Made by a program: the position numbers and the translations under genes. Below the pieces are notes generated by a model. The model did not search any database. It had not been told where the DNA came from and was given only the letters and a program-made list of their open reading frames with translations. From assembly GCA_910577845.1 (NCBI GenBank), contig CAJTNA010000001.1, positions 157,329 through 221,328 of the forward strand: a stretch of 64,000 nt of DNA. The letters run 5' to 3'. Position 1 is the stretch's first letter. Every line of letters starts with the position of its first letter. Positions 1 through 64,000 of this stretch are shown one piece after another. The stretch comes from an uncultured Christensenella sp. Lineage in GTDB: Bacteria > Bacillota > Clostridia > Christensenellales > UBA3700.

Positions 1-92
1 AAATAAACAAACTTCTTATTAGCCATACTGTCCTCCAAACATTTTATCTACATATATCCTACACTATTTTGCCATATTTTACAAGTATTTTG

Positions 93-842
93 TTATAAAT
101 TATTTATTTTATTATAAAATAAAATGTATTCTTCAAAAGTTTTAAACTTTTTAGCCAAATTTTTGCATAATATATCAAAATATACTCGAATAACGGACAA
201 AAAATCACTAGCTTTAAATTCCCTAATATCACAAAATATATTATTATATAAACTATCAATTAATCTTACTGCATTTTCACTAAGTAATAAAGAGTTATAT
301 TCCTTACAATACGGGCAAACTAGTCCACCTTTTGTAAAGCTATAAAACATTTTATTGCTTTCCTCCTCACCACAATTAACGCAACTTGGCAATAGTTTAT
401 AACCTAAATTGGATACTACCTTGCTTAGATAAAAAGCAAAAGACTTATGTATATTGTCACTTTTATAACATATTTCATTTAGAAAATCCAAAGTAAGTAT
501 AGCAAGTTTATCTCCAATCTCTCTGTCATCTGCTACTTTATCTAATATCTCAAGTCCGCAGAGTGCTGTGTAATATTTATCTATATCAGTCCAAATTCCA
601 TAAAAATTATCCACCAAGTCACAGCCTATAACATTGTAGTACCCGTTACGACCAGTTAAATAGTATTTACCAAAACAAAGCAAAGCCCCAGCATATGGAA
701 GCTTTGCTTTTGATTTTTTTACACCTTTTAATGTAGCGGTTATTTTACCCTCGCCAAAGGCATAAAGGGTAACCAATTTGTCATTTTCCTTGTAATCAAT
801 GCTCTTTATGCACAAACAATCAAGGGTTTTCTCCTTTTCCAT
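93..842 (-). CDS. recO: DNA repair protein RecO
   Basis: 249 aa with an N-terminal OB-fold-like region and a CxxC...CxxC zinc motif (CVNCG...CPYC). It sits in the conserved position downstream of era. Confidence 0.9.
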   Translation of the reverse strand: MEKEKTLDCLCIKSIDYKENDKLVTLYAFGEGKITATLKGVKKSKAKLPYAGALLCFGKYYLTGRNGYYNVIGCDLVDNFYGIWTDIDKYYTALCGLEILDKVADDREIGDKLAILTLDFLNEICYKSDNIHKSFAFYLSKVVSNLGYKLLPSCVNCGEEESNKMFYSFTKGGLVCPYCKEYNSLLLSENAVRLIDSLYNNIFCDIREFKASDFLSVIRVYFDILCKNLAKKFKTFEEYILFYNKINNL

Positions 843-942
843 TCTCTAATTCTTGCTCCTCGCCCAAAGCCTTGTACAACATATATAGTCCCGGGTCACC
901 TGTCTGTTTAAATTGTTGCCAAATTCTCTCTCTTATTTCCAT
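820..942 (-). CDS. yqzL: YqzL-family small protein (40 aa)
   Basis: Hand-translated ORF, too short for the track: MEIRERIWQQFKQTGDPGLYMLYKALGEEQELENGKGENP. The W..F..TG....Y.L(Y/F)K pattern and the position between era and recO match Bacillus yqzL. Its 3' end overlaps the recO start by 23 nt. Confidence 0.55.
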   Translation of the reverse strand: MEIRERIWQQFKQTGDPGLYMLYKALGEEQELENGKGENP

Positions 943-1189
943 AAAACCCCTCCACTACTATTATGGACTTTTATGTAAATAAAATACAATTTTTTAATAT
1001 AAATTTTCCTAAAATATTAAGTTTATATAACCAAGCTAAATTACATATTTCGCATAGTCAAGTGTATTTGTGTTTTGTTATAATTTTAAACTTATGCACT
1101 GAAAAACAATATTTTGCAAAAAACTCAAGTATCCAAAGTTTATCCTAATTATTTGCCACTAAAAACACTATATAAATAAAATAATAAAA

Positions 1190-2134
1190 TTAAATATCTT
1201 TAATGTTATATCCCAATTCATTGAGCATATGTTCACTATCACGCCAATCGTCCTTAACTCTTACCCACAAATTAAGATATATCTTGCTATCTAATAATTT
1301 TTCAATATCATATCTTGCGGATGTTCCTATCTTTTTAAGCATAGTACCGCCTTTACCAATTATAATTGGTTTATGAGCCTTTTTCTCGCAAATAATATCC
1401 GCATCAATATCTATTAGGCTATCATCTCTTTCTTTGAACAAGTTGATATTTACCGCCACACCATATGGCACTTCCTCACCCAAAAATTTCATTGCTTTTT
1501 CTCTTATTATTTCCGCAACCATAAATCTAATAGACTTATCTGTTATCATATCTTCTGGATAAAATTGAACGCCCTCTTTTAGATTGGCAACAATTCTTTC
1601 CTTTAAAATTTCTAGTTTTTTACCATTGATTGCAGAAAGAGGAATAATACTATCAATACCCTCAATATCTTTTAGGCTATTGATATTATCAAGCACTTTT
1701 TCTTTATCAGCGATATCCATTTTGTTAATAACAACAATAAATGGTGTGCTACTTTTAGCATATTGATTTATTATTTTTAAGTCATTTTCATCAATATTTT
1801 TTTCACCATTCAAAACATAAACAACTATATCCACACCATCTAATGCAGTTTCAACATTTTTCATCATAAATTTAGATAGTTCGTTTTTTGCTTTATGTAT
1901 ACCAGGAGTATCTACAAACACTGCTTGATAATCCTCACCATTCATAATGCCAATTATTTTATCACGTGTTGTTTGAGGTCGCCAAGATACAATTGCTACT
2001 TGCTCACCTACTAATGAATTTAATAATGTAGATTTTCCTACATTCGCTTTACCTATTATTGTAATAAAACCAGATTTAAACATATTATTCCTTTTAATTG
2101 TATTTTGCTTTAACAAATTAATATTGTCAATCAT
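1190..2134 (-). CDS. era: GTPase Era
   Basis: G1 motif GKANVGKSTL, DTPG, NKMD and a C-terminal KH domain. The start at 2134 gives an ATGA overlap with the ybeY stop. An alternative start at 2083 (MFKSGF...) fits canonical Era N-termini better. Confidence 0.95.
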   Translation of the reverse strand: MIDNINLLKQNTIKRNNMFKSGFITIIGKANVGKSTLLNSLVGEQVAIVSWRPQTTRDKIIGIMNGEDYQAVFVDTPGIHKAKNELSKFMMKNVETALDGVDIVVYVLNGEKNIDENDLKIINQYAKSSTPFIVVINKMDIADKEKVLDNINSLKDIEGIDSIIPLSAINGKKLEILKERIVANLKEGVQFYPEDMITDKSIRFMVAEIIREKAMKFLGEEVPYGVAVNINLFKERDDSLIDIDADIICEKKAHKPIIIGKGGTMLKKIGTSARYDIEKLLDSKIYLNLWVRVKDDWRDSEHMLNELGYNIKDI

Positions 2135-2607
2135 TCTCTAAAAAATTGTGCTTTTTCTAAAATTTCGTCTTCTTTAGCCCTCATTACTTTACGCATATCA
2201 TCCTCAATATGGTCATATCCTAACAAATGCAATAGCCCGTGAGTGATTAAAAAAGCAAGTTCTCTACATTCACTATGCCCATATTCAACAGCTTGCTCTG
2301 ACATAATTTCACGACAAATGATAATTTCGCCTATATACAAAGTTTTATCCTCTGGTGACAAAATGTCAATATAATTTGCCTTATCAAATGGAAAAATAAT
2401 TTTTTCCAAAGCTGGATAACTCAACACATCTGTAGGTTTGTCCACTTCTCTAGTCTGCATATTAAGCTCGTGAATTTGCTCTCTGCTCACCATAGATATA
2501 TCTATACTAATTGCACGCTTTTTTATTCCGTGAATTTTCATAACAGTGCTGTAAACTTTTTTGATAATTTTTTCTTCCTCTTTGGAAAAATCATATAAAT
2601 TAAGCAT
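2131..2607 (-). CDS. ybeY: rRNA maturation endoribonuclease YbeY
   Basis: HGLLHLLGYDH zinc-binding motif, 158 aa, with era/phoH neighbours. Confidence 0.95.
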   Translation of the reverse strand: MLNLYDFSKEEEKIIKKVYSTVMKIHGIKKRAISIDISMVSREQIHELNMQTREVDKPTDVLSYPALEKIIFPFDKANYIDILSPEDKTLYIGEIIICREIMSEQAVEYGHSECRELAFLITHGLLHLLGYDHIEDDMRKVMRAKEDEILEKAQFFRE

Positions 2608-2630
2608 AGTCCCTCTTTTGTAAACACATT

Positions 2631-4115
2631 TTATTTACCTTTGTTGTAATCAATTCGTTTATGGTAAACCGCTGGTACAACCTTTGTTATTGCTTCAGAT
2701 ATTTTTGCTAAATCAGCAAAAGTAATACCTGAATTATCAAATTGATGGTCAGCAATTTTATCTTTAATTACATTTTCAACTATAGATTTAAGTTCATCCA
2801 TATTTGCTGTATTTCTTGACCTAGTGATAGCCTCAACAACGTCCGAAATCATAACAATTGACGCTATTTTTGAAGTTGGTTTTGGTCCCTCATACATATA
2901 CAATTTGTCATTAACTTTGCCTTCAGTCAATTGTCTAGCCTTATTATGGAAATACCTAACAGTCGTTGTGCCGTGATGTTCAAGTGCTACTTTTGCAATA
3001 TCTTCTGGCAATCTAGCCTTTTTCAACATATCGTAGCCTATTTTAGTGTGTGACATAATCATTTTTGCACTATGAATAGGTATCAAATCATCGTGGGGGT
3101 TATAACCTTTTTGGTTTTCCGTGTAAAATTCTGGGGCACTTAATTTACCAATATCGTGATAAATACCGCACGCTTTAGCTAGATATGGGTTTTCACCAAT
3201 TGCAATTGCACACGCCTCTGCCAAGTTTGATACAATAATGCAATGATTAAAAGTACCAGGTGCTTCATTTGATAATCTTTGTAAGAGCGGTCTTGACAAA
3301 CTACATATTTCGGCAAGTTTAAAGTTTGTCCACACATTAAATATCTGCTCATATAGCGGAATTAAAGCTGTAAAAATTATAATTGCAATAAAACCACCTA
3401 AGATAGAATAAGTATAAGACAATAAAAGATATGTTGTGTCTTTAGATACAATCATTGCAAGCAATATTATAGGCAAAGATGCTACTAAGTTTATTGCTGC
3501 TGAGCCCCATAATAATTTAAAACGTGAATAATTTCTACGGATAAGGAACATTATTAATAATACTCTTATCATAGATACAATCAAAGATGATGTAATCTCA
3601 TAGAAAGTATTGGACAAACCACCATACATACCATAATCCATTACAGAATATGAAACAAGCAAAGTCGAAATTGTTACTACCAATCCCATAAAGCCTGTCC
3701 TACCACCAATCATAATGCTCAAAATAATTGGCAAAATTGCAAGTGGTGAACAATATGGACTTATAAGATGACTCAATAATTGACAAGCAACTATTGTAAT
3801 GAACATTGTAATTCCAATAATAGAAAGCTTTTTGTAGGAATTATCTTTTGCCATATACGTATAATACTCATAAAACATAGTTATGGCAATGAAAAACACT
3901 GCCGCAATTATCAATACGTCAATCCATTTATCATATAAAACATTACTACTCCAAGTATATATCGTGGAAGCTAATACAGCTAAAAAACAGCTCATTATAA
4001 TTATACAAGTAATGATAATTATATGTTGTAGCCAATCTTTATGCAAAATTTTACTTAGTTCTGCTTGGCTTATTTTTCGTTTTTTAATCGGATACCCCGC
4101 CCTCGTTTTTGCCAT
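2631..4115 (-). CDS. Membrane HD-domain phosphohydrolase (PgpH/YqfF-like, 7TM-HD)
   Basis: Polytopic N-terminal half followed by an HD domain (HCIIVSNLAE..., YHDIGK, EHHGTT). It sits between phoH and ybeY, as yqfF does in Bacillus. Confidence 0.8.
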   Translation of the reverse strand: MAKTRAGYPIKKRKISQAELSKILHKDWLQHIIIITCIIIMSCFLAVLASTIYTWSSNVLYDKWIDVLIIAAVFFIAITMFYEYYTYMAKDNSYKKLSIIGITMFITIVACQLLSHLISPYCSPLAILPIILSIMIGGRTGFMGLVVTISTLLVSYSVMDYGMYGGLSNTFYEITSSLIVSMIRVLLIMFLIRRNYSRFKLLWGSAAINLVASLPIILLAMIVSKDTTYLLLSYTYSILGGFIAIIIFTALIPLYEQIFNVWTNFKLAEICSLSRPLLQRLSNEAPGTFNHCIIVSNLAEACAIAIGENPYLAKACGIYHDIGKLSAPEFYTENQKGYNPHDDLIPIHSAKMIMSHTKIGYDMLKKARLPEDIAKVALEHHGTTTVRYFHNKARQLTEGKVNDKLYMYEGPKPTSKIASIVMISDVVEAITRSRNTANMDELKSIVENVIKDKIADHQFDNSGITFADLAKISEAITKVVPAVYHKRIDYNKGK

Positions 4116-5115
4116 TGTTTTCTCCTAATTTATAGAAATCATCATATGCTTTAACAATTTTCATTACTAGTTCGTGTCTTACAACATCTTTTTCGTTAAA
4201 ATAATTTATTGAAATATCCTCAATTCCATTTAATATTTGGCACACTTCAACAAGTCCACTCTTTTTACCATAAGGCAAGTCAATTTGAGTAACATCACCA
4301 GTCACGACCACCTTGCTCCCCTCACCAATTCTTGTAAGGAACATTTTCATTTGTTCTCTTGTAGTGTTTTGTGCCTCATCAAGAATTATAAAAGAATTTG
4401 CAAGAGTTCTACCTCTCATATAAGCAAGCGGTGCCACTTCAATTACCCCTTTTTCCATAAGTCTGTTATAAACTTCAATGCCAAGCATTTCAGCAAGTGC
4501 ATCAAATAGCGGTTTCAAGTATGGGTCAACCTTTTGTCCCAAATCACCTGGCAAAAAGCCTAACTTTTCCCCCGCCTCTACTGCAGGTCTTGTAAGCACA
4601 ATTTTCTCCACCATTTTAGCCTTGTAAGTTGCTACAGCCATTGCAACCGCAAGATATGTCTTGCCAGTTCCAGCAGGTCCAATACCAAAAGTTAAAGCAT
4701 TGTTTTTTATAGCTTGCAAATAGCTTGCTTGATTTAAACTTTTCGGTTTGATAGGCTTACCTTTATTTGTATAAGCTATAGCTTCTGTCATACTTTCAAT
4801 ATTGCTGTACTTTCCATCAAGCACTATGTCAGAAACTAACCTTATAGTTGTTTTGTTGATATGCTCTCCATTATTCAATTTTTCAATCAAAGCATCTACA
4901 ATCTGTTTAAGAACAACTTGTTTATCCTCATCACCAATAATTTTTAATCCTTCTGCATCTCTTGCAATTGTAAGCCCTAAAACCTTTGATAAATACTTAA
5001 TATTACTATCATATTCACCAAATAACTCCCTCAATTGCTCGGCTTTGTAATCGTTAAAATTAATAATTGTATCCTCCATCATCCAATCTTTGTTCTGTTT
5101 CATAAAAAATATCAA
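4084..5115 (-). CDS. phoH: PhoH-like ATPase
   Basis: Walker A GPAGTGKTYLAVA, Walker B ILDEAQN and a C-terminal PhoH signature. The start is uncertain: TTG at 5115 overlaps yqfD, and ATG at 5103 or 5082 is also possible. Confidence 0.9.
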   Translation of the reverse strand: MIFFMKQNKDWMMEDTIINFNDYKAEQLRELFGEYDSNIKYLSKVLGLTIARDAEGLKIIGDEDKQVVLKQIVDALIEKLNNGEHINKTTIRLVSDIVLDGKYSNIESMTEAIAYTNKGKPIKPKSLNQASYLQAIKNNALTFGIGPAGTGKTYLAVAMAVATYKAKMVEKIVLTRPAVEAGEKLGFLPGDLGQKVDPYLKPLFDALAEMLGIEVYNRLMEKGVIEVAPLAYMRGRTLANSFIILDEAQNTTREQMKMFLTRIGEGSKVVVTGDVTQIDLPYGKKSGLVEVCQILNGIEDISINYFNEKDVVRHELVMKIVKAYDDFYKLGENNGKNEGGVSD

Positions 5116-6205
5116 GATATTTCATTCCGTCAATTTCTTTTATTTCATAGTTTTTTGCAAGAAGCTTTGCTTCCATATTCATATTTGCAATAAATTCATT
5201 TTCAAACTTATTTTTCAAATTTTCTATATATGTATTTTGAGATATCTCAACTCGTTGCAACTCAAAAAATTCATATGTAGTTATAGTTAACGGCAAAATC
5301 CCAAAAAGCTTAACATTTGTTTTGCAAAGCTCAAAGAACTCATATGGTGAACCACCAGCCTTTAAAATTGCTAGATTATTAAAACCAATTTGGCGTTTTA
5401 TCTTAGATTTACCAGTTTTAACATAAGTGTAATTTTGCTCTGGGATAACAAACCTCTTATGAGTATACACTCTACCATACACCTCACCATCAGCAACGAC
5501 CTCTAATATATCGCCATTTTCTTCGCCATCAGATGGAGTGTTATCTGCAATATGGTATCCGCCAATCAAAATATCACCAACACGCACTCTTTCACCAACT
5601 TGAACCTCACTTGTACCAGAACGTACCATTACTCTTGTAACAATTGCATCAGTGGTAGAATATAAATTTTTTTTATCCTCTGACTGTTTAGGTGTTTCAT
5701 TACTTACAACTTTTACCATTAAGGAAAAGCCTTCAAAATAGCAAGTTGCAAAACTAACTTCCTCTATGTTAGACAAAATCAAGTTTTCAACTGCTTTCAA
5801 GTCAATTTTGTTTTTAGGAACAACTTTATTAAAATTATTCTCTTTTAATAACAACATTACTTTGTTAGAATGCACATCATTTTCACATTCCACTTTTACG
5901 TTATAGACAAATTGCGTGCTGACTATTAAAAAAGATAGACAAATAACTACTGCAATTATATAAGATAAATGTTTGTAGCTCTTTTTTAAAAGATTTTCCA
6001 AACCACTGGTGTCAACAAGCTCAAGTTCCACACTGAATAAATCAGCATATTCCTTAACTTGTTTCAAATCTTTTTGCTTTATCCAAAAAGTTGTATTGTT
6101 ATCACTTATAAGATAATAAATCAAAATATTTTCATTTTTCAATTTATTAATCAATCGTGTACGATTTTGACCTTTGACCAAGACTTTAACTTTGCTAGCA
6201 ATCAT
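5060..6205 (-). CDS. yqfD: Sporulation protein YqfD
   Basis: 381 aa with a single central TM segment and YqfD-like architecture. It lies immediately downstream of yqfC, as in Bacillus and Clostridium. Confidence 0.8.
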   Translation of the reverse strand: MIASKVKVLVKGQNRTRLINKLKNENILIYYLISDNNTTFWIKQKDLKQVKEYADLFSVELELVDTSGLENLLKKSYKHLSYIIAVVICLSFLIVSTQFVYNVKVECENDVHSNKVMLLLKENNFNKVVPKNKIDLKAVENLILSNIEEVSFATCYFEGFSLMVKVVSNETPKQSEDKKNLYSTTDAIVTRVMVRSGTSEVQVGERVRVGDILIGGYHIADNTPSDGEENGDILEVVADGEVYGRVYTHKRFVIPEQNYTYVKTGKSKIKRQIGFNNLAILKAGGSPYEFFELCKTNVKLFGILPLTITTYEFFELQRVEISQNTYIENLKNKFENEFIANMNMEAKLLAKNYEIKEIDGMKYLDIFYETEQRLDDGGYNY

Positions 6206-6456
6206 AAATGCACCACCTTAAAATCGCAAAGATTACCTGTTACTATTAAAAGTCCACTGCCAAGTTCACGAATTACAAATTCAGTCCCATCAAATTCTAG
6301 CTTGTTTTTATTAGCTAGAACTTCAATATGCTCTTTACTTTGAAATATAATTGTCTTAAAGTCCTCAACAATAAAACCGCCATTAGTGATTGTTATTTTA
6401 TAATTTAATTTTTCCTTAATTGTTTTACAAATATCATCAAAATATGCCATAAACAC
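6202..6456 (-). CDS. yqfC: Sporulation protein YqfC (YabP/YqfC family)
   Basis: 84 aa with a 4-nt overlap onto yqfD. Size and context are typical of yqfC. Confidence 0.7.
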   Translation of the reverse strand: MFMAYFDDICKTIKEKLNYKITITNGGFIVEDFKTIIFQSKEHIEVLANKNKLEFDGTEFVIRELGSGLLIVTGNLCDFKVVHL

Positions 6457-6747
6457 CTCGTTTGTATATTTTATGATATAGCATAATTGATTATACGCAA
6501 AGCTTTTATAAATTACACATTAAACATATTTGATAAGCAAAACAAAAGTAAACTAATTAAATACTTATGCAAAATATTGCTATAAACCATTACCTTTTAA
6601 AATATTAGGACTTCATATTTAATACATTTTCAATCAATGTTGGGGCACGACTGCTTTTTTAATCTTATTATACAAATCCCTTTCACTACTATTTAAAACT
6701 AGAAAAGTAGCTAAAGCACTAAATAAAATCAATAATAAATAATTATT

Positions 6748-8406
6748 TTATTCCTCGTCAGTCACATTTTGAGGTATTGTAATGTTGCTTACAATGTTAT
6801 CAAACTCCGCATTCCAATCTGGTTGACCAGCATTATCACCATTATCAATAACCACAGTATTAGGTGAGTCTGGTGGAGGTGTCAAATCGTCAATATCAAT
6901 TCTGTCAACACAATCATCGCCATTTGAAATAAAATCAGTAGTATTACCGCTTTTTGCAAGTTCAGCTTGCTTTTCCGCCTCAAGAGCATTCGCAACTGCA
7001 ATTGCCTCATCAACAGTTTTGCTTGCTTGCTTAATATTCCTAACTTCCTCACTTGTGATAGGAGTAAATTTAACCATACTTCCTTCCCACTTAAAGCTAA
7101 TCTTTCCACACGCACCACTACGATGTTTAACAATATGTAAATCAATAATATCGTCTGTAGTACTCTCTGATACCTTTTGTTTAATTAGGAAATAAACTTG
7201 GTCAGCGTCTTGCTCAATTGAACCAGACTCTCTCAAGTCGGACATCTTAGGGTCACCATCCTCACGTTTTTCAAGGTCACGTGAAGTTTGCGACAATGCA
7301 AGTACTGGAACATCCAATTCCTTAGCCATAATTTTCAGGCTTCTTGAAATCTCAGTAACTTCTTGTTGAATACTCTGTCTTGAGGTGTGAGCTTTAAGCA
7401 ATTGCAAGTAGTCAATTACAACTAAGTCAAGACGCTTTTTCATTTGTTTTAACCTACGGCATTTGCTCATAATTTGCTCTGGTGTAGTATTTGCTGTATC
7501 GTCAATATAAACATTAGAGGTTTCAAGCACCTTTTTGGCTTGCCATAACCTTTTAAATTCATCAGCTGAAGCACCAGTCATTACACTCTCGTGAGGTACG
7601 CTAGCCATTGTGAGCAAAATTCTTTGAGTAAGTTCACTTATGCTCATTTCCAAGTTGAATACAGCAACAACTTTTTCAGGCTCTTTCCTTGCTATATTAC
7701 AAACGATGTTCATTGCAAAAGAGGTCTTACCACAACCAGGACGTGCTGCCAAAATTATCATTTGACCGCCTTTATAGCCGTTTGTATATTTATCAAGGTT
7801 TTTAAAGTGTGATAATTGCCCTTTGTTACTATCTGGATTAGTAAGCACATCTTCATAACCTTTCAACACTTTGTTGATTGTATCATTTACGTGTACCAAA
7901 TCTTTATTTTCTTGATTATCAGATATATCAAAAATAGTCTTTTCTGCATAAGCAAGTGCCATATCTGAATCATCACTATTATAAGTATTCTCGCTGATTT
8001 TGTTAGACGCATTAATTATTGTTCTTAACATTCCATTCTTTTTTATAATATTAAAATAATATCTGTAATTAGCAGAAGATGGAATAATATTTGTAAGTTC
8101 AGTAAGATAAGACATACCACCAACTTTTTGTAAATTATCTGTTGTTGATACTCTACCACTCTTGTCAGCAGTTTTACTTTTAATCAATTTATCAGATAAC
8201 GTAATTATATCTACTGGCTTGCCTTCACGTTGCAATTCACACATTGCATTATATATCAACTTATGTGCTACAAAGTAAAAATCACTTTCTTTTAGTTCGC
8301 TTAGCACCTCAGTAGCCACAGTATCATCAATCAATATACTACCTAGCAATGATTGTTCCGCTTCATTATTATTAGGCAAAATCTTAGGATTTTTTATTTC
8401 GCTCAT
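6748..8406 (-). CDS. dnaB: Replicative DNA helicase (DnaB family) with C-terminal acidic extension
   Basis: N-terminal LPNNNEAEQSLLGSIL, Walker A ARPGCGKTSFAMN, Walker B VVIDYLQLL, and SQTSRDLE/SDLRESGSIEQDAD motifs. About 100 extra C-terminal residues. Confidence 0.9.
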   Translation of the reverse strand: MSEIKNPKILPNNNEAEQSLLGSILIDDTVATEVLSELKESDFYFVAHKLIYNAMCELQREGKPVDIITLSDKLIKSKTADKSGRVSTTDNLQKVGGMSYLTELTNIIPSSANYRYYFNIIKKNGMLRTIINASNKISENTYNSDDSDMALAYAEKTIFDISDNQENKDLVHVNDTINKVLKGYEDVLTNPDSNKGQLSHFKNLDKYTNGYKGGQMIILAARPGCGKTSFAMNIVCNIARKEPEKVVAVFNLEMSISELTQRILLTMASVPHESVMTGASADEFKRLWQAKKVLETSNVYIDDTANTTPEQIMSKCRRLKQMKKRLDLVVIDYLQLLKAHTSRQSIQQEVTEISRSLKIMAKELDVPVLALSQTSRDLEKREDGDPKMSDLRESGSIEQDADQVYFLIKQKVSESTTDDIIDLHIVKHRSGACGKISFKWEGSMVKFTPITSEEVRNIKQASKTVDEAIAVANALEAEKQAELAKSGNTTDFISNGDDCVDRIDIDDLTPPPDSPNTVVIDNGDNAGQPDWNAEFDNIVSNITIPQNVTDEE

Positions 8407-10187
8407 ACTTCTCCTTTAATCATTTGTTTCAAAGTGGTTAAAGTTTCTTTAAATTCTTTAATCACTATATCAAAAGTTTTCTCATTTTCAAGGTCAACCC
8501 CTGCAACTTTTAAAATTTCAGACGGAGGCATACTACCGCCCAAACTTAAAAACTTTTTATAACTTTCCACATTTTTGCTATCCGCCAAAATAGCATTAGC
8601 AATTACAACAGCAGATGCAATACCAGTAGCATATTTGTAGACGTAAAAACTTCTATAAAAATGTGGTATTCTTGCCCATTCATAGCAAATCAAATCACTA
8701 TCAATCACATTTGAACCATAGTACTTATCATTCAATTTTTTATATTCATTACACAAATATTCCGCAGTTAAAGACTGACCACTTTCATAAGCATTGTGAG
8801 CTATCATTTCAAACTCAGCAAACTGAGTTTGTCTAAAAAATGTTGTACGGAACATATCCAAGTAATAAGAAAGTAAATATTTCTTTTCCTCACCTTGTGC
8901 ATTTTTAATCATATGCTTTAAAAGCAAAATTTCATTTACAGTACTAGCTACCTCTGCAACAAAAATCTCATATCCCGCTTTTTCATATGGTAAACTGCTA
9001 TTTGAATAATAACTATGCATTGCGTGACCAAGCTCGTGTGCGATTGTAAATACATCGTGAGTAACACCAGTATAATTCAACAATACATACGGGTGAACAC
9101 CATAGCAACCCCAAGAATATGCACCGCTTCTCTTACCACTATTCTCATAAACATCAATCCACTTATCAGAAAAAGCTGAATCTAACAATTTTTGATAATC
9201 ATCACCCAATGGCTTAAGTGCCTCTTTAACGATTTTTATCGCATCTTCATACTTGTAATTGTGTTCAACTTCTGTAACAATTGGAGTGTGCATATCCCAC
9301 ATAGCAATTGATTTTAAACCCAAAGCTTTTTTTCTTAAAATCAAATATTGGTGCAAGTATTTCACAGATTTATTTACTGCATTAGTCAAATTTTTATAAA
9401 TTATTTCTGGAACATTCTCATTATACATTGCTTTTGCAATAGCACTTTTGTAACCTCTTACTTGTGCATAAAAACAATCTTTCTTAACATTACCAGCATA
9501 CAAGCAAGCAATAGTGTTAATCACTTTTTTATAAGCACTAAACATATTAACATATGCTACCTTTCTTTCCTTTCTCTGTCCAGCTTGTAAAACCATACTA
9601 TATGTGCCGTGAGTTAACTTAATTTTTTCTCCATTAAAATTAACCTCACCAAAATCAACATCAACATTGTCAAACATATTAAATGCTTGGTGAAAATTAT
9701 CCGAAAAAGACTTGCTATTGCTCAATATTCTTTCCTCTTTTTCAGATAGAATGTATTTTTTCTCACGAATAACACTTTCAAAAAAACAAGAATGATTTTC
9801 AAAGTCTTTATCTGCAATAAACTCTCTCAATTTATCGTCACTAAGCTTTGTAATCTCTGGCGTAATAAAACTTGTAACTGCGGAATAGTCCACAATAAGC
9901 CTTTCTGCCCTATCAGATAAAGCTTGATATTTTGCAATAGAAGAATCCTCATCCATTTTCATTTTAGCATAAACATAAATTCTTTCCATTTGCTCGCTTG
10001 TTTTTGAATTCATATCCAAACATTCCAAAATATCCGTCTTATTATCAAGTTTGCCAGCATACTTACCAATTTGTTCAATATTATCTTTTAACTCAGTATA
10101 AATGTTTTCCCATTCCACCTCGCTACTAATAATATCATTCAAATTCCATTTATATTTGTTATTAATTTCACTTCTTAACATACTCAC
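8403..10187 (-). CDS. pepF: Oligoendopeptidase F (M3B)
   Basis: HELGHAMH zinc motif; 594 aa, typical of PepF. Confidence 0.9.
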   Translation of the reverse strand: MSMLRSEINNKYKWNLNDIISSEVEWENIYTELKDNIEQIGKYAGKLDNKTDILECLDMNSKTSEQMERIYVYAKMKMDEDSSIAKYQALSDRAERLIVDYSAVTSFITPEITKLSDDKLREFIADKDFENHSCFFESVIREKKYILSEKEERILSNSKSFSDNFHQAFNMFDNVDVDFGEVNFNGEKIKLTHGTYSMVLQAGQRKERKVAYVNMFSAYKKVINTIACLYAGNVKKDCFYAQVRGYKSAIAKAMYNENVPEIIYKNLTNAVNKSVKYLHQYLILRKKALGLKSIAMWDMHTPIVTEVEHNYKYEDAIKIVKEALKPLGDDYQKLLDSAFSDKWIDVYENSGKRSGAYSWGCYGVHPYVLLNYTGVTHDVFTIAHELGHAMHSYYSNSSLPYEKAGYEIFVAEVASTVNEILLLKHMIKNAQGEEKKYLLSYYLDMFRTTFFRQTQFAEFEMIAHNAYESGQSLTAEYLCNEYKKLNDKYYGSNVIDSDLICYEWARIPHFYRSFYVYKYATGIASAVVIANAILADSKNVESYKKFLSLGGSMPPSEILKVAGVDLENEKTFDIVIKEFKETLTTLKQMIKGEV

Positions 10188-10254
10188 TCCATAAATTACT
10201 TGTTGCTTAGATTTTAATTTGCACTCACATTATGCAAATTGTCTTTTGTATATA

Positions 10255-11418
10255 TTATTTATTATTCCTAAAATAATTATCAATAGTCATAACAATTTTA
10301 ATTTCGCCAAAAATTTTACTACCACTATCAATAGGCACTCTGTACAAATTATTCACCACCAAATTAATAAACTCGTCAAGAGAATAAACTTGTAATCTCT
10401 CTAGCCCCTCAAAGGTTGCAATTTTTTCATAAATGCTTATTAACGTTTCAGCAAAATTTTTACAATTTAATTTTAACTCCTTGCAAATGACATCATTCAA
10501 ATTGTTAAGCCCAGAATAGATTTCCCCAAATATGCTACTCAAATTAATATAAAGTTCCTCATCAAAATCACAAAAGCCATAACCGAATGGTGATTTATTT
10601 TCCACATCAATAAAATAGCTACTGCCAATATAACCTCTTAACAATTTTAATGTGTCAAAATAACCGATTGAAATCGCTCTTGCAGTAGATTGACTTGTAA
10701 AATTCATAACACGTCCAGGCTTTTCACTAGGTCGAATGTAATATATCTGACAATTTTTATCTTTCGGCTTGCGTTTTGGTATAGAACTTTTTGTTTCAAT
10801 TGCAACAATATCTTTATAGCCTCTATCCATCATCATATTGATTGGCATATTGTCATAAATTCCGCCGTCAATATACTCTTGCCCCTCAACAACAGTTTTT
10901 TTGAACCCCGGGAAAGATGCTGATGCCATTACATAATCGGCAACTTGACCATATGGCATATCTTCAACAAATATTGATAATGGTTGCTTTTCTGTTAATG
11001 AGTAAGTCATAATACCAAAATCAATACCAGAATTTCTAAGCACTTCTTCATTAATATTATTTTTAATCAAATTTTTGATTTTTGTAGTGTCAAGTCCTTT
11101 CCCGCCAATAAGTTTTTTGACATAGCCATAAAAATACTTTACAGTATCTTGGTCAAACGACCTATTAATCAAATTCTCACCATACATATTGTTAATGCCT
11201 AAGACATTTGCAAAATCTATTTCATTCCAAATTTTAACGCTATCCTCAAACTTATTTTGAGCAATCATTACACCATTTAATGCACCAACAGAAGTGCCAG
11301 CAACACCATCAAATTTATAACCTGCTTCAAAAAGTGCTTTTAAAGCACCAGCTTGATATGCACCCCTTGCACCACCCCCCTCAAGTACAAGGGCAAGTTT
11401 TCTGTCAATATTCTGCAC
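10255..11418 (-). CDS. Patatin-like phospholipase
   Basis: GGGARGAYQAG oxyanion motif, GTSVGA serine nucleophile motif and a DGG aspartate motif. Confidence 0.85.
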   Translation of the reverse strand: MQNIDRKLALVLEGGGARGAYQAGALKALFEAGYKFDGVAGTSVGALNGVMIAQNKFEDSVKIWNEIDFANVLGINNMYGENLINRSFDQDTVKYFYGYVKKLIGGKGLDTTKIKNLIKNNINEEVLRNSGIDFGIMTYSLTEKQPLSIFVEDMPYGQVADYVMASASFPGFKKTVVEGQEYIDGGIYDNMPINMMMDRGYKDIVAIETKSSIPKRKPKDKNCQIYYIRPSEKPGRVMNFTSQSTARAISIGYFDTLKLLRGYIGSSYFIDVENKSPFGYGFCDFDEELYINLSSIFGEIYSGLNNLNDVICKELKLNCKNFAETLISIYEKIATFEGLERLQVYSLDEFINLVVNNLYRVPIDSGSKIFGEIKIVMTIDNYFRNNK

Positions 11419-12059
11419 AAGTATATCTCCTACTTAAAATTAACAAAATAAAATTTATATATTGAACATTTTTCAACTTATGTTTTAATAAGCGTATCTG
11501 CTACAACATAACCATTAAAAATTCTTGCATTGTTTAACTATATGTATAAAATTGAAAATTCAACTAGATTGAATTGATATTAATTTTATAATTTGTTTTT
11601 TGCAAAAACCACAACAAATAATTTATAGCCGTAAACAACTACCATTAAAATGAGTTATTAAGTTTTACAAGTAATGTAAAGCTATCAAATCTATCTAATA
11701 ATATACCCATAATAAATATATAATTATTTTAACACAATTTTTATTTTTTGTAAAGTATTATTTTAAAATATATATTATTTAAATATGTTTTGAATAAATA
11801 AATCAAAACTAGAATAGATATTTTTTTATTAACAGCAAATAATCACCTCTCAAAGATAAAATGTAACACAACTAAACTGATATTACTTTTGTTTTAGAAT
11901 AATTGTCAACAAAAAGTAATTTAATTACAAGATAAAATAAATAAATTTGGCAAAAAAAATAATTTAATACCGATTTTTGAATGGTTTTTCCCAATCTTAA
12001 TACATATTAAAGCCAAAATTAAAATATATTGTATTACAAATTTAATCACTATTTTAAAC

Positions 12060-12090
12060 AAAAACACTTGGATAAAAACCAAGTGTTTTT
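12060..12090. terminator. Hairpin terminator downstream of the coaD operon
   Basis: aaaaacacttgg-ataaaaa-ccaagtgttttt: a 12-bp stem with A and T runs on both sides, so it could act in either direction. Confidence 0.6.
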
Positions 12091-12263
12091 AATTGCTAAA
12101 TTAAAATTTCAATAAAATATTGTCAAAGTATCTAACTATTTGGCATTAAATTTTATACTAATAAATTCTTAAAGACTTACATATTAATTTGTAAAATTAT
12201 AGCTTTTATATATTACAAGAAAATTAATATACACTCATATTAAGATATTTTTACTAATAACAA

Positions 12264-12734
12264 TTATTTTTTATAGTTATTATTTTGGAATTCGTCTATT
12301 ATTTCATTTTTAGATTCTCTAACACAATTTATAATATCAATCATTTTATTTTCAGAATTTTTTAACAAGTCCATAACAGAATTCATTGTCTCATAACGTA
12401 GTCTTTCTGCCTCTTCATTAGCACTCTTTAAGATTTGGTCTGCCTCATACTCTGCTTGACGAATAAGTTCCGATTCATCAAGTATTTTATTTGCTTTAGA
12501 TTTAGCATCATTAACTAAATGATTTGCATAATCTTCAGCCTCGCTAATGATATTTTCCTTCTCTGCAAGGATAATTTGTGCCTCTTTTATATCTTGTGGC
12601 AGAAGAGACTTAAGAGTAAGTATATAATCCATACATTTACCCTCATCAATATATCGGTTACCACCAAGCATTGAACGTCTAGAGTCCTTTATTTCAGACT
12701 CCAAATCGTTTAAAATTTTAAGAAAATCGTGCAT
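12264..12734 (-). CDS. Coiled-coil protein (V-ATPase subunit H / ATP synthase b-like annotation class)
   Basis: 156 aa, E/K/A-rich heptad-like sequence. It resembles the conserved clostridial protein that follows coaD. Function unknown. Confidence 0.4.
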   Translation of the reverse strand: MHDFLKILNDLESEIKDSRRSMLGGNRYIDEGKCMDYILTLKSLLPQDIKEAQIILAEKENIISEAEDYANHLVNDAKSKANKILDESELIRQAEYEADQILKSANEEAERLRYETMNSVMDLLKNSENKMIDIINCVRESKNEIIDEFQNNNYKK

Positions 12735-13215
12735 TTTTTATCCTCCTTATCTCACATAAAACATCATCATTAATGTACGTACTAAGCCTATTACCTTCTT
12801 TATCTATATTGTATAATAATTCTCTTACTTTACTGCTACTTATGTTATCTAAAGCTTTATTTGATGGTAACAAGCAAGTCATAACTCCACAATGCTCAAA
12901 ATTGAAAACAGCCATTTCTGTTTCATAAGCATAGTCTTTATTATCTCTAAAGCCACGAACAATATGAGTAATATTATTTTTAACACAAACCTCGTAAAGC
13001 ATATCATCATAACCGAAAACTTGAACATTCTTCATATCAGCTGTTGCAATTTTACACATTTGAACTCTTTCATTCAAATTGAACATATGCTCTTTTTCCT
13101 CATTGTTAAACACGCCAACAATTACAATATCAAACATATTACTAACTCTACGGATAATATCAAGGTGACCATTTGTTATTGGGTCATAGCTACCACTAAC
13201 CAAACACTTGTCCAT
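12718..13215 (-). CDS. coaD: Phosphopantetheine adenylyltransferase
   Basis: GSYDPITNGHLDIIRR (T/HxGH) motif and ISSSKVRE; 165 aa. Confidence 0.95.
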   Translation of the reverse strand: MDKCLVSGSYDPITNGHLDIIRRVSNMFDIVIVGVFNNEEKEHMFNLNERVQMCKIATADMKNVQVFGYDDMLYEVCVKNNITHIVRGFRDNKDYAYETEMAVFNFEHCGVMTCLLPSNKALDNISSSKVRELLYNIDKEGNRLSTYINDDVLCEIRRIKNARFS

Positions 13216-13754
13216 TATTCAACCTCATATATATCTATTGCAGTTATGCCATATTTTTTGCTTTTAATAATGTTAAAACCTTGTACATCTTTATTTACAT
13301 TTTTATCAAATAAACTCTCATAAATAATTATTCCACTACTAGTAAGTACATTGTTTTCTAGTATCAACTTAAATACACTTTTAATTTCTTTAAACTCATA
13401 TGGTGGGTCTAAAAATATAATATCAAATTCGGCATTTTTTAGTCTAGACAAAGCAGTACTATAATCGCTAAAAATAATAGTGGCTTGCTCTTTTAAAACT
13501 TGCAAATTTTGTTTAATTATGTTTATACTCTCTTTACTGCTATCAACAAAAACAACTTTTTCAGCACCTCGACTAATAGCCTCAATACCTATAGCACCAC
13601 TACCTGCAAATAAATCTAAAAATTTACAACCTATTACATCACTTTGAATGATATTAAATATAGATTCCTTCACCATATCTGTTGTAGGTCTTACATCCCT
13701 ATTTTTAGGTGATATTAAAGGTCTACTTCTATGTTTACCAGCAACTACTCTCAT
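13215..13754 (-). CDS. rsmD: 16S rRNA (guanine966-N2)-methyltransferase RsmD
   Basis: DLFAGSGAIGIEA SAM motif and DPPY motif, adjacent to coaD. Confidence 0.9.
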   Translation of the reverse strand: MRVVAGKHRSRPLISPKNRDVRPTTDMVKESIFNIIQSDVIGCKFLDLFAGSGAIGIEAISRGAEKVVFVDSSKESINIIKQNLQVLKEQATIIFSDYSTALSRLKNAEFDIIFLDPPYEFKEIKSVFKLILENNVLTSSGIIIYESLFDKNVNKDVQGFNIIKSKKYGITAIDIYEVE

Positions 13755-13755
13755 T

Positions 13756-14292
13756 TTACCTCACAAAAATTTTATCCATTTTTATATCGTGTTTTTCAGT
13801 ATTTATTTTATCAAGCACTTGTTCTTTAAATGCAACTGCAACTTTCAAACAATTTGGGTATTTTACGAAAAATCTATCATAATACCCTTTACCTTTTCCA
13901 AGTCTATTGCCGTTATTATCAACCGCAAGGACTGGAACTATACACAAATCAATATGTGTTTGAACGGCTTCACCCACTGGTTCAAGTATACCATATGCCC
14001 CTTTTTGCAATCTACAAGGATACTTTACCAATTCAAGATTATCCCCATTCACTCTTGGCAAATAACATTGTTTACCAAAAGTCATTGTAAACTCTAATAG
14101 CCAATCAATATTGACTTCCGTCAGCATTGCTTTATAAAGTAAAATATGACTATGCTCATTTATAAGCTTGCTGTTTATAATATCACTCACAATCATTTGA
14201 CTTTTAAACGACCTATCAAAATAGGACATTTGATTCAATTTTTCTTTTACAATTTTTCTCTGTTCCTCTTTAGTTAAGGTACACATATTCAA
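13756..14292 (-). CDS. 5-formyltetrahydrofolate cyclo-ligase
   Basis: GKGKGYYDR motif; size 178 aa. Confidence 0.85.
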   Translation of the reverse strand: MNMCTLTKEEQRKIVKEKLNQMSYFDRSFKSQMIVSDIINSKLINEHSHILLYKAMLTEVNIDWLLEFTMTFGKQCYLPRVNGDNLELVKYPCRLQKGAYGILEPVGEAVQTHIDLCIVPVLAVDNNGNRLGKGKGYYDRFFVKYPNCLKVAVAFKEQVLDKINTEKHDIKMDKIFVR

Positions 14293-15178
14293 ACCTACCT
14301 TTAAGCGATGTCATAAGTTCATATTCGGATATTTTCATTGCCTCGGCTCTATTTGCAAAAGACAATTTATCCGTATCATAAATAATAGTTATAGAGCCTA
14401 CTTTTGCATTTGTATCCGATACATCAATTATATGAGTATCCATACTTATTTTGCCAATAACCTTACAAAAATCGGTATTAAATGCAATATTCTCACCTTT
14501 AAAGCGTCTAATGACACCATCATAATAACCGCCGTCACACAATGCTATTTTCATACTTTTATCTGCTATAAATTCACCATCGTAACCAACACTTTCGCCA
14601 GCTCTTAAGTTTTTAATTTGCATAATATTAGAGGTTACTGCAACAGCATTTTCATACATTCCAATACCTAGCCTTACAAAATCTGTAGCAAATTTATCAG
14701 CAAAAAATTTATAATTTGTAGCAAAAATATGTGTAACAATTTGGCTATTAAATTTTTCTGCAATACGCACAGCTTGCTCATACCTATCAATCTGACTATT
14801 AGTCAAAATTTCATTTGCGGAATAAATATGTGAATAAACTCCATAAATATCGTGAACCGCCATAATTTTAAGCAATTCCCAAAGTTCATTTTTACCCTTT
14901 ACTCCACCTCTATTCATACCGCTATCAATAGCAATATGGTATTTGACCCCTTCAACATAATTGAGAGGGCAAGAGAGTGACGCCATAATATCATACTTAA
15001 TGCACAAATAACTTTGTTCACGACTAAATGATAAAGACAAAATTTGTTTTGTTATACCTAACTTCCTAAGCCGTATTCCCTCAAAAACATTTGCAACAGC
15101 AAAACCACAAACATAGTCTTCTATTAAAAGTGCAATATGTATACCATTACTATAGCAATTAGCTTTTACAACTGCCAT
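14270..15178 (-). CDS. alr: Alanine racemase (the true start is probably upstream at an ATT codon, 15259 or 15256)
   Basis: AVVKAN (PLP lysine), GESVGYDGEF, DGGYYDG and ISMD motifs. The frame stays open to 15268 and the Alr-like N-terminus continues upstream of the first ATG. Confidence 0.75.
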   Translation of the reverse strand: MAVVKANCYSNGIHIALLIEDYVCGFAVANVFEGIRLRKLGITKQILSLSFSREQSYLCIKYDIMASLSCPLNYVEGVKYHIAIDSGMNRGGVKGKNELWELLKIMAVHDIYGVYSHIYSANEILTNSQIDRYEQAVRIAEKFNSQIVTHIFATNYKFFADKFATDFVRLGIGMYENAVAVTSNIMQIKNLRAGESVGYDGEFIADKSMKIALCDGGYYDGVIRRFKGENIAFNTDFCKVIGKISMDTHIIDVSDTNAKVGSITIIYDTDKLSFANRAEAMKISEYELMTSLKGRFEYVYLN

Positions 15179-15621
15179 AACATCTGAAAGACTCTCTTGT
15201 TTTGCTTTTAAAATATTACTTTTAATTTGATTAATATCAATATATTTTGTTAAAATAATATCGCCCCTTTAAAAATTATTTCTTAACTTTAGGACTTTAA
15301 AAATTTTATCAATAGTTTATTTAATGTCTATATTTTGATACATTTTTCTTTGCACAGTTAATTAACTTGACAAGGAATTTTCCAAACCCAAAATTTTATA
15401 TATTGATAATTGTAACTTTAATTTTTATATAACAAAATTTAATTTTAGTTTTTTTGTTTGCAAAACATACCATACAAACTTATGTAGTTAAGCTAAAAAC
15501 AAAAGTCAATAAGCAAATTTTAATCTTACAAAAATTTTGCCAATAATGCTTAAATTATAATTTTAATACAAATATTTAAATTTAAGTTTTTAAAATTGTA
15601 ATAGTTTATTATTGTTTTGTA

Positions 15622-16044
15622 TTAGATAATAGAGTTTTCAAGCACTTTAATATTGTTATTCTGAATAACTTGCATTGCTTTTTTAATATCTGAAACTTTT
15701 AACATAATGATTGCTTTTTTAGCCTCTGTTCTAGCATAAGAATATAAATATTCAATTTCAACCCCACCAGCATAAAGCAACGCTAGCACATCAGACAAAC
15801 CGCCAGCTCTATCCTCAACCTCAATACCAATCAAATCAGAGCTTGTTACAGTAAAACCAGCCTCACGCAAAACTTTTACTGCTTTTGCATTATCACGTGT
15901 AATTGCACGCAAAATACCAAACTCTTTAGTATCAGCAATACTCATTGACACTAAATCTATCTTATTATCAGCTAAAACTTTGGCGAAATCACCTACTCTG
16001 CCTTTACGATTTTCCAAAAAAACTGCTATTTGATTAACTAACAT
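15622..16044 (-). CDS. ACT domain-containing protein
   Basis: 140 aa tandem ACT-like fold pattern. This is the usual partner downstream of paaK/iorAB clusters in anaerobes. Confidence 0.8.
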   Translation of the reverse strand: MLVNQIAVFLENRKGRVGDFAKVLADNKIDLVSMSIADTKEFGILRAITRDNAKAVKVLREAGFTVTSSDLIGIEVEDRAGGLSDVLALLYAGGVEIEYLYSYARTEAKKAIIMLKVSDIKKAMQVIQNNNIKVLENSII

Positions 16045-16087
16045 AATAATATCTCCCTTATATAATAGTCACTTGTATATAATTTTA

Positions 16088-17395
16088 TTACTTTTTATTT
16101 TTACGATTGTCAATAATTCGCTTTGCTTTGCCCTCACTTCTGCTAATGCTGTTAGGACTAACTAAAGTAATTTTTGCACTAATACCTAAGTTAGAGGTCA
16201 TTTCGTGTTCAATCTCTTTCTTTAATGCTTGTAGTTTGCCTACCTCGTCACTAAAATAACCCTCACTTATCTCAATTTGAATTTCAAATGTATCCAATGC
16301 ACCAACTCTATCTACAATAATTTGATAATGTGGTGATATTCTCTCACCAATATTAAACAATACACTTTCAATTTGTGATGGAAAAACATTTACACCACGG
16401 ATAATTAGCATATCATCAGTTCTGCCAGTAACTCTATTCATTCTGACAAGAGTTCTGCCACACTTACATATCCCTTTTTTAAAGCTTGTTATATCTCTTG
16501 TTCTATATCTAATTAGTGGTATACCCTCTTTTGTAAGTGTAGTTATAACTAACTCACCAGTTTCACCAAATGGTACTGGCTCAAGTGTATCTGGGTCAAC
16601 AATTTCTGGATAAAAATTATCCTCGTTAATATGCAAACCATCTTGCTCTTCACATTCCATTGCAACACCTGGTCCCATTATCTCACTTAAACCATATATA
16701 TCGTAGGCTTTAATTTGCAAACGTTTTTCAATATCTTTACGCATTTCGTCAGACCAAGGCTCCGCTCCAAAAATGCCACGCTTTAATTTAAATTGACTTC
16801 TGTCAGTAAAACCTTCTTTTGCCATTGCCTCACTTAAATATATAGCATATGATGGTGTACAACACAAAGTATCCGCACCAAAATCACGCATTAATTGCAA
16901 TTGTCTTAAAGTATTACCACTTGAGGTTGGCACAGTCATAGCACCCAACCTTTGGCTACCATCGTGCAAACCAAGACCGCCAGTAAATAAGCCATAACCA
17001 AAAGATACTTGAACAACAGAGTTATTATCCGCACCAGTCATACTTAAACATCTTGCAGCCATATCTGCCCACATATCTAAGTCGTTTTGAGTATATCCAA
17101 CTACTGTCAACTTACCAGTTGTACCGCTTGATGCGTGTACCCTAACAATTTCGCTTTGAGGGCAACTAAAAAAGTTGAATGGATAACTTTCTCTTAAATC
17201 GTGCTTAACAGTAAATGGTAGTTTAGTTATATCTTTAATGCTTTTAATATCCTCGGGTTTAACACCGATTGCATCCATTTTTTTACGATAAATTTCAACA
17301 TTATCATAAACTTTTTTAACTACCTTAACTAGTCTTTCACTCTGAATTTTTTCTAACTCTTCTCTTGAAAGATATTGCATATTATCGCTATACAT
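16088..17395 (-). CDS. Phenylacetate-CoA ligase family protein (PaaK-like) copy 2
   Basis: SSGTTGK AMP-binding motif, YGLSE, and GRTDDMLIIRGVNVFPSQIE. Confidence 0.9.
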   Translation of the reverse strand: MYSDNMQYLSREELEKIQSERLVKVVKKVYDNVEIYRKKMDAIGVKPEDIKSIKDITKLPFTVKHDLRESYPFNFFSCPQSEIVRVHASSGTTGKLTVVGYTQNDLDMWADMAARCLSMTGADNNSVVQVSFGYGLFTGGLGLHDGSQRLGAMTVPTSSGNTLRQLQLMRDFGADTLCCTPSYAIYLSEAMAKEGFTDRSQFKLKRGIFGAEPWSDEMRKDIEKRLQIKAYDIYGLSEIMGPGVAMECEEQDGLHINEDNFYPEIVDPDTLEPVPFGETGELVITTLTKEGIPLIRYRTRDITSFKKGICKCGRTLVRMNRVTGRTDDMLIIRGVNVFPSQIESVLFNIGERISPHYQIIVDRVGALDTFEIQIEISEGYFSDEVGKLQALKKEIEHEMTSNLGISAKITLVSPNSISRSEGKAKRIIDNRKNKK

Positions 17396-17476
17396 ACTAC
17401 AGTCCTCCGTAATACAATTAATTTTTCCCTTTTATCAAATTATTAAGCAATTACATACTTAATTTTCAAACCTATT

Positions 17477-18043
17477 TTATTTTGCGTTATAGCCTTTTTC
17501 CAGAGCAAGCAAATTAATCTCCAAAAACTTTGCTGGCACAGTCATTTTTACAGCCTCAGCTATATCTTCAAATTTCCAACCTAAATTTTTTGCAAGTGCA
17601 CCAAGCATAATAACATTTGCTACTTTTACATTGCCACATTCCAAAGCAAGTTGTGCGGCATTGATAACAAGTGTTTTACATTCACTACTCAATTTTTCTA
17701 AAATGTTTTTAGGATATTCCATTGCACCCGTAATAACTGGCATAGGCATAATCTCGTGATTATTTACAACAATCATACCCTCTTTTTTTAAATAATGACG
17801 CCACCTCAATGCCTCTAACTTTTCAAAAGCAATTATAATATCAGCATCCCCAACGGCAACAATAGGACTAAGAATATTCTCACCAACTCTAACGTGAGTT
17901 ACAACACTACCGCCCCTTTGGCTCATTCCGTGTACTTCAGAAAGTTTGCAATCTTGTCCAGTTAATACTGCATAATTACCAAGTACTCTTGATGCCAAAA
18001 GTGTACCTTGTCCACCTACACCAACTATTAATACATTAGCCAT
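17477..18043 (-). CDS. iorB: Indolepyruvate:ferredoxin oxidoreductase subunit beta
   Basis: VGVGGQGTLLASR N-terminus; 188 aa; overlaps the iorA stop. Confidence 0.9.
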   Translation of the reverse strand: MANVLIVGVGGQGTLLASRVLGNYAVLTGQDCKLSEVHGMSQRGGSVVTHVRVGENILSPIVAVGDADIIIAFEKLEALRWRHYLKKEGMIVVNNHEIMPMPVITGAMEYPKNILEKLSSECKTLVINAAQLALECGNVKVANVIMLGALAKNLGWKFEDIAEAVKMTVPAKFLEINLLALEKGYNAK

Positions 18044-19772
18044 TAGTTTTACCTCCTAATTTTATGCTGTCAAACTTACACATTTGTACGCATACTCCAC
18101 AACCGACACATTGGTCTGCTTTTATGCTAACGCTCTTATCTTTAGCCATCATAATAGCTGGGCAACCAATCTTCATACACATACCACATTTTTTGCATTT
18201 ATCACTATCAATGTAATAAGGCGACTTAACCTCTTTTGTCAAAAGCACACAAGGTTTTCTAGCAATAATAACACTTACCTCATCTTTTGCTAGTTCCTCT
18301 TTAACAGCTTTTTCAACTGCGACCATATCGTACGCATCTACGATTTGAACACTATTTACACCACAAGCTCTAACAACTTGTTCCAAATTCAATTGATGAG
18401 TCACTTGGTCACGTATAGTTCTACCAGTAGCTGGATTAGGTTGATGTCCTGTCATACCAGTTGTTGAGTTATCCAAAATAATAATGGTGCTACTACCTTG
18501 GTTATAAACTGCATCTACAACACCAGTTATGCCACTATGTACAAAAGTTGAATCACCAATTACGGCAACAGTCTTTTTAGATTGTTCACGTCCTAAAGCT
18601 TTATCAACGCCGTGGCACATACCAATACTTGCCCCCATACAAACAACAGTATCAACAGCATTTAATGGTTGTCCTGCACCTAAAGTATAGCAACCAATAT
18701 CCGCAGTAACCATTAATTTTAATTTATGTAACACATAAAATACACTTCTATGTGGACAACCTGGACACATTACCGGTGGTCTTACTGGCAAAGCTATATC
18801 TGCTTGTGGAATTGGTTCGCCTAACAATTTATTACGAATAATAGCAACAGAAATCTCACCTTGAATTGAAAAGATTTCCTTACCAATACAATCAATACCT
18901 TGTGCTTTAATTTGAGTTTCAAATATAGGCTCAAGTTCCTCAATAACATAAAGTTTATCAACTTTATTTGCAAACTCTCTTATCATTTTTAATGGTAATG
19001 GATTAACCATACCTAGTTTTAAAATACTTGCGTCTGGAATTGCTTCCTCTGCATACTTAGCGACCACACCACTGCAGATAATACCGATTTTCGTAGACTT
19101 ATAAGTAGTTTTATTAATACTTAAGCTATTGCTATCTGTAGATAATTTTTTAATCCTCTCCTCAACAACTTTATGTCTACCTATTGCCATTGATGGCATC
19201 ATAGCATACTTTGTAATATCTTTTATATAAGGTTTTACGCCAACTTCACATCTATCCTCCAAGTCAACAAAAGATTGAGAATGTGAAACTCTTGTAGTAC
19301 TTCTAAGCATTACTGGAGTATCATATTTTTCACTAATCTCAAAAGCAATCTTTGTATACTCCTTTGCCTCGCTAGAATCACTAGGCTCAAGCATAGGAAT
19401 GCTGTTTGCAATAGCATAATATCTGCTATCTTGTTCATTTTGAGAGCTATGCATACCAGGGTCATCAGCAACTACCAAAACAAGTCCGCCATTCACACCA
19501 GTATATGCTAGTGTAAACAATGGGTCAGCTGCTACATTTACACCAACGTGTTTCATACAAACAATGCTTCTTGCACCCGCAACGCTACTACCAATAGCAA
19601 CCTCAAGTGCTACCTTTTCGTTTGGTGACCACTCAACATATATCTCTTCATATTTTGCTATCGCCTCGGTTATTTCCGTACTAGGTGTACCAGGATATGC
19701 AGTACTGACTTTTACGCCAGCTTCATAAGCACCTCTAGCTATAGCCTCATTACCTAACAATATTTTTTTCAT
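18036..19772 (-). CDS. iorA: Indolepyruvate:ferredoxin oxidoreductase subunit alpha
   Basis: TPP-binding GDSTF motif and two C-terminal 4Fe-4S motifs (CKKCGMCMKIGCP, CVGCGVCVQMC). Confidence 0.9.
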   Translation of the reverse strand: MKKILLGNEAIARGAYEAGVKVSTAYPGTPSTEITEAIAKYEEIYVEWSPNEKVALEVAIGSSVAGARSIVCMKHVGVNVAADPLFTLAYTGVNGGLVLVVADDPGMHSSQNEQDSRYYAIANSIPMLEPSDSSEAKEYTKIAFEISEKYDTPVMLRSTTRVSHSQSFVDLEDRCEVGVKPYIKDITKYAMMPSMAIGRHKVVEERIKKLSTDSNSLSINKTTYKSTKIGIICSGVVAKYAEEAIPDASILKLGMVNPLPLKMIREFANKVDKLYVIEELEPIFETQIKAQGIDCIGKEIFSIQGEISVAIIRNKLLGEPIPQADIALPVRPPVMCPGCPHRSVFYVLHKLKLMVTADIGCYTLGAGQPLNAVDTVVCMGASIGMCHGVDKALGREQSKKTVAVIGDSTFVHSGITGVVDAVYNQGSSTIIILDNSTTGMTGHQPNPATGRTIRDQVTHQLNLEQVVRACGVNSVQIVDAYDMVAVEKAVKEELAKDEVSVIIARKPCVLLTKEVKSPYYIDSDKCKKCGMCMKIGCPAIMMAKDKSVSIKADQCVGCGVCVQMCKFDSIKLGGKTNG

Positions 19773-19836
19773 AAATACCTCTTTATCCTATTTTAGTCCC
19801 GATTTTCGCAAGCTTTTATAAATTTTATATTTAAAA

Positions 19837-21138
19837 CTAAAGTTTTCTAAGGTCGGTAACCCTTTTTGCTTTACCCTCAAATCTCTTTAAAGATTGTGGT
19901 TCAACAAGTCGAACAACTGCATCTATTTGCAATACAACTTTTAATTTTTGTTTTACTTTTTTAACTAAATCTTCAAGCTTTGAATAGTTGTCAAGCAAGT
20001 CAATATCTTTAACCTCAACATTGATAGTAAGCTTATCCATATGCCCAATTCTTTCAACTATAATCTCATAGTTACCACCAATCTCTGGCATACTCATTAA
20101 CACACCTTCAATCTGTGAAGGGAATACATTTACACCACGTATAATAAGCATATCGTCAGACCTACCTTGAATTTTATCCATTCTTGTAGTAGTTCTGCCA
20201 CACTCGCACTTTTCTGTGATAAGTCTTGTTATATCCTTAGTGCGGTATCTTAACATTGGTAAGCCTTCTTTAGTAAGTGTGGTAATAACTAACTCACCCC
20301 ACTCACCATTGTTAATCGGCTCAAGTGTTTCTTTGTCAATAATTTCTGGATAAAAGTGGTCCTCATTAATATGCATACCACATTTGTACTCACACTCACC
20401 TGCAACACCCGGACCTATAATTTCACTCAAACCATAGTTATCTGTTGGGAACAAACCTAATTTGTCTTGTAATTCCTTGTGCATTTCTGGACTTGAAGCT
20501 TCACTACCAAATAAACCAATACGTAGTTTTAAATCTTCTTTCTTTATTCCCATTTTTTCTACAACTTCACTTATGTACAAGCCGTAAGAAGGTGTAGCAA
20601 CCAAAGCAGTTGCACCTAAATCTTTCATAAGCATAACTTGCCTTTCTGTATTCCCAGAAGATGCTGGGATAACTGTTGCACCAATTTTTTCCCAACCTTG
20701 GTGCAAGCCCAATGCACCAGTAAATAAACCATAACCAAAAGATATTTGTACAATATCAGATTTTCTACCACCAGCTGCCACAATTAACCTTGCCATACAA
20801 TCTGACCACATATCCAAATCATTTTTAGTATAAGCCACAACAGTTGGTTTACCAGATGTCCCGCTTGAGGCGTGTACCCTAACAATGTCATCCATAGATA
20901 CAGCAAGCAAACCATATGGATAATTATCTCTCAAATCTGTTTTGGTTGTATAAGGAATTTTTTTAATATCCTCTAAAGTTTTAATATCCTCAGGCTTTAA
21001 TCCAATTTCGTCAAACTTTTTAGTGTAGAAAGGCACTCTCTCATACGCATACTTTACAATATTTTTAAGTCTTTCCAGTTGCAAAGCACGCATTTCTGCC
21101 CTATCCATTTGCTCAATTTTTTTATCAAAAAACATCAC
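19837..21138 (-). CDS. Phenylacetate-CoA ligase family protein (PaaK-like) copy 1
   Basis: SSGTSGK, YGLSE and GRSDDMLIIRGVNVFPSQIE. Paralogue of 16088..17395. Confidence 0.9.
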   Translation of the reverse strand: MMFFDKKIEQMDRAEMRALQLERLKNIVKYAYERVPFYTKKFDEIGLKPEDIKTLEDIKKIPYTTKTDLRDNYPYGLLAVSMDDIVRVHASSGTSGKPTVVAYTKNDLDMWSDCMARLIVAAGGRKSDIVQISFGYGLFTGALGLHQGWEKIGATVIPASSGNTERQVMLMKDLGATALVATPSYGLYISEVVEKMGIKKEDLKLRIGLFGSEASSPEMHKELQDKLGLFPTDNYGLSEIIGPGVAGECEYKCGMHINEDHFYPEIIDKETLEPINNGEWGELVITTLTKEGLPMLRYRTKDITRLITEKCECGRTTTRMDKIQGRSDDMLIIRGVNVFPSQIEGVLMSMPEIGGNYEIIVERIGHMDKLTINVEVKDIDLLDNYSKLEDLVKKVKQKLKVVLQIDAVVRLVEPQSLKRFEGKAKRVTDLRKL

Positions 21139-21151
21139 TAATTTTCCCTCT

Positions 21152-23413
21152 TTATTTTCTATCTTTATAATAATTCATCAAACAACCAGATACAATAATA
21201 TCCTTTTCAGTGTCAGTTAAGCTATCAACTTTCAATATAGTTTCACGCACCTTGTCACCATTAATTACAATAGCCTTAAACTCTTTTGCACCAATTTCAA
21301 TACCTTTCTTAACATCTTTTATGTAAATAATATCATTTATCTCAAAATTATCATTATCACTTATAAATGGTATCATACCCCAGTTTATCAAGTTTGAACG
21401 ATATCTCTTAGTTGCATATTCTCTTGCGATATTACCAGCACCACCTAATACTCTTTGACAGCTTGCAGCTTGCTCTCTCGCACTGCCATCACCTGGTTTT
21501 GTAGCATAGATAATACTTGCTATTGATACACTGCCGTCAACTTTGATTTTAGCTGTTTTTAAAGCCTTTTCATACTCTAATGGCAACTTGTTTTCTTTTC
21601 GTCTTGCAAGTTCGTCAGCGTAGACCTCTTTTGCTCTAGGAACATATTCTGGAACTTTTCTTGATAAAGCAAACTCTGCAAGCTTTAGCGGATTTGACCT
21701 ATAGCTAGAAGTTTCACCAGACGGGATTAGCTCGTCTGTAGTAGTAACTGGGTCATTTATAACTGCTGTCATCTTTAACAAAATGTTATCTGTTAAATGT
21801 ATAACTTCTGGCCAATCTTTAATATTTGGACCATATATCAAATCTTGATTATTAGGCTTAGCAACACCATTATAACATCTATTTTGATAAATACTTGCAT
21901 CATAACAGAATTTAGGGATAGTATTGTCATAATCTAAGTCTAACGCACTAGTCAAAATACCACCATTCATAGCAGTTGTAGCAATACTTCTTGCATCCAT
22001 CAATGCAACTGAGGAAATTTGTCCGTTTGCTGGCTTACTACCCTCTCTGCTCTCAAAGTTTCTTGTAGTATGTCTAATACTCAAAGCATTATTTGCAGGC
22101 ACATCGCCAGCACCAAAGCAAGGTCCACAAAAAGCAGTTTTGATATTTACTCCCGCTTTAACAAGCTTGCTAATTGCACCTTTATTCATTAAATCATAGT
22201 AAATTGGTTGGCTTGATGGATATACACTCATTGTAAACTCATTTTTACCTATATATTTACCATCAATAATGTTACTTGCCTCAACAATGTTATCATATGT
22301 ACCACCAGCACAACCAGCAATAATACCTTGTTGCACTTGAACTTTCCCGTCCTTTGTAATTTTATCTAACAAATTAAATTTAACTTTATTTGCAGAAAGT
22401 AACTTATTGCCATCTTCCTCAACTTTAGCAAAAATATCTTTAGGATTAGCAATAACATCAGCTAAATTATAAACATTGCTTGGGTGGAATGGTAAAGCAA
22501 TTTTTGGCTCAACTTTACTTAAATCCACCTCAACTACGCCATCATACATAGCAAGCTCAGCTGGCTCAAGTTTTGCAAAATCATTAGGTCTGCCGTGTTC
22601 ATAGTAATATTCTTTTACTATGTCGTCAGTTTTCCAAATTGAACTTAAACAAGTAGTTTCTGTAGTCATAACATCTATGCCATTACGATATTCAATAGGT
22701 AAATTATTAATACCACTTCCCACAAATTCCATAATTTTATTTTTAACAAAACCTTGTTTAAACACACTACCAATTATGGAAAGTGCAACGTCTTGAGGTC
22801 CTACACCTTTACGTGGCTTACCAATCAAATTAATAGCTATTACATCTGGATAAGTAATATCATATGTTCTACACAATAATTGCTTAACAAGTTCAGGTCC
22901 GCCCTCGCCAACAGCTATAGTACCTAAGGCACCATATCTAGTATGAGAATCACTACCCAAAATCATTTTACCACAACCAGTCATATTCTCACGCATAAAT
23001 GTATGAATAACTGCTTGGTGAGGTGGCACAAATATACCGCCATATTTTTTTGCTGCTGATAAACCAAATACGTGGTCATCTTCATTGATTGTTCCACCAA
23101 CTGCACATAAAGAGTTGTGGCAATTAGTTAGCACATATGGAATTGGGAATTTTTCCAAACCGCTCGCCTTAGCTGTTTGAATAATACCTACATATGTAAT
23201 ATCGTGAGATGCCATTGCATCAAACTTAATTTGTAGCCCTGCACCTTTGCAAGTTTCCCCACCTATATTGTGATTTTTCAAAATATTATAAGAAATAGTA
23301 CCCTTATAAGCCTCATCAATCATTTTTTCAGTAACACCTTGTGCAACTAAAAAATCACTATCAACAAACTTGCCTTTATATAAGTACTTTTTGCCACTTG
23401 TTAATTTTACCAT
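21152..23413 (-). CDS. Aconitate hydratase
   Basis: 753 aa with aconitase family motifs (GSDSHT, CGPCFG, swivel domain). Fe-S ligand cysteines are present. Confidence 0.85.
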
Positions 23414-23780
23414 AATTTACTCCTTTATATTAACAACAAATAATTTACTTTTTGATTTTTCAACTCTGCAAATGCAGTTTTATAAAAATTTTATTTTAAG
23501 ATAAAAACTTAAGCTTACATATATTATTATAAAATAACGCATAATATTTTATTATAATTATAATACTTCTTTTATAATACAATATTTTTTTGATTTTTGC
23601 AAGAGTATTTGTAAAAAATACCTAGTTATTGCAAAAAAAAACACTAAAAAAACTTAATTTTAGAAAATTATTCAGTTTATTATTTATTTAAAATGCTATT
23701 ATTATTTTATATTTAGCTGTAATTCAAAAATTTTTCAAAAATCTATAGTATTTTTATTTAAAATCTGCTATAATACTAAT

Positions 23781-24269
23781 ATGGAAAAAAAGTTTAAAGT
23801 AAAATTGAATAAAAAAGTTGATATGATGCTATACATTGTTATAGCAATTTGTGCAGTTGGTCTAATATGTGACATTGCCTTTATGTCTTTAGCAATAAAA
23901 ATAAAAGCAAAGTATGTTGCTTACATTGTAAGCGGAGTATTGCTTTTACTATTGCTTTTTTATATTGCTATTATGAAATTTGGTAGTTATTATACGATTG
24001 ACGACAATAATTTTGTCACAACTTTATGTTTAATCAAAAAGAAAGTAGAATTTTCTGACATATTAAATATAAGACACGACAAAAATACAAACAAAACTAT
24101 AATGTATTATCACACTTACCCTAAAAATGGTGATAAATTGGTTGCGATGCAATATATCAATGTATCAAGTGGTGATTTAGATACTATTGTTACCACCTTA
24201 AAAGAAAAAAACAATATGATTATTTATGATGTCTTTAATGAGGAAAAAAGCAATGACGAAAATCAATGA
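23781..24269 (+). CDS. Membrane protein (two TM segments plus a small beta-rich domain, bPH-like)
   Basis: Hydrophobic N-terminal hairpin. An extended -10 element (tgcTATAAT) ends 6 nt before the ATG. Confidence 0.5.
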   Translation: MEKKFKVKLNKKVDMMLYIVIAICAVGLICDIAFMSLAIKIKAKYVAYIVSGVLLLLLLFYIAIMKFGSYYTIDDNNFVTTLCLIKKKVEFSDILNIRHDKNTNKTIMYYHTYPKNGDKLVAMQYINVSSGDLDTIVTTLKEKNNMIIYDVFNEEKSNDENQ

Positions 24270-24843
24270 TTTAATAATCGCAAGTAACAATCAAAACAAA
24301 ATTAGAGAAATCAAAGAAATATTAGGTGATTTTTTCACCAACATATATTCACTATCCGATAAAAATATCAATGTTGAAATTGAGGAAACTGGCTTAACTT
24401 TTGAGGAAAATGCAATAATTAAAGCAAAATATATTGCAGAACTAACTGGAATTACTGCACTAAGTGACGATAGCGGACTAGAAGTAAATGCTTTAGATGG
24501 CAAACCAGGTGTTTATTCTGCAAGATACGCTGGTGAAAAAGCTAATACTGAAAATAACAATGCAAAATTATTAAAGGAACTTGAAGGAATTACGGATAGA
24601 CGTGCTAATTTTACAAGTGTAATAGCAATATGCTACCCTAATGGTAAAATAATCACTGCAAGGGGTACTACATATGGCAGAATTTTAGAAAAACTCGAAG
24701 GCAACAACGGCTTTGGCTATGACCCTCTTTTCTTTTCTAATGATTTACAAAAAAGCTTTGGCATAGCAACAAGTGAGGAAAAAAATAAAGTAAGTCATCG
24801 TGGTTTAGCACTACAAAAAATGAAAGAATTACTTAGCAAATAA
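24253..24843 (+). CDS. rdgB: dITP/XTP pyrophosphatase (RdgB/HAM1)
   Basis: SNNQNKIREI, SDDSGLEV, FGYDPLF and SHRG motifs. The start was moved to the ATG at 24253, behind a GAGGA RBS. Confidence 0.9.
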   Translation: MTKINDLIIASNNQNKIREIKEILGDFFTNIYSLSDKNINVEIEETGLTFEENAIIKAKYIAELTGITALSDDSGLEVNALDGKPGVYSARYAGEKANTENNNAKLLKELEGITDRRANFTSVIAICYPNGKIITARGTTYGRILEKLEGNNGFGYDPLFFSNDLQKSFGIATSEEKNKVSHRGLALQKMKELLSK

Positions 24844-25057
24844 ATGAGTTATTATAAATATACCTATTAACCAAATTAACTTAATTAATTTTAAGTTATA
24901 ATTTTGTAAATATTTTCATTTTAATACTAAAAATAAACATATTAATCTCAATTTTAAAATAAATCACATTAGTTTTAAAACTAAAATAATGCAAATATTA
25001 TCATATTTTGATTGAATATCATTTAATACTAAAATATTGTTTTTAAAAAAAATAAAC

Positions 25058-25088
25058 AAATCGCACTTAAAAAGTGCGATTTTATTTT
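25058..25088. terminator. Bidirectional terminator between convergent rdgB and clpX
   Basis: aaatcgcactt-aaa-aagtgcgattt hairpin flanked by an A-run and a T-run. Confidence 0.65.
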
Positions 25089-25294
25089 AGTTCATATTTT
25101 TTATGTCTTTTTAATAATTGAACTACTTATTAATGTAGTAAACTTTTATAATAGTACAATTTATTGTTATTCACTGATTGATATTAATGTCAAATAATTA
25201 ATAAATAAAAGATATATTTTTATTGTTAATTTAAATAAGCTTAAATTTGCAATAGAATATTTTTCAGTCAACCCAGAGATGTTCCACCTAAGAT

Positions 25295-26527
25295 TTATGC
25301 TATATTTTCTGCTTTGATTATTGTTGGAACTGCATTGTTTTCAATACAATCACTATCAATAATAACCTTTTGTATTGTTTTATCTGATGGTATTGAATAC
25401 ATTAAGTCAAGCAAAGTTTTTTCCACAATAGACTTCAAACCTCTTGCACCAGTTTTTAATGCGATAGCCTTTTTAGCAATTGCTTTAATTGCATCATTGG
25501 TAAATTCTAACTCAACATTATCTAAATCGAACATTTTCTTGTATTGTTTTAAGATAGCATTTTTAGGCTCAACCAAAATCTTACTTAAAGCTTCTTCGTC
25601 TAAGCCATTCAAACCTACAACAACTGGTACTCTACCAACAAATTCTGGTATCAAACCGAATTTAACCAAATCGTCTGGACGCAAATCTGCAATCAAATCA
25701 CTGTAGTTCTCGTCAGTTTTGGTAATATCACTACCAAAACCTAAAGAAGAAGTATCCTTTCTTTTATCAATAATCTTATCAAGACCAACAAACGCACCAC
25801 CACAAATAAACAAGATATTTGTAGTATCAATAGGAATTGTCTCTTGTTGTGGGTGTTTTCTGCCACCTTGAGGTGGAACATTAGCAACAGTTGATTCAAT
25901 TATTTTAAGCAAAGCTTGTTGTACGCCCTCGCCAGAAACATCACGAGTTATTGAAACATTTTCACCTTTTCTTGCGATTTTGTCAATCTCGTCAATGTAA
26001 ATTATGCCAACCTCTGCTTTTTTAACATCAAACTCTGCAGCTTGAATAAGTTTTAACAAAATATTTTCAACATCTTCACCAACATAGCCAGCTTCTGTTA
26101 ACGCTGTAGCATCTGCAACTGCAAAAGGAACATTCAAAATATTTGCCAATGTTTTAGCAATTAATGTTTTACCACAACCAGTAGGTCCTAACACTAATAC
26201 ATTGCTCTTTTCCAAACAAACATCACTTTTTTTATTGTTGGCAATTCTTTTGTAATGATTATAAACCGCAACAGACAAAACTTTCTTGGCAGTCTCTTGA
26301 CCTACAATATACTCGTCAAGTCTGCTTTTTATTTCTTGTGGTGTCAACAAATTAAATATAGCTTTTTCCTCTTGTGTAGAATTAGCCGTTCTTTTTTGAA
26401 AAACATCCTCACAATTTTGCACACAGCTATGACAAATAAACACACCATCGGGTGCAGAAACCATTTCACCGACAACACTTTCTGGTTGTCCGCAAAAAGA
26501 GCATCTACATTCAAACTCTTTAATCAT
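25295..26527 (-). CDS. clpX: ATP-dependent Clp protease ATP-binding subunit ClpX
   Basis: N-terminal zinc finger CSFCG...CHSC, Walker A GPTGCGKT and the IGF-like loop region. Confidence 0.97.
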
Positions 26528-26539
26528 AAACCTCCTAAA

Positions 26540-27124
26540 TCAAGCCCTTTTCTCATAAATTTTGTCAATTAAACCATATTCCAAGGCTTGCTCTGCACTC
26601 ATAAAATTATCTCTGTCAGTATCGTGAACTATTGTTTGATAGTCTTTTCCTGTGTTCTTTGCAAGTATTTTGTTCAATTTTTCCTTTATTTTCAAAATTT
26701 GTTCTGCGTGTATAGCAATATCAGTTGCTTGACCTTGTGCCCCTCCAAGTGGTTGGTGAATCATAATTTCTGAGTTAGGTAATGAAAATCTCTTTCCTTT
26801 AGTACCTGAGCTTAGCAAAAACGCACCCATTGATGCAGCAAGACCAATACAAATTGTGCAAACATCACATTTGATATAATTCATTGTATCATAAATTGCC
26901 ATACCAGCAGAAACACTGCCACCTGGGCTGTTAATATAAATGTTTATATCTTTTTTTGCATCTTTACCCTCTAAATAGATTAATTGAGCAACAACAATAT
27001 CAGCAGTTGCATCATTAATTTCACCTGTAATAAAAATTATTCTATCCTCAAGCAGTCTTGAATAAATATCGTAAGACCTTTCTCCTCTGTCAGTTTGTTC
27101 CATAACCATAGGTACTAAATTCAT
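26540..27124 (-). CDS. clpP: ATP-dependent Clp protease proteolytic subunit
   Basis: [26 protein letters not shown]-terminus, with the Ser/His/Asp triad context (GLAASMG, MIHQP). The start at 27124 follows an AGGAGG RBS. Confidence 0.97.
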
Positions 27125-27179
27125 ACAAAACCTCCTATACCTCAAAACATATGTGAAAAATTAAAATTTAAGCAAATTA

Positions 27180-28466
27180 TTAAGCAAATTTATTATTAGC
27201 CATTAAGAAATCAATCATTTTATTCATTATAATATCATTCTCAATATAACTTGCTTGTTCTGGATGCATTGTCTTCTTGAACTCGTCAACAGTTTTATTA
27301 GCACCCTTAGCAAAATCTGCAATTTTAGCATCGATTTCAGCTTGCTCAGCCTTAATATTCTCTGCCTTAATGATTGCACCAAAAATAAGTCTCATTTTAA
27401 CTTGCTTTTGAGCCTCAGCATTGTATCTCAATCTCAATTCATCTCTTGAAGAGTTTGTATATTTATAGTAATCTTCAACTTTCATACCTTGATATGCTAT
27501 TCTGTACTCAAACTCTTGAATCATATCTTCAATTTGCTCTTCAATCATAGCATCAGGTATTTTGATTTCAGTATTTTCTGCAATTTTATCAAGCAAAGCA
27601 TTTTCCATATCACGCTTAGCTTTTTCTTCTGCAGTCTTTACAAGTTTTGCCTTAACATCAGCTTTATATTCATCTAAAGTATCAAATTCACTTACATCTT
27701 TAGCGAAATCGTCATTTAATTCTGGCAAAACTTTCTTTTTAATCTCGTGCAACTTAACTGCAAATACGGCATCTTTACCAGCTAAATCCTCAGCACCATA
27801 TCCTTCTGGGAATTTAACATTGATATCTCTTTCCTCACCAATTGCCATACCCTCAACTTGTTCCTCAAATCCAGGGATAAACATACCAGAGCCTAATTCT
27901 AAGTTTTGTTTTTCAGCTGTACCACCCTCAAATTTAACGCCATTAACACTACCAGAGTAATCAATAATAACGCTATCAAATTTTTGACAAGCTCTATCAG
28001 TAACATTTTCCCAAGCACCAGCTTTATCTTGAGCTTTTGTAATTTCAGCATCTACCATTTCATCAGTTACTTCTACATTTATTTTATCCAATGTCAAGCC
28101 TTTATACTCACCCAAAGTAAATTCTGGTGTTACAGTAATAGTAAATGCAACTTTAAGCTCAGTATCAGAGATAGCAACAATATCCACATTTGGTCTTGCA
28201 ACTGGCTTCAAATCAGCCTCTTTTGTTAGCAATTCAGTATATAAATCTTGCAAAATAATGTCTAATGCATCATCAAAAAATACGCCAATACCATACATTC
28301 TTGTGATAACAGACATTGGAGCTTTACCTTTACGAAAACCTTCAATATTAAACTTATGTTTAGTCTTATTATATGCCTCTTTAATAGCATTTTGCCAAGC
28401 ACTGCTATCAGCTTCAACTACATATTTAATTTCGCTATTTTCTAAAATCTCTTTGTTGTAATTCAT
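27180..28466 (-). CDS. tig: Trigger factor
   Basis: GFRKGKAP ribosome-binding motif and an FKBP-type PPIase domain. The tig-clpP-clpX order is conserved. Confidence 0.95.
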   Translation of the reverse strand: MNYNKEILENSEIKYVVEADSSAWQNAIKEAYNKTKHKFNIEGFRKGKAPMSVITRMYGIGVFFDDALDIILQDLYTELLTKEADLKPVARPNVDIVAISDTELKVAFTITVTPEFTLGEYKGLTLDKINVEVTDEMVDAEITKAQDKAGAWENVTDRACQKFDSVIIDYSGSVNGVKFEGGTAEKQNLELGSGMFIPGFEEQVEGMAIGEERDINVKFPEGYGAEDLAGKDAVFAVKLHEIKKKVLPELNDDFAKDVSEFDTLDEYKADVKAKLVKTAEEKAKRDMENALLDKIAENTEIKIPDAMIEEQIEDMIQEFEYRIAYQGMKVEDYYKYTNSSRDELRLRYNAEAQKQVKMRLIFGAIIKAENIKAEQAEIDAKIADFAKGANKTVDEFKKTMHPEQASYIENDIIMNKMIDFLMANNKFA

Positions 28467-28556
28467 TTCAAACTTCTCCTAAAATTTTCTACTAGCATAT
28501 ATATTAACATACTTTATCTTAAATTGCAATAATTTATTACGATTTTGCAAAAATTA

Positions 28557-28585
28557 TTGATATTTATTAAAAAATAAGGTATAAT
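28557..28585 (+). promoter_or_regulatory. Sigma-A type promoter of rqcH
   Basis: TTGATA, 17-nt spacer, TATAAT. Confidence 0.55.
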
Positions 28586-28603
28586 ACCCAAAAGGGGTGT
28601 TAT

Positions 28604-30322
28604 ATGCCAAACGATTTAGTTACACTAAAAGCCTTAAGTGCGGAACTCAATGCCACACTTGCTGGCGGAAAAATTGAAAAAATTTATCAACCCGAAAAGG
28701 ATGAAATAACCTTATCAATTCGTGCATTCGGACAAAAATATAACCTTGTAGTATCAGCAAACGCTCAAAATCCAAGGATACATTTGACATCAGTTAAAAA
28801 GGAAAATCCAATAACCGCACCATCTTTTTGTATGCATTTGAGAAAATATCTTACAAGCAGTATTATTGAAAATATTGACATTCTAGGTGAAGATAGAATC
28901 ATAAACATAACTATTATATCAAAAACAGAGTTAAAAGATACTATAAAATTACACCTAATTGCAGAAATGATGGGTAGATATTCTAACATTTTGCTATTAA
29001 ACGACAAAATGATAATATCAGACGCAATCAAACAAGCCTCATTTGACGCCGCAACAAAAAGGTGCGTATTGCCGTCTTGTCAATACAAGTTACCTGAACA
29101 ATCAAAATTACAACCAAGTGATAAAGACGGAATTATAAACTACTTGAATAGCTATAATGGTGGTGGGCTTGCAAAATTTATTTGTAATGGTATAGGCGGA
29201 ATAAGCCTTATGACTGCTGAAGAAATAATATGTCATAGCAAAATAGACGAAAGTAAATATCCACTTGACGTGGAAAATCTAACTAATAGTATAGATACTT
29301 TTTTTAATATTTTCACAAGCGAATTGTACTCACCTTGTTGCAGTATTGACAAAGACGATAACTGCCTTGATTATTTTGTAACAAGCTATAAAAGTCAGCA
29401 GTTATATTATAAAAAATTTGACAACTTATCCTATGCAATTCAAGCATTAACGCTAAAAAAAGACCAAGACGAAAGGCATAGAGAAAAATCAAAACATCTT
29501 ATAAATGCGATAAAAAAATATCGTAGTCGTAATCAGAAAAAATTGCAAAAAGCCAAAGAAAAATTAACTGAATGCGACAAAATGAATGATTATAAAAAGT
29601 ATGGAGAACTAATCACGTCTAACTTATACAAGGTTAAAAAAGGCGATACTATTCTACAATGTGTAGATTATTATGACCCAGAAATGAAAACTATTGAGAT
29701 AGAGTTAAATCCTCAATACTCGCCATCAAAAATCGCACAAGACTATTTTAAAAAGTACAACAAGTTAAAACGCACTCTTGATATTATCATATCACAAATT
29801 AAAGAAACTGAGGAAGATTTAAAATATATTGACACAATAGAACAAACCATAAATAATTGCAATCTAACAGCTGACTTATTTCAAATTGAACAAGAATTGT
29901 TTGCTATAGGTGCAATTAAAAAAATGAAAACAAAAATGGCTAAGTCTGCAAAGGAAGGCAGTCCAATCATTTATGAGTACAAAGGATATATTATTGCAGT
30001 CGGCAAAAATAATTATCAAAATGACAAACTTACATTTAAAACTGCCAATGGTGGTGACATTTGGTTGCACGCTTTAGATTATCACGGCTCACACGTAGTT
30101 ATTTTTACAGACGGCACTACCCCTCAAGACGATGTGATAACCTTCGCAGGAGAGCTATCTGCATTTTACTCTAACGGAACGGGTTCAGATAAAGTGCCAG
30201 TTGATTATACTATGAAAAAATTCGTCAAAAGAAATCCTAACGGCAAGTTAGGTATGGTAACCTATACAAATCAAAAAACTGCTTATGTAAAACCGCTTGA
30301 ACATTCAGAGTATAAAAAGTAA
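28604..30322 (+). CDS. rqcH: NFACT-family ribosome quality control protein RqcH (FbpA/fibronectin-binding protein A class)
   Basis: 572 aa with an N-terminal NFACT-N domain, a coiled-coil middle section and a C-terminal NFACT-R/DUF814 domain (GGDIWLHALDYHGSHVV). Confidence 0.85.
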   Translation: MPNDLVTLKALSAELNATLAGGKIEKIYQPEKDEITLSIRAFGQKYNLVVSANAQNPRIHLTSVKKENPITAPSFCMHLRKYLTSSIIENIDILGEDRIINITIISKTELKDTIKLHLIAEMMGRYSNILLLNDKMIISDAIKQASFDAATKRCVLPSCQYKLPEQSKLQPSDKDGIINYLNSYNGGGLAKFICNGIGGISLMTAEEIICHSKIDESKYPLDVENLTNSIDTFFNIFTSELYSPCCSIDKDDNCLDYFVTSYKSQQLYYKKFDNLSYAIQALTLKKDQDERHREKSKHLINAIKKYRSRNQKKLQKAKEKLTECDKMNDYKKYGELITSNLYKVKKGDTILQCVDYYDPEMKTIEIELNPQYSPSKIAQDYFKKYNKLKRTLDIIISQIKETEEDLKYIDTIEQTINNCNLTADLFQIEQELFAIGAIKKMKTKMAKSAKEGSPIIYEYKGYIIAVGKNNYQNDKLTFKTANGGDIWLHALDYHGSHVVIFTDGTTPQDDVITFAGELSAFYSNGTGSDKVPVDYTMKKFVKRNPNGKLGMVTYTNQKTAYVKPLEHSEYKK

Positions 30323-30408
30323 AAAGATAATAAAATAAATATAACAAGCACTTTAATAAGGTATTTATAAAAAAAACAAAAAAAATGCATAAAAGTTAAT
30401 AAAAATCA

Positions 30409-30437
30409 TTGACAAACTAATATTTATTTGATATACT
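30409..30437 (+). promoter_or_regulatory. Promoter of tRNA-Ser(UGA)
   Basis: TTGACA, 17-nt spacer, TATACT, ending 13 nt before the tRNA 5' end. Confidence 0.7.
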
Positions 30438-30450
30438 ACAATAGCGTTAA

Positions 30451-30539
30451 GGAAAGTTGGCCGAGCGGTTTAAGGCGCTAGTCTTGAAAACTAGTGATGG
30501 GTAACACCACCTGGGGTTCGAATCCCTAACTTTCCGCCA
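30451..30539 (+). tRNA. tRNA-Ser (anticodon UGA), CCA encoded
   Basis: Hand-folded cloverleaf: acceptor ggaaagt/actttcc, anticodon stem ctagt/actag with loop cuUGAaa, a long variable arm and the T-loop ttcgaat. Confidence 0.9.
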
Positions 30540-30544
30540 CCTAA

Positions 30545-30584
30545 AACCTAAATCGAACATCTCGTTTGGTTTAGGTTATTTTTT
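30545..30584 (+). terminator. Terminator after tRNA-Ser
   Basis: Stem aacctaaa...tttaggtt followed by atttttt. Confidence 0.7.
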
Positions 30585-30605
30585 AATATTAAGGAGAAAG
30601 TGAAA

Positions 30606-30827
30606 ATGCAAATGAAGTTTAATGATTTAATTAAAACTGCTTTTATTGAATATATTAAAAGCCATAATGAGTTTGAAGGTAAAATTACTGAATTTTCTAA
30701 TCATATTATTGAAGCTGGTGAGGTATTTTATAGTTTACCAGAAAGCATACAAAATGATTTGTTAAAATTTATTTTAAGCGATTTGGCACTTAGTGGTATT
30801 AAAGTTGCAATACCATTAAATAATTAA
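30606..30827 (+). CDS. Hypothetical small protein (73 aa)
   Basis: ORF behind an AAGGAG RBS with 8-nt spacing. No recognisable motif. Confidence 0.45.
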   Translation: MQMKFNDLIKTAFIEYIKSHNEFEGKITEFSNHIIEAGEVFYSLPESIQNDLLKFILSDLALSGIKVAIPLNN

Positions 30828-30906
30828 TTTCTTAACATTCATCTCGCAAAAGGCTACCCGCTGGAATTGCGGTGTGTTAGGCTGTTACTGCTAAAGGCAA
30901 ACAAAC

Positions 30907-30932
30907 CCCGACTGACTATCAGTCGGGTTATT
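30907..30932 (+). terminator. GC-rich hairpin, possible terminator of the small ORF
   Basis: Perfect 8-bp stem cccgactg-actat-cagtcggg followed by a weak U tract (ttattg). Confidence 0.4.
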
Positions 30933-31154
30933 GCATTGCCATTATTTGTCTACTAACTCACCAAAAGAATTGTTTCAATAAATTGTATTATAAATTACTA
31001 AAAATAAATTAAGTGTAATTTATAGAATATATTTTTTAGACAATATACTTACAATAACTTAGCAACTTATATTACCTTAGTAAGATAGAAATGTTTGACT
31101 ATTTTAAATATTGCTACTTTTTAGATTTTAATTTAAAAAGTTATTATAAAATTA

Positions 31155-31183
31155 TTGCATTTAAAATATTAATATGTTATACT
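31155..31183 (+). promoter_or_regulatory. Strong extended -10 promoter
   Basis: TTGCAT, 17-nt spacer, tgtTATACT. The predicted TSS is near 31190, the first base of the left inverted repeat. Confidence 0.65.
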
Positions 31184-31189
31184 AACTAT

Positions 31190-31356
31190 GCCAAACAAGT
31201 TATATGCCCTAATTAGGAGTGCGGGCTTTTTTTAATTATTTTAAATTATTCGAATGGGTATATCCTGTTTTAAAAACGTTCATATTATGAATTTGGTAAA
31301 AAGCAAATTCCAATATGTGGACGTTTTTACCCGCACTGCATATATACTTGTTTGGC
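31190..31356 (+). ncRNA. Unclassified element bounded by inverted repeats (structured leader/sRNA or invertible DNA segment)
   Basis: 31190-31207 pairs with 31338-31356 (18 bp, one bulge). 31218-31225 pairs with 31330-31337 (8 bp). An internal imperfect hairpin spans 31272-31328. No known riboswitch consensus was recognised. Confidence 0.5.
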
Positions 31357-31380
31357 GACAGTCGGAGTTTGCGTTTTTCG

Positions 31381-31408
31381 TGCGTTGACTTCGGTTGACG
31401 CATTTTTT
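31381..31408 (+). terminator. Intrinsic terminator between the structured element and the lipoprotein ORF
   Basis: 9-bp stem tgcgttgac-ttcg-gttgacgca (includes two G-U pairs) with a UUCG loop, followed by ttttttatttt. It lies 18 nt before the GGAGG RBS. Confidence 0.7.
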
Positions 31409-31425
31409 ATTTTACGGAGGTTTAT

Positions 31426-31926
31426 ATGAAAAAATTAGCAAGTTTTCTATTAATATTACTGTTTATGCTCACATTGGCTGGATGTGAGGCTGTTGATTGT
31501 GCAACTTGCAATGATACTCAAAAGATTGAATGTAATATATGCGACGGACTAGGTCAGGAAAAATGTGTTGTTTGCAATGGAAGCAGTAAGGTTGATTGTT
31601 TTTATTGTGACACCAGTGGAAGAGTTACTTGCTCTATATGTTTAGGTTTAGGTAAAAAAAATTGCACCTCTTGCAATGGTACTGGCTCAATAAAAACTTA
31701 CGATTCAAAAACTGGCAAATGGACTTATAAAACTTGCACTATATGCTCTGGTAGTGGGAGAAAGTTTTGTACATATTGCGGTGGGATGGGAACTAATAAG
31801 TGCACATGTTCATTAGGCAAAAGAAATTGTACTCAATGCACAAGTGGAAAAATTATTTGTGAAAATTGCAATGGAACAGGAAAGCAGAAATGCAAAGATT
31901 GTATAAAAAGAACGGAACTTTATTAA
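31426..31926 (+). CDS. Lipoprotein with about 11 CxxC motifs (DnaJ cysteine-rich-domain-like repeats)
   Basis: Signal peptide with lipobox LTLAGC. The mature part is almost entirely CxxCxGxG-like units (CNICDGLG, CVVCNGSS, CTSCNGTG, CTICSGSG, CTYCGGMG, CENCNGTG). Confidence 0.75.
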   Translation: MKKLASFLLILLFMLTLAGCEAVDCATCNDTQKIECNICDGLGQEKCVVCNGSSKVDCFYCDTSGRVTCSICLGLGKKNCTSCNGTGSIKTYDSKTGKWTYKTCTICSGSGRKFCTYCGGMGTNKCTCSLGKRNCTQCTSGKIICENCNGTGKQKCKDCIKRTELY

Positions 31927-32029
31927 CAAGGACATTTATATCCAATTTTATACATGAGAATAGAATAGTAAATTTAAATTAGGCGTAGAATATTCGATTT
32001 AGGTTTCAACCTTTCCGCCAATAATAAAT

Positions 32030-32070
32030 AATACGAACCCGTTTTAACAAAGTGGTTCGTATTATTTTTT
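32030..32070 (+). terminator. Intrinsic terminator
   Basis: aatacgaacc...ggttcgtatt followed by atttttt. It lies immediately after a partial copy of the tRNA-Ser 3' end. Confidence 0.7.
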
Positions 32071-32201
32071 GCTAAATTAAAAATTCAATTTTAAGTCTTA
32101 GTATTTATCTATGAAAGCGTGCAAACAGCACTATTCTCGTTTTATTTTATCAAACACGCACCATTACGTTATTACCAGTTGATTATACGGAAAATTGGGA
32201 C

Positions 32202-32549
32202 TTGTTTGAACGCCAAAATATGGCACAAAAAATCATTTCAGCAATAAATTTTGTTTCATCTGCTCTTGTGGCTGTGTTAGATAATTCAATTATAGGCTTT
32301 GAACTTTTAGGGAATTCTCTTTTTGGAAAAGATATGCAATATATTGATTTAGCTGAACTTTATGTTACTGAACCTTTCCGTAGATGTGGGATAGGTAAAA
32401 TGCTTTTTGAGCAAATATGTGTTAAGGCTAAACAATTTGGAGCAAAAAAGCTTTACATTTCAGCTCATTCAGCGGAGGAAAGTATAAACAGCAGAATAAA
32501 AAATCTATATACAACTATTAAATTACCCGTTGCAACAAACAACGGGTAA
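32202..32549 (+). pseudogene. GNAT acetyltransferase remnant
   Basis: Only the acetyl-CoA-binding core survives (RRCGIGKMLFE...AKKLYISAH). There is no proper N-terminus, since an upstream ATG is in another frame. The C-terminus runs into the terminator hairpin at 32523-32554. Confidence 0.55.
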
Positions 32550-32693
32550 TTTTTATCATATTTTAATAGTTTATTTTTTTCAAATCCTTAGATAATAAAT
32601 TATATTAAATTAATAGTTGATATGATAAATATTTTCAATAATATTATATCTTAATTTAAATAAAATTTTTAATTTAGCCATCAAAAAATAGTT

Positions 32694-33644
32694 TTAAAAT
32701 ACTTTATTCGCATTTTTCTTTAAATCATTATACTTTGCTCTACTCTCAATATCACCAAATAAAGTTGCTTGATTAATACCTAATTTATCAAGTTCGTCAA
32801 CAATTTTTTGTTTACATTGTTTTGGAATAACAAAACTATATATTTTATATTCATCGTTATTGTTGTACAATTCTGAATTTAGTCCAAATATAGCAAAAAG
32901 TCCATTTTGTTTTTGCAATCTATCATTATTTATTAATGGACGAACTATAAACGTACTAAAAATATCTTTTGGATTTGTTCTATAGTTCAAAAAAGCTGTT
33001 CGTTCTCTGCTAACTTCAGAAATATATTTTTGAAACACATTAACATTATTAGTTTTTAATTGCTTAATGCAGTCATTATCCAACTTTTGATTATTGTTAT
33101 CCAGCTGGTGTTCAAGAAATTTTGCCAACATATTTTTTTCTTCATCATCCAATTTAGCAAGGCACGACAACAACAATGCTCTGTCGCTTTCAAAAGATAA
33201 AATGTTCTTTTTGCGAGTGGCAATAACAAAAAACTGACCATCTTTTTCATCATGTTGATAACTTATTGTTTTAGTTGAATAATCTGCACTAGCAAACCAC
33301 AATGCAACTAGTGGATTAGTTGTCAAGTCTAACAATCTAGTCGGATATGTATAATGTTGCATTTTTGCTAATTGACTCAATGCGGATAAGCCAACAAATT
33401 CGTTTGGAAAATATGTTAAAGCATCAAAATAAGCCTCTTTTTCATTTGCATTTCTAAATACACTTGGTGTTAAACAAGTTTCATATATTTGCTTTTCTCC
33501 CCTGTAAAAGAAATTATAATTATTTTTATCAATTGAACTTTCATATTTATTTAAAAGCTTTAAAATGTTAGTATCACAAATAGGTTCGTTAATTTTTTTT
33601 ACAATACTTGACCAAGAATTTCTCATACCCAAATTATTTCTCAT
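32694..33644 (-). CDS. FRG domain-containing protein
   Basis: FFYRGE motif and AKMQHYTYPTRLLDLTTNPLVALWFA, the signature of the FRG domain family; 316 aa. Confidence 0.7.
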   Translation of the reverse strand: MRNNLGMRNSWSSIVKKINEPICDTNILKLLNKYESSIDKNNYNFFYRGEKQIYETCLTPSVFRNANEKEAYFDALTYFPNEFVGLSALSQLAKMQHYTYPTRLLDLTTNPLVALWFASADYSTKTISYQHDEKDGQFFVIATRKKNILSFESDRALLLSCLAKLDDEEKNMLAKFLEHQLDNNNQKLDNDCIKQLKTNNVNVFQKYISEVSRERTAFLNYRTNPKDIFSTFIVRPLINNDRLQKQNGLFAIFGLNSELYNNNDEYKIYSFVIPKQCKQKIVDELDKLGINQATLFGDIESRAKYNDLKKNANKVF

Positions 33645-33719
33645 TGGTTTCTCCTATAAATTCAAAACATTTTTTTTGTTATTGTACAACATCTCATATA
33701 AATATTAATATTCATTTTT

Positions 33720-34019
33720 TTAAGTAACTTTAAATATTTCCTTTGTATCTTTTTCATTGGCGTCTATAAAATCAATTAATAATCTTTCATTTGAATGTTG
33801 AGAAATAAAATCAAATATATCTTTATTCAAATTAAATATAGTGTCTTCTTCTATTTTTTCTATATCTGAAACTTTATTATTTTCTAAATCAAAACAAATA
33901 TAAATAAATTCGTCATCAAATTTCACATTTGATTCAATATAAAATTTACAACTATACTTTTTGTTCTCTACTATCATTTCTTTTACACTTCCGTAAAATT
34001 GCATTAAATTTTCCTCCAA
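33720..34019 (-). CDS. Hypothetical acidic protein (99 aa)
   Basis: ORF with a GGAGGA RBS, 75 nt upstream of the FRG gene on the same strand. No motif recognised. Confidence 0.5.
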   Translation of the reverse strand: MEENLMQFYGSVKEMIVENKKYSCKFYIESNVKFDDEFIYICFDLENNKVSDIEKIEEDTIFNLNKDIFDFISQHSNERLLIDFIDANEKDTKEIFKVT

Positions 34020-34150
34020 CTTTGTAAATCTTCCTAATTATTAAATATTTAAATTTAATAATTTTAATATATCATTTATATTTGAATTTGTCAATAGTTA
34101 AAAAAAATTCTAGCTTTCACTTTTATTAGAACAAATAATATAGTGCATAT

Positions 34151-34179
34151 TTGACAATTGTATACTTTTTTGATATAAT
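34151..34179 (+). promoter_or_regulatory. Consensus sigma-A promoter with no adjacent gene
   Basis: TTGACA, 17-nt spacer, tgaTATAAT, followed by the palindrome ttgataaatatcaa (34185-34198). The next annotated ORF starts about 450 nt downstream. Confidence 0.6.
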
Positions 34180-34636
34180 TATTTTGATAAATATCAAATG
34201 AAAATATAGAAAAATAGATAATTTTTATTGAAAAAATTATTAAATCAATGAATATGTTGCACATATTGTTGCAAAGTGCCATTGATGTAATGATGACCGT
34301 GAATTACAAAACTGGTATATGAAATATTGCTATATATAAAAATTTAATTATTGATAATTTTTTTATAGTAGCGATTTGTTGGTGAAATACTTCCAAATTT
34401 TATTAATTACTGATTCCATATTGCAATATATGGTGATTACTCAAAATATACTAGTAAACCTCTAAAAAACTTTATTTATAAAAGTAATAATAGTCACGAT
34501 ATATTTTTTATGATAATTTAAATAAAGCTATTGAAAAACTATATTTTAAAATTCAAAAGCAAACTAGTCTGCTTAAATTTATATTGAATTTAACAAACTA
34601 TAAACGAACACGATTTAATGAGGTTATTTTGACTAT

Positions 34637-35239
34637 ATGAAAAATACAAAATTGTTTATTTTAGCTATATGCACTATATTGGTTTTAGTTTTGTTAAGTT
34701 TTATATTATACATATTCATTCTGACACCTAAAGCTGACAAAATAAAAAGCAATGATTTACCAAATAGCTACTTTATATCGCAATTTACTTACATTGATTA
34801 TCAAGAACATAATGATTGCTCTGCTTACGCAACTGCATATGTTTTGCGATATTTAGGTGAAAATATAAAAGGCACAGAACTTTATTCTCAAATGAAACGG
34901 AATTTTTCAATTATGACAGCTCATAGCATTGTAAAAGCTGTCAAAAATCGGGGCTATTCTGCAAAAGCTTATCACGGAAGTATTGATTCATTAAAACAAA
35001 GACTCACCCAAGGCACGCCAATAATTTGTTTTATACGCAATCAAAATGATACTCATTATGTTGTAGTAGTTGGTTATGACAATGATTACATTTATATGGT
35101 TGATTCTATCAAAAATAATGCCAATGTGGAAGTGACAAATTTATTTAATCGTAAAGAAAGCATAGCTGACTTTGAAATGTTGTGGAACACAAATTTATAC
35201 TTTGTAAACAATATTTTTATAATTATAAATAATTGCTAA
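34637..35239 (+). CDS. Membrane-anchored peptidase C39-like (C39_2) cysteine protease
   Basis: N-terminal TM helix, catalytic Cys context HNDCSAYATAYVLRYLG and His context THYVVVVGYD. Confidence 0.7.
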   Translation: MKNTKLFILAICTILVLVLLSFILYIFILTPKADKIKSNDLPNSYFISQFTYIDYQEHNDCSAYATAYVLRYLGENIKGTELYSQMKRNFSIMTAHSIVKAVKNRGYSAKAYHGSIDSLKQRLTQGTPIICFIRNQNDTHYVVVVGYDNDYIYMVDSIKNNANVEVTNLFNRKESIADFEMLWNTNLYFVNNIFIIINNC

Positions 35240-35386
35240 AATACACATTTTACAAAATAATGAATACTATTTAGCTTTTATTCTCAAAATAATACAACTT
35301 ATAGCGAGGTAGTGTATTGATTATACTTTAAATGAAAATACAAATTAATAAAGCAAGATATTATTAAGTATACGACAAAAAATCCA

Positions 35387-35881
35387 GTGCAAATTGTTTG
35401 TGAAATGATGAAAAAAGATTTTATTAATATTCACGGACCAGAACATCATTTTTTAGATGGTGCAGTGTTTTTAGTCGCATATAACAATGCTGTGGGAAAA
35501 ATTGATATTGACAAAAGTTTGGATACACTTGAGAAACGTACTATAAATATGCCTGGTGCTATGTGTGCATATTGGGGCGTTTGCGGTGCTGTAGCTTCTG
35601 TTGCATCGGCTTTGTCAATAGTACACGGGACTCAACCTTTGAGTACAGATGAATATTATAAACATAATATGGAATATACATCTGTTGTTTTAAACAAAAT
35701 GAGTAAAATCGGCGGAGCTCGTTGCTGTAAACGCAATGCTTTTCTTTCACTATCATACGCAGTAGAATTTGTAAAAGAAAAATACAATGTTCATATGGAA
35801 TGTGAAAATCCTCAATGTGATTTTTCCGCAAAAAATGCTCAATGTCTAAATTTAAAATGTCCGTTTTATAAACAACAATGA
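35387..35881 (+). CDS. Cys-rich hypothetical protein (possibly DUF5714-like)
   Basis: HGPEHH motif, MCAYWGVCGAV, and a C-terminal cysteine cluster (CENPQCDF...CLNLKCPFY). GTG start with no clear RBS. Confidence 0.4.
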   Translation: MQIVCEMMKKDFINIHGPEHHFLDGAVFLVAYNNAVGKIDIDKSLDTLEKRTINMPGAMCAYWGVCGAVASVASALSIVHGTQPLSTDEYYKHNMEYTSVVLNKMSKIGGARCCKRNAFLSLSYAVEFVKEKYNVHMECENPQCDFSAKNAQCLNLKCPFYKQQ

Positions 35882-35992
35882 TTAGATATTTTAATTAAGA
35901 CAGGTGTATGTTCCAATTAATAAACATAATTCTATAAATACTTGTTACAAAAGTTAATAGCTTACAAATACCCTAGGAGATATAACTATTTT

Positions 35993-36163
35993 ATGAATTG
36001 GTTTAACTATTACGGTCTCATAATTGTTGCAATTATGATGATACTTAATATCGTTTATGCAATTGTTTTTAAAGACAATAACGATATTAAATATAACAAT
36101 AAAATAGCAGTAATTTTAGAACAAATAGGTAGATATGCTTGGAATGACGTGGTTGTTAGATAA
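35993..36163 (+). pseudogene. N-terminal fragment of a membrane protein
   Basis: MNWFNYYGLIIVAIMMILNIVYAI...LEQIGRYA resembles the start of a conserved Firmicute membrane protein, but it stops after about 56 aa and runs into an unrelated remnant. Confidence 0.45.
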
Positions 36164-36335
36164 TAAAAATAACATTGTTTGACATAATGGAGCAACAACA
36201 GATTTTAATAGCTATATTGGTTTTACAAAAGACAAACAAAAAGGTGTTGCAATTTTAAGCAATCTAAGTCCTAATGAAAAAGTCTCTATGACAATAATTG
36301 ATGTAAAAATTTTAACTAGTAATGCTACTTTTTAA
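36138..36335 (+). pseudogene. C-terminal remnant of a beta-lactamase-family serine hydrolase
   Basis: Hand translation: LGMTWLLDNKNNIV*HNGATTDFNSYIGFTKDKQKGVAILSNL... This is the typical HxG.t.Gf.s...v.iLsN tail. In-frame TGA at 36180-36182 where a Trp is expected. No N-terminal part is present. Confidence 0.6.
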
Positions 36336-36389
36336 AAGTTTAAAAGACAAAAGGTATAAATAATATTTTTATAAAAGGATAAAGTACTT

Positions 36390-36803
36390 ATGGATAAATC
36401 ACAAATTTTGCAATTCATATCTCAACAAAAAACAGCTTTTATTGGTTCTGTAAATGAACAAGGTTACCCAGTTATTAGGGCTATGCTTGCACCTCGCAAA
36501 ATAGACGGAAATGAAATTTATTTTTCCACAAATACTTCCTCAAACAAAATAAAGCAATATTTGGAAAATAACAAGGCTTGTGTATATTTTTATAAACGTG
36601 GCAAATTTAAATATCAAGGTGTTTCAATAATAGGTGAAATGCAAGTTTGTACTGACCAAGCGACAAAAGACGAGATTTGGCGATTTGGTGATAGCTTGTT
36701 TTATAAACAAGGCGTAACTGACCCAGATTATTGTGTTTTAAAATTTAAATGTATATCTGCAGAATATTATTGTGATTTTAAAATAGAAAAAATTGAGTTT
36801 TAA
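36390..36803 (+). CDS. Pyridoxamine 5'-phosphate oxidase family (FMN-binding split barrel) protein
   Basis: 137 aa with the pattern of general-stress-protein-26-like PNPOx proteins (GYPVIRAM..., YFSTNTSSNKIKQ). Confidence 0.7.
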   Translation: MDKSQILQFISQQKTAFIGSVNEQGYPVIRAMLAPRKIDGNEIYFSTNTSSNKIKQYLENNKACVYFYKRGKFKYQGVSIIGEMQVCTDQATKDEIWRFGDSLFYKQGVTDPDYCVLKFKCISAEYYCDFKIEKIEF

Positions 36804-36976
36804 ATTTTGATTTGTTTAAAAAATCAACTTTTATTGTTTTATTAATTTTCAGCTTACTACAATAATGGTTATTATATTTTAAATTATCACTACTCTATTA
36901 TAAATACATATTACGAACTATAAAAAATTAATGGTTCGTTTTGTTATTATAGTTATAATGATAAAATTTAAATAAC

Positions 36977-37005
36977 TTGATTTTAAACTTTTAAAATGAT
37001 ATAAT
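36977..37005 (+). promoter_or_regulatory. Promoter giving a probable leaderless mRNA for the GrpB gene
   Basis: TTGATT, 17-nt spacer, tgaTATAAT. The -10 element ends 6 nt before the ATG at 37012 and there is no SD. Confidence 0.55.
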
Positions 37006-37011
37006 TAATTT

Positions 37012-37569
37012 ATGAAAAAATTAGACGAAATGACGCTTGAAGAGCTTTGGCAATTATTCCCTATCATCTTAGCCGAACACAATCCAAATTGGAGAATTTG
37101 GTACAATGAGGAAATTGTAAATTTAAAAGGAATTTTACATAAAGGCATAGAATATTATCATATAGGCAGTACTGCAATAAAAGAAATTTGGGCAAAACCT
37201 ATAATAGATATTTTAATTGTTGTAAATGTTAAAAGCGAAATCGCACAAATTGCAAAGCGGTTACAAGATAACGATTATATAATAATGTCACAGAGCAGTA
37301 ATAGGATATCTCTTAACAAAGGTTATACTCAAAATGGTTTTTCGGAAAAAGTTTTTCATTTGCACATAAGATTAAAAGATGATATTGATGAACTATACTT
37401 TTGCAAGTATTTGAATGAGCATTTTGAGGTTGCAAAAGAATATGAAAAATTAAAATTACAACTATGGAAAGAGTTTGAGCATAATAGAGATGGTTACACT
37501 ACTGCCAAAACGGAATTTATAAAAAAATATACTCTTTTAGCAAAAGAATTTTATTGCACATTTAATTAA
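37012..37569 (+). CDS. GrpB/UPF0157 family protein
   Basis: HIGSTAI...AKPIIDILIVV and HLHIR motifs. Confidence 0.75.
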   Translation: MKKLDEMTLEELWQLFPIILAEHNPNWRIWYNEEIVNLKGILHKGIEYYHIGSTAIKEIWAKPIIDILIVVNVKSEIAQIAKRLQDNDYIIMSQSSNRISLNKGYTQNGFSEKVFHLHIRLKDDIDELYFCKYLNEHFEVAKEYEKLKLQLWKEFEHNRDGYTTAKTEFIKKYTLLAKEFYCTFN

Positions 37570-37687
37570 TAATAATTTAATTTGTTTTATTTTGGCAAAT
37601 TAACTATAATAAAATTATTGTGTTTATAGATTACCTAATTATATAATTACTATGTACAACTAAATACCAATTATGAGGTGTTATTTA

Positions 37688-38575
37688 ATGAGAAAGAATT
37701 TAATTGATAAAGAGGATTTAATTGACATTGAAGAAGATAAGGACTTGTATGATTTCCAACTTGATGATGAATATGATTGGAATACAGACGAAGACTTGGA
37801 CGCAAAATATGAATTGACAGAAGAGCTTATTTATGGTAGCAAAGAAGCTAAACAAATAGTTAAAGATACATATGCAAATTTTGACTTTGTTTATGGCAAA
37901 TACTACCCTAATGGCTTAAAAAGTAATTTTGAAAGGTTTATTTTATTGCTTGTTAAAGCATTAATGTTAGTAGGCAGTATTTTTGGTATTGTATTTTGCA
38001 CCATAATAAATCCATTGTATTTACAAGCAATTCCTTTTTTCGGTATAATTGTAATGGTAGGTATAATCCATTATTTTTTACAAGAGGAAATAAGAGAGGT
38101 TTGGTGGTTCAAGTGGAACGGCAAAACAGTAACAATATATAAAATCCTTAACAGAAATGGTAAAAATAATCTAATAGTTTATATCAATAAAAATTATGAT
38201 TGGATATACAATGTAAATAAGAAAAAATGGAAAGCAAATAGAAAATATAGTTGTATGGACAGCAGACTACTATTTAAATATTTAACTGGTTTTCTTTTTA
38301 TTGATAAAAAAGATTATGATGAAGTTGAAGTTTATGCTTGCAATAATGATAGTCTTTATGGCGGAAAAACATCTAAATTCAAGTCCTGCTCCTTAACATT
38401 AAAAAGAGGTATACCAAAACATATTACCAAGTGGACTAGCAATGTAAGTGAGAGATTTGAATTTTTGGAAGTTAATTCAAACAAGTGTGCTGAAATACCA
38501 AAATCTTTTATAGAATTTTGCGAACAAGAAGGAATTGAGTATCCAGAAGAAAACGAACATTTACATTATGTTTAA
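37688..38575 (+). CDS. Hypothetical membrane protein (acidic N-terminus, two TM segments, basic C-terminal domain)
   Basis: ORF with a GAGGTG RBS, which lies inside the longer track ORF that starts at 37673. No family recognised. Confidence 0.5.
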   Translation: MRKNLIDKEDLIDIEEDKDLYDFQLDDEYDWNTDEDLDAKYELTEELIYGSKEAKQIVKDTYANFDFVYGKYYPNGLKSNFERFILLLVKALMLVGSIFGIVFCTIINPLYLQAIPFFGIIVMVGIIHYFLQEEIREVWWFKWNGKTVTIYKILNRNGKNNLIVYINKNYDWIYNVNKKKWKANRKYSCMDSRLLFKYLTGFLFIDKKDYDEVEVYACNNDSLYGGKTSKFKSCSLTLKRGIPKHITKWTSNVSERFEFLEVNSNKCAEIPKSFIEFCEQEGIEYPEENEHLHYV

Positions 38576-38697
38576 TGGTTAGTCATTAATGAAATTATAT
38601 GCTAATTAGCCAATCCAATTTTAAATAAACTTTTAAGCATACGGCAATAAAATTCAAAGCTTATGCAAAATTAAAGGTATAATTATAGTAGGAATAT

Positions 38698-39087
38698 ATG
38701 TACAGATTTATTAATTTAAATAATCATAACGATTACTTAAAAATATTAAACATTTTGGAGCAAAAAACTAAATTTATTGAATATGTTTTGATAGATACAA
38801 ATAACACTACTCTTGTTGATTTTATACCAGAAAATATTTACTCACAAAAAAAATCTAATGCTTGGTGGGGTACTAGTACTAGCCAGTCTTGTGAGATATA
38901 TAAAATTATTGCAACTAATAATCTTTTTAGTAAACTTAGAAAGTTTAAAACCTTTTGTATTTTAAACACCACTGAATATGGTGACATCGTGGAAATTACT
39001 GATTTTGGAATAAATGATATAGCTTTTTTTGATAATAAAAGCGAACCTTTATTGTCACAACTACTCACGAGGGATACATTAGTTTAA
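38698..39087 (+). CDS. Hypothetical protein (129 aa)
   Basis: ORF with a TATAAT promoter and an AGGAA RBS upstream. No family recognised. Confidence 0.45.
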   Translation: MYRFINLNNHNDYLKILNILEQKTKFIEYVLIDTNNTTLVDFIPENIYSQKKSNAWWGTSTSQSCEIYKIIATNNLFSKLRKFKTFCILNTTEYGDIVEITDFGINDIAFFDNKSEPLLSQLLTRDTLV

Positions 39088-39140
39088 GAAATGATATAGA
39101 CTTTTAACTTTTTATAACATAACAATTTGATTTTATAAAT

Positions 39141-39167
39141 AAAATAGTTGATTTTCAACTATTTTTT
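39141..39167 (+). terminator. Intrinsic terminator
   Basis: Perfect 11-bp stem aaaatagttga-ttt-tcaactatttt followed by a T run. Confidence 0.7.
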
Positions 39168-39218
39168 GTGTTTTTGAGATATTATGTATTTGTTTTGGAT
39201 TTTGTCATTAGTTTAACA

Positions 39219-39247
39219 TTGACAAAAGTTTTTATTTATGGTAAAAT
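39219..39247 (+). promoter_or_regulatory. Promoter giving a probable leaderless mRNA for the 4TM protein
   Basis: TTGACA, 17-nt spacer, tggTAAAAT. The -10 element ends 7 nt before the ATG at 39255 and there is no SD. The promoter lies inside the longer GTG-started track ORF. Confidence 0.55.
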
Positions 39248-39254
39248 ATTACCT

Positions 39255-40493
39255 ATGAAACAAAACAAATTCGTACAACTTCAAAATGATAATGTAGCTA
39301 TTACTTATTTAAGAGCAAGCCACCATTGTTTACAAAAGGAAAAATACATCAAATATTTGATGATATTTTTATCTTTTGGCATTTGTCTTGCTGCTATTTT
39401 TAATAGATACTTGCCTCAAATGATGCCAAAAGCAGATAACGCAGAAGCTATTCAACAAATAGTTGCAACCGTTATCAATTTGATTTCTGGTGTAATATTA
39501 GTTGTTGGATTGGTGCTTGGTTTTTATGTTTCTCGTATGCATACTGAAGGCACTGTACTGCGTGATAAATACGAATCTTATGTGTTTGGAACACTTAATC
39601 CCTCCATACTCAGACCTATTTCTCAAACAATGGTAGAAGAATATGCTAGAAGGACTAAACGTATCCCGGACGAACATTTTAAAAACTTTCTTTATGGTGA
39701 AAATGACGACCCAAAAATTGCAACTGCTCAATTTGAATACATTTGTAAAGAAGTTCATTCTGATTATAAGCTTTATCTTTCAATTCAACCATTCTTTTTA
39801 ACTATTTGGATTGGTTTTTGCGTACTTATAATTTTAATTGCAATTAGTTTTAATGATACTTTTGTTACCACTCTAATCAATATTTTGATACCATCTTTAT
39901 CTGCAATAACTACGATTGGTAATTCTTGGTATGGCTGTAGACTACAAATGCGACAACTACAAAATTTGATTAACATTACAGACCAAATTAATAAATTGTC
40001 TGAAAGCAAAAAAATGCAATATATTACTGACGAAAAAAATATGCGAATGCTCGCAGATGGTCTTTTTAATTATCGTTCAAGTGCGTTTGTAATTCCAAAT
40101 TTTCTTGAAAAAAGATTTACTAAACACTCCAACCTTGAAAAGAAAGCAAATGCTAGTGTAAAAGTAAATTCAAATGAAAATATGCTAGTTAAAAATAATT
40201 CAGCTAAAAAGCCTAACAATTATAGCAATTCAAACAAAACTACTCAAACAAAAACAACCAACCAAAATAAACAAGTTACAAATGGCAAGCAAAACAGCCA
40301 AGTTAAAGTAACTAACCAAAATAAAAGTAGCAATCAAAACAAACCTAAAACTATTGTAAACAAACCTTTGAATCAAATTCCTAAGCACCCTACTACTGCA
40401 AAAAGTCAAATTGTTCAAAAGCCAAAGAATTACAATAACCAACAAGCAAAAAAGACTAACCCAACGAAAGTTACAACTTACAAGAGTAAATAA
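39255..40493 (+). CDS. 4-TM membrane protein resembling S-4TM/SLATT-type effectors, with an N/Q/K/T-rich tail
   Basis: Two TM hairpins (about residues 35-95 and 180-235) separated by a soluble insert (GTVLRDKYESYVFG...). The C-terminal ~110 aa are low complexity (NQNK repeats). Confidence 0.4.
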   Translation: MKQNKFVQLQNDNVAITYLRASHHCLQKEKYIKYLMIFLSFGICLAAIFNRYLPQMMPKADNAEAIQQIVATVINLISGVILVVGLVLGFYVSRMHTEGTVLRDKYESYVFGTLNPSILRPISQTMVEEYARRTKRIPDEHFKNFLYGENDDPKIATAQFEYICKEVHSDYKLYLSIQPFFLTIWIGFCVLIILIAISFNDTFVTTLINILIPSLSAITTIGNSWYGCRLQMRQLQNLINITDQINKLSESKKMQYITDEKNMRMLADGLFNYRSSAFVIPNFLEKRFTKHSNLEKKANASVKVNSNENMLVKNNSAKKPNNYSNSNKTTQTKTTNQNKQVTNGKQNSQVKVTNQNKSSNQNKPKTIVNKPLNQIPKHPTTAKSQIVQKPKNYNNQQAKKTNPTKVTTYKSK

Positions 40494-40600
40494 AAAGTGA
40501 ATTAATAACACTAAATCATTTTAAAAGCCACTAGTAATCTAGTAGCTTTATTTTGATTAATATTAAATAATTAGTTAATTAAAACAAGAATGATAAAAAA

Positions 40601-41737
40601 TTACTCAAGCATAATTTCTTTTATTGTTGCTATGTTAGATTTGTACAAATAATAAGCAAATGTTAACGCATATAAGATAATAAAACTAGCTAATGTTATA
40701 AAGAATATTTTAACATTAAAAGTATACTCTGGCACATTTTCAACATCTTTAAAAATCAAGTTTAACATAAAATATAGCAAGCCGAATTGGTATATTGTTC
40801 CAATCAAAAAGCCTAAAAGCAAAAATATGATATATATTGCAAATATTGAAATAAAACATTCTTTATGCGTATAACCCATTGCTTTCATTAACGCTATATT
40901 TTTTGTATTGTTTTTTACAAGTGATGTCATTGCCATAAGCATTGAAATAATTGCAAGAACTATACCAATACCCAAAATCAACACACCCATTGTTCCAGAC
41001 ATTAAGTCCTCCATAGAAGCTCCCATTTGAACCATTGCTGAGAAACAAAAAGCGGAAAAAGCTACAAAAAATGCCAAAGATTTTTTGTTTTTTAGTGTTG
41101 CAAAACACATATCAAGTAAAAAAGGTCTTTCTTTCAAATTTTTACTATTTTTTGCTTTCCTTGATTTAGTAAGTTCACCTTTCATAAGTAACAATGCAGG
41201 TTTACGTAAAACAATTATTGCATAAACATAAGCTATTAATGAAAAACTGATAGTAGGAATTATTACCAAGCAAATGAGCAAGGTTGGATGGAATGCTGGA
41301 GTTACATTAGGCAAGCTATCAATAGTCAAATCTTTATAAATGTTTGACATTGACGCCCAACCAACGCTAAAGCCTACAATACAGCCTAGAAACACACTTA
41401 AACCAAAAGTAAAAAAGCTTAATGCTATCCTATAATTGGAATAACCAATTGCTTTGAATGTTCCGAGTGTTTTACAATTCTTATCAATATACAATTTTAT
41501 GTAAAACAGCATCATTATTATTACTATTATGGAAAGAAAACCACCAGTTACTGAGCAAGTAAATTTTGCAGTAGAAAGTTGAGCTGTGTAAAGTGGCATT
41601 ATTTCACTGCTAATACTATCTTTTAATGGCAAAACATCTATGTAATAATTTAAAAAGAAAGTACAAACAAACACTGCACAAAAGCAAACTATTGATACAC
41701 CAATTAATTTAAAACAATCTTTTATTGAAACTATCAT
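40601..41737 (-). CDS. ABC transporter permease (FtsX-like)
   Basis: Polytopic, 378 aa, 1 nt downstream of a MacB/LolD-type ATPase gene. Confidence 0.8.
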   Translation of the reverse strand: MIVSIKDCFKLIGVSIVCFCAVFVCTFFLNYYIDVLPLKDSISSEIMPLYTAQLSTAKFTCSVTGGFLSIIVIIMMLFYIKLYIDKNCKTLGTFKAIGYSNYRIALSFFTFGLSVFLGCIVGFSVGWASMSNIYKDLTIDSLPNVTPAFHPTLLICLVIIPTISFSLIAYVYAIIVLRKPALLLMKGELTKSRKAKNSKNLKERPFLLDMCFATLKNKKSLAFFVAFSAFCFSAMVQMGASMEDLMSGTMGVLILGIGIVLAIISMLMAMTSLVKNNTKNIALMKAMGYTHKECFISIFAIYIIFLLLGFLIGTIYQFGLLYFMLNLIFKDVENVPEYTFNVKIFFITLASFIILYALTFAYYLYKSNIATIKEIMLE

Positions 41738-41738
41738 T

Positions 41739-42425
41739 TTACCACCCTATTTCATAAGCAGTTTTTTGTTTTGAATTATTGATAATCTCAACTATTTTTC
41801 CGCTATTTATTTTAATTATTCTTTCTGCCATTTCTGCAATATTATTGTTATGAGTTACCATAATCATAGTAAAGTTTTGTTTAACTTTTTCTTGCATAAT
41901 GTAATTTAAAACTTCACGTCCAGTATTTTCGTCCAATGCACCAGTTGGCTCATCTAAAAATAGTATTTTAGGTTGTTTTGCAAGTGCTCTTGCAATGCAC
42001 ACTCTTTGTTGCTCACCACCAGATAGTTCAGTTGGCATTGACTTTGTTTTACTTTCCAAACCTAATGAGTTTATAATTGTTTTAAATTCAGAATTTTTTG
42101 CAAGGCTTGCCCCCATTTTAACATTGTTTTCAACATTTAAATGTGAAAGCAAGTAGTATTGTTGGAATATAAAGCCAATATTATCCTTTCTAAATTTAGT
42201 TAATTCTGCCTCTGTTTTATCCAATAAATTAATTCCATCTACAATAACACTGCCACTATCTGCTTTTTCAAGCCCAGATAAAATGTTCATTAATGTTGAC
42301 TTACCTGAACCAGATGCACCAAGTATAACTACAAATTCATTATCCTTGATATAAAGTGATACATCTTTAAGTACTTGCACTTTACCATTGTTATAAGACT
42401 TGCTTATATTCTCAGCTTTTATCAT
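41739..42425 (-). CDS. ABC transporter ATP-binding protein
   Basis: Walker A GASGSGKST, signature LSGGEQQR and Walker B LFLDEPTGALD. Confidence 0.95.
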   Translation of the reverse strand: MIKAENISKSYNNGKVQVLKDVSLYIKDNEFVVILGASGSGKSTLMNILSGLEKADSGSVIVDGINLLDKTEAELTKFRKDNIGFIFQQYYLLSHLNVENNVKMGASLAKNSEFKTIINSLGLESKTKSMPTELSGGEQQRVCIARALAKQPKILFLDEPTGALDENTGREVLNYIMQEKVKQNFTMIMVTHNNNIAEMAERIIKINSGKIVEIINNSKQKTAYEIGW

Positions 42426-42991
42426 TTTTTCACCTCATACATTATTAAACTCCTACAAACTAGATTTAATCTATCTGATATTTCCTCGTCAGTTAATTCA
42501 CACATTTTATTAACAATTAATGTTGCTATTCCGTGGCTGAATATCCACATATCAAGATACAACTCTTTTGCAAATTCCTTTGATACCATATAATGCTCCG
42601 TTATTGAATTTAATACTTCTTCATAACTATCCTCAATAATCCCTAAAATATTATTAGTACTTGGATTATTATCAATTTGTTTCATAAATAATATTTTAAA
42701 TAAATTAGGATGTTCTTTCGCAAACTTAATATATGCTATACCTACACCTCTAAAAGCGATTTCCTCTTGCAAACCAATTTTAACATAGCTTTGATAAAGG
42801 TCATTTGCAAACTGGTTTACACCACAAATCACATCGTCCATACTATCAAATGTAGTAAATATAGGTCTTGAGGAACATCCAAGCCACTCACCTAGCGACC
42901 TTGCTGTTAAAAATTCTATACCTTGACTTTCCACAATATCAATTGCTTTTAAAATAATTTCCTCTTTATTAAACTTTGCATTTCTTGGCAT
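42422..42991 (-). CDS. TetR/AcrR family transcriptional regulator
   Basis: N-terminal HTH (LTARSLGEWLGCSSRPIFTTF). First gene of the ABC operon. Confidence 0.85.
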   Translation of the reverse strand: MPRNAKFNKEEIILKAIDIVESQGIEFLTARSLGEWLGCSSRPIFTTFDSMDDVICGVNQFANDLYQSYVKIGLQEEIAFRGVGIAYIKFAKEHPNLFKILFMKQIDNNPSTNNILGIIEDSYEEVLNSITEHYMVSKEFAKELYLDMWIFSHGIATLIVNKMCELTDEEISDRLNLVCRSLIMYEVKK

Positions 42992-43013
42992 ACTTACCTC
43001 ATAAAAAAATACT

Positions 43014-43071
43014 AAAACATATGTTTTACAACATCTGTTTTAATATTAACACAATAATATTTAATTGTCAA
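43014..43071 (-). promoter_or_regulatory. Promoter and palindromic operator of the TetR-ABC operon
   Basis: On the minus strand: TTGACA (43066-43071), 17-nt spacer, tgtTAATAT (43043-43048). Downstream lies the perfect 14-bp palindrome aaaacatatgtttt (43014-43027), next to the related sequence aaaacagatgtt. Confidence 0.6.
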
Positions 43072-43098
43072 TATAAATTATCAAATATCTTGAAAATT

Positions 43099-43127
43099 TT
43101 GACAAATTACACAATTTGTGATATAAT
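43099..43127 (+). promoter_or_regulatory. Promoter giving a probable leaderless mRNA for the GNAT gene
   Basis: TTGACA, 17-nt spacer, tgaTATAAT. The -10 element ends 6 nt before the ATG at 43134 and there is no SD. Confidence 0.55.
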
Positions 43128-43133
43128 TTTATT

Positions 43134-43892
43134 ATGAAAACTATTGAAAAAACACTTGAATATTATGAGTTAATAATGACTCTTGATAACTTAAACACAA
43201 CTGAATACACATTGCCTAAAGGTTATAAAATTGAGTTTTGGAATGATAACAATTGTATAAACGACTGGATAAAAATACATTTGGAAACGGGAGAATTTGC
43301 CTCACTAAAAGAAGCAGAGGATATTTTTCATATGTATTATGACAGATTATATAATGAACTAACTAAACATTGCTTTTTTATAACTGATTCTAAAGGTACT
43401 AAAATTGCAACAGCAACTATATCACCTATTGAGGAAAATGGCTATAATTGTGCTATAGATTGGCTTGGAATAAGTGTAAATTATCAAGGCAAAGGGCTTG
43501 GCAAAGCTTTGCTTTCAAAAACAATAGCACTTGCAAAAGAATTAGGCTATGACAAATTATTATTGCACACTCAAACACATACTTGGCTTGCAGTAAAACT
43601 ATATTTAGACTTTGGTTTTAAACCATTTAATATAGATGAGAAAAAAGGTTGGCAAATTTTAAAAACTTTAACTAATCATAAGGCATTAGATAGTTTCACT
43701 AAATTAAATTATAATGAATTATTTGATATTAAGATAATAAATATTAAAAATGAGTTATCAAAAATTTACAACACTTTTCACTATAGTGTTTGGTATATTG
43801 ACGGACGCAATGATGTTTTTGTAAATGCAGAAAATAAATTTTATCACTATAAATTTTTTGACAATGGCAAAACATTAAAGCTAGTAAAATAA
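43134..43892 (+). CDS. GNAT family N-acetyltransferase
   Basis: YQGKGLGKALL acetyl-CoA motif and LYLDFGFKP; 252 aa. Confidence 0.8.
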   Translation: MKTIEKTLEYYELIMTLDNLNTTEYTLPKGYKIEFWNDNNCINDWIKIHLETGEFASLKEAEDIFHMYYDRLYNELTKHCFFITDSKGTKIATATISPIEENGYNCAIDWLGISVNYQGKGLGKALLSKTIALAKELGYDKLLLHTQTHTWLAVKLYLDFGFKPFNIDEKKGWQILKTLTNHKALDSFTKLNYNELFDIKIINIKNELSKIYNTFHYSVWYIDGRNDVFVNAENKFYHYKFFDNGKTLKLVK

Positions 43893-44122
43893 TAACCTAA
43901 CAGCTTTAACAAAAACAACAAAAAGGCAAATAATTTTGCCTTTTTGTTTGTATAATTTCATTTATTATTGATATTATAAAATCAAGCTGTCCTTTTGTAT
44001 CAAGCTTTTGCAAAACAATAGTTTTATATTATACACATATTAAAAAAAATATAAAAACTTTTCTTTTTGTTGACATATTGGTTTTAATAAATATAAATTT
44101 TTAAATTTCAATAATCAATTTA

Positions 44123-45331
44123 TTAAAGCTCAATATTCTCTGCAATTTTTCTTAAAAACTCTTTTGTCTCACATTTAGTTACTTTTACGGCATCATTTTT
44201 GAATATTAATGCTAAGTCACCTGTCATAAAACCAGACTCAATAGTTTTAATACTTGCTTTTTCAACACTATCAGCAAAAGCAATTAAGTCTTTATTATTA
44301 TCTAGTTGACCACGTTTTCTAAATGCACCAGTCCAAGCAAAAATTGTTGCAATAGGATTTGTTGAAGTACTTTCACCTTTTTGATATTTGTAATAGTGTC
44401 TTGTAACAGTTCCGTGTGCTGCTTCAAATTCCATTACGCCGTCTGGAGCAACCAAAACACTTGTCATCATTGCCAAACTACCAAAAGCAGTTGCAACCAT
44501 ATCTGACATAACATCACCATCGTAGTTTTTACAAGCCCATATAAATCCACCATTGCTACGAACCACTCTTGCAACAGCATCATCAATCAATGTATAAAAA
44601 TACTCTATGCCAGCTTTTTCAAATTTTTCTTTGTAATCGGCCTCATATACTTCGTTGAAAATATCTTTAAATCTATGGTCATAAATTTTACTAATTGTAT
44701 CCTTAGAAGAAAACCATACATCTTGTTTAGTTTCCAAAGCAAAGTTGAAACAAGACCTTGCAAAACTTTCAATAGAATTGTCTGTATTGTGCATACCCAT
44801 ACAAATTCCATTTGTTTTAGAGTAATCAAAAATCTCAATCTCTCTCTTTCCGTCTTTATCCTCAATTACAAGTTTTGCAGTACCACCCTTTGCAACTTTA
44901 GCCTCAACATTTTTATAAATATCACCATATGCGTGACGTGCTATAGTGATTGGTTTAGTCCAAGTAGGAATATATGGAGTAATTCCATTTACAACTATAG
45001 GTGTTCTAAATACAGTACCATCAAGGATAGCTCTTATAGTACCATTTGGTGATTTCCACATTTGCTTCAAGTTGTACTCGCTCATTCTTTGAGTGTTTGG
45101 AGTTATTGTAGCACACTTTACACCAACACCATATTTTTTAATGGCATATGATGCATCAATAGTAACTTGGTCATTTGTTTTATCTCTTTCAACCAAACCC
45201 AAATCATAAAATTCTGTTTTTAAATCCACAAATGGCTCAATTAGAATTTCCTTAATCCAGTCCCAAATAAGTCTGGTCATCTCATCACCTTGCATTTCAA
45301 CTATAGGTGTAGTCATTTTGATTTTATTCAT
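44123..45331 (-). CDS. icd: NADP-dependent isocitrate dehydrogenase (eukaryote-like homodimeric type)
   Basis: PIVEMQGDEMTRLIW N-terminus, NGTIRAILDG and HGTVTRHY motifs; 402 aa. Confidence 0.92.
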   Translation of the reverse strand: MNKIKMTTPIVEMQGDEMTRLIWDWIKEILIEPFVDLKTEFYDLGLVERDKTNDQVTIDASYAIKKYGVGVKCATITPNTQRMSEYNLKQMWKSPNGTIRAILDGTVFRTPIVVNGITPYIPTWTKPITIARHAYGDIYKNVEAKVAKGGTAKLVIEDKDGKREIEIFDYSKTNGICMGMHNTDNSIESFARSCFNFALETKQDVWFSSKDTISKIYDHRFKDIFNEVYEADYKEKFEKAGIEYFYTLIDDAVARVVRSNGGFIWACKNYDGDVMSDMVATAFGSLAMMTSVLVAPDGVMEFEAAHGTVTRHYYKYQKGESTSTNPIATIFAWTGAFRKRGQLDNNKDLIAFADSVEKASIKTIESGFMTGDLALIFKNDAVKVTKCETKEFLRKIAENIEL

Positions 45332-45476
45332 AAGTAATTTCCTTCCTTGCTTAATGATTTACAATTTAGTATAATATCTATAATTTTATTTACAAAATAC
45401 CAAAACCAAAAGCGGTGCAAACAGCAAATTGGCAAAAGTAAAGTACAATCTTAGATATTAATATTGTTATTATATA

Positions 45477-46607
45477 TCATTTATGGAATTTTTGCAATAG
45501 TTTAGGCGAACTATTTTCACTTAAAGTTAATAAACTACTATCAAATCTCTTAATTAAAGCAAAATTTTCTTTATAACGTCTTATGCCCTCGGTAATCAAC
45601 ATATCTGTTAAATCCATTAAGTCAAGTCCGCCATTTGCAAACAAATAATATGCTAGTGAACCAGGGATAGTATTTATCTCATTCAAATATAACTCATTGT
45701 AAACACTATCATATAAATAGTCAATTCTAACCACACCAAAAAGCCCTAGTTGTTCATATACTAACTTAGTGGTTTTTACAATCATTTTACGCAAATCAGT
45801 TGGAATCTCAAATTTACCTTGTTTTGCTTTGCCGTCAAAAATTAAATATTTGTCACCAAAGTCCAAAATCTCTTTACTGCGAACTGGAATGTCAACATCG
45901 CTAATTAAAATCTCACCATTGCTCAAAATTGCAGCACAATTAAATTCAATCAAGTTGTCAACCTTTTGTTCAATCAAAGCATACTTGTCATACCTTAAAG
46001 CGTTTTGAATCGCTTTGTAAATTTGCTTGCTATCACTAACCGCTTGCACACCTACAGACGAACCCAAGCTATTAGGTTTAACAACCACATTGCAATTAAA
46101 TTCCTCAAAGATTTTTCCAACTTGCTCTTCAGTAACCTTATCGTCTATTATTTTGTAATTAACATTTTTAACCCCGATTTTCGTCATATTTTCGTGAGTT
46201 AAAGTCTTATCCATACATATAGCAGACCTTGCAATGTCGGTACTTGTATAAGGTATTCCAAATGTTTCAAGCACACCTTGCAAACCTCCATTTTCACCCA
46301 CACCACCGTGCATACATAGTAATGCAACATCTATATTAATTACTTTTTCTTTAAACTTGCTTTTAGCGTAAACAAATCGCTTATTGGAAATATAAATTTC
46401 CTTAAAATCTGACTTATTAAATTTAGTATATGTACTAACACTTAACGCTTTCCTACTTTCTACTACCCAAAACTTATTATCCCTTACATAAACTGCAATA
46501 CCATCATATTTGCTGGCATCTAAAGACGACAACGCACCGATGCCAGTAATTACGCTAATGTCGGACTCTACACTGTCACCACCAAAAAAAACAGCAACTT
46601 TAATCAT
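45477..46607 (-). CDS. ddl: D-alanine--D-alanine ligase
   Basis: ATP-grasp motifs (HGGVGENGGLQG, VVKPNSLGSSVGV, EINTIPG), adjacent to murF. Confidence 0.9.
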   Translation of the reverse strand: MIKVAVFFGGDSVESDISVITGIGALSSLDASKYDGIAVYVRDNKFWVVESRKALSVSTYTKFNKSDFKEIYISNKRFVYAKSKFKEKVINIDVALLCMHGGVGENGGLQGVLETFGIPYTSTDIARSAICMDKTLTHENMTKIGVKNVNYKIIDDKVTEEQVGKIFEEFNCNVVVKPNSLGSSVGVQAVSDSKQIYKAIQNALRYDKYALIEQKVDNLIEFNCAAILSNGEILISDVDIPVRSKEILDFGDKYLIFDGKAKQGKFEIPTDLRKMIVKTTKLVYEQLGLFGVVRIDYLYDSVYNELYLNEINTIPGSLAYYLFANGGLDLMDLTDMLITEGIRRYKENFALIKRFDSSLLTLSENSSPKLLQKFHK

Positions 46608-46616
46608 ATCTACCTC

Positions 46617-48164
46617 CTAATAATTATCTGGCAAATCGTTTAACAATAACAATACATCGCCAGCACGTAAAGTTTCTTTAAAAGCGGTTTGTGCATCTCT
46701 TAAATTTTTATACATAATTATTCTAGTCGGATTATAACCACTATCCTCTAGTCCCTTTTTAATTTTTTCACCAAGCTTACCAACTAATATCGTAATATCC
46801 GCCACACTAGATATTTTAACTCCTAAATTGTAATTTATTTCGTCCTCTTGATTACCAGCTTCTACAATGCCTTGGCACAAAACAACTTTTCTGCTATCAA
46901 ACATTGATAAAGTATCTAAAGCAACCTTAGTTCCTACCTCGTTAGCATTGTAACTATCATCAATTATAGTAATTCCGTTTGCCTTAATTACCTCAAGCCT
47001 ATGTGGTGTAAATTCAAGCTTTTCAATACCATATGAAATGCTATCAATATCCATACCTAGGCTTACTGCTACAGCTACTGCAAGTAATATATTCTCTAAA
47101 TTATGTCTTCCGATTAGTTTAGTTCTAACACTTCTAACATTGTCTCCAATCTTTAAATCAAACACTGTTCCATCAGAAGTTGTGACTAAATTTTCCGCAC
47201 AAATGTTCCCCCTATCAATATTGATTAAAACTTTGTTTGGAATACTACACCTTTCATACATATTTTTTGAGCGTGCATTTTCACCATTAAACACTGCTAA
47301 ACCATTACTATCAAGTGCCTCAATTAACTCGTATTTGCCTCTCATTACATCCTCAACACTTCCAAATGTTTGCAAATGTTGACCTGCAATTCCAGTAATA
47401 ACACCAACTTGTGGCTTTAATGCTTTAGCTATTTTTGCAACATCACCCAATCGCCTTGCACCTATTTCCATAATAAAAACTTGTGTGTCTTTTTTAATTT
47501 CGTTTACACTTTTTGCAAGTCCCATTGGTGTGTTATAGCTAAATGGAGATTGCACAACATTAAACGATTCACTTAATATTGTAGCCATAATATTTTTAAC
47601 AGAAGTCTTACCATATGAACCAGTAATACCGATTTTCATAAGATTATTGTACTCGTCAAGCTTTTTAACCGCACAATTAAAATATTTGTTTTGAATACTT
47701 TTTTCTAGTGGACTTATCAATAAAAACACTAATCTAACTACTAGCGGAGTCAACAACAAGTTAATCCATACAAAGTAAAATATGCTCATATTAACTTTAA
47801 AAGATAGATAATAAATACCCGCAAAAAATCCTAGAGTTATAATTGTAAACAAAACAAAATAACGCATAATTCTAGCAGTAATTACAAGTGGCGTTTTTGA
47901 TTTTTTAATTAAGTCAAATATGCAATAAATTAATATTGGCAAGGCAAACGCAAGCAACATAGCATACCATAAATTAATTTTAAAAATTGATAAAACTATG
48001 CAAATTACCTCGCCTATTAAAATTGACATATAAAGCCCAATTTGATATGTCATTTCTGCCCCATAAAAACCTAAAGTATAACTTTGTAGTTGTATTATAT
48101 TCACATTTCGCACTGCAACTAAAATGAGTAGCAATGCCAGCACAAAACAAATAACAATTTGCAT
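46617..48164 (-). CDS. murF: UDP-MurNAc-tripeptide--D-Ala-D-Ala ligase (MurF) with an N-terminal polytopic membrane region
   Basis: GITGSYGKTS P-loop, Mur ligase middle and C-terminal domains (DSYNAN). The start was set at 48164 behind a GGGAGG RBS. The first ~170 aa are hydrophobic helices. Confidence 0.85.
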   Translation of the reverse strand: MQIVICFVLALLLILVAVRNVNIIQLQSYTLGFYGAEMTYQIGLYMSILIGEVICIVLSIFKINLWYAMLLAFALPILIYCIFDLIKKSKTPLVITARIMRYFVLFTIITLGFFAGIYYLSFKVNMSIFYFVWINLLLTPLVVRLVFLLISPLEKSIQNKYFNCAVKKLDEYNNLMKIGITGSYGKTSVKNIMATILSESFNVVQSPFSYNTPMGLAKSVNEIKKDTQVFIMEIGARRLGDVAKIAKALKPQVGVITGIAGQHLQTFGSVEDVMRGKYELIEALDSNGLAVFNGENARSKNMYERCSIPNKVLINIDRGNICAENLVTTSDGTVFDLKIGDNVRSVRTKLIGRHNLENILLAVAVAVSLGMDIDSISYGIEKLEFTPHRLEVIKANGITIIDDSYNANEVGTKVALDTLSMFDSRKVVLCQGIVEAGNQEDEINYNLGVKISSVADITILVGKLGEKIKKGLEDSGYNPTRIIMYKNLRDAQTAFKETLRAGDVLLLLNDLPDNY

Positions 48165-48178
48165 AAAAAAACCTCCCT

Positions 48179-48871
48179 TTACTTTCCGCAAAAACTTCTC
48201 AAACAATTATAAAAAGTATCTTTTGATTGTAAATAGCTAAAATGTCCGCAATTTTCTATTACAACCAATCGTGAGTCTTTTATTTTTTTATTGAATGTTT
48301 TTGCAAACTCTAAAGGAGTTTCTTTATCCTCACTTCCCCAAAAAATTAATGTGGGGATATTTATTTTTGTTATTTCTTTATTTTGATAATGATTTACAAT
48401 ATTTATAAATGTCTGTTTCATTACTGGTGATAATGTCTTATAGTCTTGTGAACCATACTTCTCAATATTTAACTTAAGCTTCTTTTTTATTTTATATGTA
48501 TAAACTTTTATATAGTACTTAATTCCTCTTTTAGGTTTAAGTCCTGCACTATCTACCAATACCAATTTATCACAACAATTATTTACTGCAAGTTTAATAG
48601 CTACTCTGCCACCAAATGAATGTCCTACAACGATTATTTCATTTGCTGTCTGCATTTTGATAACTTGCCTTACATATTCATAATAATCAAAAATTGTGAG
48701 CGGTTTTTCTGGCTCGCTCTCAAAAAAAGATATAAGTAAACACTTATATCTATCATCAAGCATTTGTGCAACCTCGGCAAAACTTTCAAAGCCTCCACCA
48801 AAGCCGTGCAAAAATACTATCAATTTATCACCTGTACCAAATACCTTATAATTAATACTACACACCCCCAA
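48179..48871 (-). CDS. Alpha/beta hydrolase
   Basis: HGFGG oxyanion motif, GHSFGG nucleophile elbow and a C-terminal GH. Confidence 0.8.
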   Translation of the reverse strand: MGVCSINYKVFGTGDKLIVFLHGFGGGFESFAEVAQMLDDRYKCLLISFFESEPEKPLTIFDYYEYVRQVIKMQTANEIIVVGHSFGGRVAIKLAVNNCCDKLVLVDSAGLKPKRGIKYYIKVYTYKIKKKLKLNIEKYGSQDYKTLSPVMKQTFINIVNHYQNKEITKINIPTLIFWGSEDKETPLEFAKTFNKKIKDSRLVVIENCGHFSYLQSKDTFYNCLRSFCGK

Positions 48872-49277
48872 AAGCGTAAATCAACGCATCTTCACCATCC
48901 TTGTAGTATTTTTTGCGTACAGATATTTTTTCAAATCCGCATTTTTCGTAAAGTTTAATTGCTTTTATATTGCTTACTCGCACTTCCAAAAACAATTTTT
49001 CTATATCATTAATTTTTGCTACTTTGATTAATTCCTTAACCAGTTCAGTTCCATATCCTTTGCCTTGCTCATTTGGTATGACTGCAACATTTGTAATATC
49101 TCCACTAGGATATAACCCAGCATAACCAACTACCTTATTGTCAATCTCCGCCACTACCATAATGCAACCATTTTCAATTGAAGAAATTATCATATTTTCA
49201 GACCAAGGAGTGGAAAAGCACCGATTTTCGACCGCTTTTATACCATTGATATCATTTAATGTAGCCATTCTTAACAT
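48858..49277 (-). CDS. rimI: Ribosomal-protein-alanine N-acetyltransferase
   Basis: GNAT motif QGKGYGTELV. Follows tsaB, the conserved tsaE-tsaB-rimI order. Confidence 0.85.
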   Translation of the reverse strand: MLRMATLNDINGIKAVENRCFSTPWSENMIISSIENGCIMVVAEIDNKVVGYAGLYPSGDITNVAVIPNEQGKGYGTELVKELIKVAKINDIEKLFLEVRVSNIKAIKLYEKCGFEKISVRKKYYKDGEDALIYAFGGV

Positions 49278-49843
49278 TCCAATTCCCTCTCAGCTTGAGA
49301 CTTTTTCAAGTATAACGGAATGAACATATCTACATATTCTTTGCCATTTATTTTAGATAACACACAATCTATAATTTTTTGAATATTTCTATCACCATTC
49401 CACAAAATCACCTCGCCATCAAATGAGGATAATTCCGATTTTGTGTAATTGGCAAGCTGAATTTGCTTACCATTTTCATACTCACCCACATAGTAATTAT
49501 CGTGTCTGCAATCTAGTGCAACTAAAATATTGTTAGTAATATTATATGCAATACTTTCAAAAGTGTTAATAGCAATTCTATTTGCATTTGTTGCAAAAGC
49601 TATACCATTACAAGTTGTAACACCAAGCCTTATCCCCGTAAACGAACCAGGTCCAACTACACAAACTACATTTTGCAAATCCTTTATTGTACCCCCAGCC
49701 TTAGTAATCACTTCATCAATCGCTGGCAGTAACATACTATTATGTTTTTTATTGCCATTACTTGTCTTTATAAAAGATTTTCCGTTTGTGTAATACATAA
49801 CAAACAATTCATTTTGACAGCTATCTACCAACAAAAAATTCAT
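49271..49843 (-). CDS. tsaB: tRNA t6A37 biosynthesis protein TsaB
   Basis: GPGSFTGIRLGV motif; lies between tsaE and rimI. Confidence 0.85.
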   Translation of the reverse strand: MNFLLVDSCQNELFVMYYTNGKSFIKTSNGNKKHNSMLLPAIDEVITKAGGTIKDLQNVVCVVGPGSFTGIRLGVTTCNGIAFATNANRIAINTFESIAYNITNNILVALDCRHDNYYVGEYENGKQIQLANYTKSELSSFDGEVILWNGDRNIQKIIDCVLSKINGKEYVDMFIPLYLKKSQAERELEC

Positions 49844-50259
49844 TTGATACCTTCCTCAATCACAAATTTCCTCAAATTATCACCTAATTTTTCAATATTG
49901 ATTGTAATTATCTTTTTATCGTCTGGAAACTCTGTAAACTTGTTCCACTCAATCACAGCAATTCCATCTTCATACAGATTATCACTGATACCAAGCTCCC
50001 AAAGCTCATCCTCACTTTCTACTCTATACATATCATAATGTGACAATTTATATTTTGCATTGTACTCTTTCATAAACGCAAAAGTCGGACTAGTGACTAT
50101 ATCACTAACCCCAAGTTCCGCAAATAGTGCTTTTGTGAAAGTAGTTTTACCCGCACCTAAATCACCATTAAGCAAAATAATTTCCTTACCTTGCAAACTT
50201 TCCGCAATTTGTTTTGCTAATTTTTTTGTATCGTCTACGCTGTTTGATATGTATTCCAT
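49840..50259 (-). CDS. tsaE: tRNA t6A37 biosynthesis ATPase TsaE
   Basis: GDLGAGKTTF P-loop, SPTF and HYDMYR motifs. Confidence 0.9.
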   Translation of the reverse strand: MEYISNSVDDTKKLAKQIAESLQGKEIILLNGDLGAGKTTFTKALFAELGVSDIVTSPTFAFMKEYNAKYKLSHYDMYRVESEDELWELGISDNLYEDGIAVIEWNKFTEFPDDKKIITINIEKLGDNLRKFVIEEGIK

Positions 50260-50396
50260 ATCGCTATTATATAACTTTTTTTAATTAATTGCAATAAAAT
50301 AGTTGCAATTTGTAATATAATATTGTATACTTATATTGTAAATATAATTAATGTTAATAATTACAAATTGTTAATTTTAGTTAGTTTACTTAACTG

Positions 50397-50512
50397 AAAA
50401 CTTTGGGGCGAGGTGTAATTCCTCACCGGTGGTATAGCCCACGACCATTGCTTGCAATGCTGAATAGGTGCAATTCCTATGCCGACAGTATAGTCTGGAT
50501 GAGAAAAGTTTT
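50397..50512 (+). ncRNA. FMN riboswitch (RFN element) aptamer
   Basis: P1 aaaacttt/aaagtttt. Conserved blocks: ggggcgaggtgtaattcctcaccggtggtatagcccacga, ggtgcaattcc and gccgacagtatagtctggatgagaa. A riboflavin transporter gene lies downstream. Confidence 0.9.
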
Positions 50513-50629
50513 AAACTCAAGTGCAAATACTGATTTGTTCATTTTTGTTGTAATAATAGTTATTTAAATTATTAATTATTTGTCAAATTTGTTATAAATT
50601 ATTGTTAGCATCTTGAAAAAGTTCTTATT

Positions 50630-50657
50630 TCATACCCAAAGTGCGGTATGATTTTTT
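50630..50657 (+). terminator. Probable expression-platform terminator of the FMN riboswitch
   Basis: tcatacc-caaagtgc-ggtatga followed by tttttt, just before the ribU RBS. Confidence 0.5.
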
Positions 50658-50676
50658 CTTTTGGAGGACTTTTTTT

Positions 50677-51429
50677 ATGAATGTAGCAAAAATTTTTAAC
50701 ACAAGAAAAATCACTGGTATGGCTATACTTTCCGCACTTGCGATTGTGTTACTCTACATACCAGTATTAAGATTTTCTATCTTCCCTATGGCACCATTTT
50801 TGGAATATGATGCTTGTGACATTCCGATAATGTTTGCAACATTTAGTTACGGACCTATTTCTGGACTAATTGTGACATTTATTGTTAGTGTTATACAAGG
50901 CTTAACAATATCATCACAAAGTAGCTTTTATGGAATATTGATGCATATTCTTGCAACAGGCTCATTTACTTTAAGTGCAGGATTTTTATTTGCTTTTTTA
51001 AAGCATAAAAAATTTAATCAAATTGCTTCTCTTGCGATTTCAACAGTTGTGGGTTCAATTTGTTGGTTAGTTGTTATGATTCTTGCAAATATGGCAATCA
51101 CTCCTTTATTTATGAAAGTTCCTTTTTCTGAACTTATGAAAATAATGCTACCAGCAATAATTCCTTTCAACTTAATAAAAGCAAGTGTAAATGGAACTAT
51201 TGGTGCTATCCTTTATATCCCCTTACACAAAAGTGTTTCAAGATACCTTGATAAACAAGTTGTTACAGAGGCAGACCTTGCTATGCTACCACCCGTTTAT
51301 CAAGCTAACGAAAATAACGCTACTCAAGATAATTCCGAAAGTAATGTTGTTTTAGATAGCTCTCAAAACAACGCTTCTATAGATAGCATTGACTTAGATA
51401 ACAAATCAAATGACGACAATTCAATTTAG
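50677..51429 (+). CDS. ribU: ECF transporter S component for riboflavin (RibU-like)
   Basis: Polytopic membrane protein behind an FMN riboswitch and a GGAGG RBS. It has a low-complexity N/S/D-rich C-terminal tail. Confidence 0.8.
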   Translation: MNVAKIFNTRKITGMAILSALAIVLLYIPVLRFSIFPMAPFLEYDACDIPIMFATFSYGPISGLIVTFIVSVIQGLTISSQSSFYGILMHILATGSFTLSAGFLFAFLKHKKFNQIASLAISTVVGSICWLVVMILANMAITPLFMKVPFSELMKIMLPAIIPFNLIKASVNGTIGAILYIPLHKSVSRYLDKQVVTEADLAMLPPVYQANENNATQDNSESNVVLDSSQNNASIDSIDLDNKSNDDNSI

Positions 51430-51554
51430 GAATAAATATCAACAACTTAACCACCATTAATTTGGTGGTTATTTTTATAAAATACTTGACATTTTATAAT
51501 AACTATTATATAATTACAAATGTTATATAACGAGTGTAATATTAAAGAGGAATT

Positions 51555-52103
51555 ATGCCAAAGCAAATAATTGACAAAGAGAAAATCTTAAAAGTTGCAT
51601 TTCAAATGGTAAAAGCAAATGGCTTTGAAGCCGTTAATGCTCGCAGTGTTGCAAAAAAAATTGGTTGTTCAGTGCAACCTATATATAGCTATTTTACAAA
51701 TATGGAAAGCTTAAAACAAGAAATTAATATGCAAGCAATGAATTTTTATAATGAATTTATATATTCTCGTGCTGATTACAATAATATTTTAGAAAGTATG
51801 GCAAATGCAAATGTAGCTTTTGCTAAATACGAAACTAACCTTTTCAAATTGTTATTTTTTCAAAAATTAAACGGACTAAATAGCTTTAATGATATTTATG
51901 AATGGATTGGTGATAAAGAAGCGACTAGACAGCTTGCCACAAAACTTGGTCTTTCTGAGCAAAAAATTAAAGAAGTATACATTATGCTTATAGTATTCAC
52001 TCACGGCGTAGCTACTATGATAGCAACTGGCGGAGCAAACATATCAGATGAGGAAATTGCAAGTTTTTTAAAGCAAGGATACAATGCCTTTCTTAAACCA
52101 TAA
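51555..52103 (+). CDS. TetR/AcrR family transcriptional regulator
   Basis: N-terminal HTH (VNARSVAKKIGCSVQPIYSYF). Confidence 0.85.
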   Translation: MPKQIIDKEKILKVAFQMVKANGFEAVNARSVAKKIGCSVQPIYSYFTNMESLKQEINMQAMNFYNEFIYSRADYNNILESMANANVAFAKYETNLFKLLFFQKLNGLNSFNDIYEWIGDKEATRQLATKLGLSEQKIKEVYIMLIVFTHGVATMIATGGANISDEEIASFLKQGYNAFLKP

Positions 52104-52346
52104 AATTGTATGTTTTTAATATAAAATAAAATTAAAGCGAAATATATTTTTCTAATGAAATCTGCACATATAGATATAATACAAAATAATTTTTTAGTAA
52201 TTAATGATAAAAATTCTAAATTTTAAAATACAAGTTACTATTTATCATAAGTACTTATTATTTAAATTAACTTAAGTTAATGCAAAATGTGGGTTCACCA
52301 CTCTTTGCGATAGATTTTGATAATAAAAAAATATTGGAGGGGTATT

Positions 52347-53033
52347 ATGAATACACAATTAATTTTAAATTACCTAAACAATTTAAGCAAAAATAACAAC
52401 AGAGAATGGTTCGCTGAAAACAAACGTGAACGACAAGAGGCTACAGCTCAATTTGAAGAGTTATTGCAAGAACTTATTTACTCTATTGGCACTTTTGACA
52501 AGAGTATTTTGCATAACGTACCTAAAGAGCTAACATTCAAACAAGTACGTGATACAAGATTTAGCAATGACAAATCACCATATAATCCAACTTTTAGAGC
52601 TCACATTTCTTCAATGGGCAAATTACCTATCCCAGTTGGTTACTACATTATGATTAAACCAAATGGTGGAACATTTTTAGGCGGAGGCTTATTTGCAGAT
52701 ATGTTTAACGATGCAACTAAAATGATTCGTGATTACATATCTGAACATCCAACCGAACTTGATAATATTATAAATGACGAAAACTTTAAAAAATATTTTG
52801 TTGTTAAAGGCAATGCATTAAAAAATGTACCAAATGGCTATGATAAAGAACATCCTCAAGCTGAATTTTTAAAATTCAAATCTTGGTACTTGGAATATTT
52901 TATTTCTGATGACGAACTTTTAGATGCAAAAGCTTTTATCGCAAAAGCAACAGATATTTTTAAAGCTATGAAACCTTTCAATGATTATTTGAATGTTGCC
53001 CTTAAAGACTTTAAAATGCCTACACGTGGTTAA
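52347..53033 (+). CDS. DUF2461 (TIGR02453) family protein
   Basis: NNREWFAENK N-terminal motif and RDTRFSNDKSPY motif. Start set at 52347 behind a GGAGGGG RBS. Confidence 0.8.
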   Translation: MNTQLILNYLNNLSKNNNREWFAENKRERQEATAQFEELLQELIYSIGTFDKSILHNVPKELTFKQVRDTRFSNDKSPYNPTFRAHISSMGKLPIPVGYYIMIKPNGGTFLGGGLFADMFNDATKMIRDYISEHPTELDNIINDENFKKYFVVKGNALKNVPNGYDKEHPQAEFLKFKSWYLEYFISDDELLDAKAFIAKATDIFKAMKPFNDYLNVALKDFKMPTRG

Positions 53034-53391
53034 TAACTGATTTAACATAATAAAGCAAGTACAAAATGTATTTATTTTAATATTTTAACTTATAGTATAA
53101 ATACTTAAAAAAACAAGATTATTAAATTAGAATGTTAAATTTTAACATAATTTTTATTATCGGAAGCTGTAGTAAATAGCCCGTAAGACTATTTTACATA
53201 AGTGATTGTTTATTCGAATTGTGTCAGCTTGATTTATTCATTAAAAAGCGTTAGCTTTTATTAAATTTGAGTACTCTCAAATTTAACGACACATAGCTTT
53301 TAATTTTATATAATCTTAATATTATTAACCACTGCCCTTAAACAAAGTAAATATTGAAAGTGAATACAAATTTAATCTTTTTAATAATTAC

Positions 53392-53420
53392 TTGACAAAA
53401 AAATTTGTTTATATTATACT
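53392..53420 (+). promoter_or_regulatory. Promoter of tRNA-Thr
   Basis: TTGACA, 17-nt spacer, TATACT. Confidence 0.6.
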
Positions 53421-53460
53421 AATATCATCATATCAAACGATATGATGATATTAGTTTTTT
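53419..53460 (+). terminator. Perfect 16-bp hairpin terminator overlapping the tRNA-Thr promoter -10
   Basis: ctaatatcatcatatc-aaac-gatatgatgatattag followed by tttttt. Confidence 0.65.
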
Positions 53461-53489
53461 ATTCTCACAAAGCGTTAAAACCCTAAAAT

Positions 53490-53565
53490 GCTACTGTGGC
53501 TCAGGCGGTAGAGCACGTCCTTGGTAAGGACGAGGTCACGGGTTCAAGTCCCGTCAGTAGCTCCA
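53490..53565 (+). tRNA. tRNA-Thr (anticodon GGU), CCA encoded
   Basis: Acceptor gctactg/cagtagc, anticodon stem cgtcc/ggacg with loop ttGGTaa, and T-arm cgggttcaagtcccg. Confidence 0.9.
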
Positions 53566-53881
53566 ACGGAAAAGTCTGTACTTTTAGACAATCAGATATG
53601 CTAATCACATATCTGCTTTGTCATTTTCAGACGGTTTTTCCTCTTATCCCACAAAGTCTTTTTATAAAAAGCCTCTGCGGGAACCCTATTTTTATTCCGT
53701 AATGACGGAGTCATCGAAATAATGCGATACTCGCAAGGCTCTTTATTCTGTAATAACAATATTACTAAAAAAGTAATATTTTCACAAAACGCTTTTACTT
53801 GTTCATCTCTACTATTAACTTGTTCATAAATGGTTAATTACTTGCTATCATAATTGTGGCAATAATGTATGCTTTTGATAT

Positions 53882-54592
53882 TTATCTCTTAACTTTTACT
53901 TTTAACAATAAAGCAATTACAGCACAAAGCAAGATAAAAATGCCAAATAATACAGGTAAATGCCAAACTTGAAAATTCGTCATAGCCTTAAATGCGATTG
54001 TGGCTGGGAATGCATATGCAATATATTGCATAAACTGCGGTAACATTTCTGCGGAAAACATAATGCCTGATATCATTGTAGACGGCAAGAATATTGCCAT
54101 CGCAATCATTGTCAACTTTGCTTGTTGCTTGAATAAAAGTCCAAAGACACACCCCAAAGCAAGAGTTACTGCAAGTATACATACAAGCGATAAAAAATAC
54201 CATAACAAATTAGACGGCAAATTTGCTTTAAAAATTAAAGTTGAAAGAGCAAATACAATAATACAACAAATAAGCGTATGTATAAAAGAGGAAATAAACT
54301 GCGATATTACGCCAAACCATATAGGTGCACCATTTGCCTTATATACCTTTTTAACATCTGTACCATATATTTCCGCAACAGCTGGTGGCAAGCCAAATAA
54401 AGCACTCATTATTATTGTAAATATTGTCATTGATGAAGTAAGCGTTTTTGTAGCATTTGTATCAATAGATGTAAAAATTCCCCCCATAAATAGAAAAAAA
54501 ATAAGCGGTACAAGGTAGCAAACAATAAGCATACCTTTATTGCGTATATCAAATTTAAATTGTAAACCTATACCATATAAAAAAGCTTTCAT
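53882..54592 (-). CDS. ABC-2 type transporter permease
   Basis: 236 aa with six TM segments; 4-nt overlap with the upstream ATPase gene. Confidence 0.8.
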   Translation of the reverse strand: MKAFLYGIGLQFKFDIRNKGMLIVCYLVPLIFFLFMGGIFTSIDTNATKTLTSSMTIFTIIMSALFGLPPAVAEIYGTDVKKVYKANGAPIWFGVISQFISSFIHTLICCIIVFALSTLIFKANLPSNLLWYFLSLVCILAVTLALGCVFGLLFKQQAKLTMIAMAIFLPSTMISGIMFSAEMLPQFMQYIAYAFPATIAFKAMTNFQVWHLPVLFGIFILLCAVIALLLKVKVKR

Positions 54593-55404
54593 TTTTCCTC
54601 ACCTCTCACAATATTTATAAAGTTTTGTTCAAGCGATACTCTGTCCGTTTGAATTTCGGAAATTGATATTCCTTTTTGTTCATATTCCGACAATACCATA
54701 AACAAAGTTTCTGTTATATTTTCTGTTTCGTAATCTTTTTGCCCATCATCAGTTTTTATATGTATAATGTGTCTTTTCCCACCCATAGAGGTAAATTCGT
54801 CAATCGTTCCAATAAAAGCGATACTTCCCTCTTTTAAAACTGCTACTCTATCACATAAATCTTCTACTTCCGCCATATCGTGACTTGCAAGAATTATTGT
54901 TTTACCTTGCGATTTTAATTCACGTATTTGATTATGTAATGATACACGCCCCTCAACATCAAGCCCCGCTGTTTGCTCGTCAAGGAAAATAATGTCGGGG
55001 TTGCCGATAAGAGCTAGTGCAAGGTGTAATCGGCGTTTTTGTCCTGTTGATAAATCGGAATATCTCTTTTTGGAAAATTCGGGAATTCCAAGAGAATTAA
55101 GCATTTCTTTATCAGCTACTGTTTTATGCCAATTTGCAAAAAGTTTAACAGCTTCCATAGGTTTAATATAGGCTTGCAAAGCTGAAGATTGCAATTGAAT
55201 ACCAACTTTACCATTCACTTTTATGCTCCCACTATCGTAAGTGCGTAAGCCCTCAATACACTCTAGAATTGTAGTTTTCCCAGCACCATTAACACCAAGT
55301 AGAGCAAAAATTTCACCATTATAAACAGATAAATTTATACCTTTTAATACAATATTTGTGCCATAACTTTTTCTTAAGTCTTTAATTTCGATTACACTTT
55401 TCAT
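54589..55404 (-). CDS. ABC transporter ATP-binding protein
   Basis: Walker A GVNGAGKTT, signature LSTGQKRR and Walker B IFLDEQTAGLD. Confidence 0.95.
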   Translation of the reverse strand: MKSVIEIKDLRKSYGTNIVLKGINLSVYNGEIFALLGVNGAGKTTILECIEGLRTYDSGSIKVNGKVGIQLQSSALQAYIKPMEAVKLFANWHKTVADKEMLNSLGIPEFSKKRYSDLSTGQKRRLHLALALIGNPDIIFLDEQTAGLDVEGRVSLHNQIRELKSQGKTIILASHDMAEVEDLCDRVAVLKEGSIAFIGTIDEFTSMGGKRHIIHIKTDDGQKDYETENITETLFMVLSEYEQKGISISEIQTDRVSLEQNFINIVRGEEK

Positions 55405-56185
55405 TTTTTACCTCAAATGGGTTTATTCCCAAATTATTAAAATAAACGCCTAATGCTGGTTCAATAAAACTAAACATATGGTTGTATTCGCTACCATTGG
55501 CTTGCAAATTTACTGAATTCATTAACTGCGACAACATACTCATATCACCGCCAAAGAACTCTGTTATAAGTTGCCAAAATTCTTTTGCAATATTCTGTCC
55601 TTGTTCACTGTCTGGCATAATATTACTTTTTATAGCACAATCGATTTTCTCTAAAATCATATTAAATTTACTTATAAAAATAGGAGCATTTTGTTTATTA
55701 AAATGCTTATGGCAATAATCTAGTATATTGTTATCAAAATACTTTATTGAACGATAATATTTGTTTCCCATTTGTAGATTGATAATAATATCAGCATATT
55801 TTTTAAAATCAACGACTTGCATTTGCATAATTTCTGCTTTTAACAATTCAATTACTTGCAACGATTGCGAAAGTGCGTTTATGCGTTCTTTGATAACAAT
55901 GCTTTGTTCAGTTAATGTGTCTACTGCTTTTTGAGGTGTATCTATAGAAGTAAAATTATTTTTTATCTCATTAATTGAAAAACCTAGAGATTTAAGTGTA
56001 AGTATTTGATGCAACTTGATAATGTCTTTATCACTATATAAACGCCGTCCGCCCTCACTAATACAAGATGGACTAAATAGCCCCTCTTTGTCATAATACT
56101 GCAATGCTCTAACTGTCAGCCCCATTTTCTTTGCTACTTCACCTACTGTCATATACCCTTGCGGAATTGCTTTGTATTTTTCCAT
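55382..56185 (-). CDS. MerR family transcriptional regulator
   Basis: HTH MTVGEVAKKMGLTVRALQYYDKEGL. Start set at 56185 behind a GAGGGG RBS. Long C-terminal effector domain. Confidence 0.85.
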   Translation of the reverse strand: MEKYKAIPQGYMTVGEVAKKMGLTVRALQYYDKEGLFSPSCISEGGRRLYSDKDIIKLHQILTLKSLGFSINEIKNNFTSIDTPQKAVDTLTEQSIVIKERINALSQSLQVIELLKAEIMQMQVVDFKKYADIIINLQMGNKYYRSIKYFDNNILDYCHKHFNKQNAPIFISKFNMILEKIDCAIKSNIMPDSEQGQNIAKEFWQLITEFFGGDMSMLSQLMNSVNLQANGSEYNHMFSFIEPALGVYFNNLGINPFEVKNEKCNRN

Positions 56186-56218
56186 AATATTCCCCTCACA
56201 AATATTGTTATTATATAT

Positions 56219-56249
56219 ATTATAATTCATTACGTGACGTAACAAGCAA
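56219..56249 (-). promoter_or_regulatory. MerR-type promoter with a 19-bp spacer carrying a dyad operator
   Basis: On the minus strand: TTGCTT, then gTTACGTcACGTAAtgaat (19 nt), then TATAAT. Confidence 0.6.
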
Positions 56250-56364
56250 GCTTTTTAAATAATTTTCATTAAATATTTGTTTATAAAATTTAACTTGAAT
56301 TTCAGAATTAGTGATAAATTCTATGTATACAATTATTTATTAGACCAAAGCAAGATTATAATTG

Positions 56365-56410
56365 TGTAAAAAGTTTCAGTCAAATTAATATTAAAGCATA
56401 TTGACTAAAA
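56365..56410 (+). repeat. Copy A of a ~47-nt direct repeat (promoter-like module)
   Basis: tgtaaaaagtttcagtcaaattaatattaaagcatattgactaaa. About 41 of 47 positions match copy B at 59297-59345. Confidence 0.7.
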
Positions 56411-56547
56411 TTTTTCACAACTAATTAATAAGTATAATAGTCTTAATGTTAGATTCTTGTAAAATTATAAGCAATATAATAGCACCTAAAACAAAAGCTT
56501 TAGATGCTATTATACTTATATATAGTTTTTATTAATTGACATTTTAA

Positions 56548-56952
56548 TTAATAATCATTACCATCAAATTCTATGTCATATAGGTCAGTCCAATTGTATT
56601 CATCTGAAAAAGTTTCATTATTAATATATTCTAATATGATACTAAATGCATCTTCACGGCTTATAAAGCAACAAACTGGTACCATCATAGGTTCACCACC
56701 AACATTGTGTTCAATTACTTCAGTGTCTTCATTTTCATCATAAGGAACTAGATAGTCAGGGTGACGCATAATGAAAAAGCCATAAGGCTCTTCATAAAAC
56801 ATTATAAGTGTTTCATCACTGCCATCTACTTCAAAAGAGGAGTCACCGCTTCCCTCTTGCCAATATTCTGCTTCTTTATTGACAAATTCTTTAATAAAAT
56901 CCTCACTTGGATTTTTAATTTTTTCACCATTTGCTCCATAAAAAATAACCAT
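56548..56952 (-). CDS. Hypothetical acidic protein, possibly an immunity-type protein
   Basis: 134 aa, acidic. The overall pattern is reminiscent of polymorphic-toxin immunity proteins. This assignment is weak and no toxin gene is adjacent. Confidence 0.35.
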   Translation of the reverse strand: MVIFYGANGEKIKNPSEDFIKEFVNKEAEYWQEGSGDSSFEVDGSDETLIMFYEEPYGFFIMRHPDYLVPYDENEDTEVIEHNVGGEPMMVPVCCFISREDAFSIILEYINNETFSDEYNWTDLYDIEFDGNDY

Positions 56953-57217
56953 ACTTTTATCCTCTTGTGTTTTTAATGATTAAACAAATTATAGCCTTAT
57001 TTTTTAAGATTTTCAAGTGTTTTTAAAGTAAATTTACATATTAAAGTTTAACAACTATTAAATATCAATAAATTGTTTACAAGTTATAAGCATTCGCTGT
57101 AAATTATCAAAATGATTATACTTAATTATAAAAGTTAATATTGCTTATTAATCAATTTTATGGTATAAAATATAAGTTTAATAATAAATTTATTACATAT
57201 GATTGAGGTGATAAATT

Positions 57218-57833
57218 ATGTTGCAATTTGGAATGCCAACTTTGATAGAAAATCACACTTTGGAAGATAATATACATTTATGCCAAAATCTTGGATTAAA
57301 ATTTATTGAGTTAAATATGAATTTTCCTAAATACCAATTAAAAAATCTTGCAGATACAAAAAAAATTTTTGATTTAGCAAGTAAAGCTGGCATATACTAC
57401 ACTATTCATTTAGATGAAAATGTTTACATTTATGGCTTCAATTTATTTGTAAGCAAAGCATATTTACGAACTATTAAAAAAACTATATCAATTGCAAAAA
57501 AATTACTGCCCTTACAAAATAGATTTGGCAACCAAAGTATGCCATTTGTAATTAATATGCATATGAATCACGGAGTTTATATGACATTACCTAAAGAAAA
57601 TATATATGTATGAAAGAAATCTTAATATGTATTTAGATTGCTGTAAACAATTCCGCTCTTTATGTGAAAAATGGATTGGTAATGCAAACATAATAATAAC
57701 CATTGAAAACACTGATGGCTTCCTTGAATATGAAAAAACCTCAATTGACTATTTGTTAGAAAGTCCAAAATTCGGTTTAACTTGGGATATTGGACATTCC
57801 AAAGCAATAGGTGAAACAGATGTACAGATATAA
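57218..57833 (+). pseudogene. Frameshifted, C-terminally truncated sugar phosphate isomerase/epimerase (xylose isomerase-like TIM barrel)
   Basis: Two overlapping ORFs (57218-57613 and 57606-57833) join across the atatatatg tract. The combined ~206 aa is short for the family. Confidence 0.65.
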
Positions 57834-57883
57834 TTTGTTAAAATTCAAGTTGAAACTAATAATCTTTAGACTATGCTTCTAAA

Positions 57884-58831
57884 TTATATTTCATCAAAAA
57901 AAGTTATTTGTTCTATACTAGGCTTTAAAAAAGATTTTTGATTGCCTTGTATTATTATATCCGTATCCATAATTTCGCCCAAAAGTAAAGGTGAATTTGG
58001 ATTATGTAATTTATTAATTTCCCAAGCTTTTTGCGGATTTTGGTTTGCGTAACAATACTTACACCCATTAAGACAAGTATCATATGCACCAATATCTCTA
58101 CTCTCAATGCAATGACATCCCTCACGCATACCTTTATGCTTTATATCCTTAAATTCACAACCATTTGCCTTGCCTAAAAGTTCCAAAGTCGCACAACCTG
58201 AACTTTTTATTCCGTATTTAGAAAAATCACCATTTGTACCACAAGTTTGTATACTTATATTATATTTTTTAGCAATGTCACCTAAAATTTGAGCAATTAT
58301 TGCCTTATCATTTTCAGTAAAAGGAATTATCTCTGGCATATTTTTTTCAAGCTTTTTATACATTTCCACAAAGGAAAATACACAATTATTAATATATGGT
58401 GCAACTCTGCTTGCAATATAATCAAAAGTCTTTGCGTGCATATCAATAGTATACTTTTCAGTAAGCAAAATGGGGTCATAACGCCAAGTTAATCTTTGTT
58501 TACCAACCATATTTGCAAGATTTATAAGCGTTTGTATACTATTATCAATTGAAGGAACATAAGGTTCTATCTCACTACCATAAGCAGTTATAGTATAGTG
58601 AAAATATGTGCGATATTTATCAGTAATCTCTCTAAGCCTAGGTAGTATAGGCTTGTAATTTTTAGAACAGAATAAAACCAAGTCAATTTTATCTGGTGAA
58701 AGTTCATACTTTGTCACTTTGTTTGGAAATAGCGGATTTCTTGTATAAACAAACCCTTCTTCAAATCGTTTAAACAACCATTCTGAATAATATTGTGCAA
58801 TATCTGTCCTTGCACCAGTATTTAAAATCAT
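57884..58831 (-). CDS. DUF1848 domain-containing protein
   Basis: N-terminal ARTDIAQYYSEWLFKRFEEGFVYTRNP, WRYDPIL, and a C-terminal Cys cluster (CHCIESRDIGAYDTCLNGCKYCYAN). Confidence 0.8.
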   Translation of the reverse strand: MILNTGARTDIAQYYSEWLFKRFEEGFVYTRNPLFPNKVTKYELSPDKIDLVLFCSKNYKPILPRLREITDKYRTYFHYTITAYGSEIEPYVPSIDNSIQTLINLANMVGKQRLTWRYDPILLTEKYTIDMHAKTFDYIASRVAPYINNCVFSFVEMYKKLEKNMPEIIPFTENDKAIIAQILGDIAKKYNISIQTCGTNGDFSKYGIKSSGCATLELLGKANGCEFKDIKHKGMREGCHCIESRDIGAYDTCLNGCKYCYANQNPQKAWEINKLHNPNSPLLLGEIMDTDIIIQGNQKSFLKPSIEQITFFDEI

Positions 58832-58854
58832 AAGCTAAACCTTACACAAATTAA

Positions 58855-59097
58855 TTAATTATCTATTTCAAGAGTATGAGCACAAGTTTCTCCGCAATTA
58901 GGACAAGTGAACAAATAATTATCAAACATATGCCACGCAAATAAAAATTTAAAAAATTTAGGTTTATGTGAATATCCGCATTTTTCACATATAAATGATG
59001 ATTTTCTCCAAACAAAATACCCTATCAAAGTTGCTATAAAGAAAACAAATAACATAAAGCCAATTATAATCAAAGCAATATAACCACCAATACTCAT
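58855..59097 (-). CDS. Small membrane-anchored zinc-ribbon protein
   Basis: One TM helix followed by CEKCG...CPNCG. Confidence 0.5.
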   Translation of the reverse strand: MSIGGYIALIIIGFMLFVFFIATLIGYFVWRKSSFICEKCGYSHKPKFFKFLFAWHMFDNYLFTCPNCGETCAHTLEIDN

Positions 59098-59296
59098 TTA
59101 TACCTCCTAATATTTATGCAACTTAAATTGTACATAAAATCAAATACTTTGGACTAATATTAATTACTAATTAAAGTAACTCACATTATCCAATATTATT
59201 ATACCACTAAACAACAAAAAAGTAAATACTTGCCGATTAAAATAAAACCTTATTAAATTTATTTGATTTTTTATCAAAAATAAGGTAAAATTAATA

Positions 59297-59345
59297 TGTA
59301 AAAAGTTTTAATCAAATTAATAATATAAAAGCATATTGACTAAAG
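59297..59345 (+). repeat. Copy B of the ~47-nt direct repeat, upstream of tRNA-Ser(GGA)
   Basis: tgtaaaaagttttaatcaaattaataatataaaagcatattgactaaa. Confidence 0.7.
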
Positions 59346-59417
59346 TATTTACCTAACAGATTAATATTCAAAATTATGTATAATTTAAACTTTAAATTTT
59401 AAATAAAAAATCATTAT

Positions 59418-59508
59418 AGAGAGGTCTCCTAGTTTGGCTTATGGAGCACGATTGGAAATCGTGTAATGTTGATAGCATTCGAGGGTTCAAATCCCTTCCT
59501 CTCTGCCA
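59418..59508 (+). tRNA. tRNA-Ser (anticodon GGA), CCA encoded
   Basis: Acceptor agagagg/cctctct, anticodon stem cacga/tcgtg with loop ttGGAaa, a long variable arm and T-arm gagggttcaaatccctt. Confidence 0.85.
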
Positions 59509-59747
59509 TAATATTTCAAATACGAACACTTGCTACTATTTATTTAAATATAGGGTATTTGGAATTTTTATAAAAGGTCAACTTTATTGTTGGCTTTTTT
59601 ATATTTAAAAGCTAATAGCATAAAAAACAATTTAATACTCAATAAACTAAAACTGAGAGTTCACATTAGAATTCTCAGCTTTAGAGGTATTAATTTATTT
59701 ATTTTAATTAACTTTACATAAATTAGTTAATTTTACCTAATGCAAAT

Positions 59748-60905
59748 TTACTCAATTTCATTGTTATTTTTATCAAGCTTTCCATCAGTGCAAATTACTA
59801 TGAACTCACTAGAATTTTTATTCCAATTAGATTCTTTTGTTATTGCAATCCATTCAGCTTTTGCCCCAGCATAAGTTATAGTTTCAAGACTAGTGCAATC
59901 TTCAAACGCAGATACACCAATCCCCTTGATTTTATTTCCTAGTTTTAGCGTTTTAAGTTTTTTACATCCATTAAACATCTGCCAACCAATATTTGTCATA
60001 TTTTCACTTAAAATAACACTTTCAAGATTTATGCAATTTTCAAATGCATAACTTTCAATTTTAGTTACGCTATCAGGAATTATAACAGAAGTAAGACTGC
60101 TACACTCAGAAAAAGCTGACTCACCAATAGTTTTTACACTGTTAGAAATTGTGATTGAAGTAAGAGTGCTACACTTCATTAATGCATACTTATCAATCGA
60201 ATCACCGCCATTAATAACAAGTGTTTTTAGATTTATATGTGGTATACTGCTAATTGCTGTTGTTGGCATAGTAGCAGTTGATATATTACTGCAATTTGAA
60301 AATGTAGATTTGCCAATAGTAATTACAGTATTTGGAATTGTAATACTTGTTATACTAGTGCAATTATTGAATGCATAATTATTAATAGTTGCAATGTCGT
60401 TTGGAATAACCAAATCAGTAACCAACTCACCATTTAAATATAAATTTTTTGCAGTGGCAATTGGGCTTGCATCTTGATTTTCAAAATTAATTGTGCAATA
60501 CGCAGATAAATCTTTGATATTAACTTTTTCAAGACTAGTGCAACCAAAAAACGCAGAGTTACCAATATTTATTAAATTTTTTGGAAGTGTAACACTTGTT
60601 AGTTTTGTGCATTCAAAAAAAGCTTCACTTTTAATGCTAACTACTGGTTTTTCGTTATAAGTTTCTGGGATAACTACTTCTGTTATATTTTCTTTTTCAG
60701 CATCTAGTTTTAATGAAACAGAATATCCACCATCTACCTCAACATACTCCAAAATTTCTGCAACAATATTTCCACCATTACCATCATTCTCACTGCCATT
60801 GTCCTTATCATCATTGTTATTGCCACCACAAGCAACTAGCACAAATGACAAACAACAAATTAATAAAACTATAAAAATAGTAAATAAAACCTTTGATTTT
60901 TTCAT
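59748..60905 (-). CDS. BspA-type leucine-rich repeat (LRR_5) surface lipoprotein
   Basis: Signal peptide with lipobox LVAC. Repeated units of the form ...IP..V..IG..AF..C..L.SI.I. Confidence 0.85.
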   Translation of the reverse strand: MKKSKVLFTIFIVLLICCLSFVLVACGGNNNDDKDNGSENDGNGGNIVAEILEYVEVDGGYSVSLKLDAEKENITEVVIPETYNEKPVVSIKSEAFFECTKLTSVTLPKNLINIGNSAFFGCTSLEKVNIKDLSAYCTINFENQDASPIATAKNLYLNGELVTDLVIPNDIATINNYAFNNCTSITSITIPNTVITIGKSTFSNCSNISTATMPTTAISSIPHINLKTLVINGGDSIDKYALMKCSTLTSITISNSVKTIGESAFSECSSLTSVIIPDSVTKIESYAFENCINLESVILSENMTNIGWQMFNGCKKLKTLKLGNKIKGIGVSAFEDCTSLETITYAGAKAEWIAITKESNWNKNSSEFIVICTDGKLDKNNNEIE

Positions 60906-60953
60906 TTTTTACTCCTTATTTTATTTGTTTTTGATTAATAATTTTTTTCATTT

Positions 60954-61118
60954 TGTTCATCAAATAATACAATTGATGAATATTTTATATTTATATTATA
61001 ACTTTTTTTGTAAAATTTGTCAATATTAAATTGAATTATTTTCTATGTTGTGACTATTGCCGTACAAAATGCTACTGTATGACAAAATATGTTCATCAAT
61101 TGTATTAATTGATGAACA
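60954..61118 (-). promoter_or_regulatory. Candidate invertible promoter: 30-nt inverted repeats flanking a consensus promoter
   Basis: IR-L 60954-60983 and IR-R 61089-61118 match at 28 of 30 positions in inverted orientation. Between them, on the minus strand, lies TTGACA (61018-61023), a 17-nt spacer and TATAAT (60995-61000), pointing at the LRR gene. Confidence 0.6.
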
Positions 61119-61173
61119 TTTTTATCTAATAACAAATTGATTTAAATTGCAATTTAGTATCGATTTTCGGTGG

Positions 61174-61947
61174 TTAATCTTGATTTTGGCAAGTGAATTG
61201 TGTGCCAAAATCAAGATACCTACATATGTAGTATTTTTTCTCAATGGACAAATCTTTACCCGTTAAGTATAGTTTGATTTGCAAATAACTAGAATTTTCA
61301 AAATTGTTTTTATTTATAATATATTTTGTACGCTTTACTACACCATCAATATTGCTGAATATTTGACAATTGGGGAATAATTTTTTTAGTTCTGGAACTA
61401 CAAAATTATAATGTGTACAACCAATTACTACTCCCTCAATGTTTGTATATTTTTTTAAACTTTCTGTTAAAAAGTCATAGATTATTTTTTTATTTTCGTA
61501 ATTATTTTCCACCATATTAGCAAGACAAGACATATCTGGAAAATAAAAATTTTTATTTGTATTATTATGTATCATATCTACTACTCTATCCGATTTTAAA
61601 GTGGCTGGAGTTGCAAGTAATAAGATATTATCGCACTTCAATGTTGCTGGTTTTATTGGTGGCTCTACACCTACAATAGGAATATTATCAAACATTAATC
61701 GCAACTTATCTATTGCTCTACTTGTTAAAGTATTGCAAGCAATTATAATTATATTAACACCAATATCCAATAGTTTTTTCATATTACTATAACCGATTGC
61801 AACTAATTCACTTTCACTTTTTGAGCCATAAGGGTGATATTTATTATCATATAAATAATGATATTCTGCATTAACATTATTTTCTATTAACCCTTTTAAT
61901 ACACTGAGTCCACCCATACCGCTATCAATCAAACCTATTTTTAACAT
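61174..61947 (-). CDS. murI: Glutamate racemase
   Basis: IGLIDSGMGGLSV, ACNT and GCTHY catalytic cysteine motifs. The start is probably the ATG at 61947; the track ORF begins at TTG 61983. Confidence 0.9.
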   Translation of the reverse strand: MLKIGLIDSGMGGLSVLKGLIENNVNAEYHYLYDNKYHPYGSKSESELVAIGYSNMKKLLDIGVNIIIIACNTLTSRAIDKLRLMFDNIPIVGVEPPIKPATLKCDNILLLATPATLKSDRVVDMIHNNTNKNFYFPDMSCLANMVENNYENKKIIYDFLTESLKKYTNIEGVVIGCTHYNFVVPELKKLFPNCQIFSNIDGVVKRTKYIINKNNFENSSYLQIKLYLTGKDLSIEKKYYICRYLDFGTQFTCQNQD

Positions 61948-62019
61948 ATACACCTTTAATAAAAAATCACGTGCAAATAGCAACGAATACTGTAAATAAT
62001 TAAATACAATTATATTTTA

Positions 62020-62706
62020 TTAAGATAAAATTTGTCTTATGCCATTTGCAATTGATTTTGCTAATTTTTCTGCAATATCCTCTGTATCAATAGGGATAAC
62101 TAAACGGCGTGAATTATTTACATTGACGCTTGCAACGAGAGGAACACCGATTGCAAGTATTGGTACTCCAAGACTTTTCGCAGTTAAGATTTTACGGCTA
62201 TTACCTACACCACTACCTGGTGTAAGACCAACATTAGTTATTTGAATACTCTTTCCAACTCTTGCAATATCGCTTGTTGCAAGCGAATCAATTGCTATAA
62301 TCAATGTAGGTTTTACAAGCTTTTTTGTAGAAAGAATTATATCGTGTGATTCTATACCAGTAACTCTGCTTACTTGTGGTTTAAACTTTGCCATTTTTTC
62401 ATTCGCAACTGGCAAATTATCAAGCACTAGCTCACCCAAAGCATCTGAAATATATCTTGCATTACCAAGCCCAATAAGTAAAATTTTATCGCATTTATAT
62501 CCGTAAGACAACAAACATTCTGCTATAGCATTTTCCACAATATAAGGCTCTGCTGTGCAATCAATATCATAATACACACCACACCTATCATTAAATAAGC
62601 TCTTGTCAGTAACATTTATTCTTTTAATAATATTTTCACATCGATTTTGGTCGCTTTTTTTAACAATATCACTCGCAAATTCTACAGCTAAATCACTATT
62701 TATCAT
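62020..62706 (-). CDS. gpr: Germination protease (GPR endopeptidase), short form
   Basis: SDLAVE N-terminus, LIGLGNARYISDALG and IIAIDSLA...IQITNVGLTPGSGVGN...LGVPILAIGVP. Divergent from rpsT, as in Bacillus. Confidence 0.75.
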   Translation of the reverse strand: MINSDLAVEFASDIVKKSDQNRCENIIKRINVTDKSLFNDRCGVYYDIDCTAEPYIVENAIAECLLSYGYKCDKILLIGLGNARYISDALGELVLDNLPVANEKMAKFKPQVSRVTGIESHDIILSTKKLVKPTLIIAIDSLATSDIARVGKSIQITNVGLTPGSGVGNSRKILTAKSLGVPILAIGVPLVASVNVNNSRRLVIPIDTEDIAEKLAKSIANGIRQILS

Positions 62707-62838
62707 ATCTAACCACCTATATAACTGAAATTATTGACATTTTTATAGAAAATATAAAAAATATAGTGCAAAATGATTGCAAAAAAAAATTAAATATGCT
62801 AAAATTAGTAAGAAATAAGATATAAAGGAGATATTGTT

Positions 62839-63105
62839 GTGCCTAATATTAAATCTCAAAAGAAAAGAGTAATCACTAATAATAAAGCTAACGAAGCAAA
62901 TAGAGCAAAGCGTTCAAGAGTTAGAACTGCAATCAAAGAGTACAATGCTACTTTACAAGCAGGTGATATTGCTAAGGCAGAAGAGTTATTGAAAGAGACT
63001 ATTTCATTAATTAATCGTGCTAAAAGTGATGGTATTTACACTCAAAATAATGCTAGCAGAAAAATCAGCAGACTTAGTATGGCTTTAGACAAAGCTAGAG
63101 CTTAA
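62839..63105 (+). CDS. rpsT: 30S ribosomal protein S20
   Basis: PNIKSQKKRV N-terminus. GTG start behind an AAAGGAG RBS. Confidence 0.95.
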   Translation: MPNIKSQKKRVITNNKANEANRAKRSRVRTAIKEYNATLQAGDIAKAEELLKETISLINRAKSDGIYTQNNASRKISRLSMALDKARA

Positions 63106-63124
63106 TTATTTACTATAAATTTAA

Positions 63125-63154
63125 GCTAGGACACTACTCTGTAGTGTCTAGTTT
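63125..63154 (+). terminator. rpsT terminator
   Basis: ctaggacactac-tc-tgtagtgtctag followed by tttt. A second hairpin (ccctacaa/ttgtaggg plus a T run) follows at 63196-63225. Confidence 0.7.
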
Positions 63155-63753
63155 TGTTTATTATGAAATTTTTAATTTATTGAGTTAATACTTTACCCTA
63201 CAAATTACTTGTAGGGATATTTTTTAAGCTATATATTTTGATATAAAAAGCATTTAAATGTATCAAATTCAATTTGTAAAAATATAGCTTTTGTTTAAAT
63301 TATGAGATACTTAAATTAATTAAACTTAATTTTACAATTATTATAATTTCAAATTACTTGTTTACACTATTAATATAAAATTATTACTAATTAAATTTAA
63401 TTGCTTTATATTTTTAAAAGGAATAAAATCAATATAAAACACTATAAAAACTAGCTTAAATTTTAAATAATATTATTTAACTTTATAATTCATCTAAATT
63501 ACAATTAATATATCTAATTTAACCAAAAAGTTACACATAGTTAGATAAAAACTTTAAAATCGACTAGAGTTTTTACCAAAGCATAATATTTGTAATTGAA
63601 AACAATTAATTAAAAAACTTTTAATAGTTTTTGCACTTTACTTATCTTAAATATAACAAATTTTATAAATGATATATAGTGATTTTTTAACAACAAAAAA
63701 GTTCCTAAAAAAGGAACTTTTTTTGATTAATTACATATTTTTAAATATTTAAA

Positions 63754-64000
63754 TTATTCAGCGTCTTTGTTATCAAAAGAAAGATTTAAACCTTTGAATA
63801 AGTCAGCCATTGTTGCACCTGCAGTTTCTGATGTCCAAGACTTAGCTTCCTCTTGTACTGGTGCTGGAGTAGCTGTCTTTTTAGCCTTTGGCTTTTTAGC
63901 TTGAGAAGCTACATTTTCAAACTTTTTAGCATTTGCTTTAGCACGTTTCTCGTTGTTCTCTTTGATATCGTCAGAAGTTATTTCAACATCTTTCTCAACT
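63754..64000 (-). CDS. 3' end of an unidentified CDS (partial, continues beyond the window)
   Basis: Open frame read by hand: ...ENNEKRAKANAKKFENVASQAKKPKAKKTATPAPVQEEAKSWTSETAGATMADLFKGLNLSFDNKDAE*. It is followed by the terminator aaaaaagttcc/ggaacttttttt at 63696-63726. Confidence 0.5.
   Translation of the reverse strand, partial: VEKDVEITSDDIKENNEKRAKANAKKFENVASQAKKPKAKKTATPAPVQEEAKSWTSETAGATMADLFKGLNLSFDNKDAE

Follow-up and report, generated by a model that had tools for sequence, protein, structure and literature searches.

A probable transcription-attenuation leader RNA of a previously uncatalogued family upstream of a lipoprotein gene in uncultured gut Clostridia

Attenuators of the Bacillus pyr/PyrR, trp/TRAP and T-box types are promoter-proximal leaders with a terminator just 5′ of the ORF. 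They pair this terminator with an overlapping antiterminator of similar stability and with an upstream segment complementary to the antiterminator, which together make up a chain of mutually exclusive helices. T-box leaders (RF00230) possess an extended, irregular hairpin at the 5′ end, conserved at its apex and variable along its body, and a strongly conserved antiterminator/terminator domain. Orphan structured leader motifs of the Weinberg type come from gut and metagenome surveys; common ground with them is detection in uncultured gut Firmicutes only, support from covariation and heterogeneous downstream genes. The C. difficile switches of the cwpV and flgB type place inverted repeats between promoter and surface-protein ORF and involve a terminator. 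The element described here resembles each of these systems in the respects listed.

The element is located in the window, the whole 64-kb stretch of DNA that was analysed. It is probably a cis-acting transcription-attenuation leader RNA belonging to a previously uncatalogued family, and most likely sets whether transcription stops or reads on. The initial annotation had offered three readings of it, a novel cis-regulatory leader, an independent small RNA (sRNA) and a cwpV-like DNA switch; the first is supported by 16 homologous leaders, a covarying hairpin and antiterminator and the lack of an Rfam match, whereas the last is not. As in attenuation leaders, a terminator is found between promoter and ORF, and an alternative helix that excludes it is conserved by covariation.

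Homologous copies of the element, 16 of them distinct, were found in metagenomes and metagenome-assembled genomes (MAGs) of gut Clostridia with 30–52% GC. They fall into two subtypes, long (~210 nt; 9 copies) and short (~155 nt). Common to all 16 are a promoter with its +1 at the helix P1, a long irregular hairpin with covarying stems and a GGNAA apex, and a mutually exclusive antiterminator and terminator followed by a ribosome-binding site (RBS) and a gene. The window copy comprises the following features, numbered from the first nucleotide of the window:

31155–31183, + strand: promoter, with TTGCAT (−35-like) at 31155–31160, a 17-nt spacer and the extended −10 TGtTATACT at 31175–31183
31190–31207, + strand: P1 5′ arm, GCCAAACAAGTTATATGC, starting at the predicted +1 and pairing with 31338–31356
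31208–31217, + strand: bulged mini-hairpin, CCTAATTAGG, from the fold; it separates P1 from P2 and has no counterpart on the 3′ side
31218–31225, + strand: P2 5′ arm, AGTGCGGG, pairing with 31330–31337
31226–31270, + strand: U-rich asymmetric internal loop, 45 nt on the 5′ side and none on the 3′ side, containing small local hairpins
31271–31285, + strand: P3 5′ arm, pairing with 31315–31329
31289–31311, + strand: apical hairpin P4, GAATTTG / loop GTAAAAAG / CAAATTC(C)
31315–31329, + strand: P3 3′ arm, from the fold and covariation
31330–31337, + strand: P2 3′ arm, CCCGCACT, from the fold
31338–31356, + strand: P1 3′ arm, GCATATATACTTGTTTGGC, completing a P1 of 18 bp with one bulge
31357–31378, + strand: linker GACAGTC and pre-terminator segment GGAGTTTGCGTTTTT, invariant among long-type members
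31359–31397, + strand: antiterminator hairpin, 31359–31374 pairing with 31382–31397
31380–31409, + strand: intrinsic terminator, GTGCGTTGAC-TTCG-GTTGACGCAT at 31380–31403, then T6AT4
31416–31420 and 31426–31926, + strand: RBS GGAGG and lipoprotein ORF of 166 aa

The extended −10 promoter recognised in the initial annotation is present, and its layout, TTGnnn-17-TGnTAnAnT-6 nt-G(+1), recurs in all 16 members, with exactly 6 nt separating the −10 hexamer from the first G of P1 in each. The predicted +1 of the window copy, G31190, lies 7 nt past the hexamer and is the first base of GCCAAACAAGTTATATGC, as had been proposed. This promoter was not listed by a consensus scanner, because its −35 element matches at only 3 of 6 positions.

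The 18-bp P1, the contiguous helix P2, an internal imperfect hairpin (31271–31294 with 31306–31329) and the UUCG-loop terminator ahead of the lipoprotein RBS had also been described at the outset, and all were found again. The RNA 31190–31415 folds with −82.1 kcal/mol, compared with −45.5 ± 4.0 kcal/mol for shuffled sequences (z = −9.27; 0 of 200 shuffles as good), bearing out the earlier impression of structure beyond chance. The P1 + P2 duplex spans 23–32 bp in 8 of the 9 long members and 18 bp in the remaining one, L105. The mini-hairpin between the two helices takes the form CC(Y)AAT(T/A)A(A)GG in the window copy, L100, L104 and L107. The P2 octamer AGTGCGGG/CCCGCACT occurs within the 64 kb as these two copies only, and is replaced in relatives by AGTAGGGG/CCCCATACT and AGTACGGG/CCGTACT. 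A U-rich asymmetric loop is found on the 5′ side in every member, varying in length (6–45 nt) and sequence. The family-wide motif TTTGG(T)AAAAA(T)GCAAATTCC lies in P4 and is (near-)invariant in all long-type members. Outside the pairing cascade, conservation is confined to the apical GGNAA loop, the base of P1 and an RACAA linker. Only position 3 of the GGNAA pentaloop varies; a GNRA-like fold with one extruded base, as in P22 boxB, would predict variation at that position only.

The copies were collected by several routes. A spurious minus-strand ORF across the conserved 3′ part served as bait and led to copies at unrelated loci; an exact-pattern scan of metagenomes added 5 further copies, homologues of one downstream protein gave more long-type as well as short-type copies, and nhmmer found one more in a MAG. 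L033, an unrelated MAG locus, carries a short-type copy; it came from a set of 79 genome loci assembled by synteny through the neighbouring RqcH gene, in which the nearest genomes (76–78% amino acid identity) do not have the downstream region and show no element by BLAST or nhmmer. A covariance model trained on the 9 long copies recovered the independent L121 copy with 111.6 bits and all 6 short-type copies with 38–52 bits (E ~1e-5 to 1e-8); in the 64-kb window it marked one site only, and no extra copies of the arms or core were found there. An IMG/VR scan and a PLSDB BLAST search returned no matches to the element, and the single INPHARED match by BLAST is another copy, on a bacterial chromosome fragment mislabelled as phage in GenBank. 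The sample consists of 16 copies from related uncultured Clostridia. Alleles of one locus can differ sharply within the element: the hairpin body is sharply replaced between the near-identical loci of the window and L092, and less so between L106 and L107, where the locus itself is only 95.7% identical. Such replacement hints at gene conversion between copies.

The initial annotation had suggested that homologues be collected and searched for compensatory changes, and in the 16 leaders obtained the helices do covary. A MAFFT alignment of the 9 long copies has 95.2% of its cells paired and 15 pairs changed on both sides; 0 of 500 shuffles reached any of the measures, and slid controls were 30–45% paired. 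The 16-member alignment, fitted to the model structure so that its counts lean towards that structure, has 93.5% of cells paired and 27 of 45 pairs changed on both sides, 9 of these in the antiterminator, in which 97–100% of cells are paired. Changes on both sides affect 9 of 15 aligned P1 pairs among the 9 long members, 11 of 15 among all 16 members, and 6 of 8 aligned P3 pairs (9 long members). In 8 of the 9 long members, each inner P1 arm finds its best partner in its own counterpart. The sense fold is 9–35 kcal/mol more stable than the antisense fold in all members tested, with 4–13 G–U pairs on the sense strand against 0–4 on the antisense strand. By this comparison of sequences, the element is an RNA of the sense strand.

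The pre-terminator segment plays two parts, providing the antiterminator with its 5′ arm and the apical hairpin's 3′ strand with its target. The antiterminator overlaps the terminator in its 5′ arm, its loop and the initial 4 nt of its 3′ arm, and in the minimum-free-energy fold of the window leader takes its place; it is also the minimum-free-energy form of the 3′ domain in 8 of the 9 long-type members. Throughout the family (16 of 16 members) the antiterminator (−12 to −19 kcal/mol) overlaps a terminator of similar stability (−8 to −17 kcal/mol). In the terminator, 98.9% of cells are paired, and short-type members carry compensatory versions of it (GTGCATTCC/GGGGTGCAC, GTGTAC/GTACAC). Two of the terminator pairs are G–U, and it would therefore work on the + strand only. 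The antiterminator does not appear in the initial annotation.

In the window copy, the apical 3′ part at 31298–31311 is complementary to 31364–31378. Complementarity of 15–18 bp between the apical 3′ strand and the antiterminator 5′ arm is found in both subtypes with differing sequences, the short subtype achieving it through AAAAAGUGUUUUCUC with GAGRGGRAnCAYUUUUU. Within the upstream hairpin, no stretch pairs better with the pre-terminator segment than the apical 3′ strand (−15 to −21 kcal/mol) in any member. In most members this duplex is matched by no more than 2% of shuffles; in the window copy, whose apex is without one U, it is not better than shuffles (26 of 200). Duplexes within a subtype reach −15 to −24 kcal/mol, and those across subtypes are weak (about −7 to −16 kcal/mol). 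All three apex sequence variants keep the pre-terminator pairing (100% of cells), and two of the three give mismatches in P4. Apex and 3′ domain are near-invariant in the long subtype; support for their pairing there consists of these three one-sided changes and the contrast between subtypes, rather than of classical compensatory changes. The apical 3′ strand is accordingly described here as a candidate anti-antiterminator, on the basis of its sequence. With P1–P3 closed, the apex would lie ~100 Å from the pre-terminator segment, to which it is tethered by the 7-nt linker. A simple fold-back geometry, which predicts equal lengths of lower and upper stem, was discarded: the 3′ strands measure 11–36 nt (lower) and 13–39 nt (upper), with no consistent match.

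These features suggest the following mechanism. Transcription would start at G31190, and the first ~167 nt would fold into the P1–P4 hairpin with its conserved apical loop, whereas the following ~50 nt could adopt either of two exclusive folds, antiterminator or terminator. With the antiterminator formed, RNA polymerase would read into the lipoprotein gene; with the terminator formed, through its UUCG loop and U-run, the transcript would end at about 31405–31410. The deciding element would be the apical 3′ strand AAAAAGCAAAUUCC, complementary to the antiterminator 5′ arm GGAGUUUGCGUUUUU. As long as the apical hairpin is closed, the antiterminator should form and the gene be read; once that hairpin's strand comes free or is taken up by the pre-terminator segment, antiterminator formation would be blocked, the terminator would form and the gene would be off. 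Actual termination, the default state and the trigger of the switch are points that we infer from sequence. A trans-acting protein or RNA recognizing the conserved apical GGNAA loop is the most likely trigger. A small-molecule ligand is rated lower, since next to nothing is conserved beyond the pairing cascade; this scarcity, together with the variability of the large internal loop, speaks against a small-molecule aptamer, though not decisively.

The window lipoprotein contains DnaJ-like CxxCxGxG repeats, a signal peptide and the lipobox LAGC. It matches no Pfam family, and no homologue was found outside its own species, so that orthologous upstream regions could not be collected by way of this protein. 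An RBS and a same-strand ORF follow all 16 copies, at a distance of 10–30 nt in most and ~35 nt in L121, and homology between several copies extends through the RBS to the ATG. The genes behind the copies encode the CxxC lipoprotein, BspA-type leucine-rich repeat (LRR) lipoproteins, YpsA/SLOG-like proteins, a DUF898 protein, a GreA-like protein and an EcoRI-type methylase, and a methylase/GmrSD restriction–modification pair is among the linked genes. PADLOC found no defence matches among the regulated genes, only the neighbouring FRG protein matching PDC-S15. Attenuation by a leader peptide was rejected: the GGAG in the 5′ bulge belongs to the P2 region, and no conserved ORF or start codon lies behind it.

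A further step, tentative and rather doubtful at present, would be a dedicated riboregulatory system in which a trans-acting factor (protein or RNA) reads the GGNAA pentaloop, flips the five-segment cascade and so co-ordinately switches scattered accessory genes, or in which the leaders cross-talk in trans through apex and pre-terminator segment. The genes so co-ordinated may be those for surface LRR and Cys-rich lipoproteins, YpsA/SLOG proteins and the restriction–modification pair of Christensenellales-like gut Clostridia. The leader family itself links otherwise unrelated genes (BspA-type LRR surface proteins, Cys-rich lipoproteins, SLOG-domain proteins and the methylase/GmrSD pair), which would form one putative regulon, offering a handle on how gut Clostridia vary their surface and accessory functions. 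It would add to these never-cultured bacteria a new covariation-supported family of cis-regulatory RNAs with a clear and testable switch architecture.

Two other readings at the RNA level were weighed, and both appear unlikely. The unit from promoter to terminator could be an independent sRNA of ~215 nt with paired ends that acts in trans, the downstream gene being incidental or secondary and paralogues possibly cross-talking. It does have its own promoter and a good intrinsic terminator, and since apical loop and pre-terminator segment do not differ among the long-type copies, a terminated leader could pair with a nascent leader elsewhere. An RBS and ORF behind every copy are not expected of such an RNA, however, and a covarying antiterminator over the terminator would have no purpose in it. 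The terminated leader of the same length may be released as an sRNA by-product of attenuation, which is not the primary reading.

No more probable is a constitutive 5′ stabilizer or processing hairpin, protecting the transcript from 5′-dependent decay or serving as an RNase III site, with a leaky terminator and no switch. P1 starts at +1 in all 16 members, so that the 5′ end is base-paired; the P1 + P2 duplex is long, selection acts on its pairing and not on its sequence, and few nucleotides are conserved outside helices, all of which would suit this role. It leaves unexplained, however, the near-invariant 3′ domain with a covarying antiterminator placed exactly over the terminator, and the 15–18-bp complementarity of apex and antiterminator in two sequence-divergent subtypes.

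A mobile or DNA-level repeat, either a MITE or a hairpin resembling integron attC, that lies in 5′ untranslated regions (UTRs) by coincidence is very improbable. It would fit the multiple copies, with ~50 nt identical, at unrelated loci in genomes of 30–52% GC, and the sharp differences within the element between alleles of one locus; the ends GCCAAAC...GTTTGGC are one mismatch from the attC core/inverse-core consensus. Homology, however, spans the −35 box through the RBS and does not run from repeat end to repeat end, and no target-site duplications flank the repeats. There is one copy in the 64-kb window and none in IMG/VR or PLSDB (the sole ‘phage’ match being bacterial), and all copies are sense-oriented and within 5′ UTRs. 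The CACAC/GTGTG ends of members from GC-rich hosts disagree with attC cores, and both the asymmetry between strands and the logic of terminator and antiterminator indicate an RNA.

Least credible of all is a cwpV-like segment inverted by a site-specific recombinase between the repeats 31190–31207 and 31338–31356, even though these flank ~130 bp between a promoter and a surface-protein gene and three Logan contigs break at 31355–31362, the outer edge of the right arm: ~30 independent assembled contigs of the locus, found through the lipoprotein, an upstream 73-aa ORF and a 41-aa ORF, are collinear with 0 inverted, the apical motif lies on the promoter/terminator strand at all 16 loci, and no recombinase gene occurs within ~3 kb by Pfam labels. 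Arm sequences differ between loci yet stay complementary, as expected of RNA pairing and not of a recombinase site; G–U pairs and fold stability are strongly sense-biased rather than strand-symmetric; and a flip would leave all helices and the external terminator intact, so that nothing would be switched. At the break, contigs overlap by exactly k − 1 = 30 nt (L090 ends at 31384 and L083 starts at 31355), and the breaks fall at the right arm because this is where co-existing alleles, or paralogous leaders, run together into the common 3′ domain. The case advises caution, since inverted repeats between a promoter and a surface gene, with assembly breaks at the repeat edge, mimicked a phase-variable DNA switch, and were RNA helices and a conserved multi-copy RNA domain.

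The view that the element is no known riboswitch was supported by a scan of the window and 11 related loci against Rfam 15 (4227 models), at gathering thresholds and at E ≤ 10, which gave no family match. Overlaps with the element were noise, comprising S774, a mir-4766 model on the opposite strand and Phe_leader at 26–29 bits against a gathering threshold of 55. Full-text searching of a paper library found no description of the element. 6S RNA was rejected as a candidate, as RF00013 gave no match, the internal loop is one-sided (45 versus 0 nt) and an ORF always follows.

Compared with the DNA switches of the cwpV and flgB type, the element has arms that covary, a terminator outside the repeats that is independent of their orientation, and the strand bias of an RNA, with no inversion seen and no recombinase nearby. 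Unlike the Weinberg-type orphan motifs held in Rfam, it matches no Rfam 15 model. The likeness to T-box leaders stops at overall architecture, as the element has no match to the Rfam family, no UGGN bulge in its antiterminator and no specifier loop, and no aminoacyl-tRNA synthetase or amino-acid gene lies downstream. From the classical attenuators as a group the element differs in lacking any known sensing module, with no T-box sequence, specifier loop, (G/U)AG repeats, PyrR binding loop or leader peptide. In contrast to these, its candidate anti-antiterminator is buried in the apex of a 100–167-nt hairpin, closed by a P1 that starts at the predicted +1, and its genes form a mixed accessory set rather than one pathway.

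The leader of the lipoprotein gene is made up of a promoter, a long hairpin and a 3′ domain, arranged in the window as follows:

31155-31183, + strand: promoter, with a −35-like TTGCAT (31155-31160), a 17-nt spacer and TGtTATACT (31175-31183); from the sequence
31190-31207 with 31338-31356, + strand: helix P1, GCCAAACAAGTTATATGC paired with GCATATATACTTGTTTGGC; from the sequence and a repeat finder
31218-31225 with 31330-31337, + strand: helix P2, AGTGCGGG paired with CCCGCACT; from the sequence
31271-31294 with 31306-31329, + strand: inner hairpin; from the sequence and a repeat finder
31380-31409, + strand: terminator, GTGCGTTGAC-TTCG-GTTGACGCAT followed by a T-run; from the sequence and a terminator scan
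31426-31926, + strand: ORF of a 166-aa lipoprotein with DnaJ-like CxxCxGxG zinc-finger repeats

All features listed in the initial annotation are present in the sequence, and were recovered independently by scans for repeats and for terminators. The P2 octamer occurs in the 64 kb solely as its own inverted pair. Folded as RNA, 31190-31415 reaches −82.1 kcal/mol, compared with −45.5 ± 4.0 kcal/mol for dinucleotide shuffles (z = −9.27; 0/200 shuffles as good); the reverse complement gives no better than −64.2 kcal/mol. The terminator is absent from the minimum-free-energy fold, its place being taken by a competing hairpin (31359-31374 with 31382-31397), overlooked in the initial annotation, which draws on the terminator's 5′ arm and loop and on the first few bases of its 3′ arm.

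No known riboswitch had been recognized here from the sequence, and a scan against Rfam 15 agrees, giving no meaningful match overlapping the element even at E ≤ 10. The Rfam matches in the window are limited to one FMN riboswitch (RF00050, 50395-50514, + strand, 111.6 bits) and three tRNA genes (30451-30536, 53490-53562 and 59418-59505, all + strand), two of which have long variable arms. A GC-rich 9-bp hairpin at 30906-30926, located 80 nt past a 73-aa ORF, was scored as a minus-strand terminator with no minus-strand gene upstream; it is probably a bidirectional terminator of the 73-aa ORF. The stretch just before it (30840-30905) is also GC-rich and possibly structured.

Homologues of the lipoprotein were not detectable: it belongs to no Pfam family, and a collection of 5.8 billion proteins holds none beyond its own species. 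By its neighbouring gene, RqcH, the organism can be assigned to uncultured Christensenellales-like Clostridia from the mouse gut; RqcH of the nearest genomes is 76–78% identical in amino acids (97% in one fragment), and the region downstream of RqcH in these genomes is not in common with the window. In contigs from the same species the element is unchanged and its orientation is constant throughout. A spurious 55-aa minus-strand ORF (31403-31239), sometimes annotated by gene callers, served as bait for further copies. Two related 'proteins' matching its first 19 residues led to the unrelated loci L099 and L100–L103, where the whole module (promoter, hairpin, 3′ domain and RBS) is repeated before different genes. 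Searching for an exact 23-nt stretch of the 3′ domain yielded five additional metagenome loci and no match in IMG/VR. Homologues of one downstream protein led to a copy of the long subtype (approximately 210 nt, like that of the window) in L113 and to a shorter subtype (approximately 155 nt) in L109, L112, L117, L118 and L119; nhmmer across all collected loci added a short-type copy in a MAG locus (L033), and BLAST against INPHARED a diverged long-type copy in GenBank MT835503.1. In total, 16 distinct copies were collected, on contigs of 30% to 52% GC. A covariance model built from nine long copies detected the independent MT835503.1 copy at 111.6 bits and all six short-type copies at 38–52 bits; in the window it picked out a single site, and in the RqcH loci of the closest relatives none.

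The promoter has the same layout in 16/16 copies: TTGnnn, 17 nt, TG-n-TAnAnT and exactly 6 nt, followed by a G that is the first nucleotide of P1. The hairpin, long and irregular in all copies, extends from P1 (9–19 bp) through P2 and a U-rich asymmetric loop on the 5′ side to an apical hairpin with the motif UUUGGNAAAAA(U)G; P3 is confined to the long subtype. An RACAA-type linker connects it with the 3′ domain, which has two mutually exclusive, about equally stable hairpin folds, an antiterminator (−12 to −19 kcal/mol) and a terminator with its U-run (−8 to −17 kcal/mol). An RBS and an ORF lie 3′ of this domain in every copy.

When the nine long copies are aligned with MAFFT alone, 95.2% of cells are paired in the proposed structure, compared with 30–45% in control structures slid by 1–3 columns. 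Fifteen pairs are changed on both sides (P1, 9/15; P3, 6/8), and 0/500 shuffles reach any of five measures. The inner arms of P1 find their best pairing in their own partner in 8/9 long members. The 16-member alignment, with 93.5% of cells paired and 27/45 pairs changed on both sides (nine in the antiterminator), was fitted to the covariance model, so that its counts lean towards the proposed structure. The sense strand folds better than the antisense strand by 9–35 kcal/mol in every member, and has 4–13 G-U pairs versus 0–4, a bias that points to RNA and not DNA as the functional form. Both terminator and antiterminator are G-U-rich, one-sided changes there being G-U to A-U or C-G to U-G. The helices, their mutual exclusivity and their conservation are shown by this analysis.

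The pre-terminator segment, which doubles as the antiterminator's 5′ arm (GGAGUUUGCGUUUUU in the window, 31364-31378), is complementary over 15 bp, including two G-U pairs, to the apical 3′ half, AAAAA(U)GCAAAUUCC. This half forms the segment's best duplex within the upstream hairpin in each member (−15 to −21 kcal/mol), and in most members at least about 98% of shuffles do less well. Long-type copies hardly vary in either partner, and the three apex variants (U>C in L104; A>G and U>C in L113) keep the long-range pairing (100% of cells). P4 is less well kept, with an A.C mismatch resulting from the L113 U>C and an A.A mismatch in L099 due to a change on its 5′ strand. The MT835503.1 copy has a further compatible apex change, A>G, giving U-G. 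In the short subtype, the apical 3′ strand AAAAAGUGUUUUCUCUC matches GAGRGGRAnCAYUUUUU over 16–18 bp. Duplexes across subtypes reach approximately −7 to −16 kcal/mol, versus −15 to −24 kcal/mol within a subtype. Complementarity is thus kept across the subtypes while the sequence differs, a signature of functional alternative pairing, and the apical 3′ strand is a candidate anti-antiterminator.

The proposed cascade can be described with five segments, of which 1 and 2 would form the apical hairpin, 2 (the apical 3′ strand) and 3 (the pre-terminator segment) the long-range duplex, 3 and 4 the antiterminator, and 4 and 5 the terminator. As to direction and trigger, we infer that a closed 1:2 would allow 3:4 to form and RNA polymerase to continue into the gene, whereas freeing of strand 2, or nucleation of the loop A-run on the U-run of segment 3, would lead to 2:3 and to termination by 4:5. 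Closure of P1–P3 would hold the apex far from segment 3, a geometric problem for 2:3 pairing; a simple fold-back model for reaching 2:3 is unsupported by the stem lengths. Outside the cascade, only the GGNAA loop (N is U in 13 copies, C in 2 and A in 1), the base of P1 and the linker are conserved, and a protein or RNA effector reading the apical loop is therefore favoured over a small-molecule aptamer.

A stand-alone sRNA, which the initial annotation put at about 215 nt, and a pure stabiliser hairpin are minor possibilities, either of which leaves the covarying antiterminator and the conserved anti-antiterminator unexplained. The cwpV-like invertible DNA switch, also raised there, is rejected: no contig has the inverted orientation, the arms covary and a recombinase site is not kept, the strands differ in folding and G-U content, no recombinase gene was identified within about 3 kb, and the terminator is outside the repeats. 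A MITE or attC-like repeat is likewise rejected, as homology spans the −35 box to the RBS and not repeat end to repeat end, there is no target duplication, and all copies are sense-oriented 5′ UTRs.

Logan contigs break at 31355, 31358 and 31362, left contigs end at 31375 and 31384, and left and right contigs overlap by k−1 = 30 nt; the breaks have a cause other than inversion, falling where alleles that co-exist, or leaders that are paralogous, merge on the 3′ domain they have in common. One Logan contig (L092, sample SRR31373264) is a second allele of the window locus, identical for 2.9 kb up to 31220; its positions 2895-2970 are collinear with window 31221-31357 but strongly diverged in the hairpin interior, with a canonical apex, GGTAAAAATGC. 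L106 and L107 are alleles of another locus, 95.7% identical overall but only about 83% in the leader, with P1 arms of types found at other loci. Sequence comparison at both loci suggests gene conversion between paralogous leaders.

The genes downstream of the leader are surface or accessory genes, with no shared pathway evident among them. Eight copies precede a 150-aa protein that is weakly YpsA SLOG-like, below the Pfam threshold; others precede BspA-type LRR lipoproteins (230 and 1265 aa), a DUF898 membrane protein or a GreA C-terminal-like protein. The copy in MT835503.1 (1-49328; leader at 338-535) is followed by an EcoRI-type adenine methylase and then a GmrSD/HNH gene. This record, deposited as 'UNVERIFIED: Bacteriophage sp.', encodes MatE, ABC transporters, AdhE, Fe-hydrogenase, Mur ligase and FGAM synthase, a content that identifies it as a fragment of a bacterial chromosome, not a phage.

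Several neighbourhoods have further features. In L109 (658-1638), the leader (481-640) is followed first by a 161-aa gene and then, directly, by the YpsA/SLOG-like gene; the C-terminal sequence of the 161-aa product is similar to that family, which suggests that the two genes are tandem paralogues. In L113 (1799-2956), a 164-aa gene of unassigned family precedes the leader and a 151-aa gene, and a sub-threshold Gut-1 match is present. The convergent neighbour at several YpsA/SLOG-like loci is a 1255-aa HRDC/AAA_11/AAA_12 helicase gene. L099 has two Gut-1 RNA copies (RF01706; 621-691, + strand, 56.6 bits; 731-804, − strand, 71.9 bits) and a tRNA directly before its leader, and L108 has a glmS ribozyme (2825-2977, − strand). 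Two genes downstream of the window lipoprotein, an FRG-domain protein (32694-33644, − strand) matches the PADLOC candidate phage-defence family PDC-S15 (E = 1e-64).

A full-text literature search found no description of the family, which also lacks an Rfam 15 match and is new; its mechanism class, in which terminator, antiterminator and anti-antiterminator compete, is well known.

Follow-up and report, generated by a model that had tools for sequence, protein, structure and literature searches.

A 105-bp invertible segment with a predicted promoter between murI and an LRR lipoprotein gene in uncultured gut Clostridia

Between murI and a gene for an LRR lipoprotein, in a 64-kb stretch of DNA from an uncultured bacterium (the whole of which is referred to here as the window), two inverted repeats enclose a short segment that holds a perfect match to a promoter consensus. 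In the window this match points towards the lipoprotein gene, an arrangement that we call ON; in the flipped arrangement, which we call OFF, it points towards murI. The locus therefore raises the question of whether the segment does flip, as a preliminary description of this DNA had predicted for positions 60984-61088, and whether flipping could turn a surface protein on and off.

The window has a G+C content of about 30% and contains the sporulation genes gpr and YqfD, which identifies the source as an uncultured gut bacterium of the Clostridia that forms spores. The closest GTDB representative genome is L060, whose MurI is 94% identical to that of the window. The features of the locus are collected in Table 1. 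The gene that the preliminary description had called, an LRR lipoprotein gene with its own AAGGAG ribosome-binding site, was recovered as an ORF with an LRR_5 domain and a lipobox, and the N-terminus of its translation, MKKSKVLFTIFIVLLICCLSFVLVAC, is a signal peptide with that lipobox. The AAGGAG motif is kept in all of the relatives that we compared. The spacer between murI and the LRR gene is 268 bp long and contains both repeats. In L061-L065, where MurI is 68-71% identical, neither the LRR gene nor the switch was present 3' of murI.

Table 1. Coordinates of the switch and its neighbouring genes in the window, and the intact loci found in each orientation
Feature	Position	Strand	Basis and remarks
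LRR lipoprotein gene (regulated)	59748..60905	-	385 aa; lipobox LVAC; Pfam PF13306 LRR_5, BspA-type
RBS AAGGAG of LRR gene	60912..60917	-	6 nt 5' of ATG (ATG at 60905)
IR-B, LRR-proximal inversion site	60953..60983	.	Repeat finder; haplotype alignment; in the ON-state 5' leader of the LRR mRNA
Invertible segment, ON in the window (promoter toward LRR gene)	60984..61088	-	105 bp; flipped in relatives
Predicted sigma-70-type promoter	60995..61023	-	TTGACA 61023-61018, 17-nt spacer, TATAAT 61000-60995; 12/12 consensus
IR-A, murI-proximal inversion site	61089..61119	.	Repeat finder; inversion breakpoint in relatives
murI, glutamate racemase, upstream neighbour	61174..61947	-	257-aa gene call; Pfam Asp_Glu_race; homologues
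ON loci (promoter toward LRR)			Window/L140, L149, L150, L151
OFF loci (promoter toward murI)			L141, L059, L152-L157, L056, L057, L060, L146, L159

The preliminary description had reported 30-nt repeats at 60954-60983 and 61089-61118 that are reverse complements at 28 of 30 positions, and both a repeat finder and a motif search reproduced them. The repeat finder placed the arms at 60954-60986 and 61086-61118 (33 nt, 91% complementary, 99 nt apart), and this pair, IR-A and IR-B, was the top-ranked inverted repeat within 1.5 kb across the whole 64-kb window. Both 30-mers match TGTTCATCAAWTAATACAATTGATGAAYAT without mismatch, one on each strand; at up to three mismatches these were the only two matches to TGTTCATCAAWTAATACAATTGATGAAYAT in the window, and none was obtained in 100 shuffles. 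Each repeat is also a hairpin on its own. The two are 91% identical when compared in inverted orientation and 79% when compared directly, and the asymmetric centre agrees at 8 of 9 positions inverted as against 3 of 9 direct. We conclude that IR-A and IR-B are true inverted repeats despite being hairpins, as had been claimed.

Read on the murI strand, IR-A is ATGTTCATCAAT-TAATACA-ATTGATGAACAT, that is, palindromic arms of 12 nt around an asymmetric 7-bp centre, and the reverse complement of IR-B is TTGTTCATCAAA-TAATACA-ATTGATGAATAT, with the same centre between imperfect arms. Among four haplotypes the centre was always the same in both sites of any one genome and variable among genomes, being TAATACA in the window and L056 and TAATATA in L060 and genomes of the L059/L141/L150 type, and the arms tolerated differences between IR-A and IR-B. 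Within a site, the arms co-vary symmetrically: the innermost arm bases of L060 are altered in both sites from CAAT...ATTG to CAAA...TTTG, and GTAC...GTAC is found in IR-B of both L056 and L060. In the outer arms IR-A has CAATT where IR-B has CAAAT, and this difference remains with its flank in ON and OFF genomes alike, so that strand exchange must occur inward of that position. Symmetric arms, a matched asymmetric centre and the inverted placement of the two sites would fit the architecture of a recombinase core site.

Switch-type sites were described by the pattern GTWCATCAAWTAATAYAWTTGATGWAC. There was no second copy of the full site motif in the window at up to three mismatches, and a scan of 185,579 GTDB representative genomes with a 27-nt site gave no match, although the pattern used missed the diverged centre of L060. 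That scan brought up no other family of sites, and there is no regulon of sites that would indicate a dedicated recombinase. Across metagenomes the 21-nt core CATCAAWTAATACAATTGATG was matched 53 times, never with the flanking arms; all were isolated matches in unrelated organisms, due to chance or to coding sequence. A search of the switch against Rfam returned nothing except a sub-threshold chance match of the hairpin to a microRNA.

Exact look-ups of the LRR and MurI proteins of the window returned the source contig only, identical contexts being collapsed, and more assemblies were reached by way of rpsT and of proteins in the same cluster as the LRR protein. We found 17 intact loci, the window included, between colinear murI and LRR flanks. 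Four of them are ON and 13 OFF, an orientation bias towards OFF; two of the ON loci, L149 and that of the window, agree at 100% and may stem from one sample. The segments of relatives are 90-97% identical to that of the window only after reverse-complementing, and 61.5% identical in the same orientation. Thus L056, which has colinear flanks with a MurI 99% and an LRR protein 82% identical at the amino-acid level, has a segment that matches at 90.5% when reversed and at 61.5% otherwise; in L059, whose LRR gene is 98.9% identical at the nucleotide level, the reversed segment matches at 96.3%, and that of the GTDB representative L060 likewise matches when reversed.

The same allele can be found in both states. 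The LRR allele P0157 was ON in two samples (SRR20747170 and SRR32404264) and OFF in at least three (SRR35536347, SRR13008697 and SRR15422852), and the ON and OFF copies have no mismatch in the 105-nt flipped segment and none in the 1,390 nt that run from IR-B to the end of the gene. Both states were moreover seen in each of two backgrounds: with the centre TAATACA the window is ON and L156 and L157 are OFF, and with the centre TAATATA L150 and L151 are ON and L152-L155, L141 and L059 are OFF. Two backgrounds, each with both states, require at least two independent flips, essentially without point substitutions. We conclude that the 105-bp segment inverts and that the switch is real, as the preliminary description had foreseen.

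Such a conclusion would fail if the opposite orientations were artefacts of short-read assembly at inverted repeats, a concern raised by the fact that the comparison contigs are mostly k=31 Logan assemblies, many of which break exactly at IR-A. However, IR-A and IR-B differ at arm positions less than 20 nt from the segment, so that 31-mers tie each flank to one particular segment end, and when a k=31 de Bruijn graph was simulated from one orientation alone there was no branch at the switch, which means that the orientation is not an assembly ambiguity. The OFF state was also found in SPAdes-style contigs of 154-338 kb and in MAGs, and the source contig of 255 kb, scaffold_18 of ENA assembly ERZ28596011, is ON. 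Eleven short Logan contigs do terminate within either repeat, but the offsets of the breaks (+4 in OFF, +1 in ON and, on the murI side, -4 in L148) correspond, state by state, to where the palindrome ends, and simulated hairpin fold-back chimeras reproduced all three offsets. Since fold-back chimeras explain the breaks in IR-A, such breaks are not evidence of mixed orientation, and we regard an assembly artefact as a scarcely credible source of the two orientations.

The Logan contigs that stop within IR-A (the equivalent of 61089-61119) are L059, L148 and L150-L155, from eight samples. Contig ends within the repeats (L057-L059, L148 and L150-L155) were considered as branches arising from mixed orientations, and this was rejected by simulation: a pure mixture of ON and OFF predicts a start at offset +1 in both states, together with breaks in IR-B. 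The branch predicted for an ON and OFF mixture, in an L056-type strain, is matched by L058 alone, whose start lies 5 nt into IR-B, and the start of L057 is one base off the prediction for a two-strain mixture. Caution is needed more generally, as contig breaks at palindromic sites do not by themselves indicate inversion or mixed orientations.

The invertible segment contains no ORF. The minus-strand TTGACA, 17-nt spacer and TATAAT that had been described in it were found at all 12 of 12 consensus positions, a promoter call that is a consensus match within AT-rich DNA. This TTGACA-17-TATAAT arrangement was invariant in all four haplotypes, the flanks being 89-99% identical. When the switch is ON, 90 nt separate it from the ATG of the LRR gene; in the OFF locus L141 it is found on the opposite strand. 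In a promoter scan, the segment held the sole strong promoter for the LRR gene, and the matches that point towards this gene in the OFF state were weaker and promoter-like, at 10/12. Transcription is predicted to start near 60988, a few bases before IR-B.

A terminator scan scored IR-A as an intrinsic terminator on both strands. On the murI strand its RNA hairpin has a folding energy of -20 kcal/mol (z -7.2) and is followed by a T-rich tail in either state of the switch, and on the opposite strand the hairpin, at -15.9 kcal/mol, is followed by TTTTTATC, a U tract. IR-B on the mRNA strand folds at only -6.8 kcal/mol (z -1.7) and is followed by an A-rich tract with no U tract, so that read-through to the ribosome-binding site would be expected. 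Judging from these predicted structures, IR-A probably terminates murI and insulates it from the flipped promoter. The preliminary description had named, as a case that would speak against it, a right-hand hairpin acting only as the murI terminator; IR-A is indeed terminator-like, but not only that, as it is also a boundary of the inversion.

The absence of a recombinase from the window, also claimed beforehand, held up. When Hin, XerD and FimB were compared by phmmer with all ORFs of the window, L060, L056 and L001, the best E-value was 0.3, and the best match to Hin in the window was likewise at E = 0.3. A Pfam search of the 10 window ORFs that were unrecognised by eye found no recombinase (the families were FRG, S_4TM, GNAT, DUF2461, YqfD, PhoH, Peptidase_C39 and GrpB), the remaining ORFs having been screened by phmmer and by eye. 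For the genes called in the neighbouring 10 kb on either side of the window, the listed Pfam families included no recombinase, and one protein of 773 amino acids had no Pfam family. No recombinase was thus found in the approximately 84 kb that surround the switch. Serine invertases exchange strands at a central dinucleotide, and a centre with an odd number of base pairs, such as seven, suits tyrosine recombinases better; we infer from the asymmetric 7-bp centre that an enzyme of the tyrosine type is likelier here than one of the serine type. There is precedent for a distant recombinase in Clostridioides difficile, in which recV lies away from cwpV (PMC2784873); several dispersed sites are acted on by RecV, and likewise by Mpi of Bacteroides (PMC5903667).

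Our preferred reading, to which we would attach a probability of roughly 0.8, is that the locus is an inverton, in which an invertible promoter turns a surface-exposed LRR lipoprotein on and off. According to this model the two inverted 31-bp sites flank 105 bp that bear the only strong promoter of the LRR gene, and a recombinase encoded elsewhere, more likely of the tyrosine type given a centre that is 7 bp and asymmetric, would bind the palindromic arms and exchange strands within the identical 7-bp centres, so that the segment flips. In the ON state transcription would begin just before IR-B and read through the weak hairpin to the ribosome-binding site and the gene. After a flip to OFF the promoter would face murI, and its transcript would at once meet the IR-A hairpin and U tract and probably be terminated, leaving the LRR lipoprotein gene without a promoter. 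IR-A would terminate murI in both states, and switching would presumably also take place within a single clonal population.

A deletion of 1,046 bp at the same locus was seen in five assemblies (L142 at 7959-8336, L143, L144, L145 and L147), corresponding to about 60070-61106 of the window, with flanks that are 99.3-99.5% identical to those of the window. It joins the 13-nt outer palindromic arm of IR-A, ending in ATGTTCATCAATT, to the interior of the LRR gene, starting with GGTAGTTATGC. Lost with it are the promoter segment, IR-B and roughly three quarters of the LRR gene, of which a remnant ORF of 83 amino acids stays. The left junction falls exactly at the end of the palindromic arm, and the microhomology at the junction is only 4 nt (AATT). 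The deletion may be an aberrant product of the recombinase or the result of illegitimate recombination.

An inverton is not the only way to account for these sequences. The repeats might be mainly hairpins, serving as the murI terminator and as a leader structure, between which inversions arise by accident through homologous recombination or template switching, with no enzyme and no regulatory role. It would suit this explanation that IR-A is terminator-like on both strands with a strong fold, that no recombinase is found in about 84 kb, that the majority of loci are OFF and that the deletion junction, with nothing more than 4 nt of microhomology, resembles illegitimate recombination. However, at least two independent flips with no substitution in about 1.5 kb are too frequent for chance events between imperfect 31-bp repeats, and the perfect promoter in the segment stays invariant. 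The centre, moreover, is located in the loop of the hairpin and is free of any pairing constraint, yet it is matched between the two sites and variable among genomes; centres that match within a genome and vary among genomes are the pattern needed for strand exchange by a recombinase. We consider accidental inversion unlikely, though it is the least improbable of the alternatives.

Dyad-symmetric sites could also be the operators of a dimeric repressor that forms a loop, the inversion being incidental to this. The palindromic arms of 12-13 nt and their symmetric co-variation (GTAC...GTAC in IR-B of L056 and L060, CAAA...TTTG in L060) would suit the binding of a dimer, but a recombinase dimer accounts for the same arm symmetry, a repressor has no need of identical, inverted, asymmetric centres, and the flips that were observed would be left unexplained. 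As a replacement for the switch such operators are very improbable; operator sites could coexist with it. Even less probable, and about on a level with the assembly artefact, is the insertion, either way round in different strains, of a miniature mobile element whose terminal inverted repeats are 31 bp long. The 167-bp unit with its terminal inverted repeats is MITE-like in outline, and the LRR gene and switch are missing 3' of murI where MurI is about 70% identical. Against a mobile element, the boundaries are base-identical in ON and OFF loci and the outer arms stay fixed to their flanks; there is no target-site duplication and no second copy in the window; the full site is unmatched in the GTDB representatives, and all 53 core matches in metagenomes are armless. 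Nor was an empty site seen, the sole variant being the deletion, which also takes about three quarters of the gene.

Within the inverton reading, a more far-reaching interpretation joins the several roles of the repeats. IR-A might serve at one and the same time as a complete core site for the recombinase, as the terminator of the essential murI gene and as the terminator of transcripts from the flipped promoter, with IR-B in the leader kept non-terminating; cleavage at the boundary between the 13-nt arm and the centre would also have set the left junction of a recurrent 1,046-bp deletion by which many strains lose the promoter and most of the gene for good, and the recombinase would then cause loss of the antigen in a reversible as well as an irreversible way. 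This combined proposal is speculative, and we think it more doubtful than not that all of its parts hold together. If it were true, the recombination sites would be working parts of a self-insulating switch and not mere boundaries.

The LRR lipoprotein (window 59748-60905 compared with L056:2339-3490) has an amino-acid identity of 82%, as against 99% for the adjacent MurI. In the deletion strains, 118 of 120 bases of the LRR remnant past the junction match the L056-type allele, and the remnant is 94% identical to the window; window-like flanks (99.4-99.9% identical) together with an L056-type remnant make the locus a mosaic. Diversifying selection appears to act on the LRR locus. Three kinds of variation, namely promoter flipping, a strongly diverged allele and a shared deletion, together suggest that the LRR protein is subject to strong, fluctuating selection. 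BspA-type LRR lipoproteins are a class linked to adhesion and host interaction.

These findings add a population-validated invertible segment with a putative promoter in an uncultured, low-GC lineage of gut Clostridia (MAGs labelled 'uncultured Christensenella sp.'). They illustrate that public assemblies can prove an inverton without reads. The clean arm-centre-arm sites, with a centre that co-varies naturally, also offer a ready substrate for finding the cognate recombinase.

Several other observations were made in the neighbourhood of the switch. A perfect 15-nt inverted repeat, ATCTTGATTTTGGCA and TGCCAAAATCAAGAT with an 11-nt loop, lies at 61177-61217 in the final codons of murI before the stop; the portion of it that is visible in relatives, GCCAAAATCAAGAT, is unchanged in L056 and has one base altered in L060. 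Another ORF replaces the LRR gene 3' of murI in L062 (from 6914), L063 (from 6906), L064 (from 6907) and L065 (from 7028). It starts with MITITYEELFDY..YRGH..GR.SKRDKKPL, an N-terminus that we take to resemble those of retron- or DGR-type reverse transcriptases. On the other side of the LRR gene, a tRNA-Ser(GGA) at 59418-59508 (+) is convergent with it (region 59098-59747), and the distance from the LRR gene to the next gene (80 aa) is 650 nt in the window compared with about 1,080 nt in L141, L150 and L156, which implies that strains differ by an indel of about 430 bp next to the tRNA.

Further away, two overlapping ORFs (131 and 75 aa) occupy 57218-57833, where L146 has a single AP_endonuc_2 gene of 279 amino acids, for a xylose-isomerase-like TIM barrel; the gene is probably frameshifted in the window strain. 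The stretch from 31400 to 40500 is low in GC, at about 26%, and codes for an FRG-domain protein (32694-33644), a Peptidase_C39-like protein (34637-35239), GrpB, a protein with a SMODS-associated 4TM effector domain (39168-40493) and two ORFs without a Pfam family; this stretch may be an island of defence or accessory genes.

It remains to place the switch among known systems. Invertons are defined by inverted repeats of about 10-40 nt that flank a short intergenic segment (PMC11892184), and they are reported to be widespread, including in Clostridia-like Firmicutes, for which a median of three per genome was found (PMC11892184, PMC11602134). The present locus has 31-nt sites (33 nt, 91% complementary) on either side of 105 bp, and both orientations, four ON and 13 OFF, occur between unchanged flanks. 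It differs from the classic invertons in four respects, namely its long and fully palindromic sites, the apparent doubling of one site as a terminator, the lack of a nearby recombinase and the lack of a known second pair of sites. Hin- and Gin-type systems have the invertase gene in or next to the segment, and here there is no ORF in the 105 bp and no serine recombinase was found in the window. A MITE is likewise a poor match, the unit being single-copy in the window with no full-site match in the GTDB representatives and unduplicated flanks. In loxP, FRT and dif, inverted arms of about 12-13 bp surround a short asymmetric centre that sets polarity and must match that of the partner site, and two inverted sites give inversion; the likeness to these is one of arm-centre-arm architecture only, as there is no similarity in sequence.

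Among gut commensals, close counterparts are the invertible promoters of Bacteroides, such as those of the polysaccharide loci inverted by Mpi, in which repeats of 10-40 nt bound promoter-bearing segments 5' of surface-structure genes and many sites can be served in trans by one recombinase (PMC11892184, PMC5903667). The sites there share a motif across many loci of one genome, and Mpi belongs to the serine recombinases (PMC5903667). Unlike these, the present system has a single known pair of sites, with an asymmetric 7-bp centre that would suit a tyrosine recombinase better. The cwpV switch of C. difficile (Cdi1) shares with ours its occurrence in the Clostridia and imperfect inverted repeats just 5' of the start codon of a surface-protein gene; phase variation of that protein, a recombinase encoded at a distance (RecV in C. 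difficile) and the involvement of an intrinsic terminator in the OFF state would be further common features (PMC2784873, PMC5903667). In cwpV, however, the promoter lies outside a 195-bp segment bounded by 21-bp repeats, and the OFF state results from a terminator formed in the transcript (PMC2784873). Here, by contrast, the sole strong promoter that was predicted is part of the segment and turns with it, and the predicted terminator is one of the recombination sites.

The repeats of fim are 9 bp long and the fim segment is 314 bp. In fimS of Escherichia coli the promoter for a surface structure sits on a short segment with an inverted repeat at either end, so that the structure is ON or OFF according to orientation, and the genes for FimB and FimE are in the fim locus (PMC2784873). 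Our switch differs from it in having 31-bp sites with palindromic arms, a segment of 105 bp and no recombinase within about 84 kb. The two are alike in that the promoter for a surface-structure gene is carried within a short invertible segment, and, judged by this layout, the switch is functionally of the fim type, with its putative promoter inside the segment that inverts.
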